DNA from: a virus | Taxonomy: Duplodnaviria > Heunggongvirae > Uroviricota > Caudoviricetes | Length of the DNA stretch: 16,504 bases | Virus record (IMG/VR): IMGVR_UViG_2778261083_000002 | Reading direction: 5' to 3' (one strand) | Shown here: positions 1 to 16,504 of the stretch, piece by piece | Layout of the letters: each line of letters opens with the position of its first letter | How positions within the stretch are numbered: position 1 is the stretch's first letter | Notes under the pieces: model-generated | What the model saw: the letters and a program-made list of their open reading frames with translations, nothing else | Told to the model about the DNA's origin: nothing | Databases searched by the model: none | Made by a program: the position numbers and the translations under genes

Positions 1-330
1 GGCGTAAACCTTACGCCGGACCACCGTTCCGCCGACCAGACTCTGCAGATCTTCCGCCATCCCGGTGATCATGCCGTGCAGGTTAGAGACCGTCAGTGTC
101 GGACGGGCAGCACTGCCCTTGCCGTTCATCTCAAATCCACTCCCCTGAATGGGATAGGCCTGATACTGCCGACTCTGCCAGGTGACAGACTCACCTTTTT
201 CGTTCTGCTCATTACAGAAAAAGTAGCGATCCCCGCCTACCTCGGTCAGGTCGATTTCCCAGAGCACCACGCTGGCCGACTGCTCCGCACGAATGCATTC
301 ATTCAGCGTTTCCTGTTGTATGTCCTGCAT
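1..330 (-). CDS. L: Minor tail protein L (lambda gpL-like), N-terminal ~110 aa only; the 3' end lies beyond the window start
   Basis: Minus-strand translation from ATG at 330..328 reads [33 protein letters not shown]..., which closely matches my recollection of the lambda gpL N-terminus. The ATG overlaps the TGA stop of the upstream M gene by one base, and the frame is open to the window edge. Sits in the expected position after H and M. Confidence 0.88.
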   Translation of the reverse strand, partial: MQDIQQETLNECIRAEQSASVVLWEIDLTEVGGDRYFFCNEQNEKGESVTWQSRQYQAYPIQGSGFEMNGKGSAARPTLTVSNLHGMITGMAEDLQSLVGGTVVRRKVYA

Positions 331-668
331 CAGATCACCACTTCGTCAAACTGACACGAAAAATCGGTATAGGTGATATGTTCTGTCGCTGACCACGTTC
401 GACACACCACTCTGATTTTTCTGTTAATACCCGGCGGGCGCCAAAAAAAAGATTTATAGCCTTCATGCCGGGCTAAAAATTTTTCAAATGAATCACGTTC
501 ATTCGCCTCAACTTTGAAATCACAGGTGAAAACGCGCAGAGAATGATTAAGTCCATTTGGACTTCGTTGCTCATAACCATCGCCAAATCTTACAGTTTTT
601 ATCGATGGTTTATTTTCTGTTTTCATTCCATCCTCTGGTAACCAGTGAAATTCTTCCGTATTAGCCAC
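330..668 (-). CDS. M: Minor tail protein M (lambda gpM-like)
   Basis: ORF contains [23 protein letters not shown], matching the VRFGDGY region of lambda gpM as I recall it. Track start at 668 is a GTG overlapping the tape measure stop by 8 nt; an alternative ATG at 626..624 (MKTEN...) has a GAGGA ribosome-binding site. Start is ambiguous, stop is at 330. Confidence 0.85.
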
Positions 669-3600
669 TTAACATTCCCCCATCACGTCGCATATTTAAC
701 AGATTGCCCTGCACCCGCTGATCAACCATCCCCATAAGTGCTTTTATTGCCTGAGGGCCAATCTCTCCATTCTGGCCGTCATTTTGAATAGTGATTTGGT
801 ATACAGGGGCATAGGTAATATCTCCGCCTCCATTACCACTTTTACTATTAATAGCTCTGACACCAAGAGAACCATCGGAAGTTCGTGTTAATGGCATAAT
901 GGCTTCCGGTCCAGCCTCACCAAAAACACCAGCCCCTTTTGCAAAAGCAAAAAATTGCGGGGAATCATAAATACCGTTCGAATACGTGCTCAATGACGGA
1001 GACTCATAAACACCGCCCTTTGCATTCGGAATAAATTTACTAATAGCACTCCCGATAGTTCCTAAAATCCCCCCAGAAGAACTGTTACTAATGCTGTCGA
1101 AAATCCCAGTAATTGAAGCCTTTAATGCTATTCGACTAAGATCCGAAATCACGGAAGTAGCGAAAGAACGAAAATTTGCCTTGCCTGTCGTGACAAAATC
1201 ACCCAGCGCATCGGTCATCCCATCAAACATCTGAGTCGTGGTTGATTTTATCTGCTCACTGATATCCTTAGTGTCATCCAGCCAGTTATTGAATCCCTGG
1301 GAGGCACCACTAACCCAGTCTCCTGCCTGAATATCGAGCTGCTCGTTTTTCTGTCTGACAATTTCTTTTTCCCGTTCCAGAGCATCATTCAGAGCCTGCA
1401 TTTTCTCTTGAAAAACATGATCTGACATTCCACGGGATTTATCTGCATAGTCACGTTCAAGTTGCAGACGCTGATTGTTATATCCATGTTCAATCCGCAG
1501 TAATTCCTGCTGGCGTTGCTGATTTTTATCGCCAACCCCATAACCAGCAATCTGAATATCATACCCCTGCTGACGATTATCAATCGAAGCCTGCAATGAA
1601 TCACGCCATGCTGTTATTTCGGCGGATTCCTTGATTAGCCTGTTATTTTTTTCAATCGCAACATTTTTCTCCATCAACGTGGTTATTTCTTCCCGGTGTA
1701 AGAGAAGCGATTTCTGATCCTGGGTTAATTTCGATGATGGTCGTGACTCTAGGTCGGCAATCCGCTGACGCCACTTAACCAGTTCCTGTTCAGAGGAACT
1801 TAATTTAACGGTCAACTCAGCTTGTGAACTTAGTAACGCATTCTGTTGATTCAGATGATCAATCATTCGTTGGGCTGCATCATCAGAATAATCTTTCGCC
1901 TTTGGTTGCTTTGGATCTTTATAACGCTCATTTATTTGAGCGATAAGATTATTATATTCTTCCTTTGAATACTGATTCTTTAGCTTTTCCAGTTTTGCAA
2001 GTTCACTAGCTCTCTGCTGCTCCCGGGTCTGATATTGTTTTGAAAAGGCATCTGCTCTCTGTCTGAGTTCAATTCCTTCCTGTTGTCGCTTGTTGTAATC
2101 GTTTATTGATGAATTTAGTACGTCCTGAGCAATTTTTTCTGCTTGAAGTACGCCCAATTGCTGCTTTAATCGTGCCAGCCTTTTATTTTGAGCTCCGCCA
2201 TCTCCAATGCCACCTAACCCGAAAACTCCGGATCGGGTATTTTTTTCTATTTCATCAATTTGACGGAGAACATCTGAGATTTTTTGATCAAGGGAGGCCT
2301 CACGGCCAATATCCAGCATGGAATCCCATGCCCATTTTGCGGAGTCTGCGACAGCTTTCCATGCAGTCTCAAGATAACCAAGATTTTCTTTAATCTGGTT
2401 GGTGCGCTGGATCATTGAGGATGAGTATTCTTCTGTCGCAATGCGGGCGGCCTCCTGCTGGTTCCCTTCATCCTGTAGCGCCTTAATCTGGTTATAAGTC
2501 GCAAGTGTCAGAAAATGGTACTGATCATTAAGTTTTGATATGGCACTGACAGGATCCTTTGCAATTTCATTGAAGTCATTAACCAGTTGTTCGGTTGATA
2601 TTCCTGTTACTTCGCTCGTTTTTACTATCGCTGTCGTCACTTGCTCCAGCGAACTGCTCGCTACCTTTCCCGAACGCACAAGCTGATTTAATACTGCCGC
2701 CGCAGCACCAGTTGTCGAATCAGCCGCATTCCCGGCACGTTGAGCTAAATCGCCCAATTGCCCGCTGGTTGTCCCCAACTGATTTCCGGTAAGAATAAGA
2801 GATTTATTAAATTCGTCCTGCTCCTGAGAGCCTTTATAGTAAGCCAGTCCTAAGACCCCAACGGCTGCTGCGGCCAGGGTAAAAGGATTAATTAATCCCA
2901 GCACATAAGAACCTACCCCTTTGATCGCCGGGCCAATCCCACCGAACATATCTTTTAGCTGGCCGCCCTGCTGCATTAACACCATAAATGGCGACTGACC
3001 AGTGGACAACCCAACAACAATATCCGTCATTTGTGCAGGCAACATGCGCATAGCAAAAGCCGTTTGTTTTGCCGACATTCCGGTTTTGCTTAATTGTGAT
3101 TGAGTAACCTCAAGCTCACTCCGCATAGCACGAAGTTTTCCAGAAAGCTCCTCATACATTTCAGGAGAAAGCATCCCCTTAGCTTTTGCTTCATTGAGCT
3201 GTTTCTGTTGTTCTACCAGACGATTAAAAGCAGTTCCGACAGGATCAAGTTGAGCAATCAGACGTTGCAAAGCAACAACCTGTTCATCATGCGCTTTTGC
3301 TGCTTCTCGCTCTGCCTGAGCCTCTCCGGTAAGCTCTCGCCGTGTTTCCTGTATTTTTCGGCTATAATTCTCAAACTGAGAACCATTTATTTTCCCGGAT
3401 GCAAACGCAGCATTAAGTTCATCATGCTGTTGTTCAAGATTTCTTAGCGCCGCAGCCAGAGGGTCGATCTTGTCCAGCATTCTTTGAAAGGCCTGAGCCT
3501 GCGCTTCCTGCTGGGCGGCAGCAAGTTTTCCGGCCTTCTCGGCTTCTCTCTGCGCTTGCGCAACCCCGCTCAATTCCTCTGTGGTTTCATTAAGTTTACG

Positions 3601-3894
3601 GACAAGAAATTCATATTCTTCTTTATCAATAAGCCCTTTATCGAAAAATTTCTTTAATTCAGAATAGCGTCGACCGACAGTATCAATTGCGGCACCAACT
3701 GGATCAATAGCTGCTTTTAATTTTGCGAGCGCGTTCTTCTCATCTTCTGTTGCCTTAGTCACTTTCCCTGCGCTATTTGCAGCAGTTTCCCCAGCCTGCG
3801 TCATTTTGACTAATGAGGAGGTCAGATTGTCAGCATTATTTTTCGCTCCAGTGCTATCAATAATTATTGCGAGACGCGAGGTTTGCTCTGCCAT
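661..3894 (-). CDS. Tail tape measure protein (1077 aa)
   Basis: Long alpha-helical, Ala/Gln/Glu-rich protein with three tandem internal repeats (IDP.G.A...RK..ET..EL.G.AQA.REA.KA), a hydrophobic Gly-rich segment, and a C-terminal region resembling the lambda gpH C-terminus ([17 protein letters not shown]). AGGAG ribosome-binding site 8 nt upstream of ATG 3894. Sits between the G/GT chaperones and M. Confidence 0.9.
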
Positions 3895-3910
3895 TTATTA
3901 AAACTCCTGA

Positions 3911-3941
3911 CAACAAAAAACCCACCGCGAAGTGGGTTTCA
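3911..3941 (-). terminator. Intrinsic terminator-like hairpin between the tail chaperone and tape measure genes
   Basis: On the minus strand: stem AAACCCAC / GTGGGTTT (plus 3918-3925 and 3932-3939) with a 6-nt loop, followed by a U-rich run (UUUUUUGUUGUC). Lies within the 165-bp untranslated spacer 3895-4059, just upstream of the tape measure ribosome-binding site. Confidence 0.55.
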
Positions 3942-4059
3942 GGCGACATAATAGTAGATATAGCGATTACGAGGCCACGCAATGCTTTTCTCCAGGAGCA
4001 TCATCGATTTAATTAAAGACACCATCACATCTCTGTAACAGAGTGTACGTAATTAACAA

Positions 4060-4829
4060 CTACACACACTGCTCCTGAAAATACTGGTCATCCAGTGCAA
4101 AGATCACTGCTTCAAATTCATCGCGCTCAATCAATACCGGATGAGTGGCTAAATATTCATTTATCTCTGTCAGAGATAAAGGCAAAGGCACCCCAGCCAT
4201 TCCAGCATAACGTCGGGCACGGGATATTACCGAATAGGCGTACAACAACTCCTTAAGCACCGGGTCTATTTCTGGTTCCGGTATCGGTGGCAACCTGAGT
4301 TTTTCTCGCTTCCATCTTGCCTTTTCCCCCCTTTCTCCCCCGAACTCCGATAACCACCGCTGGGCAGCTATGGCTTTTTTATCGTATCCTGCTTCTGCTG
4401 CTCTTTACCCTGGGCGATGCTGGCTGCTTCTGCAAGGATCTGCCAGTACAACTCTGGATTCTGCTTAAGCAGCGCGATCCCTCGTTCTGCCGTATATTCC
4501 AGTGCAACCTCAACACCATTAACCAGTTCACCAACCCCTTTCCAGTCTTTCAGCAGATAACGAGCGGCATTATCAATGAGTAAATCATCAACAGAATCCA
4601 CCTCGGAAACCTTTGAAATATCAAACTCCTTCGTTCCGACGTGCAAACTGGCATCCATTTTCTCAATGTGGCGACGGATTAATGCATTACGGGAGCGATA
4701 CTGATCGTTATCGCTGCTTGCCACCAACAGTTTTAACCCGTCTACAGGTTTTAAGTCCTTCATTGGCGTAAACCAGCGTTCTCCACCAATGATAATTTTC
4801 TGATTAAGAATAAACATCCATAACCTCAT
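4060..4829 (-). CDS. Tail assembly chaperone GT-like fusion product made by -1 programmed ribosomal frameshift
   Basis: The -1 frame downstream of the slippery site is open from 4374 to the stop at 4060 (...KKAIAAQRWLSEFGGERGEKARWKREKLRLPPIPEPEIDPVLKELL...). Same genomic position and logic as the lambda G/GT pair. Confidence 0.65.
4368..4829 (-). CDS. Tail assembly chaperone (lambda gpG-like), zero-frame product
   Basis: 153-aa ORF between major tail and tape measure genes, ending ...TIKKP with the slippery heptamer in its last codons. Alternative start ATG at 4817 (MFILNQ...) has a better GAGGT ribosome-binding site than the track start at 4829. Confidence 0.75.
   Translation of the reverse strand: MRLWMFILNQKIIIGGERWFTPMKDLKPVDGLKLLVASSDNDQYRSRNALIRRHIEKMDASLHVGTKEFDISKVSEVDSVDDLLIDNAARYLLKDWKGVGELVNGVEVALEYTAERGIALLKQNPELYWQILAEAASIAQGKEQQKQDTIKKP
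4374..4380 (-). other. -1 programmed ribosomal frameshift slippery heptamer A_AAA_AAG
   Basis: Minus-strand reading is ATA AAA AAG CCA TAG. The heptamer A AAA AAG is in the correct zero-frame register (X XXY YYZ) three codons before the G stop, and the -1 frame continues open into the T segment. Confidence 0.7.
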
Positions 4830-4877
4830 TCAATGCGTCCCCCTGTAGGGCAGTACCACAGGAGGAATAACGGAAAA

Positions 4878-5840
4878 TCAACTAATCGCCTCAGCACTGG
4901 CTTTTGCGATCACGGCAGCCGGGGAATTTTTTTTTCTGGTTATCGTAGGTGCTTCATCTGCTGCGGTAATGCTCAATTGAACCTGGATAATGTCGCTATT
5001 ACCCCCATCAGGCCATTCACCTGACACCTGAACCTTCGGGAAACTGAAAGTGTATGCCCCCTCTCCATTCGAAAGCGTGAAGCTGAACGGAACTGTTTCT
5101 CCAGTCAGTGTTTTACTCCAGATTTCCCACGCGGCTTTAGACCATGAAAGCGTCACCGTACCGGACGGTGTAAAAGTAGTCGGAATATTTGCTCCTGCAT
5201 AAGGCGAGCCAGTCCCGATACAACGCTGTGTCTGGAGTTTGTTATCGAACTGAATATCAAAACTGTCGATACAAAAACCGTTACCTCCGGCAACACCATT
5301 CAGGCTTACTGCTGAAACCTCCTTAAACGAATAACGTAGCTTTCCTGCACTATCCACAGGTTCGCCTTTGATAAAATTCGTATCATCGGCCTTTGATTCC
5401 CAGTCCAGTCCGGCAAAGGTTACGGTCGCTGTAATATCGCCGTCGTTAGGGATCTGCATTTTCCATGAGCCAACCTGCGCTCCTCTGACGACAGAGGCAA
5501 TTCCGACATCGGACGCATAGGTCGCCAGAGAAAATGTTATTCGCTCATTCCCCATTGTCAGAGAATCGCCTGACCATTCCGCGCCGAAACAGGATGCAAG
5601 AAAATCATCATGTTGACCCCAGCGAAATTTGGTACCAACATCACCGCCGACATCCACAGTGCCAGGCGTCGCCCCCTGAGCCATCCGGGAGCCACCAATC
5701 TCATTATTTTCGCCTTTATTCTGGGTGGGTTTTACTCCCCAGCTTGTGCGTTTTAATAAACTCCAGTCACCACTTGCTGGCGTAGTGCCTGCAACCGTCT
5801 CCCGGATAAATGCCGAGATAACCTTTGCACCTGAACTCAC
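4878..5840 (-). CDS. Major tail (tube) protein
   Basis: 320-aa ORF directly upstream of the chaperone genes. Likely GTG start at 5840 preceded by AGGAGG with 5-nt spacing. Position and size fit a siphovirus major tail protein; longer than lambda gpV (246 aa as I recall), so a C-terminal extension is possible. Confidence 0.75.
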   Translation of the reverse strand: MSSGAKVISAFIRETVAGTTPASGDWSLLKRTSWGVKPTQNKGENNEIGGSRMAQGATPGTVDVGGDVGTKFRWGQHDDFLASCFGAEWSGDSLTMGNERITFSLATYASDVGIASVVRGAQVGSWKMQIPNDGDITATVTFAGLDWESKADDTNFIKGEPVDSAGKLRYSFKEVSAVSLNGVAGGNGFCIDSFDIQFDNKLQTQRCIGTGSPYAGANIPTTFTPSGTVTLSWSKAAWEIWSKTLTGETVPFSFTLSNGEGAYTFSFPKVQVSGEWPDGGNSDIIQVQLSITAADEAPTITRKKNSPAAVIAKASAEAIS

Positions 5841-5866
5841 AGGAGCCTCCTATGTCATTAATTGCG

Positions 5867-6259
5867 CTAGAGCGCGCGATATGGAATTTGAAGATTAAGC
5901 TGGAACCAGCCATTCTTTTCGCCAACGGCTATTGAGGAAACAGCCTGGTAACTGAGACGATCGTCATCCTGAAACTCAAACAGTTCCCGCAATTTATCGG
6001 CTGTCTCAGTAATGAGTTTTGAACCAGAACCTGCGGGGACAAATAACTGAATAATGATTATCCCCGTGCGATAAACAATCGGCCCCGCGCCAATTTCATT
6101 AACTCCAGCCTGCCCGGGAATATTACTTAACCGCGCCCAGATTAACTTACCGGAAGGATCGAACGTTGGCGCGTTCGGATACAATACGTCTTTTCCATCA
6201 ATAATCATCTGTGCCGTCATTCTGGAAATAACCGTATTTCTGATTTCAGTAAACGTCAT
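5867..6259 (-). CDS. Tail terminator / tail completion protein (lambda gpU position)
   Basis: 130-aa ORF immediately upstream of the major tail gene. Its ATG overlaps the TGA of the preceding gene (ATGA). Function is inferred from gene order only; I did not recognise the sequence. Confidence 0.55.
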   Translation of the reverse strand: MTFTEIRNTVISRMTAQMIIDGKDVLYPNAPTFDPSGKLIWARLSNIPGQAGVNEIGAGPIVYRTGIIIIQLFVPAGSGSKLITETADKLRELFEFQDDDRLSYQAVSSIAVGEKNGWFQLNLQIPYRAL

Positions 6260-6636
6260 TTGTAAGCCTGTAAAACACCATGAAAAGCGTTGGCATACAC
6301 GCCAGTTGGCGCTTGTTGTGAATGACCGTTTTCAAGAGCCTCTGCATAAGGAAGGTTATTCTGGATATAAATAACTCCGTAATTTGCAGCTTTCGAAATA
6401 ACCCCGATCCCACGCTGAACAGCAATCGTACCGTTCGGATCCACGTTATCAGATATACCAAAATCGGGATGCTGTAACGACACCAGGTTGTTATTTCTGA
6501 AACGTCCGGTATCAACCGGAGCAGCAATATCAATAGCAGTAAGAATCTGAATAGCGATGTAGCGAATCTTCAGCCCTACATCTTCCTCAATCATCCCGGC
6601 AAATATTGACGGTTCTATATCCCATGCCTTTGCCAT
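6256..6636 (-). CDS. HK97 gp10-like tail-component / neck protein
   Basis: 126-aa ORF containing APVDTGRFRNN, which resembles the VDTGRLR signature I associate with the HK97 gp10 family. AAGGAG ribosome-binding site 7 nt upstream of ATG 6636. Confidence 0.65.
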   Translation of the reverse strand: MAKAWDIEPSIFAGMIEEDVGLKIRYIAIQILTAIDIAAPVDTGRFRNNNLVSLQHPDFGISDNVDPNGTIAVQRGIGVISKAANYGVIYIQNNLPYAEALENGHSQQAPTGVYANAFHGVLQAYK

Positions 6637-7020
6637 TTACGCTCTCCTTAACTGGATAGAGTAAACTGATGCGGAAGGATCTACACTTGCTGTAATTACC
6701 TCGTATCGTTGTAACTGCCTTGATACAGGATCATAAATCTCAATAATATGGTCGACAGCTGGTTTATCCGTAACCTCGCATACCAGAGCGGTTAATTTAA
6801 GGTCACCATGCAAAATATTAATCCCATCAATTCTGCCCAGCTTATAACGTGTCAACACGCCTCGCCCGGTATAGATTGCGGTGGATTCGCCGCCAGTTTC
6901 CGTCACAGGATCCCAGTGCCGGTGCGTAACGTAAGAACCAGAAAAATCACTCACGGCGTCCGCTAAATCCTCATCAAAAGCAGCGGCAACCTCTGACTGA
7001 ATCTCTTCACGAAGCCCCAT
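6637..7020 (-). CDS. Head closure / head-tail joining protein (putative)
   Basis: 127-aa ORF in the connector gene block. Its ATG overlaps the TAA of the upstream gene (TAATG). Function is inferred from position. Confidence 0.5.
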   Translation of the reverse strand: MGLREEIQSEVAAAFDEDLADAVSDFSGSYVTHRHWDPVTETGGESTAIYTGRGVLTRYKLGRIDGINILHGDLKLTALVCEVTDKPAVDHIIEIYDPVSRQLQRYEVITASVDPSASVYSIQLRRA

Positions 7021-7415
7021 TATCCCCCCCTCACAACCCTGACTTGTGAGCGACTAAGTCCGTACGGTTTCAGCAGTGCTATCGCAAGCTGTAAATCGGG
7101 TTCAAGCAATGCAGTGCTGTTTGCTGGCAACTCAGAAAATGATTTCGATACACTGACCCCGTCAGCCGACACGGCTTTACTGATAACAACGCCAGAATCA
7201 TTTTTCTGCTGAAACAACTTACCGAATGAGGCAATTCTGGCTGCATATGCTCCCGCAAGTTTTACCTCTTCCGGAATACGGGATGGGTTAATTTTCAGGT
7301 TGAAGCCATTAAGCCAGGCATTAGCCATTAAAACAGCTTTATTTTTAGCGTTCTCACTCGTCCAGGCGTTCCCAAACGCATTATCAACGTCATCACAGGT
7401 CACGTAAGTGATCAT
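7020..7415 (-). CDS. Head-tail adaptor / connector protein (putative)
   Basis: 131-aa ORF. ATG 7415..7413 is preceded by CAGGAG with 6-nt spacing. Position downstream of the capsid gene fits an adaptor. Function inferred from position. Confidence 0.5.
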   Translation of the reverse strand: MITYVTCDDVDNAFGNAWTSENAKNKAVLMANAWLNGFNLKINPSRIPEEVKLAGAYAARIASFGKLFQQKNDSGVVISKAVSADGVSVSKSFSELPANSTALLEPDLQLAIALLKPYGLSRSQVRVVRGG

Positions 7416-7418
7416 GTG

Positions 7419-7595
7419 TTACTCCTGAGTTTTCCAGCCCATAGCCTTCCAGTTGTCAACTTCATCAGGATGAACATTAGCGATAGTTGGTGCGCCGGGA
7501 AACATCTGATAATCGGTCACCATAACCACTAACTCAATTTGCGTTTTTTGTGCGGCTTCACGCTGTGCTCTTTGCTCTTTAGTTAATCCGGCCAT
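7419..7595 (-). CDS. Small hypothetical protein (58 aa) missing from the ORF track
   Basis: Minus-strand ATG 7595..7593 to TAA 7421..7419 translates to MAGLTKEQRAQREAAQKTQIELVVMVTDYQMFPGAPTIANVHPDEVDNWKAMGWKTQE. It fills the otherwise empty gap between the capsid terminator and the adaptor gene, and its last codons carry the next gene's ribosome-binding site. Too short for the track threshold. Confidence 0.5.
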   Translation of the reverse strand: MAGLTKEQRAQREAAQKTQIELVVMVTDYQMFPGAPTIANVHPDEVDNWKAMGWKTQE

Positions 7596-7602
7596 ATGCC
7601 CC

Positions 7603-7627
7603 CCATTAAAAATGGGGCCGAAGCCCC
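7603..7627 (-). terminator. Intrinsic terminator downstream of the major capsid gene
   Basis: Minus strand: GGGGC UUCG GCCCC (plus 7614-7618, loop 7619-7622, 7623-7627) followed by AUUUUUAAU. A GC-rich stem with a UUCG tetraloop and U-tract, 11 nt after the capsid stop. Confidence 0.65.
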
Positions 7628-7637
7628 GTTTGAATGT

Positions 7638-8777
7638 TTAACCAAGAATCAGACAACCATGTGCCGGCTTCACTGATGAAACACCCCATGCCAGTCCAAC
7701 TTCATAGCGCACCTGGCGATACTGACGATACAGTGCAATCTGGAACGTAATCCCTGAAATCGGGTCCGTAACATTCATTACATCATCAGCATTATCGCCA
7801 CCTTCCGGCATTGCCGGAGTACGGGATGCCAGCAGAAACGCGTTGCGATCAAACGCCATATTTGCCGTAAAGGCCCCAACAACTGTGATGGCAGTATCAT
7901 CGGCCAGATCCTGACGCAGTCCGGGCGCTGCAAGAGTAATCAGATTGCTGGTCGCTGCTGCCACAACATACTGATTCGGATCACCAGCGAACGTAACAAT
8001 CTGACCTGCAGAAATACTCCCCGAACCAGTATCAATGGAAATAAGAACATCGCCTTCTTTTTTCTCTCCATTCACGAGATAACCAGTTGCAGCAACCTTT
8101 GGCGCTCGTTTCACACCTGCCGAACTGTGAATATTGAATCCCTCCAGACGCCCCAACACGCCCTCACGCAGTAGCTGTTCAGTGCCGGATTCATTCACTT
8201 TAAACAATACAGACTGTTTTCCGCGCAAATTAGCAATGGCAGTGGAGCCAAGCACCATCTGCAGATCGGTTGTCGGTGCGCCGTTATCCTCCAGAACCTG
8301 ACGAGCCAGAGCAGCATCAGAAAGATCATCTTTAACACCAAACGGCGTTGTCCCTGCGGTTCCCACGGCGCGGGAAGCACCGAAATACAACGCACCAAGA
8401 TCAGCCTCAACCTCGTTTGCAAGGGCGCGAAAAGCCTGCTTGAACTGATCAGCCAGAATGGTGTTGTAAGTCCCTGAAGGGCCAAGAGCCAGTTGTTCTT
8501 CACCATTCCATTTAACCGGTGCCATTTTGGATTTAGTAATTTTTACATCAACAGTGCCAATATTTTGATCACCGGTATTCGGAGCTGACGGCCCCGGTAC
8601 GATATCTTCGGTTTTCGCCTCAGGCGCAACTGGCGCGGTTACCGTCTGATCTTTTGCTGCGGCGTCAGCTTTTACGTTTTTTGCTACCGCAGGGATAAAA
8701 CCTACCTGCTCACGGGATACAACATCCAGGGCGGTATAAATAGTCGGGATCAACCCGGTCAGGGTATTTCCAGCCAT
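7638..8777 (-). CDS. Major capsid (coat) protein
   Basis: About 380 aa, located between the scaffold and connector genes and followed by a strong terminator. Most likely start is ATG 8777..8775 (MAGNTLTGLIPTIYT...) with AAGGAA ribosome-binding site; the track start at 8870 would overlap the scaffold gene and lacks one. Family not identified. Confidence 0.75.
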   Translation of the reverse strand: MAGNTLTGLIPTIYTALDVVSREQVGFIPAVAKNVKADAAAKDQTVTAPVAPEAKTEDIVPGPSAPNTGDQNIGTVDVKITKSKMAPVKWNGEEQLALGPSGTYNTILADQFKQAFRALANEVEADLGALYFGASRAVGTAGTTPFGVKDDLSDAALARQVLEDNGAPTTDLQMVLGSTAIANLRGKQSVLFKVNESGTEQLLREGVLGRLEGFNIHSSAGVKRAPKVAATGYLVNGEKKEGDVLISIDTGSGSISAGQIVTFAGDPNQYVVAAATSNLITLAAPGLRQDLADDTAITVVGAFTANMAFDRNAFLLASRTPAMPEGGDNADDVMNVTDPISGITFQIALYRQYRQVRYEVGLAWGVSSVKPAHGCLILG

Positions 8778-8875
8778 AATTAAATATTCCTTAAAAATTT
8801 GCGTAATTGTGAATAGATGGAGTAATGAGCTATCCAGCCCTGACACCAGCTCCCATCCGGAAGCTGACAAATGTG

Positions 8876-9640
8876 TTAATCAACGATTGTGATACCGTCT
8901 TTCAATGCGTTTTGCTTACCTGCAACATCCAGTGCATCAAAAGCAGAGCGTTTCATCGTTTTCTGACCAATATCATGCTGTGTCGGACGGGAGCCGCCGC
9001 CATTGTTGCCACTGGCTTTCAGGATGTAGTCTTTCTGAGGGTAATTTTCGACAAGGAACTCCAGCGCCTCATCAAACTGCGCCAGTTCGCCAGGCTTCGC
9101 GCGGGAATAAATTTTGTTGCCGGAAGCGTCATAAGCAACGATCTTCCCTTCTTCCACTTTGAATGCCTGCCCGAAGCGGGCTTGTAATAAATCTGCCGGG
9201 ATCGCAATTTTATCGGCAATATATTTTGAACCCGCAAAACTACCGCCAATCATAGAATCGTAAAGCTGCGTCTCCAGCATCTGAGAGCGTTGCTTTTCTT
9301 CATCTAATTGCTGCTGAAAATTTTTCGTAATTTCTGCCTTAACCTGGTCAACCTGTCCCGCATCGATCAGCTTTTTCTGGTCGATTTTTAACAGCATTTC
9401 CAGTGCCTCGATCGCCTTCTTCGGGTCTTCGATAGCGGCAAACTTAGCCAGTTTTTCCTCTGCAGCTTCTTTAGCCAGGCGATGATTTTTTGCCTCGCCA
9501 TTAAGCTCTGTAATTTTTTTTATCGCCAGCGGTGCATCGAAGCCGATTTCTTTACCATCGTCGTGCACATAAACTGGCAGGCCAGCAGTATCAATTTCTG
9601 CGTATTGTTTTCCGTTAATCTCGACCGTTTTCAGTTTCAT
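8876..9640 (-). CDS. Scaffolding protein (putative)
   Basis: Charged, coiled-coil-like protein (KAEITKNFQQQLDEEKQRSQMLETQLYD) immediately upstream of the capsid gene. Likely start is ATG 9640 (MKLKTVEINGKQ...), because the track start at 9712 would lie inside the upstream terminator hairpin. Confidence 0.65.
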   Translation of the reverse strand: MKLKTVEINGKQYAEIDTAGLPVYVHDDGKEIGFDAPLAIKKITELNGEAKNHRLAKEAAEEKLAKFAAIEDPKKAIEALEMLLKIDQKKLIDAGQVDQVKAEITKNFQQQLDEEKQRSQMLETQLYDSMIGGSFAGSKYIADKIAIPADLLQARFGQAFKVEEGKIVAYDASGNKIYSRAKPGELAQFDEALEFLVENYPQKDYILKASGNNGGGSRPTQHDIGQKTMKRSAFDALDVAGKQNALKDGITIVD

Positions 9641-9696
9641 ATTAGTACCTGGTTTAAGTCTTCCGACAGTTACGCTGCTCACCATCCGGATCGCAG

Positions 9697-9725
9697 CAAT
9701 AAAAAAGGCCACCCGAAGGTAGCCT
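9697..9725 (-). terminator. Terminator/attenuator-like hairpin between the MuF-like and scaffold genes
   Basis: Minus strand: imperfect stem (plus 9706-9713 pairing with 9718-9725, one C.A mismatch, loop CGAA on the plus strand) followed by UUUUUUAUU. Located 20 nt after the MuF-like gene stop. Confidence 0.45.
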
Positions 9726-9744
9726 GTTGTAATAAATGATTTAT

Positions 9745-10860
9745 TTAAATCCCTGCTTTTCTGAATACCTGTGCATCACGCTCACGGAGTTGCTTCAGCG
9801 TCAGCCATTCGCCTTTATCGGTGTAAAATTCATCTGGCGACATACCGCCATCCCGAATCAGCTTTGCCCGGGTTTCCCCCACAATCTGTTTTTGTCTGGT
9901 GTAAGGCTGACGCAAAAACCATTCCCTGTAGGTTGTATCTCCGGCCACCACGCCATCCATGCTGGCCCGCTCAGCCGGGGAAATATCACGAACATCAATA
10001 CCCAGTTCCTTCGCTGATTTCAGAATGAACGTTTCCGTTGAGCGGCAGCAGAAATGAATTTTTCCCGGCCCATGCAAATAAGGCACACTGTGACCTACAG
10101 GTTTATTATCCAGCGTATATTTGAGGCGATCCCTGATTCGACATTGTGGCGTAGTACGATTATCAAGCGTTGATAACCATTGCTTACCCTTAATCAAATC
10201 ATTATTCGCGCTGGCAAAACTCTCACGGGCAGTAGCAGCAAGATGTCCAACCGCTGTTTTTGCAATGCTGGCCGCATTAGCCCGGCTCATCTGCAATGCA
10301 CCATCCTGAAATCCCTTGCTGACATGTCCCCGAATTTTTCTTGCGATCTGCTCATTGGTATCCCCCAGCAAAAAACCCTGACGCACCGTATTTGTTATGC
10401 GTCTGAGCCGATCCGCCTCAAGATCCAAGGCCCACTCACTGAGCAGTCGTCCCTGGAATGGTCGCGCCATTGCAGCGGCGTAAAGTGCATCAGAAGATAT
10501 ACCAACCAGAGGGTGAACATCAGCAACAAAATCAGGTAGCAGAGAATCAAACAGACTTAACTGATAACCAGCCTCATAAATTGCCAGCTCGTTCAGCTCT
10601 CCGGAGAGACTGGTAAACATGCTGTTAATAGCAGCGCGGTTAACCTCTCTGACACTCGCCAGAAGTGACTCCAGGCGCGTAACGGTAAAACTACCAGGAT
10701 CGAGGCTGTCCAGTGCTACCAGCAGGCGAGCTGTAAGCTCCGCATCGCTGTCATTCAGTATTTTCACCATTCTGGCAGCCACACCAGTGCTATAGCGGGA
10801 TATCCAGACTGCATGAGCAATTGATTCATCACGCAGCCGTTCATTCACGGTTTGCATCAT
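9745..10860 (-). CDS. Phage head morphogenesis protein, Mu F-like / SPP1 gp7-like
   Basis: 371-aa ORF immediately downstream of the portal gene. The segment WLSTLDNRTTPQCRIRDRL...GKIHFCCRST resembles the conserved core of Mu F-like minor head proteins. Its start overlaps the portal 3' end by 20 nt. Confidence 0.7.
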   Translation of the reverse strand: MMQTVNERLRDESIAHAVWISRYSTGVAARMVKILNDSDAELTARLLVALDSLDPGSFTVTRLESLLASVREVNRAAINSMFTSLSGELNELAIYEAGYQLSLFDSLLPDFVADVHPLVGISSDALYAAAMARPFQGRLLSEWALDLEADRLRRITNTVRQGFLLGDTNEQIARKIRGHVSKGFQDGALQMSRANAASIAKTAVGHLAATARESFASANNDLIKGKQWLSTLDNRTTPQCRIRDRLKYTLDNKPVGHSVPYLHGPGKIHFCCRSTETFILKSAKELGIDVRDISPAERASMDGVVAGDTTYREWFLRQPYTRQKQIVGETRAKLIRDGGMSPDEFYTDKGEWLTLKQLRERDAQVFRKAGI

Positions 10861-12247
10861 TGATTTCCATCAACATTACACTCTGATTTTTTAATTCATC
10901 GATCACATCCTCTGGACGGGAATCCTGATCGATAAATTTCAACGCCTGCAACACCCGAACCGCATCAATCTGACGTATATCACCGCCCTGACGCAATGAC
11001 TGAACAGCCAGCGCGGAGGATGAGTCAAACACCTGGGCAGATACATCCAGTTCAGTGCGCACATCCACATTGCCACCGCAACTCTCTCCGCTCCATTCCG
11101 CCATTATCTGGAGAATATTATCGAGGGCATCTTCGAGGGAGTTCGCCATTGTATAAAGCGGCGAGTGTTCCTGCATCCGCTCTTCATTAGTCTGATCAAC
11201 AGATTTGGTGGATGTATTTTCAGCCCGCAGAAGTTTAGCGCCGGCATGACGCATCTGATTTTCCAGCTTCTCAAGTGATGTTTCGCCAGATTCTATCGCT
11301 GCGCCACTATGTTCAACATATTCGAGGCCATTTTTTGTTCTGTCCTCAAAAATCGTAGCCGTGGATGCACCAACCGTCAGTTCTTCATTCCTGTCCAGCC
11401 CGTAGGCCACCAGCAATGGAACGCGGGCAACATGAAGAATATTGTCCTGCTCGCTCTGGCTTTGCCAGTGCTTGATATTCAGCAAGCCAAGATTAAGCAA
11501 TGGCGGTGTACCACGCATAAACCCTGTTTTCTTCGTATACAGTGTTACCAGAGGAATATCATCACGGCTGGTATTCCATGACTCATGAAGCATCCAGACA
11601 GATTCGCCATTAGTACCTTCGCTGCGTCGATAAATTTCTACTCGACGGGGCATAATATGGCGGATCTGCTCCACCTTCTTCTGCCCGAAATCATCACCAT
11701 CAATAATGATGACCTCTTTTATACGCAAATCAGTGAGAACAACTTTCCCTTTTTCAACTTTCGATTTCCATCCAATAACCTGGCGTGGATTCAGCATCGT
11801 AACGTACGGGCGACCACCGGCCGCGTTTTCATCGGCTTTTGTCCGAATCTCGTTCATATCCGTTCGTGGATAGTCCACCAGCGCATGTGCCACACCATAC
11901 TGAAATGCGAGACTGAAAAATTGCTGCGCCCACACATCCAGTCGGCTCCCCTCCATGTCGATATTTTCTGCATATTCCCTGATTTTTTCCGGCGTTTCCT
12001 CACTCAATACTGTCGGCTCTGCAAATATGCGCCCAATATTTTGTTTGATGCTTTCTTCATACACAGGAAGTAACGTAGCCACAGACAGGCGTTTTTTATA
12101 AGCGTCTTCATCTTCATTAGGCCATTTGGGGAGATAATTTTCCCCCTGCCTGCGCATTTCAAGCGTACCGCCCATCAATGCGTCGTTAATATCCCACGCC
12201 TCCAGCATATCGTTATAGTCGAGGTTGGGTGTTGATATATCAGCCAT
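10841..12247 (-). CDS. Portal protein
   Basis: 468-aa ORF directly after the terminase large subunit (TAATTATG junction) and before the MuF-like gene, the canonical portal position. Size fits portal proteins. Family not identified. Confidence 0.8.
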   Translation of the reverse strand: MADISTPNLDYNDMLEAWDINDALMGGTLEMRRQGENYLPKWPNEDEDAYKKRLSVATLLPVYEESIKQNIGRIFAEPTVLSEETPEKIREYAENIDMEGSRLDVWAQQFFSLAFQYGVAHALVDYPRTDMNEIRTKADENAAGGRPYVTMLNPRQVIGWKSKVEKGKVVLTDLRIKEVIIIDGDDFGQKKVEQIRHIMPRRVEIYRRSEGTNGESVWMLHESWNTSRDDIPLVTLYTKKTGFMRGTPPLLNLGLLNIKHWQSQSEQDNILHVARVPLLVAYGLDRNEELTVGASTATIFEDRTKNGLEYVEHSGAAIESGETSLEKLENQMRHAGAKLLRAENTSTKSVDQTNEERMQEHSPLYTMANSLEDALDNILQIMAEWSGESCGGNVDVRTELDVSAQVFDSSSALAVQSLRQGGDIRQIDAVRVLQALKFIDQDSRPEDVIDELKNQSVMLMEINDANRE

Positions 12248-12249
12248 AA

Positions 12250-13551
12250 TTAAATCCGAAGTGATGTGACTCTTCCGGTCGGTTTGACAATAGGGAATTG
12301 CTTAACGATGAAATAACCTCCGGCATCATTCGGGTGATCATTGCCAGATTTTTTATCAGGCTCCCCCTTATCATCCCAGACCTGTTGCTCCAGAGATTCG
12401 GCATATACCGGACAACGCTTCACATTAACTTTATAGCGACGCTCACCATTGGCATTGCAGAACATTGCATTCATTGAGTTAACGCGATCTTTTACTGGCG
12501 GGTTCGAGCTGTTCACCACAACGTTAAAACCTGCCTGCTTAAGCTGGGCTATATCCGTCGTACTTGCGTTACTTGATTTTCTGGAATCTCCGGAAGCATC
12601 TGGATAAATATAAATCTCCCTCACTTTCCGGTAATCATGCCCGTCATACAGCCAGAAGCGTTCTTTAATGAGGCGGATCATATCCGGCGTATCGTAGGCA
12701 TTGATGATTTCAGTTACCGCACATGGAAGCCCCAAACGCAGCACATGGACGATTCCCGCCATCTTTCCAACGTTAAAATCCATCCCAATATAAATCGGCT
12801 CCCCTGGCTGCTCCACTTCTTCGCAATTATTCAGTTTCCGGTCAAACTGATGGTAAACAGTACCACTTGTCAGGTTAGTAAACCGTCCTAGAAGATAGGC
12901 TTTAATCAGCTCTGGAGGGTATGATTCAAGAAGTGAAGGAATGTAATCTGCTGGCAGGTTCTTTTCATTATCGAAAGTAGATGCCTGCACCAGACCATAC
13001 AGTGAGGCCAGCTCTGTTTTTTCACGCACGGCTTTAACAAACTGCTCGTAGACAAATTTGAATCCTTCCGGCGTGGTTGTAACGTCAATACCGTTGCGAA
13101 GTCCATCAATCTTATAACGCATACGCGCAATTATCTTGCGCCACGCCGTTCTGGCTTTTTCCTTCGGCAAAATGTCCAGTTCATCCACCAGCGCATTACC
13201 AATTTTGAAACCGACGATCGTTTGTGGCTTCTCCATCGATCTGCAGATAGTGGTTCCCCGATACTGGCGTCCGTAATAAAAGTGAACCTCTTTATTTCCC
13301 TCATTAATTTTTACGTTCAATCCCCAGTCAGCAGCAACTTCTTCCACTGTAGGGTAAAAAATATCGCGAATTTGGGGATACGTTGGCGCAAAATATCCCT
13401 GATTTATACCTGGATGCTCCCAAATCCCCTTGCATATGCCGCCACACCCAACCCATGTTTTGCCCGAGCCAAAACCAGCAATATAGGCTTTAAATTTATG
13501 GGGCATTGAAAGAAATCGCGCCTGAGGCACATTAAGCGTCGGAGAGATCAT
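12250..13551 (-). CDS. Terminase large subunit
   Basis: Walker A AGFGSGKT near the N-terminus, Walker B-like LVDELD, and a C-terminal nuclease-like region (IYIGMDFN). Preferred start is ATG 13551 (MISPTLNV...) with AAGGAG 8 nt upstream; the track start at 13560 is GTG. Overlaps the terS 3' end by 20 nt. Confidence 0.9.
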   Translation of the reverse strand: MISPTLNVPQARFLSMPHKFKAYIAGFGSGKTWVGCGGICKGIWEHPGINQGYFAPTYPQIRDIFYPTVEEVAADWGLNVKINEGNKEVHFYYGRQYRGTTICRSMEKPQTIVGFKIGNALVDELDILPKEKARTAWRKIIARMRYKIDGLRNGIDVTTTPEGFKFVYEQFVKAVREKTELASLYGLVQASTFDNEKNLPADYIPSLLESYPPELIKAYLLGRFTNLTSGTVYHQFDRKLNNCEEVEQPGEPIYIGMDFNVGKMAGIVHVLRLGLPCAVTEIINAYDTPDMIRLIKERFWLYDGHDYRKVREIYIYPDASGDSRKSSNASTTDIAQLKQAGFNVVVNSSNPPVKDRVNSMNAMFCNANGERRYKVNVKRCPVYAESLEQQVWDDKGEPDKKSGNDHPNDAGGYFIVKQFPIVKPTGRVTSLRI

Positions 13552-14626
13552 CTTCATCACTCCTTAATCTGGCATCAACCACATTAATATTGATCGCCAC
13601 AGGCTGGGGATGTTCATTATCCTCCACCGTTTCGATCTCTTTGCGCAGCTTCTGGTTCTCTATTCTGCGCCGTTCAATTTCCAGTTCCTGTAGCCGCTTA
13701 TCTGCACATAATGCCCCGCCAGCAGAAAGCAAACGCAACAATTCACGCCGGGCGGCAGCCTTATCCTCCAGCAGGATCTCAACACCGTATTTTCCGAGCT
13801 TTGACCCTGCATATAATTGCCGCGCATCCCCATCAAGCAGTGTGGTATCAGCCATATAAAGCTGTCCTGTTCCCTCACCGCAGCACTTCGGGCAATCAGG
13901 ATTGGGTATGGCGTTATCAACAAAGCCGAGGCCTCCATATTCCGGCTCGGGTTTACCATCTCTGGAGGCCTGTGCCGCAGCCTTATCGAATTCTGCAATA
14001 TCACGCCACTGGTAGAGATGATTCTCGCCCCAGCAATAACGGCAGTTAACACGGCGAAATTGTGCCAACTGATTGGGGTCGGCCTGGACAATGGCCATCA
14101 ACTGGCTCACCAGTAAATCCAGGTCTGCGGTATAGCGTTTCTGGTACTGATTGCGGAAGTAGCTGATAGCACGATAAACCCTGGCATTTCTAAGCATACG
14201 GCTGGCGTTGCTGTTAGCTGTCGCACCTTGCCCCTCATAACCAGCCAGTCGGTATGCCTCTGTCGGCTTTTTCCCCTGAGCAACCAACATGGCGAATTTT
14301 GCCTGCTGGTCAGAAATACCGAATTCATCGGGGCAGAACGAAATTTCTTCCGTGTCCCCCTCAATCAGGAGTGCATCGGATACAGCCTTTTTTTTCTGAG
14401 ATTTTCCGTTCTGCCTTTGCGCAGTCTGCGCAGTTTTTTTTCGCGCACTTTTTTGCGCAGTTTTGCGCATTTCTTTCTGCGCATTTTTCGGAGTTTTTTT
14501 GATGTAACGACGGGCTGTTGCGTAGTTCAGTCCCCTTGCTTCACACCATGCCACCGGAGATATACCGGAGCGGGTGTATTCAGCAATATACTCCTGCTGC
14601 AACGCCCCCCAGTCCGGTCTGCTCAT
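13532..14626 (-). CDS. Terminase small subunit, atypically long (364 aa)
   Basis: Central segment QQAKFAMLVAQGKKPTEAYRLAGYEGQGATANSNASRML resembles the HTH core of small terminase subunits. It is preceded by a second, similar HTH-like N-terminal segment (YIAEYTRSGISPVAWCEARGLNYATARRYI) and a Lys/Ala/Gln-rich linker, and followed by a Cys4 motif (CRYCWGE ... CPKCCGEG). Directly upstream of the large subunit. Confidence 0.8.
   Translation of the reverse strand: MSRPDWGALQQEYIAEYTRSGISPVAWCEARGLNYATARRYIKKTPKNAQKEMRKTAQKSARKKTAQTAQRQNGKSQKKKAVSDALLIEGDTEEISFCPDEFGISDQQAKFAMLVAQGKKPTEAYRLAGYEGQGATANSNASRMLRNARVYRAISYFRNQYQKRYTADLDLLVSQLMAIVQADPNQLAQFRRVNCRYCWGENHLYQWRDIAEFDKAAAQASRDGKPEPEYGGLGFVDNAIPNPDCPKCCGEGTGQLYMADTTLLDGDARQLYAGSKLGKYGVEILLEDKAAARRELLRLLSAGGALCADKRLQELEIERRRIENQKLRKEIETVEDNEHPQPVAININVVDARLRSDEDDLSDA
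14418..14483. repeat. Array of six TGCGCA-type palindromic hexamers separated by T/A homopolymer tracts, inside the terS 5' region
   Basis: TGCGCA at 14418, 14427, 14454, 14464 and 14478, plus CGCGCA at 14442. Spacings are 9-15 bp, with T7-T8 runs at 14390-14397, 14434-14441 and 14494-14500. Extended consensus is TYTGCGCAK. Confidence 0.7.
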
Positions 14627-14629
14627 CAG

Positions 14630-14881
14630 TTAGTCCTGATTTTTATCCACCCTGAGTAGTTCGCGCAGAGCAAAGGCATCCCCTTTTCTGGCAAGCTTAA
14701 ACAATGCCGCTCGTAACTCGGCTTCACCTTTCGCTCTGCCCTTACGGATGGCCGCATAAAAATCTGTCATTGCTTCCCGATTTTCTTTCAGTCGGTTCAG
14801 ATCAACATCCAGAACGTCAGCGATTTGTTGTGCAGTCATCCGGCACGCTGCCAGAGACTCGACTTTCGAATACGGAATCAT
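14630..14881 (-). CDS. Small HTH-like protein (about 69-83 aa), function unknown
   Basis: ORF immediately upstream of terS. The segment MTAQQIADVLDVDLNRLKENRE resembles the N-terminal HTH of lambda Nu1-type small terminase or excisionase-like proteins. Start is ambiguous (14881 or ATG 14839), and it overlaps the 3' end of the upstream gene in another frame. Confidence 0.55.
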   Translation of the reverse strand: MIPYSKVESLAACRMTAQQIADVLDVDLNRLKENREAMTDFYAAIRKGRAKGEAELRAALFKLARKGDAFALRELLRVDKNQD

Positions 14882-15749
14882 TTGTCACCCCCATTGATAT
14901 GCAGGGTGTCTTCTTCCTGTATTTTTCGTGAAGGATTTTTACTGCAGCGTTGTTCCAGGTGACCTGATGGTGAATGCGTTTATGGCTGGCACCCATCAGT
15001 GAGATTTTTACGCACGACGGCGAATACATGACGGAGTAAAAACTTTTAACGTAGGTTCCGGAATCCAGATACAGCTCGGTCATTCCGCCGCTGTTTTTCT
15101 GCGTCTGTTTCTGCCCTAACTGGACAGCACCGATCGTCATAAACAATTCACCACAGCGACCGAGATTCGTGTACGTATTCACATCCTCGTTAATGCGCCC
15201 CATGAATGAGAACGGTCGATCAACCGAACAGATAAAGCTGTTCATTGCCTTGCGTTTCACCCACGAAGCATGGCCGCCATTGTCACCAAGAAAATCCCCG
15301 CCCTGCGACATAGCGATGGAAAGCGCGGGTATTGATTCGTAATACGCCAGCATTTCAGAAAGGATCGCATCCAGTTTCCTTATCGGGAAATAGGCCTGGT
15401 CATAGTTGCGATCCACCCGAAACTGGAACTCGTGAAAATCATCATCGAGCTGAATGAAGTATTTACACCCGACCAGTTTTGCCAGGTCGAAACAGGCATT
15501 ACGGGCGTAAAAAATTGAGCGGCGATCACCAAAATTATCGGCTTCGTCAAAACGACTGGCAATATCGGCTTTGGAAAATACCAGCACCTGTTCACCAAAT
15601 TCAGCCATGTACTGATGCCGTGTCTTATCTTCATCATCAACAACGATAAAAATTTTCCCGGTATAGCCAGCACGACGCAACGTCCGGTAAGTCAGAACTT
15701 TGTCCGGTCGCCCGTGAGTCAGAATAAAGGCGCAAAAATCATCACGCAT
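14817..15749 (-). CDS. Putative GT-A-like (DxD motif) nucleotide-sugar transferase; function unknown
   Basis: About 310 aa. Contains beta-strand-like FCAFILTHGRPD, an acidic-ended strand KIFIVVDDED, and YFIQLDDDF (DxD) with spacing reminiscent of the GT-A fold. Preferred start is ATG 15749 (MRDDF...), preceded by GGAGGAGGAGGAA, and it overlaps the ParB-like stop (ATGCGTGA). The in-frame track start at 15773 is an alternative. Confidence 0.6.
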   Translation of the reverse strand: MRDDFCAFILTHGRPDKVLTYRTLRRAGYTGKIFIVVDDEDKTRHQYMAEFGEQVLVFSKADIASRFDEADNFGDRRSIFYARNACFDLAKLVGCKYFIQLDDDFHEFQFRVDRNYDQAYFPIRKLDAILSEMLAYYESIPALSIAMSQGGDFLGDNGGHASWVKRKAMNSFICSVDRPFSFMGRINEDVNTYTNLGRCGELFMTIGAVQLGQKQTQKNSGGMTELYLDSGTYVKSFYSVMYSPSCVKISLMGASHKRIHHQVTWNNAAVKILHEKYRKKTPCISMGVTNDSVFESRVSGSVPDDCTTNR

Positions 15750-16497
15750 ATTCCTCCTCCTCCTCCCCGCCATGCATGATCTCCACCATGCGCTGCGTCA
15801 TTCGGACAAATCCATTTTCAATAGCCTGCTGATAATCAATGATCACCAGCGCCGACTCCTCGAAAAGGCACTGAATTTCAGCGGGGGCATGAGCGTAATA
15901 GTCCGCAATTCTGCTGAAATTAAACACTGTGTGACGTTCTGCCGCACACAGGAGGAATTTCTCAATATCAGGATCAAGGGACGCCGAACGTATCCGGCTG
16001 ATCAGCTCCTGAGTTTTCGTATCGTCGTACAGTTCACTGATATCCGGTTTACCGCCCGACGGCTCATAAACAGGCGTATCAATTTTCGTCGTATACGGCT
16101 CCTCCTCATTTCCTGTACCGGGCAAAACATCCGTCAACAGTTCATCAATTTCTGTCGGGATGAAGCCTGTCAGGGAGACATCAAAATCAGCATTGATTAG
16201 GTCCGACAGCTCCATCCGCAACAGATCTTCATCCCAGCCAGCATTCATCGGCAGGCGATTATCTGCCAGGCGGTACGCCTTTTTCTGCTCATCCGTCAGG
16301 CCAGACAGAACAATGACCGGAACAGAATCCATTTTGAGCATTTCAGCCGCCATAACACGACCGTGACCCGCAATAATTTCGCCCTTTTCGTCAATCAGCA
16401 CCGGATTAGTCCAGCCGAATTGCTTAAGGAAGGTGCGAACAAGTTCCTGATATGAGATCATCATATTCATCCGGAGCGCATCCCAGAGGGACATCAT
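15742..16497 (-). CDS. ParB-like nuclease-domain protein; N-terminus may extend beyond the window end
   Basis: N-terminal segment PVLIDEKGEIIAGHGRVMAAEMLKMDSVPVIVLSGLTDEQKKAYRLADNR resembles the ParB/sulfiredoxin nuclease domain (GxxR box). Acidic C-terminal tail GGEEEEEYA. The frame is still open for the two codons between 16497 and the window edge. Confidence 0.7.
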   Translation of the reverse strand: MMSLWDALRMNMMISYQELVRTFLKQFGWTNPVLIDEKGEIIAGHGRVMAAEMLKMDSVPVIVLSGLTDEQKKAYRLADNRLPMNAGWDEDLLRMELSDLINADFDVSLTGFIPTEIDELLTDVLPGTGNEEEPYTTKIDTPVYEPSGGKPDISELYDDTKTQELISRIRSASLDPDIEKFLLCAAERHTVFNFSRIADYYAHAPAEIQCLFEESALVIIDYQQAIENGFVRMTQRMVEIMHGGEEEEEYA

Positions 16498-16504
16498 GAG
16501 CCAT

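Follow-up and report, generated by a model that had tools for sequence, protein, structure and literature searches.

A helix-turn-helix domain and adjoining TGCGCA array in the small terminase gene of a Rac-like Escherichia coli prophage: a candidate packaging-recognition cassette

Small terminases (TerS) choose the DNA that enters the phage head. Through this choice they influence transduction, both generalised and lateral, as well as satellite piracy and the use of phages for DNA delivery. To our knowledge, the pac site is unknown for most temperate enterobacterial phages, and TerS–DNA recognition is poorly understood even in model systems.

Several described systems offer points of comparison. 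The G1P protein of SF6/SPP1 (Terminase_2; PDB 3zqp, 3zqq and 2cmp) is encoded directly upstream of terL and follows the order DNA binding, oligomerisation and TerL contact; the helix-turn-helix (HTH) domain of the SF6 protein makes weak, largely sequence-independent contacts with bent DNA (PMC4737164). The pac site of P1 comprises seven TGATCA/G hexamers in 161 bp inside pacA, the gene of the recognition subunit (PMC10028697). The Bacillus phages Sam46 and Sam112 carry an N-terminal FtsK_gamma domain before Terminase_2, for which recognition of a short specific sequence was proposed (PMC8190038). Zinc fingers are found in the small-terminase-like subunits of herpesviruses, HSV-1 pUL28 and HCMV pUL56 (PMC9611059). 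The herpesvirus subunits are a functional parallel only to the TerS described here, with cysteine-based zinc sites that in the phage protein are putative; fold and architecture differ, and homology between them was not detectable.

The window, that is, the whole 16.5-kb stretch of DNA that was analysed (16,504 nt), contains a terS gene directly upstream of terL, on the same strand and overlapping it (Table 1). Its 364-aa product passes the Pfam model PF03592 (Terminase_2) with 36.1 bits against a cut-off of 26.1, matches phrog_51 over aa 1-364 (E 6.4e-75) and is 100% identical to RefSeq WP_000089446.1, annotated as 'terminase small subunit'. An assignment to the small terminases made earlier from the sequence alone is thus borne out by both family models. 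The TerS family profile matches SF6 G1P at E 1.9e-16; a PDB search by sequence alone produced only a marginal match, and the informative SF6 G1P alignment came from the profile search. A family-model match, an HTH of the G1P fold and a position upstream of terL were all found, as in the Terminase_2/SF6 G1P type. The ORF is the small terminase of a Rac-like lambdoid E. coli prophage, and the gene is carried by 896 of 5,426 complete E. coli genomes. The protein is indeed long for a TerS: typical family members have 240-260 aa, and the Terminase_2 profile of Pfam spans 141 positions.

Such a long ORF could be an artefact, two genes fused through a sequencing frameshift or deletion. The related phage record Rac-SA53 labels its terS 'gpOterS; fusion of two genes by deletion', and one IMG/VR copy (L036) loses its reading frame at an A-run that has gained 1 nt. 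However, no frameshift or stop that splits the ORF was found: 852 of the complete E. coli genomes have a match spanning at least 80% of the gene, a full-length CDS is annotated in RefSeq, about 30 independent viral contigs encode proteins of this architecture at 40-55% identity, and every domain is modelled confidently by AF2. For the window, the artefact reading is refuted by the E. coli genome matches and the viral contigs, and its probability is negligible.

Table 1. Features of the terS region in the window (positions as in the whole stretch).
Feature	Coordinates	Strand	Remarks
terL (large terminase)	12250..13560	minus	Terminase_6N and Terminase_6C, RefSeq annotation; overlaps the end of terS
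terS CDS, 364 aa	13532..14626	minus	ATG start, stop codon 13532-13534; ORF list, Pfam Terminase_2, phrog_51, RefSeq
C-terminal tail, aa 337-364 (..PQPVAININVVDARLRSDEDDLSDA)	13535..13618	minus	Disordered, pLDDT <50; putative TerL-docking peptide
Beta hairpin and helices, aa 276-336	13619..13801	minus	Second half of the oligomerisation core, then long C-terminal helix
Cys4 insertion module, aa 183-275	13802..14080	minus	CRYC 14033-14044, CPKC(C) 13880-13894
Long helix, aa 148-182	14081..14185	minus	Counterpart of the first SF6 G1P oligomerisation helix
Terminase_2-type HTH DNA-binding domain, aa 103-147	14186..14320	minus	
Linker, aa 47-102	14321..14488	minus	Low-confidence helix aa 47-72, then disordered stretch
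TGCGCA palindrome array	14418..14483		Candidate TerS-binding (pac recognition) site, interleaved with T/A tracts
N-terminal HTH, aa 1-46 (MSRPDWGALQQEYIAEYTRSGISPVAWCEARGLNYATARRYIKKTP)	14489..14626	minus	Putative sequence-specific reader; third helix ..TARRYIKK
83-aa ORF, small partner gene	14630..14881	minus	phrog_309 E 8e-23; ends 4 nt before terS

The domain layout was derived from an AF2 monomer prediction based on an alignment of 106 sequences (mean pLDDT 85.5); a single-sequence run with a pLDDT of 45 was dropped in favour of this model. The N-terminal HTH is predicted with helices at aa 6-20, 24-30 and 35-38 (pLDDT 87-95) and weakly matches the HTH of IS66 TnpA, while members of its family match HTH_50, HTH_38, HTH_23 and PF10668. 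In the linker the pLDDT ranges from 47 to 78 and falls below 50 at aa 68-88. The second HTH segment is predicted confidently (helices 106-116, 121-127 and 135-146) and is followed by a helix at aa 148-181. In the family profile, the positions up to 88 correspond to residues 21-102 of SF6 G1P and positions 184-220, within aa 276-336, to residues 117-153, so that the G1P oligomerisation helices fall either side of an insertion; the predicted elements behind it are strands 272-278 and 281-286 and helices 289-302 and 305-336. Unlike SF6 G1P, the window TerS adds an unrelated HTH and a linker of about 55 aa before the Terminase_2 domain, and it has a Cys4 module of about 90 aa that replaces a hairpin connection of about 15 residues. 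When the N-terminal segment, the Cys4 segment and the C-terminal segment were each scanned against Pfam (E<=10), nothing useful came back. A second, unrelated DNA-binding domain ahead of Terminase_2 is shared with Sam46 and Sam112; however, theirs is a winged-helix FtsK_gamma domain, where the window TerS has a three-helix HTH, and no adjoining in-gene array has been described for them.

The sequence-only reading had proposed two similar, duplicated HTH segments. Two three-helix HTH-type segments are indeed predicted, but they are neither similar nor duplicated. Their tandem placement and their form, a short three-helix bundle in each case, would suit an internal duplication of a single DNA-binding domain. 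Against this, detectable similarity between the segments was lacking both in sequence (BLASTP of aa 1-80 against aa 81-194, E 4.7) and between profiles (hhalign of the two HTH families, probability 0.2%, one aligned column). Moreover, the second domain belongs to Terminase_2, but the N-terminal family matches HTH models of the transposase and homeodomain kind, and the first domain is altogether absent in most family members, which makes duplication scarcely credible. By these comparisons, the two domains are of unrelated HTH types. The further suggestion that two DNA-recognition modules are combined in one TerS holds, and the N-terminal part is separable, as it occurs on the unrelated TerS scaffolds of Klebsiella phage RothD and the Stx phages GER2 and Min27.

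The Cys4 insertion has about 90 aa where SF6 G1P has about 15 residues, and the Pfam Terminase_2 alignment places 195 TerS residues onto 111 profile positions. A Cys motif had been noted as CRYC and CPKCC; these lie at aa 195-198 and 245-249, but C249 is variable and the conserved form is CxxC...CxxC. All 105 homologues selected for comparison (27-55% identity) keep C195, C198, C245 and C248 as well as G200, G250 and G252, and both knuckles read CxxCxG; aa 190-255 are the best-conserved segment of TerS, and the module is modelled at a pLDDT of about 97. The Cys4 motif is almost certainly structural, and the four cysteines most likely form one structural zinc site. The earlier proposal of a probable zinc ribbon is supported in so far as four paired CxxC cysteines, such as mark zinc ribbons and DnaJ-type CxxCxGxG zinc knuckles, are conserved family-wide, but the segment matched no Pfam zinc-finger model and the module no solved structure, so a zinc-finger or ribbon model or fold match is absent; nothing relevant to phage TerS turned up in literature searches for zinc, zinc ribbons or CxxC. 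The core family comprises 1,261 sequence clusters at E<=1e-10. Given this number and the invariance in all 105 homologues, the Cys4 core is not peculiar to this locus, and the possibility that length and architecture are standard for a known family applies in part, namely to the Cys4 core, which is standard in a large Terminase_2 subfamily.

Short-form Cys4 TerS of this kind are encoded by Pseudomonas phage F116, the Burkholderia phages Bcep22, BcepIL02 and DC1, and Erwinia phage PEp14, and are 32-40% identical to the window TerS over aa ~100-284, with homology that runs from their Terminase_2 HTH across the Cys4 module and the core. They have the same four cysteines and are devoid of the N-terminal HTH and the linker. 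Inspection of the F116- and Bcep22-like loci revealed no hexamer array in or near terS and no separate gene for an N-terminal HTH within 2 kb. Short-form members such as F116 package DNA without the N-terminal module, so a TerS does not in general depend on this HTH and array to function.

The DNA that encodes the linker carries five TGCGCA copies, starting at 14418, 14427, 14454, 14464 and 14478, and a sixth, degenerate copy, CGCGCA at 14442-14447 (TGCGCG). The array spans 66 nt, holds five of the ten TGCGCA of the whole window and is the densest hexamer cluster in it; five copies were never reached when the window was block-shuffled 300 times, nor when the linker segment was shuffled 2,000 times. 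The sites are 9-15 nt apart (mean about 12), with A/T tracts between them. This spacing shows no clean helical repeat and is partly dictated by codons. Where the SF6 HTH contacts DNA largely independently of sequence, the window TerS seems to bring in a distinct sequence motif in several copies. As in P1 pacA, near-palindromic hexamer copies lie inside the gene of the recognition subunit, here five and more than expected by chance, and the array is a candidate packaging signal. The GATC (Dam) feature of P1-type pac is missing from TGCGCA, although Min27-type relatives of the N-terminal module use GATC-containing repeats. The window also has a single cluster, whereas P1 has two that flank the cleavage site; in three relatives (L069, L072 and L078) a second cluster lies 54-64 nt downstream. 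No sequence similarity between the window TerS and PacA was found, and literature searches on TGCGCA with terminase, the 933W pac site and the Rac prophage pac found nothing relevant.

The same arrangement recurs in relatives. In an unbiased scan of loci whose TerS has the N-terminal HTH, the densest hexamer cluster lay at terS aa 30-50 in 33 of 37, a count that, like the others given here and the nominal binomial P value, overstates independence because many loci are related by descent; the same scan found no such cluster in the short-form phages F116, Bcep22 and Skulduggery, which lack this domain. In a reverse search, three spaced TGCGCAR marked 120 stretches of viral contigs; 88 of these had an ORF with a match to the N-terminal HTH profile no more than 450 nt away, and the remaining 32 were mostly unrelated peptide or tandem repeats or truncated loci. 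Other lineages have other motifs, namely TGCGAATTCGCA palindromes, five GTACGC followed by inverted GCGTAC, GTTTCCAC followed by inverted GTGGAAA, and GGGGCAA followed by inverted TGCCCC.

The linker could be a mere low-complexity basic peptide that serves as a flexible or non-specific DNA-binding arm, its DNA repeats being a by-product of replication slippage. It is Lys-rich and poorly ordered, its length differs by whole repeat units among close relatives, and 36 of 48 TGCGCA copies fall in a single frame, coding for x-Ala-Gln. However, nine genes that share no more than 75% identity in any pair use the hexamer in all three frames (36, 6 and 6 instances), where it codes for 14 different peptides. 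The tripeptide x-Ala-Gln/His occurs 38 times in the linkers of these nine genes and is coded NNT-GCG-CAN in 36 of them, whereas codon use in the rest of the genes would predict about 5.6%; the residue before Ala may be any of seven amino acids with the third-position T kept, and Ala is nearly always GCG. Inverted motif copies code for unrelated peptides, and Min27 retains four (C/T)GATCATGA with an exact 12-nt period although its linker is acidic and His-rich. Proteins with a 'frame-shifted linker' of the P0008 type were set aside as proof of frame tolerance, as they may reflect homopolymer sequencing errors. By these measures the array is conserved at the DNA level and not as a peptide, and the inverted copies, Min27, the three-frame use and the codon bias contradict the peptide reading, which appears very improbable. 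The low-complexity basic linker of the sequence-only reading is K/T/A/Q-rich and encoded by palindrome DNA, as described, but it is as DNA that its repeats are conserved.

The array motif varies together with the N-terminal domain. A recognition helix with ARRYIK pairs with TGCGCA on cores just 39-46% identical to the window TerS and on the unrelated GER2 scaffold, while AKRYIK pairs with TGCGAA, on the RothD scaffold as well as on cores of 48-62% identity. As judged from these pairings, the array motif tracks the N-terminal recognition helix and not the core. The HTH-like 83-aa ORF was also considered as the reader of the array and rejected, because it is kept at 55-81% identity just upstream of terS in loci with four different array motifs. 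At the other end of the protein, the type of C-terminal tail covaries with the type of TerL across mosaic relatives, independently of the core. The window TerS is built from exchangeable modules.

The best explanation of the whole, to which we give a probability of about 0.6, is that the N-terminal HTH and the adjoining array constitute a portable packaging-recognition cassette. The N-terminal HTH would act as a sequence-specific reader, and covariation and adjacency point to TGCGCA as the sequence that it binds. The peptide sequence of the linker would matter little, its coding DNA carrying the five to six TGCGCA sites. The array would be the cognate site of the HTH, on which the terminase would assemble and start packaging (pac recognition), and reader and site would stay linked through module recombination. 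In the rest of the protein, the Terminase_2 HTH is of the SF6 G1P type, the oligomerisation hairpin bears the insertion held by its four invariant cysteines, and the C-terminal helix and tail would match the partner TerL. Small terminases of the SF6 G1P type bind pac DNA, modulate TerL activity and form rings of 8-12 subunits from the helical hairpin and a C-terminal beta barrel. Initiation of packaging and cleavage at the array, binding of zinc and assembly of a ring are what we infer for this TerS.

A binding site may also have a regulatory role: TerS or some other protein could act on it, as on an operator or roadblock, to control expression of the late operon. Selection at the DNA level and covariation with the adjoining HTH say nothing about events after binding, the array could equally serve autoregulation, and a few TGCGCA arrays lie beside other HTH proteins or in non-coding DNA (L144, L155, L151 and L193). 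Nevertheless, the module is fused specifically to TerS, on at least three unrelated scaffolds and always just upstream of terL, a fusion to a packaging protein that a regulator would not need, and a pac site inside a terS-type gene is an established pattern, as in P1 pacA (PMC10028697). A regulatory role is accordingly considered unlikely.

Beyond the packaging-recognition cassette as such, it is possible, and is suggested here tentatively, that the HTH and array form a self-contained, horizontally exchanged specificity cassette that sets which DNA is packaged across unrelated TerS scaffolds, including those of Stx2a-converting phages. As fewer than 100 nt separate the site from the reader codons upstream of it and translation is coupled to transcription, TerS may, while still being made, be loaded preferentially in cis, on its own genome.

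The invariant Cys4 insertion, for which no description was found in the searchable literature, is without a solved structure; the Terminase_2 subfamily that it characterises numbers more than 1,200 clusters and includes the transducing phage F116. For packaging specificity, the analysis yields a candidate sequence rule, in which an N-terminal HTH type is accompanied by a matching array of hexamers or octamers within the ~100 nt of coding sequence that follow and by a TerL-matched tail. The prophage to which the rule applies is found in about one sixth of complete E. coli genomes, and the TerS of Stx2a-converting phages falls under it as well. If the exchanged-cassette proposal holds, the terS sequence could reveal the pac site and the packaging specificity of many a temperate phage that is still uncharacterised, and a swap of about 250 bp could re-programme that specificity.

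The small terminase gene terS of this Rac-like E. coli prophage begins with ATG and encodes 364 aa. The identity proposed in the sequence-only reading is borne out by Pfam Terminase_2, which scores 36.1 bits (cut-off 26.1) with aa 122-316 aligned to profile positions 19-129, and by PHROG phrog_51 'terminase small subunit', which matches the whole TerS length (E 6e-75). The 3' end of terS is overlapped by the large terminase gene terL, which encodes Terminase_6N and Terminase_6C domains. The terS DNA is 100% identical to the RefSeq CDS WP_000089446.1, annotated 'terminase small subunit' and part of a Rac-like prophage that has trkG and ydaY close by; it is present in 896 of 5,426 complete E. 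coli genomes, with at least 80% of the gene covered in 852 of these. About 30 independent viral contigs carry full-length homologues of 40-55% identity; together with the E. coli matches, these rule out a frameshift or fusion artefact as the origin of the ORF. As a gene, terS is unremarkable, widespread and already annotated. In the enterotoxin-carrying Escherichia phage Rac-SA53 (KU052037), where heat-labile enterotoxin IIa genes lie directly upstream, the terS homologue bears the annotation 'gpOterS; fusion of two genes by deletion', and the query match is restricted to aa ~39-284. In the database proteins P0011, P0039 and P0041, TerS sequence is joined to tail-fibre (616-aa protein) or TAGT (565-aa proteins) domains; these are probably gene-calling or assembly artefacts and not real fusions.

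Features of the terS locus and of compared records (nucleotide positions, or TerS residues where marked aa)
Feature	Position	Basis or record
AAGCAG (or complement) cluster, 4 copies in 84 nt	4389-4472	window
terL	12250-13560 (-)	window
terS	13532-14626 (-)	window
Five exact TGCGCA sites (array)	14418-14483	window
Degenerate CGCGCA within array	14442-14447	window
83-aa ORF	14630-14881 (-)	window
TET-associated glycosyltransferase ORF	14817-15773 (-)	window
ParB-like nuclease-domain ORF	15742-16497 (-)	window
N-terminal three-helix domain	aa 6-38	AlphaFold2
Low-confidence helix, then disordered stretch	aa 47-100	AlphaFold2
Second three-helix domain	aa 106-146	AlphaFold2
34-residue helix	aa 148-181	AlphaFold2
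Mixed alpha/beta region	aa 188-286	AlphaFold2
Two helices, then disordered acidic tail	aa 289-336 (helices)	AlphaFold2
CRYC	aa 195-198	TerS
CPKCC	aa 245-249	TerS
terS homologue	2794-3822	Rac-SA53
terS of 933W/Min27-type Stx phages	2501-3307	Min27
terS broken by 1-nt insertion in A-run	3001-4093	L036
TGCGCA array, non-TerS HTH ORF	~10801-10830	L144
TGCGCA array, non-TerS HTH ORF	~3512-3546	L155
TGCGCA array, non-TerS HTH ORF	~4286-4316	L208

The AlphaFold2 model, based on a 106-sequence alignment (mean pLDDT 85.5, 244 residues at 90 or above), contains two three-helix domains, which had been taken for a duplicated HTH. This is wrong: aligned by BLASTP, aa 1-80 and aa 81-194 score E 4.7, and hhalign comparison of the N-terminal domain profile (20 sequences) with the Terminase_2 HTH profile (22 sequences) gives a probability of 0.2%. 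Members of the N-terminal family match PF10668 as well as HTH models resembling those of transposases, resolvases and homeodomains, and the query domain weakly matches the IS66 TnpA HTH. HMMER, run exhaustively against 1.84 billion representatives, revealed 1,776 related clusters (1,261 at E<=1e-10), most of them 240-260 aa long and aligned only over query aa ~104-300; phages with this short form include F116, Bcep22, BcepIL02, DC1 and PEp14. The N-terminal extension is found in a minority of clusters, of 300-380 aa, and F116, Bcep22 and Skulduggery have no separate ORF for this domain up to 2 kb from terS. The module is also carried by TerS with an unrelated remainder in Klebsiella phage RothD, Stx phage GER2 and Escherichia phage Min27 (NC_010237), whose related HTH reads '..NTARTRIKM', and Min27-type TerS with the module occurs in more than 100 further Stx2a-converting phage records. 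TerS is of the SF6 G1P class with two extra modules. A different N-terminal DNA-binding domain, FtsK_gamma, added to a Terminase_2 TerS has been reported as unusual (PMC8190038).

The cysteine motifs noticed earlier are real but are no peculiarity of this locus, being family-wide. C195, C198, C245 and C248 are invariant among 105 diverged full-length homologues (27-55% identity), as are R196, G200, G250, G252 and G274; C249 is variable. The segment aa 190-255 is the best conserved of the family (40-76% identity, compared with just 20-50% for the Terminase_2 HTH). A single structural zinc site would be the most economical reading. A review of small terminases mentions zinc fingers for herpesvirus subunits only (PMC9611059), and no description of zinc or CxxC in phage TerS was found in the literature searched.

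The linker (about aa 47-80) is K/T/A/Q-rich, as the sequence-only reading noted, and its DNA contains half of the ten exact TGCGCA palindromes of the whole 16.5-kb window, forming the window's densest cluster of any non-trivial hexamer. Neither block-shuffling the window (300 times) nor shuffling the linker segment with its composition preserved (2,000 times) ever yielded five copies. Tandem Repeats Finder gives periods of 12, 24 and 36 nt. With the degenerate TGCGCG of this window counted, the six sites are spaced by 14, 10, 12, 15 and 9 nt (in locus L058 all six are exact), a spacing partly dictated by codons; T/A tracts of 4-8 nt separate the sites, and most centres are 11-14 nt apart, with two longer gaps. 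The second-densest hexamer cluster, of AAGCAG, lies between the tape-measure and tail-tube genes. Several 365-aa proteins among P0008-P0012 carry a linker translated in another frame (..NSEKCAERNAQNCAKKCAKKKLRRLRKGRTENLRKKK..), with the usual frame restored before aa ~81; in these and in the broken terS of L036 the TGCGCA sites are unchanged, and the variants may reflect either genuine, compensated frameshifts or sequencing errors in homopolymers.

Each ~7-kb locus was scanned for the 90-nt stretch richest in copies of any one hexamer. Among 37 loci with an N-terminal-HTH TerS, this stretch fell at terS aa 30-50 in 33 and held 4-7 copies, the loci being phylogenetically related and the counts not independent events; the same scan found no such cluster in the three short-form phages F116, Bcep22 and Skulduggery. 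The motif is TGCGCA in this window and in relatives as distant as 39% identity; TGCGAA in the 'ANSQK' lineage, where it often forms the 12-bp palindrome TGCGAATTCGCA; five GTACGC followed by one inverted GCGTAC in a third lineage; GTTTCCAC followed by inverted GTGGAAA in a fourth; GGGGCAA followed by inverted TGCCCC in a fifth; and four (C/T)GATCATGA with an exact 12-nt period in Min27.

The alternative that the repeat belongs to the peptide fails on frame, codon and peptide-chemistry evidence. In nine TGCGCA-type genes (pairwise identity <=75%), 48 copies are read in three frames (36 in frame 2, six in frame 1 and six in frame 0) and yield 14 peptides (TAQ, SAQ, NAQ, PAQ, GAQ, AAQ, TAH, MRK, VRK, LRN, MRN, LRK, LRT and CA). 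NNT-GCG-CAN encodes 36 of the 38 x-Ala-Gln/His tripeptides in these linkers against an expected ~5.6%, since elsewhere in the same genes T-ending codons amount to 18-53% and GCG supplies 20% of the Ala codons; as the copies are related by descent, the nominal P of 5e-43 is too strong. The residue before Ala is one of seven, each keeping third-position T, and it is this pattern of a varied residue and a constant T that counts. Inverted copies encode unrelated peptides, and the linker is acidic in Min27 (IDHEIDHKTDHEIDHD) but basic in this TerS. The array is thus very probably a conserved element selected at the DNA level.

The array adjoins the extra HTH and covaries with it, tracking its third helix and not the rest of TerS. 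The helix '..ARRYIK' accompanies TGCGCA both on cores just 39-46% identical to this TerS (L069, L072, L078 and L089) and on the unrelated GER2 scaffold, while '..AKRYIK' accompanies TGCGAA on closer cores (48-62%) and on the RothD scaffold. Likewise, '..AIRKRAKKNGWVR' is paired with GTACGC, '..INxRxxxEGW' with GTTTCCAC, '..ALRYMAxKxGWIR' with GGGGCAA and '..TARTRIKM' of Min27 with GATCATGA. In the reverse direction, viral contigs were scanned for three spaced TGCGCAR, and an ORF matching the N-terminal HTH profile was found within 450 nt of 88 among the first 120 stretches; most other stretches belonged to unrelated tandem repeats or to loci that were truncated. TGCGCA arrays also occur, in a few cases, in or beside non-TerS HTH ORFs, including a 252-aa protein with '..EATARGYISKL..' followed by the array and a 476-aa ORF with five copies, and the arrangement of reader and adjoining site may not be confined to terminases.

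The 83-aa ORF ending 4 nt before terS was also considered as specificity reader. Its PHROG hit, phrog_309 'terminase small subunit', has E 8e-23 and spans positions 145-218 of 319; Pfam gives no match. The ORF keeps its place at 55-81% identity, better conserved than TerS, across divergent loci whose arrays use four distinct motifs, and was therefore rejected as the reader; perhaps it serves as a so far overlooked packaging accessory or as a late regulator. Just upstream of the packaging genes, the glycosyltransferase (TAGT, PF20691, E 1.7e-34; phrog_842 'beta-glucosyl-HMC-alpha-glucosyltransferase') and the ParB-like ORF, split by an IS3 element in strain 13KWH46, hint at DNA hypermodification by this prophage.

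The C-terminal tail of TerS tracks the TerL type independently of the core. In the terS loci L004-L089, the last ~30 residues fall into discrete types with one TerL type each: '..PVAININVVDARVR..' tails occur with TerL 83-100% identical to that of this window, even where cores are 39-45% identical (L069, L072 and L089), '..HN[SA]LPxPG' tails with a different TerL of ~440 aa, and three more tail types with three more TerL types. The tails appear to behave like exchangeable TerL-docking peptides, in line with the TerL-contacting role usually given to the C-terminus of TerS. The TerL of this window shares 40-52% identity with the large terminases of Kagunavirus- and Jerseyvirus-type siphophages, which are headful packagers.

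A packaging signal is the function we moderately favour for the array, with a probability of about 0.6; alternatively, it may have a regulatory role. As a packaging signal, successive TGCGCA sites would be bound by several N-terminal HTHs of a TerS oligomer, presumably a ring, and the interleaved T/A tracts could bend the DNA. The Terminase_2 HTHs would contribute weak, non-specific contacts of the kind demonstrated in SF6 (PMC4737164), and the C-terminal tail would recruit TerL, with headful packaging beginning near the array. A pac site inside the gene of the recognition subunit is an already known kind of arrangement, the closest precedent being P1, with seven TGATCA/G hexamers inside pacA (PMC10028697). 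The Min27 repeats contain Dam GATC sites, recalling the Dam-controlled pac of P1, and are a candidate pac site of medically important phages.

Since the proposed reader and its site lie within about 250 bp, mosaic recombination of these loci cannot part them. The interesting part of the locus is neither the gene nor the Cys4 module but the N-terminal HTH with its array, which we read as a portable, readable packaging-specificity cassette that Stx-phage terminases also carry.

Follow-up and report, generated by a model that had tools for sequence, protein, structure and literature searches.

A review still calls it unclear and controversial how the small terminase subunit (TerS) of a phage picks viral DNA; once purified, most TerS proteins show weak, non-specific binding to their pac DNA (PMC9611059). 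The locus examined here raises this question in concrete form. Within the stretch of DNA that was analysed (the window, 16,504 nucleotides of the IMG/VR virus record IMGVR_UViG_2778261083_000002), the terS gene of a prophage carries five copies of TGCGCA and one of CGCGCA packed into 66 bp (14418–14483), and it may be asked what this array is for. The reading favoured here, with a probability of about three in four, is that the array would be the recognition part of the prophage's packaging-initiation (pac) site, read by the HTH domain at the N-terminus of TerS.

The protein encoded by terS has three parts: at the N-terminus a PacA-like HTH domain, then a linker rich in Lys, then a Terminase_2 core into which a CxxC...CxxC segment is inserted. 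The Terminase_2 match covers residues 122–316 (E=1.2e-8; 36.1 bits against a gathering cut-off of 26.1), PHROG 51, 'terminase small subunit', is matched at E=6e-75, and both phage records of 95.7% identity and E. coli genomes label the gene as terminase small subunit. Downstream of terS lie the genes of a Terminase_6-type TerL, a DUF4055 portal, a MuF-like protein and a P22-type coat protein. The TerL, portal and MuF-like genes make up a packaging module with terS, whose 3' end is overlapped by terL. Relatives of this TerL are the large subunits of Kagunavirus- and Jersey-like siphophages, phages reported as headful packagers. Upstream, an 83-aa ORF (14630–14881) ends 3 nt before terS and matches part of phrog_309, which is annotated as small terminase (E 8e-23). 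A sequence search of the structure database with TerS and TerL as queries gave no significant match. A Shigella flexneri chromosome matches the window at 100% identity over terS, and induced E. coli siphophages with lambdoid, Rac-like genomes match it at about 96%; the 5' region of terS was found in 882 of 5426 complete E. coli genomes. The coordinates of all features are collected in Table 1.

Table 1. Features of the packaging module and of the hexamer array, in window coordinates of the + strand; gene positions count from the start of terS.
Feature	Position	Strand	Details
terS, small terminase subunit	13532–14626	minus	364 aa; Pfam Terminase_2, PHROG 51
terL, large terminase subunit	12250–13560	minus	Terminase_6N E=3.5e-32, Terminase_6C E=7.8e-11
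Portal protein (DUF4055)	10841–12247	minus	Pfam DUF4055 E=7e-45
HTH-domain coding region (aa 1–46), proposed hexamer reader	14489–14626	minus	profile alignment to P1 PacA; AlphaFold
Putative recognition helix YATARRYIKK	14495–14524	minus	aa 35–44, gene nt 103–132
Linker-coding region with array and A-runs	14342–14494	minus	aa ~45–95; peptide poorly conserved, synonymous sites unusually conserved
Hexamer 1, TGCGCA	14478–14483		gene nt 144, codons AAT GCG CAG
Hexamer 2, TGCGCA	14464–14469		gene nt 158, codons ATG CGC AAA; codon phase unlike the others
Hexamer 3, TGCGCA	14454–14459		gene nt 168
Hexamer 4, degenerate, TGCGCG on the coding strand (CGCGCA on the + strand)	14442–14447	minus	gene nt 180
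Hexamer 5, TGCGCA	14427–14432		gene nt 195
Hexamer 6, TGCGCA	14418–14423		gene nt 204

The array begins shortly after the HTH-coding segment, which ends at gene nt 138; it spans gene nt 144–209, occupies codons 48–70 and encodes the peptide NAQKEMRKTAQKSARKKTAQTAQ. It lies antisense on the + strand, terS being on the minus strand. Along the + strand, successive hexamers are 9, 15, 12, 10 and 14 bp apart, and the perfect copies are read in codon phases 2,1,2,2,2. An earlier, sequence-only reading of this DNA had reported the same number, packing and mixed phasing of the hexamers, all of which were confirmed; it had also called all six self-complementary, which is not true of CGCGCA itself. At the position of this degenerate copy, most close relatives have a perfect TGCGCA. 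Runs of 4–8 A are interleaved with the hexamers on the coding strand, at gene nt 127–133, 139–143, 163–166, 173–178, 186–193, 222–225 and 232–239, and their spacing of ~12 bp is codon-periodic, not helical. No second hexamer cluster, with 0 or 1 mismatch, occurs in or around terS, and a consensus scan for the IHF site WATCARNNNNTTR (up to 1 mismatch), in which weak sites could be passed over, returned none within 300 nt of the array. A 17-nt inverted repeat (14332–14348 / 14399–14415) is missing in seven relatives and was therefore treated as chance.

The enrichment of TGCGCA in this segment, beyond what codon usage would produce, held up under several tests. Only 5 further copies are present in the remaining 16.4 kb, and when the window was simulated 3000 times under a Markov-1 model, the fullest 66-bp stretch had at most three TGCGCA, against the five observed. 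When the peptide was kept fixed and codons were resampled from window usage, five or more copies arose in 2 of 200,000 trials. Permutation of synonymous codons within the gene never reached the observed count in 20,000 rounds for the terS of the window, nor for the homologues L004, L015 and L017 (0/20000 each), and reached it once in 20,000 for P1 pac. Chance or codon usage cannot explain the hexamer cluster. Tandem Repeats Finder detects periods of 10, 12, 24 and 36 in the array with 75–100% matches; because the enrichment tests alone are compatible with a recent tandem duplication, the comparison with relatives is decisive. The A-tracts fared differently from the hexamers. Their interleaving with the array is real, but AAA accounts for 12 of 13 Lys codons, not significantly more than the window's 70% AAA usage, so that the tracts alone do not go beyond what the peptide requires, and the special role once suggested for them is not borne out.

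Among relatives, the array persists where the protein has diverged considerably. TerS homologues of 53–55% identity from Serratia, Superficieibacter and Buttiauxella have 4–5 TGCGCA at the matching place, and Klebsiella and Aeromonas phages that share the N-terminal domain have 6–7 there; taking homologues at 43–55% identity together with IMG/VR contigs, 4–8 copies start 0–14 nt past the HTH-coding segment. In 58 distinct loci, all three codon phases are used (238/44/14), and the hexamers are mostly 9, 10, 12, 14 or 15 bp apart, with an extended site consensus of AAAAC-TGCGCA-AAA. The peptides under the hexamers diverge (NAQK, MRN, LRT and CAV; SAQSEMRNAAQKELRT, TAQKTAQKKAAQ and MRNCAV). A codon alignment of 41 E. 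coli-group genes gives a synonymous pair diversity of 0.004–0.105 and a non-synonymous one of 0.10–0.38 for codons 46–90, the synonymous value being 0.004–0.068 in codons 46–75 and 0.1–0.33 in most of the remaining terS. This diversity pattern of the linker-coding DNA is the reverse of normal coding constraint. Sister lineages carry TGCGAA in place of TGCGCA, and this motif underlies both acidic (NCET) and basic (SANK) peptides. In Pasteurella phage Pmp11 it encodes Cys-Glu in one phase and Ala-Asn in another, which rules out selection at the peptide level. As judged by these comparisons, the array is conserved at the DNA level. Some relatives are bipartite, as P1 is: a Klebsiella group has extra copies at nt 348/360/386, and in Pmp11 a perfect IHF consensus separates two groups of 3 + 4 copies. 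Some TGCGAA copies form a 12-bp palindrome, TGCGAATTCGCA.

The proposed reader of the array is the N-terminal domain of TerS. A profile of 15 family members aligns to residues 3–41 of P1 PacA (hhalign probability 92.6%, E 4.7e-7, 39 columns), and on this alignment the domain is homologous to the PacA N-terminus; pairwise BLASTP to PacA alone is not significant (E 0.11). In the AlphaFold model of residues 1–60, which has a moderate pLDDT of 75, three helices are predicted at 6–20, 24–31 and 35–38. Foldseek matches to this model are all weak (E>1) and are mostly HTH DNA-binding domains, and HMM scans of the domain return only sub-threshold transposase-type HTH families. Neither Pfam nor NCBIfam has a curated family for the domain, and a sequence search of solved structures with its profile gave nothing significant. 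The domain is fused to several unrelated terminase core types, in proteins of 236–374 aa. A profile search of protein databases with it recovered mainly truncated ORFs, and an IMG/VR scan with P1 PacA recovered near-identical P1-like elements only.

Which hexamer a locus carries goes with the type of putative recognition helix in its N-terminal domain. Helices of the type ..TARRYIK accompany TGCGCA in 59 of 59 distinct loci (4–8 copies), with no TGCGAA in any ARRY locus; those of the type ..TAKRYIK, from Yersinia, Pasteurella and others, accompany TGCGAA in all 13 distinct loci (3–9 copies); and NTARTRIKM, the helix of 933W and other Stx phages, occurs with (C/T)GATCAT in 16 of 16 (4–5 copies). 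Two clades whose members are at least 70% identical over residues 1–35 each hold two helix types with the matching motif, which indicates that helix and repeat switched together within these clades. An unbiased scan of IMG/VR for three close TGCGCA copies returned at least 120 loci; among the matches listed, the HTH domain adjoined the repeats in 76 of 120, and the first hexamer lay −2 to +14 nt from the domain end in 73 of the 76 listed HTH-bearing loci. Terminase_2 + CxxC cores that lack the N-terminal domain (Moraxellaceae, Acinetobacter and a Pseudomonadota MAG) have no array. Across the loci compared, then, there is a strict coupling between the array on one side and the HTH domain, with the sequence of its putative recognition helix, on the other. 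Part of this covariation may reflect co-inheritance of one DNA block, since the helix codons adjoin the array at a distance of about 10–40 nt. Nor do the four helix residues alone set specificity, because P1 PacA also has ARRY, yet reads TGATCA.

Phage P1 provides a close known parallel. Its pac is a 161-bp site with seven hexamers, to which the pacase binds and which Dam methylation controls; P1 requires these hexamers to package its DNA efficiently, and synonymous recoding of them lowered the P1 titre about 9-fold (PMC10028697). The P1 record has four TGATCA from pacA nt 194, an annotated IHF site and pac cleavage positions at nt 256–284, and three or four further TGATCA/G at nt 324–380. Both sites lie inside the small-terminase gene directly past the segment coding for an N-terminal HTH, both contain several 6-bp repeats ~7–15 bp apart in mixed codon phases, and the homology of the N-terminal domains is accompanied by a similar signature in the synonymous-codon test. 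The differences are equally clear. The prophage hexamer is TGCGCA, whereas that of P1 is TGATCA/G; as TGCGCA holds no Dam (GATC) site, the methylation switch of P1 does not apply. P1 has two clusters (4 + 3) flanking the cut together with its annotated IHF site, whereas the prophage has one cluster of six and no IHF consensus near it. In addition, the Terminase_2 core of the prophage TerS has no detectable similarity to PacA, its TerL is of the Terminase_6 type, and the element is a lambdoid, Rac-like siphophage prophage, unlike the plasmid prophage P1. Most likely, the array is a variant of the P1-type pac, so that the kind of site would be one already known.

Three other phage systems invite comparison. 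The Stx phage 933W has a TerS N-terminal domain of the same family (about 40% identity) and, at the matching place, an array of four or five (C/T)GATCAT with a 12-bp period; it differs in its NTARTRIKM helix and in a GATC-containing motif that is closer to P1, and close 933W relatives with an ARRY helix use TGCGCA instead. In the Bacillus phage SPP1, too, the pac region (pacL-pacC-pacR) has several boxes that TerS contacts, situated partly within the TerS gene, with intrinsically bent A-rich DNA implicated as well (reviewed in PMC9611059). The SPP1 boxes, however, flank the cut, the site extends in part upstream of gene 1, and there is neither a short hexamer array nor an extra tethered HTH domain. 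Sequence-specific binding by the TerS proteins of SPP1 and SF6 is weak in vitro (PMC9611059). P22, a headful packager, likewise has its pac within the gene for the small terminase; this site, however, is one asymmetric 22-bp sequence without repeats, and the P22 TerS is of another family. Two further leads were set aside: the report of pac within terS for 'Gally' of LF82 concerns an Sf6-type TerS, and Mecenats66 is unrelated. A Yersinia phage paper contains no packaging data. Searches of the accessible literature on TGCGCA with terminase, on 933W pac and on pacA-like repeats returned nothing for the PacA-like HTH TerS family and no mapping of virion ends for this prophage or close relatives; among the matches listed, no phage record starts at the array, as might hint at mapped termini. 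No earlier account was found in the accessible literature of a TGCGCA array of this kind, of a helix–hexamer pairing that runs through the family, or of the repeats in 933W-type phages.

Several alternatives to a packaging role have to be weighed against this evidence. TerS might bind the array as an operator, either to autoregulate the late or packaging operon or in some other role outside packaging, which would then start elsewhere. The coupling of HTH and hexamer ties the protein to the site and is silent on the purpose of the binding, and many autoregulatory sites similarly lie inside the regulator's own gene. However, the homologous arrangement in P1 is a proven packaging site, no promoter-like site is present in 14000–15200, and the fusion of the HTH to unrelated terminase cores fits a packaging-specificity module, so that an operator appears improbable. 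It is less probable again that the hexamers are bound by another protein, either a host factor or the product of the 83-aa ORF, whose phrog_309 match and position next to terS would suit such a part. This ORF is missing upstream of terS in array-bearing Klebsiella, Yersinia, Aeromonas, Pasteurella and 933W loci, and the TerS helix tracks the motif in every case. The array could also be a neutral by-product without any role as DNA, left when replication slippage or tandem duplication copied codons in a low-complexity linker rich in Lys, Ala and Gln; against this stands the persistence of the hexamer across genera in three codon phases when spacers and peptide do not persist. Although the repeat periods, the poorly conserved linker peptide and a copy number of 4 to 8 among relatives are what such a process might leave, the motif is shared by acidic and basic peptides in its TGCGAA form, switches with the helix and disappears without the HTH; this origin must be rated very unlikely.

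The two remaining explanations concern the palindromic character of the hexamer. As RNA, the array might form hairpins that modulate terS translation or act as intrinsic terminators of antisense transcription: three sites with a hairpin and T-run lie on the + strand at 14417–14483, versus 1.2 expected, and folding is stronger than background for both sense (z = -3.4) and antisense RNA (z = -2.4). Yet hairpins arise automatically when a palindrome is repeated, the TGCGAA array of Pmp11 has no excess structure (z = +1.5) and is equally enriched, and there is no Rfam match, which together make an RNA role highly improbable. The sequence-only reading had also found the clustering of a restriction-type palindrome worth attention. 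TGCGCA is indeed a type II recognition sequence of the FspI type, but in sister lineages the motif is TGCGAA, non-palindromic and directly oriented, or GATCAT, and neither the window nor a related complete phage has a methyltransferase or restriction gene; a link to restriction-modification is therefore next to negligible. The earlier proposal of repetition at the DNA level, and of a candidate pac or terminase-recognition site within terS, is by contrast supported by four independent comparative tests, at the level of sequence.

The pac reading thus draws its support from conservation across genera, from the covariation with the helix, from the loss of the array where the HTH is missing, and from the homology to PacA together with the layout of P1 pac. 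In the mechanism proposed, TerS would possess two DNA-binding modules, its Terminase_2 core and the extra N-terminal HTH, the latter tethered by the Lys-rich linker of about 50 residues. The five or six hexamers that this HTH would read lie in the very DNA that codes for the linker, and several HTHs of one TerS oligomer may bind several hexamers simultaneously. Such multiple binding would mark phage concatemers and position TerL, the presumed nuclease/ATPase partner, for a first cut nearby, after which headful packaging would probably run with terS transcription, toward lower window coordinates. From the homology to P1 and the shared layout, and from the type of TerL, we infer TerS binding, the avidity of the oligomer, the position of cleavage, the direction of packaging and the headful mode.

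A broader interpretation can be offered tentatively, at slightly less than even odds: the HTH together with the hexamer array in its own linker DNA may constitute a portable cassette for packaging specificity, placed on unrelated TerS cores and governed by a simple helix code. The range proposed for such a cassette takes in lambdoid, Stx, P1-like, Klebsiella, Yersinia, Aeromonas and Pasteurella phages. Separately, other types of N-terminal HTH also seem to carry sites right after the reader, namely an Erwinia type with GGGGCA and an L338/L380-like type with TGCGCA.

For the question of how TerS selects DNA, the PacA-like HTH TerS family would offer a pairing of protein and site that can be read from sequence and that includes natural switches of specificity. 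The element is common in E. coli, and the same architecture is present in 933W-type Stx phages with a GATC-containing repeat. Once the pac site and the way it points are known, one could predict which flank of the chromosome such prophages mobilise by lateral transduction. The array would also give a compact packaging signal of about 70 bp for the design of phagemids, a purpose for which P1 pac has already been used (PMC10028697). If the cassette interpretation is true, sequence could be used to predict pac sites in a large fraction of enterobacterial prophages, and with them where lateral and generalised transduction start and which way they run; small changes in the helix could reprogramme these sites.

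Stx phages, 933W among them (L019, L128-L166), have a small terminase with the same N-terminal domain as the window TerS, a PacA-like helix-turn-helix (HTH). After the domain, these terS genes carry an array of four or five (C/T)GATCAT repeats with an exact 12-bp period, which encode the peptide IDHEIDHKTDHEIDH. Every repeat contains the Dam site GATC, and one copy equals the P1 pac hexamer TGATCA; by analogy with P1, Stx phage packaging may therefore start at this array, a candidate site, and may be Dam-sensitive. Among the loci examined, the nearest mimic of the P1 pac layout is the terS array of Pasteurella phage Pmp11, in which a perfect IHF consensus, AATCAAGAAATTA, lies at gene nt 206 between two TGCGAA clusters.

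Features of the window and of the comparison loci
Feature	Location	Strand	Description
MuF-like head protein	window 9745-10860	(-)	Pfam Phage_Mu_F
CxxC...CxxC insertion in Terminase_2 core	window 13880-14060, TerS aa ~190-250		NCRYCWGE ... NPDCPKCCGEG
A-run slippery heptamer A_AAA_AAG	window 14388-14396, terS nt 231-239		in frame
A-run slippery heptamer A_AAA_AAA	window 14434-14441, terS nt 186-193		in frame
First ORF upstream of terS	window 14630-14881	(-)	83 aa
Second ORF upstream of terS	window 14817-15773	(-)	TET-associated-glycosyltransferase (TAGT)-like; Pfam TAGT, E 1.7e-34
Third ORF upstream of terS	window 15742-16497	(-)	ParB_N-like protein
933W terS array region	L019:1501-1735 = AF125520 28775-29009		(C/T)GATCAT repeats after N-terminal domain
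Pmp11 terS array	L018:1655-1805		nine TGCGAA, bipartite
Erwinia, Izhakiella and IMG/VR contig terS	L007:564-900, L008, L101-L116		GGGGCA-type array

The A-runs of terS form two slippery heptamers, and a -1 shift at either would meet a stop 8-25 codons further on, giving a predicted product of ~88 aa that consists of the HTH and the linker. Public databases hold many ORFs of 44-80 aa that comprise the N-terminal HTH domain alone and end in the array region. Some of these short ORFs result from frameshifts and others from insertions, with programmed slippage, decay and sequencing error as candidate origins. Further along the protein, the CxxC...CxxC insertion looks like a zinc ribbon from its sequence, and it is kept in distant homologues (Acinetobacter, Moraxellaceae).

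A gap of 3 nt separates the first ORF upstream of terS from the terS start; ON470614 annotates this ORF with 69 rather than 83 aa. The ORF aligns to the middle part of PHROG 309 'terminase small subunit' (E 8e-23), and its product may bind DNA and act as an accessory protein in packaging; no counterpart upstream of terS was found in the other array-bearing phages examined. The glycosyltransferase-like ORF also matches PHROG 842 'beta-glucosyl-HMC-alpha-glucosyltransferase', and the annotation of the related complete phage lists neither TET/JBP nor a cytosine methyltransferase. Toxin-like C-terminal domains occur in some MuF proteins, and by analogy the window MuF-like protein, labelled 'NAD+--asparagine ADP-ribosyltransferase' in the record of the related phage, may carry one.

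Among the loci listed by a scan of IMG/VR DNA for three close TGCGCA are four contigs (L315, L350, L364, L375) with non-tandem clusters of 5-7 TGCGCA outside long ORFs. These clusters, near which no PacA-like HTH was detected, are possible pac-like or iteron-like sites belonging to satellites or to other elements. Within terS genes, the arrangement extends to other N-termini. The Erwinia, Izhakiella and IMG/VR proteins share the core of the window TerS and have a different N-terminal HTH (MSKPDEKAIERDFCAG...); at the unchanged array position, their genes carry GGGGCA(AA) in three to five copies, after which come inverted copies, TGCCCC. TGCGCA arrays come after further TerS-like N-termini in L338, L355, L381 and L380. 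Because both GGGGCA and TGCGCA arrays follow other TerS N-termini, these sequence comparisons suggest a general rule by which sites are placed directly after the reader domain in TerS genes.

Follow-up and report, generated by a model that had tools for sequence, protein, structure and literature searches.

A terminase-proximal gene pair encoding a ParB-like protein and a TAGT-family glycosyltransferase in a Rac-type Escherichia coli prophage: a candidate DNA-glycosylating module

The window, by which we mean the whole stretch of 16,504 nucleotides that was analysed, is a locus of a Rac-type Escherichia coli prophage in which a small cassette lies directly upstream of the DNA-packaging genes. 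At least 80% of the region was recovered at 95–100% identity in 859 of 5426 complete E. coli genomes and homologs of the cassette genes number in the thousands, so that these genes stand far beyond chance. The initial annotation, made from the sequence alone, had described three co-oriented genes here; the three open reading frames were found on the minus strand (15742..16497, 14817..15773 and 14630..14881), the ParB-like one being incomplete, and they are followed downstream in the same order by terS and then TerL. The features were assigned as follows, with the evidence in parentheses.

12250..13560, minus strand: large terminase subunit, 436 aa (Pfam Terminase_6N and Terminase_6C; context)
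13532..14626, minus strand: small terminase subunit, terS, 364 aa (Pfam Terminase_2, E = 1.2e-08; PHROG 51, E = 6e-75; context)
14630..14881, minus strand: small 83-aa protein, homolog of the N-terminal (DNA-recognition) domain of terS (PHROG 309; Jackhmmer)
14817..15749, minus strand: TAGT-family GT-A glycosyltransferase, 310 aa (Pfam PF20691; PHROG 842; AF2; Foldseek)
15742..16427, minus strand: 3′ part of a ParB-like gene (codons 39 to the end plus stop), ynaK homolog (PHROG 620, E = 6e-71; alignment with intact homologs)
16428..16504, unstranded: IS5-family terminal segment interrupting the ParB-like gene (Megablast, 97.6–98.8% identity to IS5/insH copies)

Translational coupling had been proposed for these genes, and the ParB-like/glycosyltransferase, glycosyltransferase/83-aa gene and 83-aa gene/terS junctions all fit it. 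At the first of them, ATGCGTGA, the stop codon of the ParB-like gene (15742–15744) overlaps with the ATG of the glycosyltransferase gene (15747–15749), and a GGAGGAGGAGGAGGA run precedes the junction; the start of the 83-aa gene overlaps the 3′ end of the glycosyltransferase gene by 65 nt, and the terS ATG lies 3 nt from the stop of the 83-aa gene.

Comparison of the window with an intact locus (L002) revealed that the alignment diverges exactly past position 16427, at a TTAA. The target site of IS5 is YTAR, and the TTAA at the junction fits it by sequence. Because homology to the intact gene ends at 16427, IS5 contributes the opening 23 codons of the 251-aa open reading frame as listed; the first 38 codons of the genuine ParB-like gene, including the conserved PYA(R/H)NARTHS box, are absent from the window. 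The initial annotation had overlooked the IS5 truncation, and the 251-aa frame is not a complete gene. Since IS5 took the 5′ end of the ParB-like gene, the module in the window is probably inactive, and the biology of this particular copy is accordingly more modest, that of a cassette probably disabled by IS5. The IS5/ParB-like junction occurred in no complete E. coli genome of the collection examined; other insertions or truncations of the ParB-like gene were seen in E. coli, where several genomes have it interrupted by IS3 and where it is a pseudogene in both AR_0077 and the K-12-type Rac. The ynaK gene of E. coli K-12 Rac shares the gene family and the position (after trkG) with the ParB-like gene described here; presumably only a short ynaK fragment is left there, the glycosyltransferase and morphogenesis genes having been lost.

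The 310-aa protein had been considered unassignable to any characterised transferase family and possibly undescribed, a view that the profile searches overturned: PF20691 (TAGT, TET-associated glycosyltransferase) was matched over profile positions 4–205 of 205 with 120 bits (cut-off 27.5; E = 1.7e-34) and PHROG 842, a glycosyltransferase family, with E = 8.5e-103. The profile search and AlphaFold modelling that had been proposed for this protein thus place it in the TAGT transferase family with a GT-A fold. The AF2 model shows this fold with high pLDDT over residues 1–230, mostly above 85 over residues 1–150; in Foldseek searches it matched SpsA, AvpGT, WrtF and glycogenin in the PDB and viral TAGT models at E = 5e-23. 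This agrees with the GT-A-like motifs recognised earlier, VVDDED at 15627–15644 and LDDDF (DxD) at 15435–15449, and residues D38, D41 and D102–D104 were invariant in 42 homologs. Residues 231–288 form a basic, conserved region, and the last ~22 residues are an E. coli-specific extension overlapping the 83-aa gene. A PDB sequence search with the glycosyltransferase returned no match, and no NCBIfam model matched either this protein or the 83-aa protein. Long homologs of the glycosyltransferase are fusions to a SAM methyltransferase, a sulfotransferase, a P-loop or a second TAGT domain, a domain composition that suggests sugar tailoring; no ParB–glycosyltransferase fusion was present among the top 150 cluster representatives. 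According to Burke et al. (PMC8256090), the TAGT family was first defined by Iyer et al. 2013. Among the members of PF20691/PHROG 842 is the T2/T6 enzyme by which glucosyl-hmC DNA receives its second glucose (PMC13216743; PMC13390438).

The intact ParB-like protein, labelled ynaK in the RefSeq entries of its homologs, has 263 aa, and its AF2 model comprises a nucleotide-binding domain (1–100), helices (103–134), a disordered linker of ~35 aa (136–169) and a helical C-terminal domain (170–254); the window copy retains the rest of the ParB/Srx nucleotide-binding domain, the helix pair, the disordered linker and the conserved helical C-terminal domain. A precomputed PF02195 (ParB/Srx N-terminal) match is available for intact homologs, and against a cut-off of 26.3 this profile scored 31.7 with ORF1 of phage c5 and 16.7 with the truncated window copy alone. 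Foldseek matched the intact model to Noc, ParB, KorB and PadC at E about 1e-6, and by its modelled fold the protein is a nucleotide-switch protein. The GxxR box pointed out in the initial annotation was recovered as GHGR at 16357–16368, within the ParB/Srx N-terminal domain, and G57, G59 and R60 were invariant in 37 homologs. Profile alignment sets this GHGR opposite the GERR box of Noc/ParB, with His at the position of the GERR glutamate, a residue with a hydrolytic role in ParB proteins (ParB literature as summarised in PMC13229309); because this glutamate aligns with His, the nucleotide chemistry of the ParB-like protein may differ. With a pI of about 4.5 and a net charge of −25 the protein is strongly acidic, and no HTH or other DNA-binding domain was seen in the AF2 model of its intact form, features that leave the nuclease role once suggested for it unsupported.

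Conservation within the ParB-like protein was uneven across phyla, at 0.4–0.5 for the N-domain, 0.69 for the linker motif PYTxKIDTPVYEP and up to 0.83 for the C-terminal domain, which is the best-conserved and family-specific part. A Pfam search with this C-terminal domain gave no match, and its fold matches are not interpretable because the AF2 model is of low confidence there. A dioxygenase hidden in this region is implausible, given its 94 residues and helical make-up. The N-domain is most closely related to the ParB domains that occur in fusions with phage DNA methyltransferases (PHROG 498, E = 1e-37); proteins with ParB_N fused to N6_N4_Mtase or Methyltransf_23 are DNA-modifying and prophage-enriched (PMC12704722). 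Unlike these fusions, the cassette supplies its partner, a glycosyltransferase, from a separate overlapping gene, and its ParB-like protein has its own conserved C-terminal domain and linker motif.

The third gene of the trio had been taken for a small HTH protein. Its 83-aa product matched PHROG 309 (‘terminase small subunit’) with E = 8e-23 over profile positions 145–218 of 319, and in Jackhmmer searches it aligned to residues ~17–97 of 125–201-aa genes located directly 3′ of the glycosyltransferase elsewhere; it has no similarity to the terS of the window itself. The homology covers the N-terminal region only, and the protein is too short for the oligomerisation core and the TerL-binding C-terminus. 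As Pantoea and Serratia homologs of 85 aa begin right after the glycosyltransferase stop, the start at 14881 is favoured over the 69-aa PGAP call. Homology to the small terminase N-terminal domain therefore places the 83-aa protein with the packaging functions and outside the enzyme pair: judged from this similarity, it is probably a packaging accessory or the remnant of a donor terS, and it is not a conserved partner of the other two genes.

The arrangement of those two genes was conserved far beyond E. coli. A ~260-aa ParB-like gene lying immediately upstream on the same strand and overlapping the glycosyltransferase start was found in 45 of 45 loci, among them 39 species-level genomes from Proteobacteria, Bacteroidota, Firmicutes, Chlorobi, Planctomycetes, Actinobacteria and others, and the neighbourhood mapping suggested at the outset thus showed the pair to be kept throughout, with glycosyltransferase identities of 48–59% across phyla in these diverse loci. 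No more than four genes downstream of the pair lie genes for large terminases, which belong to at least five Pfam families. The pair also precedes the packaging genes in four cultured viruses. In Lactobacillus phage c5 it makes up ORF1 and ORF2, directly behind cos; the others are Lactobacillus phage phi jlb1, the archaeal virus HHTV-2 and a phage of Porphyromonas that has the same pair arrangement with a glycosyltransferase of only 27% identity. A glycosyltransferase so near to the terminase had been called atypical; in the 45 loci and four cultured viruses this position is the rule. Among 80 E. coli prophage loci, which are near-identical prophages from viral contigs and serve as a count of gene intactness rather than a sample of diversity, all 80 copies of the glycosyltransferase gene and 79 of those of the ParB-like gene were intact. 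Intact cassettes are carried, for example, by vB_EcoS-683R6 and E. coli CI5. Values of dN were 0.13–0.36 for the glycosyltransferase and 0.28–0.57 for the ParB-like gene at saturated synonymous sites; on these substitution patterns both genes are under purifying selection, a conclusion that is qualitative only because dS is saturated for most pairs.

The wider surroundings of the pair were then compared. In Vibrio jumbo phages a 44%-identical homolog lies amid primase, exonuclease and helicase genes; in a Virgibacillus element, genes for an NDP-sugar dehydratase/epimerase and a sugar-1-phosphate nucleotidyltransferase are found directly upstream of the pair; and in one locus two GT2 genes follow the capsid gene. 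Upstream of the pair no TET/JBP was detected, either in 30 ORFs of 200 aa or more that were scanned one by one or in the first 25 of the 49 families listed from the four upstream genes per locus. The annotations of three complete or near-complete genomes, those of the Rac-type prophage and of phages c5 and phi jlb1, include neither TET/JBP nor a thymidylate-synthase-like hydroxymethylase, and the hypothetical proteins of phage c5 were negative for TET/JBP. A literature search found no experiments on any member of this TET-less ParB–TAGT subtype.

The nearest described systems are the phage 5mYOX (TET/JBP)–ParB–glycosyltransferase clusters, which hypermodify DNA post-replicatively (PMC8256090; bioRxiv 10.1101/2023.12.21.572611; PMC13229309). 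As described by O'Toole 2026 (PMC13229309), ParB176 is needed by 5mYOX176 to act on dsDNA and consists of a nucleotide-binding domain, a short helical segment, an unstructured linker and a C-terminal domain, a DNA-binding domain being absent; the ParB-like protein of the cassette has the same domain architecture, ParB176 being compared here by that description only. The cassette further resembles these clusters in its TET-associated GT-A glycosyltransferase, its place beside terminase genes and its occasional sugar-tailoring neighbours. In contrast to them, it has no dioxygenase, C5-methyltransferase or hydroxymethylase, either beside the pair or elsewhere in the checked genomes, and hence the hydroxymethyl acceptor of the 5mYOX type is missing from it; no 5mYOX was found adjacent to the pair in the 45 loci, where the obligatory neighbour of the ParB-like protein is always the glycosyltransferase. 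T-even phages make hmC before replication, and the first glucosyltransferase is required. The T2/T6 β-glucosyl-HMC-α-glucosyltransferase (gentiobiosyl-hmC) shares the PF20691/PHROG family, the GT-A fold and the DxD motif with the 310-aa protein, whereas its sequence similarity is remote (tblastn at 1e-5 gave no T-even match), it has no ParB-like partner and its gene lies away from the terminase.

For the pair we favour, with about even confidence, a late-expressed, TET-independent DNA-glycosylating module in which the acidic ParB-like protein, having no DNA-binding domain, activates or loads the enzyme. The two translationally coupled genes would be expressed as the leading genes of the late (packaging) operon. 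Once the phage DNA has been replicated, the glycosyltransferase would transfer a sugar to it from an NDP-sugar, while packaging is under way or just before. The ParB-like protein may be an obligatory activator or loader of the glycosyltransferase on double-stranded DNA, a role modelled on the ParB-like activation of phage thymine dioxygenases, while the 83-aa terS-N-domain-like protein would travel with the terminase and not with the enzyme pair. We infer that DNA is the acceptor, that the ParB-like protein is an activator and that expression is late only. The cassette would work without a TET/JBP dioxygenase or hydroxymethylase, and its acceptor would for this reason be something other than the usual 5-hydroxymethyl-pyrimidine. 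The sugar modification of phage DNA envisaged in the initial annotation is favoured by the family assignment but lacks an acceptor of known chemistry. That the pair glycosylates ordinary unmodified DNA, at a canonical base or a DNA end, with the ParB-like protein as a nucleotide-gated loader, we regard as rather unlikely.

A protein acceptor was also considered, either a packaging or virion protein (terS, portal or capsid) or the ParB-like protein itself, modified in the latter case at the invariant Tyr/Thr of its disordered linker motif; we judge this unlikely. It would account for the absence of a hydroxymethyl-pyrimidine source from the scanned neighbours and annotated genomes, for the high conservation of a linker predicted to be disordered, for the position of the cassette at the head of the morphogenesis operon and for the two GT2 genes after a capsid gene; in addition, GREB1, a TAGT-domain protein, is reported in PMC7968844 to O-GlcNAcylate ER-alpha, and the fold matches include glycogenin, which glucosylates itself on Tyr, although these glycogenin matches are weak (TM about 0.3–0.4). 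Against it, all characterised phage members of the family act on DNA (PMC13390438; PMC13216743), and the partner has a nucleotide-switch fold that is used on DNA and resembles the proven activator of a DNA-modifying enzyme. The fusion of the closest N-domain relatives to DNA methyltransferases and the jumbo-phage homolog within a replication module likewise argue for DNA rather than protein.

A small-molecule or nucleotide acceptor (an immune signal, a nucleoside or an envelope precursor), with the ParB-like protein as a nucleotide-binding regulator in a counter-defence or host-modifying module, appears improbable. In its favour, the top PDB fold matches include a nucleoside glycosyltransferase (AvpGT with Ara-A), the ParB fold is also that of small-molecule kinases such as SerK and Srx, and there is no evident DNA acceptor; the fold matches, however, are those of a generic GT-A enzyme, and the proteins have no membrane or secretion features. 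Moreover, expression at the start of the late operon would come too late for most counter-defence roles, and the fixed terminase-side position across unrelated phages would be left unexplained.

It is very improbable that the pair is a functionless, decaying remnant of a TET–ParB–glycosyltransferase cluster that lost its dioxygenase: TET/JBP neighbourhoods do often contain glycosyltransferases (31%), ParBs (27%) and terminases (19%), and the E. coli ParB-like gene is repeatedly interrupted or truncated (IS5, IS3, pseudogenes), but both genes are intact and paired in every one of the diverse loci, with low dN at saturated dS, are intact in nearly all the E. coli prophages and are kept by virulent phages, c5 for instance, that are small and have compact genomes. 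We give similarly little credence to a partition protein or packaging nuclease acting independently of the glycosyltransferase, as database names such as ‘ParB-like partition nuclease’ and the location by cos/pac and terminase might suggest, since the strict gene overlap argues for a joint function of the pair, TIGR00180 scored 38.5, under its cut-off of 58.45, no ParA gene was found in the cassette neighbourhood, integrating prophages and virulent phages have no need of partition, the protein is acidic and HTH-less, and its best-conserved part is the C-terminal domain and not a nuclease motif. The CTP-dependent clamps ParB, Noc and KorB differ from this acidic protein in their HTH DNA-binding domain, their ParA, their GERR glutamate and their C-terminal domain.

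Sugar hypermodification of phage DNA is understood only with a prior hydroxymethyl handle, introduced by a thymidylate-synthase-like enzyme or a TET/JBP dioxygenase. Solitary phage glycosyltransferases of the TAGT family have been described in 288 of 753 phage genomes (PMC13216743) and in about 65% of glycosyltransferase contigs (Pyle et al., bioRxiv 10.1101/2023.12.21.572611); a large share of these ‘solitary’ enzymes are not solitary but form, in bacterial and archaeal viruses alike, a strictly conserved overlapping pair with a distinctive ParB-like protein; the pair opens the packaging operon and is subject to strong purifying selection. Should the pair indeed attach sugars to unmodified DNA, with no need of prior hydroxymethylation, it would provide the first route to DNA glycosylation that requires neither TET nor thymidylate-synthase-like enzymes, and ~1/6 of complete E. 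coli genomes would carry it, as would tailed viruses of archaea and of many bacterial phyla. A DNA product would mean a new modification chemistry and a second enzyme class under ParB-like control, and a protein product a new link between glycosylation and packaging. As the cassette occurs in an inducible type of E. coli prophage, the product can be sought by standard tools. A simple scan for a lysogen promoter of the pair gave nothing over shuffle expectation, and in the intact locus a terminator-like hairpin follows trkG, ~25 nt upstream of the ParB-like start.

All genes between 12250 and 16504 lie on the minus strand, where the packaging genes are preceded by a ParB-like gene, a glycosyltransferase gene and a small ORF:

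15742..16497, minus strand: ParB-like ORF, 251 aa
14817..15749, minus strand: glycosyltransferase gene, 310 aa (a longer, 318-aa version of the ORF starts at 15773)
14630..14881, minus strand: small ORF, 83 aa
13532..14626, minus strand: terS
12250..13560, minus strand: TerL

The glycosyltransferase ATG, preceded by a GGAGG repeat, shares bases with the TGA of the 251-aa ORF (ATGCGTGA); the 83-aa ORF overlaps the 3' end of the glycosyltransferase gene by 65 nt (14817-14881), and the terS ATG lies three bases past the TAA of the 83-aa ORF. As read from the sequence, these junctions are compatible with translational coupling. The E. coli glycosyltransferase carries a C-terminal extension of ~22 aa that is missing in ~288-aa homologs and runs into the 83-aa gene (14817-14881).

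The first gene of the trio is interrupted in the window. Positions 16421-16504 share 97.6-98.8% identity with IS5/insH copies (megablast), and the alignment with the intact locus of phage vB_EcoS-683R6 (L002) parts directly past 16427. The IS5-family end (16428-16504) is inserted at a TTAA, at codon 38/39 of the ParB-like gene. Protein alignment showed that residues 1-23 of the listed ORF bear no relation to the intact 263-aa protein and that the ORF lacks the first 38 residues of that protein; the IS5/ParB-like junction was absent from every complete E. coli genome of the collection. The cassette formed by the ParB-like and glycosyltransferase genes is probably disabled by IS5 here, and the trio described in the initial annotation is therefore confirmed only in part: the co-oriented ORFs and their coupling-type junctions are present, but the ParB-like gene is an insertion-disrupted fragment. 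Elsewhere, the ParB-like gene bears IS3-family insertions in seven among the top matches, is a pseudogene in AR_0077 and is split in two in a Shigella flexneri locus (L090); in strain C1 an ISKpn26 insertion adjoins a ParB gene.

Rac-type prophages match the region at 98-100% identity, and at least 80% of it is present in 859 of 5426 complete E. coli genomes, where the RefSeq name of the ParB-like gene is ynaK. The intact gene order is Q, tRNAs, the S/R/Rz lysis genes, trkG, ParB-like (263 aa), glycosyltransferase (310 aa), small ORF, terS, TerL and portal; of 80 E. coli prophage loci taken from IMG/VR, all had an intact glycosyltransferase, 79 an intact ParB-like gene and 77 an intact small ORF. 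The cassette is common and easily tested in E. coli, though probably disabled in the window. Beyond the window end, as seen in L002 (11162-11185 and 11272-12747), the potassium transporter gene trkG, a moron, separates the lysis cassette from the ParB-like gene, and a terminator-like hairpin with a 10-bp stem lies 3' of trkG, ~25 nt before the ParB-like ATG, from which we infer that expression of the pair would need Q-antiterminated late transcription. The nin-region of the AR_0077 prophage (L001 17256-20028) holds genes for an ATP-binding protein, an O-methyltransferase and a DNA cytosine methyltransferase, while the equivalent place in vB_EcoS-683R6 holds an S8 peptidase and an FtsH-like protein; these differing contents mark a variable hotspot, which could be relevant to DNA modification in some lysogens.

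The middle gene had been described as a DxD glycosyltransferase with GT-A-like motifs that could not be assigned to any characterised family. The motifs exist (VVDDED, 15627-15644; LDDDF, 15435-15449), and profile and structure searches supported the fold while supplying the missing family. The protein scored 120 bits against the Pfam TET-associated glycosyltransferase family (TAGT, PF20691; cut-off 27.5) and matched PHROG 842 'beta-glucosyl-HMC-alpha-glucosyltransferase' at E = 8.5e-103; AlphaFold2 gave residues 1-230 a confident GT-A fold, for which Foldseek returned the PDB structures SpsA, AvpGT, WrtF and glycogenin as well as viral TAGT models (E = 5e-23), and D38, D41 and D102-D104 were invariant across 42 homologs. 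By score and fold, the glycosyltransferase is a PF20691 member, as is the T2/T6 enzyme that adds a second glucose to glucosyl-hmC DNA (PMC13216743; PMC13390438). Its homologs form 1502 clusters at 50% identity (720 with E < 1e-30); at 90% clustering they number 7972 proteins.

The ParB-like protein matched PHROG 620 (E = 6e-71), and its N-domain matched the ParB domain that phages fuse to DNA methyltransferases (PHROG 498, E = 1e-37). In the model of the intact protein a domain of the ParB-CTPase fold is followed by paired helices, a disordered linker (136-169) and a C-terminal domain made of helices; an HTH DNA-binding domain is absent, and Foldseek returned Noc, ParB, KorB and PadC. The GxxR box noticed earlier holds up, since GHGR (16357-16368) aligns with GERR in profile alignments, keeping its arginine and the (D/E)N motif after it, with histidine in place of glutamate. 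Acidity is uniform in this family: the pI lies between 4.25 and 4.75 across 37 homologs, and the net charge is -25. Across phyla, conservation of the protein peaks in the linker motif KIDTPVYEP and in C-terminal residues 191-245 rather than in the ParB domain. The motif PYTxKIDTPVYEP (146-160; window ~16027-16071), which includes invariant residues, falls within the AF2-disordered linker and, being better conserved across phyla than the ParB domain, may form a docking peptide or modification site. The ParB-like protein has the ParB/Srx domain, but the tests for a partition ParB were negative.

In a sample of 45 loci (from 39 species-level genomes and from three look-ups in genomic or metagenomic data), a full-length ParB-like homolog lay directly upstream of the glycosyltransferase, overlapping it on the same strand, in every case. 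These genomes span Proteobacteria, Bacteroidota, Firmicutes, Chlorobi, Planctomycetes, Actinobacteria and others, with glycosyltransferase identities of 48-59% outside enterobacteria; among cultured viruses, the pair was also found in Lactobacillus phages phi jlb1 and c5, archaeal virus HHTV-2 and, at only 27% identity, a Porphyromonas phage. Within four genes downstream come large terminases that belong to at least five Pfam families (Terminase_6N, Terminase_3, TerL_ATPase, GpA_ATPase and T7 type), and Lactobacillus phage c5 reads cos, ORF1 ParB-like, ORF2 glycosyltransferase, terminase; proximity to the terminase, previously called atypical, is the rule for this cassette. Both genes are under purifying selection, with saturated synonymous sites and a low dN (0.13-0.36 for the glycosyltransferase, 0.28-0.57 for the ParB-like gene), and their pairwise divergences correlate (r = 0.66). 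The sole exception seen was in 191-kb Vibrio phages, where a 44%-identical glycosyltransferase lies amid primase, exonuclease and helicase genes without a ParB-like neighbour (for example pv27, L132 5887-6888, between primase/exonuclease and helicase genes). Directly upstream of the phi jlb1 ParB-like gene, 1.4 kb with no ORF > 73 aa (L133 11350-12746) may be a packaging site or non-coding RNA region.

We consider it an even bet that the two genes form a DNA-glycosylating module expressed late: the glycosyltransferase would sugar-modify phage DNA, and the ParB-like protein would activate or load the glycosyltransferase. This proposal draws on the DNA-modifying family of the glycosyltransferase, the likeness of the ParB domain to those fused to DNA methyltransferases, the jumbo-phage homolog in a replication module and the fixed place of the cassette at the start of the packaging operon. 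According to PMC13229309, a subclass of phage thymine dioxygenases (5mYOX) requires, specifically on double-stranded DNA, ParB-like proteins of like architecture (nucleotide-binding domain, short helical segment, unstructured linker, C-terminal domain, no DNA-binding domain), although the 5mYOX neighbour of those activators is absent here; Aravind's earlier proposal, as relayed by Burke et al., has ParB proteins directing modification enzymes to DNA during packaging. The sugar would first be built and then decorated, consistent with the Virgibacillus NDP-sugar dehydratase/epimerase and nucleotidyltransferase genes directly before the pair and with TAGT fusions to methyltransferase, sulfotransferase, P-loop or second TAGT domains. 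Plasmid pCBA3643-01 of Virgibacillus sp. CBA3643 has what looks like an operon of four genes immediately 5' of terS/TerL (L104 4581-7846: NAD-dependent sugar epimerase/4,6-dehydratase, sugar-1-phosphate nucleotidyltransferase, ParB-like gene, TAGT), which seems to let this phage-like element provide its own NDP-sugar donor. The fusions to class-I SAM methyltransferase, sulfotransferase, second TAGT or N-terminal P-loop (GxxxxGKS) domains (P0247, P0254, P0278, P0287, P0260, P0273, P0266, P0292, P0300) suggest that some viruses make products that are O-methylated, sulfated, phosphorylated or disaccharides.

The acceptor is the main weakness of the DNA-glycosylation proposal. Characterised pathways require 5-hydroxymethyl-pyrimidine, and the TET/JBP association that names the TAGT family was sought and is lacking in the cassette: TET_JBP was not found among the first 25 of 49 families in a scan of four upstream genes per locus, nor in any of 30 upstream ORFs, each 200 aa or longer, that were scanned one by one, and no TET_JBP or thymidylate-synthase-like gene is annotated in the Rac-type prophage or the complete c5 (31.8 kb) and phi jlb1 genomes (nine hypothetical c5 proteins were also negative). 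Among the loci and genomes scanned, gene content therefore indicates that the cassette functions without the usual acceptor-making enzyme. Published surveys record 'solitary' TAGTs with function left open (PMC13216743) and deem action on DNA less likely for glycosyltransferases that have no 5mYOX or ThyS neighbour. Glycosylation of a protein, possibly at the invariant Tyr/Thr of the ParB-like linker, is an unlikely alternative, and a small-molecule acceptor more doubtful still. We give little credence to a functionless remnant, which conservation contradicts, and as little to an independent partition or nuclease role, the latter among the roles suggested earlier: the ParB-like protein is acidic, lacks a DNA-binding domain and a ParA partner, and its gene strictly overlaps that of the glycosyltransferase. 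The glycosyltransferase family and the ParB activator architecture are already known, and the TET/JBP-less pairing is a variant on them; our literature search found no experimental study of the pair.

The small gene had been read as encoding an HTH protein; it is indeed small and co-oriented, but its product matches a part of the PHROG 309 'terminase small subunit' profile and, in iterative search, aligns with the N-terminal ~80 residues of 125-201-aa genes 3' of the glycosyltransferase at other loci, and is thus predicted to be terS-N-domain-like. The separate 83-aa-type gene is confined to enterobacterial relatives and is accompanied by a Terminase_2-type terS in the window and in the Pfam-annotated Pantoea locus. 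PGAP calls the gene at 69 aa (start 14839), while Pantoea and Serratia homologs align from residue 1 of the 83-aa version.

What the first reader, a model, noticed from the sequence alone, without database searches (positions are those of the whole stretch)
15742..15773. Poly-Glu C-terminal tail of the ParB-like protein doubles as the ribosome-binding site of the downstream transferase gene
The codons GAG GAG GAG GAG GAA TAT GCG TGA, encoding EEEEEYA and the stop, form a GGAGG-repeat ribosome-binding site for the ATG at 15749, which lies 2 nt upstream of that stop (ATGCGTGA). This is dual-use sequence and indicates tight translational coupling, supporting the idea that the two proteins function together.
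Basis: seen in the sequence. Interest (0 to 1): 0.2.

Follow-up and report, generated by a model that had tools for sequence, protein, structure and literature searches.

The report
Ribosome-binding site inside an acidic tail
The last Gly-Glu codons of a prophage ParB-like gene do spell the ribosome-binding site of the overlapping glycosyltransferase gene, which is a well-documented, ordinary way for bacteria and phages to link the translation of two partner genes.

Summary
On the minus strand, the ParB/Srx-like ORF ends ...GGC GGG GAG GAG GAG GAG GAA TAT GCG TGA (15771-15742). The downstream TAGT/GREB1-related glycosyltransferase starts at ATG 15749, giving the 8-nt overlap ATGCGTGA.

Three results favour 15749 over the in-frame ATG 15773:
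- Homologues down to 60% identity begin MRDDFCAF.
- ATG 15773 is missing in some 99%-identical alleles.
- Its predicted SD is weak (-6.4 against -12.1 kcal/mol).

In 97 non-redundant ParB-TAGT junctions from many phyla, 91 overlap, mostly by 8 or 11 nt.

The upstream tail is acidic everywhere, including Bacteroidota, which lack SD use. There it is Asp=Glu with no extra Gly. In Enterobacterales-like loci it is Glu+Gly-rich and enriched in GAG. So acidity looks ancestral at the protein level, and SD-using hosts spell it so that it reads GGAGG.

This is a textbook -8 (NTGNNTGA) junction with an intragenic SD. Coupling itself is inferred, not shown.

Caveat: in this window an IS5-family element (16428-16504) cuts off the first ~37 codons of the ParB gene. 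The (GAG)n run is polymorphic, giving 3-5 Glu; the window carries the longest allele seen.

The parts
15742..16427 (-). 3' part of the ParB/Srx-like gene (ynaK family). It corresponds to codons ~38-264 of the intact 263/264-aa protein and ends HGGEEEEEYA-stop.
   Evidence: ORF listed. The alignment to intact copies shows homology starting at TTAAGCAATTC. An intact homologue scores 28.9 bits on PF02195 against a cutoff of 26.3, and matches phrog_620 at E 8.5e-91.
16428..16504 (.). End of an IS5-family insertion sequence (inverted repeat GGAAGGTGCGAAC...). The insH start ATGAGCCAT is on the + strand at 16496-16504 and reads away from ParB. The element interrupts the ParB gene.
   Evidence: 97.6-98.8% identity to IS5/insH in phage records (H11-H14). 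Breakpoint shown. Homology to Shigella locus L004 begins at base 78 of the minus strand.
15751..15771 (-). Gly-Gly-Glu5 codons GGC GGG GAG GAG GAG GAG GAA. This is the acidic, predicted-disordered tail of ParB and the purine run that carries the Shine-Dalgarno repeats.
   Evidence: The last 32 residues have AF2 pLDDT below 50.
15753..15766 (-). (GGA)n Shine-Dalgarno repeat GGAGGAGGAGGAGG, with GGAGG registers 3, 6, 9 and 12 nt upstream of ATG 15749.
   Evidence: Unique in the window and found in 0 of 200 shuffles. Duplex dG -12.1 kcal/mol.
15742..15749 (-). 8-nt overlap ATGCGTGA, containing the TAGT start codon (15749-15747) and the ParB stop codon (15744-15742).
   Evidence: The -8 overlap is found in 48 of 97 non-redundant homologous junctions.
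14817..15749 (-). TAGT / GREB1-related glycosyltransferase gene, 310 aa, starting MRDDFCAFILTHGRP.
   Evidence: PF20691 E 1.7e-34, 120 bits. phrog_842 matches from residue 1. RefSeq WP_001204033.1 is 933 nt. DDD 102-104 is invariant.
15771..15773 (-). In-frame upstream ATG, rejected as the start. It is a by-product of the ParB codons CAT-GGC.
   Evidence: SD only -6.4 kcal/mol. Absent where ParB has CAT-AGC or CAC-GGC. Using it would add MAGRRRRN with four AGG codons.
14630..14881 (-). Small gene downstream of TAGT, resembling the N-terminal part of a terminase small subunit. It is followed by TerS (13532-14626) and TerL (12250-13560).
   Evidence: phrog_309. Terminase_2. Terminase_6N/6C.

Best explanation
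This is an ordinary translationally linked gene junction in the late operon of a Rac-like lambdoid prophage of E. coli/Shigella.

The TAGT glycosyltransferase gene starts at ATG 15749, 8 nt before the end of the ParB/Srx-like gene (NTGNNTGA class). Its Shine-Dalgarno sequence is the (GGA)n run formed by the Gly-Gly-Glu-Glu-Glu-Glu-Glu codons of the ParB tail.

Ribosomes finishing ParB terminate 5 nt past the ATG. They can reinitiate there, or keep the site unfolded for a new 30S subunit. The strong, multi-register SD anchors them, so the two proteins are made from one message in linked amounts.

The acidic, disordered tail is an old protein-level feature of this ParB family, present in all phyla sampled. 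In SD-using hosts, selection has biased it to Gly/Glu residues and GAG codons so that the same bases read GGAGG.

What is shown: the sequence, the start-codon choice, conservation of the overlap, conservation of the acidity, and the lineage-specific codon and residue bias.

What is inferred: that initiation actually depends on the SD and on upstream translation, and that the two proteins act together, by analogy with ParB-activated phage DNA-modifying enzymes.
For: - **Sequence and SD strength:**
- **Start codon:** RefSeq uses the 933-nt form. Pfam and PHROG profile position 1 aligns at MRDDF. 120 homologues start M-R-D-D-F-C-A-F. In-frame stops lie 0-2 codons upstream in L007, L034, L039, L047 and L070.
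- **Conserved overlap:** 91 of 97 non-redundant junctions overlap (-8 x48, -11 x30, -4 x6, -14 x3). The upstream ORF is a ParB homologue in nearly all.
- **Terminal dipeptide:** [Y/D/N/H]-Ala-stop equals NAT-GCN-TGA, which is the embedded ATG-CGN-GA of the TAGT N-terminus MRD.
- **Acidity of the 10 residues before the overlapped ones:** 0.41 against 0.17 in the body (Enterobacterales-like, n=33); 0.30 against 0.19 (other phyla, n=38); 0.39 against 0.17 (Bacteroidota, 20 of 20 positive).
- **SD strength by group:** mean dG -10.5, -6.2 and -4.6, against a background of about -2.5.
- **GAG share of Glu codons, tail against body:** 0.67 against 0.51 (p 0.002); 0.60 against 0.43 (p 0.016); Bacteroidota 0.48 against 0.42 (not significant).
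- **Tail composition:** Enterobacterales-like E 0.34, D 0.06, G 0.21. Bacteroidota E 0.20, D 0.20, G 0.03, with third-codon positions matching the gene body.
- **Literature:** -8 NTGNNTGA is a known enriched spacing (PMC12548453). An SD in the 3' end of the upstream gene is typical of overlapping pairs, is under 10% in Bacteroidetes, and its removal cut reinitiation by 60-100% in 4 of 5 E. coli pairs (PMC6728339). Phage ParB homologues activate cognate DNA-modifying enzymes (PMC13229309).
Against: - There are no expression data, so coupling and SD dependence are not measured.
- In this window the ParB gene has lost its first ~37 codons to an IS5 insertion. Here the upstream reading frame may be poorly translated or not translated at all, and TAGT may rely on direct initiation.
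- The single-locus codon test is weak: 4 GAG to 1 GAA in the tail, against 11:10 in the gene body and 0.42 GAG in the window's genes, p about 0.1.
- The family tests use related sequences, so the p-values overstate independence.
- The predicted local hairpin over the last SD copy and the ATG is marginal (z -2). It does not show that coupling is obligatory.
- One allele class (L124-L126) ends ParB at TAA 1 nt before the ATG. The overlap itself is therefore dispensable.
Confidence: 0.8

Rival explanations
1. The glycosyltransferase starts at the in-frame ATG 15773 using its own GGAG (7-nt spacing). This would give a 318-aa protein with an MAGRRRRN extension, and the GGAGG run would be coding sequence (Arg AGG codons) rather than an RBS.
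For: The ATG is in frame. GGAG lies 7 nt upstream with a duplex dG of -6.4 kcal/mol. The mechanical ORF list reports this longer ORF.
Against: - The extension is absent from all homologues.
- The ATG is lost in 10 of 66 near-identical loci and shifts with the repeat number.
- The Pfam and PHROG profiles start at MRDDF.
- It would need four consecutive AGG codons. AGG accounts for 19 of 257 Arg codons in the window's genes.
- RefSeq uses ATG 15749.
Confidence: 0.03
2. The acidic tail has no protein-level role. It exists only because a purine-rich RBS for the next gene has to be written in the last codons of ParB.
For: In Enterobacterales-like loci the tail is built from the residues whose codons make GGAGG (Glu 0.34, Gly 0.21, Asp 0.06), with GAG enriched. 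AF2 predicts the tail to be disordered. The Glu number varies from 3 to 5 between alleles.
Against: Bacteroidota homologues keep an equally acidic tail (0.39 against 0.17, 20 of 20). Yet their SD is weak or absent, Asp equals Glu, Gly is not enriched, and third-codon positions match the gene body. Bacteroidetes do not use an SD even at overlaps (PMC6728339).
Confidence: 0.12
3. There is no real coupling. The strong SD drives independent initiation of TAGT, and the 8-nt overlap is only genome compaction.
For: - The SD is very strong and offers several registers.
- The L124-type allele separates stop and start without losing the SD.
- In the window the upstream gene is broken while TAGT remains intact at 99.7% identity.
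- One of five tested E. coli overlapping pairs (bioBF) initiated de novo (PMC6728339).
Against: The overlap is kept in 91 of 97 junctions across phyla, including lineages without an SD. In 13 of 14 tested overlapping pairs translation was strictly coupled (PMC6728339).
Confidence: 0.25

Closest known systems
Overlapping co-directional gene pairs with -8 spacing (NTGNNTGA) and an intragenic Shine-Dalgarno sequence, translationally coupled by termination-reinitiation or RNA unfolding (Huber et al. 2019, PMC6728339; Huber et al. 2023, PMC10666635; Brown & Wade 2025, PMC12548453)
   Same: Same geometry (ATGCGTGA). The SD lies in the last codons of the upstream gene. The junction is conserved, and the partners are likely to act together.
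   Different: The SD is an unusually long trinucleotide repeat, (GGA)4-5. It is length-polymorphic and superimposed on a tail whose acidity is conserved for other reasons. Coupling has not been measured for this pair.
ParB-dependent phage 5mYOX thymine dioxygenases (O'Toole et al. 2026, PMC13229309)
   Same: A phage-encoded ParB homologue is encoded next to a DNA-modification-type enzyme and near terminase genes. It has an N-terminal ParB/Srx domain and a helical C-terminal domain, with no confident central DNA-binding domain in the model.
   Different: The partner here is a TAGT glycosyltransferase, not a dioxygenase. No TET/JBP gene was found among 55 upstream neighbours or in the window. 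Activation was not tested.
TET/JBP-associated glycosyltransferase family (Pfam PF20691; eukaryotic relative GREB1, PMC7968844)
   Same: Strong Pfam match (120 bits) and an invariant DDD motif.
   Different: It is not TET/JBP-associated here. It is paired with ParB and sits immediately upstream of TerS/TerL. The substrate is unknown.
Phage DNA methyltransferases with an N-terminal ParB-like domain (phrog_498; PADLOC MTase_II)
   Same: The ParB N-domain of this protein matches the N-terminal ~140 residues of those enzymes (E 1e-50 and 2e-38).
   Different: Here the ParB domain is a separate polypeptide. It is linked to its presumed enzyme partner by gene overlap rather than by fusion.

Membership tests
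Translationally coupled overlapping gene pair (-8, NTGNNTGA) with intragenic SD | Co-directional genes, with the downstream start codon 8 nt before the end of the upstream ORF | tested here: met
   ATGCGTGA at 15749-15742. RefSeq coordinates overlap by 8 nt.
Translationally coupled overlapping gene pair (-8, NTGNNTGA) with intragenic SD | SD complementary to the 16S 3' end, within the upstream coding sequence and at a functional spacing | tested here: met
   dG -12.1 kcal/mol. GGAGG lies at 6 and 9 nt, and also at 3 and 12 nt.
Translationally coupled overlapping gene pair (-8, NTGNNTGA) with intragenic SD | The junction is conserved among homologous gene pairs | tested here: met
   91 of 97 non-redundant junctions overlap, 48 of them by 8 nt.
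Translationally coupled overlapping gene pair (-8, NTGNNTGA) with intragenic SD | Downstream translation depends on translation of the upstream gene | not testable with these tools
   This needs reporter fusions with a premature stop in ParB. The predicted hairpin over the start site is only marginal.
ParB/Srx superfamily (PF02195) | Profile match above the curated threshold | tested here: met
   The intact homologue scores 28.9 bits against a cutoff of 26.3. The IS5-truncated window copy scores only 16.7 bits. Matches to PDB Noc/ParB/Spo0J N-domains reach E 1e-5.
ParB/Srx superfamily (PF02195) | Conserved GxxR nucleotide-binding motif | tested here: met
   G57, G59 and R60 (AGHGR) are invariant in 44 homologues.
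ParB/Srx superfamily (PF02195) | CTP binding and hydrolysis; parS or DNA binding | not testable with these tools
   No assay is available. The AF2 model shows no confident central HTH domain.
TAGT (PF20691) | Profile match above the curated threshold, and a GT-A type DxD motif | tested here: met
   120 bits against a cutoff of 27.5. D102, D103 and D104 are invariant in 27 homologues.
TAGT (PF20691) | Genomic association with a TET/JBP (5mYOX) dioxygenase | tested here: not met
   No PF12851 hit among 55 upstream neighbours, 53+43 downstream neighbours or the window's other genes. Only ±4 kb was sampled.
ParB-activated DNA-modifying enzyme pair (5mYOX/ParB type) | The partner enzyme requires the cognate ParB for activity on dsDNA | not testable with these tools
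   Only conserved adjacency and overlap are shown. The precedent is PMC13229309.

The most novel reading that the evidence does not exclude
The ParB-like protein and TAGT may form a self-contained, two-subunit DNA (or protein) glycosylation module. It would act at or just before genome packaging, and it is conserved upstream of non-homologous terminases in prophages of many phyla. It would work without any TET/JBP partner. The conserved acidic, disordered ParB tail would then be a functional element, for example docking onto TAGT or acting as a DNA-mimicking autoinhibitory tail. The embedded SD would be a secondary overlay. That would imply an uncharacterised modification made by very common E. 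coli/Shigella prophages.
Probability: 0.25. Interest if true: 0.6.

Novelty: new member of a known kind. Interest (0 to 1): 0.2.

Why it matters
As an RBS-in-coding-sequence junction it matters little, because this is a standard feature of operons. It has three practical uses.

- It fixes the true start of a very widespread prophage gene: 310 aa, present in at least 866 complete E. coli genomes.
- It gives a clean natural example of how an SD requirement reshapes the residue and codon choice of an upstream protein's tail. The Glu/Gly/GAG tail in Enterobacterales contrasts with the Asp=Glu tail in Bacteroidota, which do not use an SD.
- The conserved overlap is good genomic evidence that the ParB-like protein and TAGT are partners. 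That makes the pair a candidate for the ParB-activated DNA-modification enzymes reported in 2026.

Tried and rejected
- **Single-locus codon-bias test.** GAG 4 to GAA 1 in the tail, against 11:10 in the gene body. This is not significant (p about 0.1), so I moved to a family-wide test.
- **RNA folding of the initiation region.** It gives only a marginal hairpin (z -2). This is not evidence for obligatory coupling.
- **ParB-TAGT fusion by +1 frameshift at the stop codon (prfB-like).** Rejected by reading the sequence: GCG-TGA offers no re-pairing in the +1 frame. The one apparent fusion protein found (P0081) is a frameshifted, degenerate copy.
- **E. coli K-12 Rac prophage.** Checked for an experimentally studied copy. 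K-12 keeps only ynaK (87 aa) and ydaY and has lost this junction.
- **Literature search.** 'TET-associated glycosyltransferase' with ParB returned nothing. The Iyer/Aravind 2013 paper that named TAGT was not retrievable in the library.
- **NCBIfam and PADLOC.** No named family or defence system for TAGT.
- **PDB sequence search.** No solved relative of TAGT.
- **Same IS5 insertion elsewhere.** Not found in any fetched locus or at the top of the E. coli genome hits.
- **Alleles with more than 5 Glu.** None among 120 IMG/VR contigs.

Full report
**What is in the sequence**

Both genes lie on the minus strand. The upstream ORF ends ATC ATG CAT GGC GGG GAG GAG GAG GAG GAA TAT GCG TGA, encoding IMHGGEEEEEYA-stop, with the stop at 15744-15742. 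ATG 15749-15747 sits inside TAT-GCG. The two ORFs therefore share the 8 bases ATGCGTGA.

The run GGAGGAGGAGGAGG (15766-15753) is unique in the window and was never reached in 200 shuffles. It places GGAGG at 3, 6, 9 and 12 nt from the ATG. Its predicted duplex with the 16S 3' end is -12.1 kcal/mol, the strongest among the window's gene starts.

**What the genes are**

- **Downstream protein.** It belongs to the TET-associated glycosyltransferase family: PF20691 at 120 bits, phrog_842, named 'GREB1-related protein' in RefSeq. Its DDD motif is invariant.
- **Upstream protein.** It is a ParB/Srx-like protein of the ynaK family. An intact copy (263 aa, phage vB_EcoS-606R9) passes the Pfam threshold (28.9 against 26.3 bits). 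It matches phrog_620 over its full length.
- **ParB N-domain.** It resembles the ParB-like N-terminus of phage DNA methyltransferases (phrog_498; PADLOC MTase_II, E 2e-38). It also resembles the CTPase domain of Noc/ParB/Spo0J in the PDB (E 1e-5).
- **AF2 model.** The model has a confident N-domain, a disordered linker (137-164), a helical C-domain, and a low-confidence last 32 residues that include the acidic tail.
- **Genomic setting.** The window is the late region of a Rac-like lambdoid prophage. The gene order is ParB', TAGT, a small gene, TerS, TerL, portal, Mu-F-like, scaffold, coat, tail tube, tape measure and minor tail. Region 14600-16504 is at least 80% covered in 866 of 5,426 complete E. 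coli genomes. The prophage part of the window's minus strand (its first 5.7 kb) is 99.75% identical to a Shigella flexneri locus.

Window 16428-16504 is the end of an IS5-family element. It begins with the inverted repeat GGAAGGTGCGAAC, and the insH start is on the + strand at 16496. The first ~37 codons of ParB are therefore missing here. The 251-aa ORF in the mechanical list starts with 24 IS-derived residues. The reading frame stays open to the window edge, but whether it is translated is unknown. TAGT itself is intact.

**Which start codon**

All the evidence points to ATG 15749.

- RefSeq annotates 933 nt.
- The Pfam and PHROG profiles begin at MRDDF.
- The 120 best homologues, down to 60% identity, begin M-R-D-D-F-C-A-F with at most a few extra residues.
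- In several relatives an in-frame stop lies 0-2 codons upstream of that Met.
- The rival ATG 15773 is made by the ParB codons CAT-GGC. It shifts with the repeat number, and it is absent in 10 of 66 near-identical loci where ParB reads CAT-AGC or CAC-GGC.
- The rival has only a GGAG with -6.4 kcal/mol.
- Using it would prepend four AGG codons, which are rare (19 of 257 Arg codons in the window's genes).

**Is the junction conserved?**

I collected 76 loci from one-genome-per-species contigs across many phyla and 80 IMG/VR loci. Together with three annotated E. coli and phage records fetched earlier, they give 97 non-redundant junctions, of which 91 overlap. The overlaps are 8 nt (48), 11 nt (30), 4 nt (6) and 14 nt (3), plus four single cases of other lengths. 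The upstream ORF is a ParB homologue in almost every case.

The last residues of ParB are set by the overlap. [Y/D/N/H]-Ala-stop is NAT-GCN-TGA, which is the embedded ATG-CGN-GA of the TAGT N-terminus MRD.

The second gene downstream of TAGT is a terminase in about 40 of 43 loci. These terminases come from unrelated families: Terminase_6N in 17, Terminase_3 in 12, GpA in 3, and small subunits in 7. Upstream neighbours vary, and none is a TET/JBP enzyme. ParB-TAGT is thus a conserved two-gene module at the head of the packaging genes.

**Is the tail there for the protein or for the RBS?**

I compared the ten residues before the overlapped ones with the rest of each protein.

| Measure | Enterobacterales-like (n=33) | Other phyla (n=38) | Bacteroidota (n=20) |
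|---|---|---|---|
| D/E fraction, tail vs body | 0.41 vs 0.17 | 0.30 vs 0.19 | 0.39 vs 0.17 (20/20 positive) |
| Mean SD dG, kcal/mol (background about -2.5) | -10.5 | -6.2 | -4.6 |
| GAG share of Glu codons, tail vs body | 0.67 vs 0.51 (p 0.002) | 0.60 vs 0.43 (p 0.016) | 0.48 vs 0.42 (n.s.) |
| Composition of the last 8 such residues (E / D / G) | 0.34 / 0.06 / 0.21 | 0.21 / 0.11 / 0.12 | 0.20 / 0.20 / 0.03 |

Acidity is enriched about two-fold in Enterobacterales-like and Bacteroidota loci and about 1.5-fold in the other phyla. That includes Bacteroidota, which do not use an SD even at overlaps (PMC6728339). In Bacteroidota the third-codon positions of the tail match the gene body.

The simplest reading has two layers. 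Acidity is an old, protein-level property of this ParB family. In SD-using hosts, the choice among acidic residues, the added glycines and the synonymous codons have been bent to spell GGAGG. This is genuine dual use.

Caveats: the sequences are phylogenetically related, so the p-values are optimistic. The window alone gives only p about 0.1.

**Repeat polymorphism**

The window carries the longest allele. Alleles with identical flanks differ by whole GAG units, as expected from slippage. Units are gained or lost upstream, so the distance from the 3'-most GGAGG to the ATG does not change.

One allele class (L124-L126) has GAA mutated to TAA. ParB then ends 1 nt before the ATG, and the SD is retained.

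**Mechanism and comparison with what is known**

- The -8 NTGNNTGA spacing is one of three enriched overlap classes in prokaryotes (PMC12548453).
- An SD within the 3' end of the upstream gene is the norm for overlapping pairs.
- In E. coli, 4 of 5 tested pairs were coupled, and removing the SD cut reinitiation by 60-100% in 4 of 5 (PMC6728339).
- Such pairs often encode subunits of complexes (PMC10666635).

The junction is therefore a new example of a well-known kind. Coupling here remains an inference. The predicted hairpin over the start site is marginal, the SD is strong enough for independent initiation, and in this genome the upstream gene is broken.

The idea that the two proteins act together is supported by the cross-phylum adjacency. 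It also has a 2026 precedent: phage ParB homologues are required activators of cognate thymine dioxygenases on dsDNA (PMC13229309). What TAGT modifies in prophages without a TET/JBP enzyme is unknown.

**Verdict**

Coupling is inferred rather than shown. The tail's acidity predates the RBS. The ParB gene is IS5-disrupted in this window. Interest is low for the junction as such. A moderate-interest question remains about the ParB-TAGT module and its acidic tail.

Noticed in passing
window 16428-16504: The end of an IS5-family element (IR GGAAGGTGCGAAC; insH start on the + strand at 16496) is inserted at a TTAA in the ParB/ynaK-like gene. It removes the first ~37 codons. No fetched locus, and none of the top E. 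coli genome hits, carries this insertion.
   Followed up: yes
window 15751-15765, and L080-L239: The (GAG)n run is a length-polymorphic trinucleotide repeat. Among 120 IMG/VR contigs there are 3 Glu in 38, 4 Glu in 70 and 5 Glu in 12. The window has the longest allele.
   Followed up: yes
window 14817-14900; L146, L147, L154: In relatives, TAGT ends ...IGGGK-stop, with an ATGA overlap onto the next gene (MIPY...). This is the same Gly-codon/SD arrangement at the next junction. In the window lineage TAGT has a ~25-codon C-terminal extension. The next gene probably starts at ATG 14881 (MIPYSKVESLAACRM, 83 aa, 65-nt overlap) rather than at the RefSeq start equivalent to 14839 (69 aa).
   Followed up: partly
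L001 4143-4937 (NZ_CP026755.1): PGAP annotates only the first 258 nt of an apparently intact ParB-like ORF, as a 'ynaK' pseudogene 'missing C-terminus'. About 530 nt up to the TAGT start are left unannotated. The likely reason is that the truncated 87-aa K-12 YnaK serves as the reference.
   Followed up: partly
L004-L079 (±4 kb around TAGT): The ParB-TAGT pair sits directly upstream of small and large terminase genes of several unrelated families, in prophages from Proteobacteria, Bacteroidota, Firmicutes, Verrucomicrobiota, Planctomycetota and others. No TET/JBP gene lies nearby.
   Followed up: partly
L124-L126, junction at about 3990-4001: This allele has GAA mutated to TAA. ParB loses its last three residues (E-Y-A) and ends 1 nt before the TAGT ATG, while the SD is retained.
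   Followed up: no
window 661-668: The mechanical ORF list shows a second 8-nt overlap, between the tape-measure gene (661-3894) and the minor-tail gene (330-668, listed with a GTG start). I did not check this start.
   Followed up: no
P0081 (381 aa, metagenome contig): An apparent fusion of the ParB C-domain to TAGT. The junction reads ...LTKKWSISFTAKRAKMRDDF, which is a frameshift into the TAGT frame in a degenerate copy and not a real fusion architecture.
   Followed up: partly
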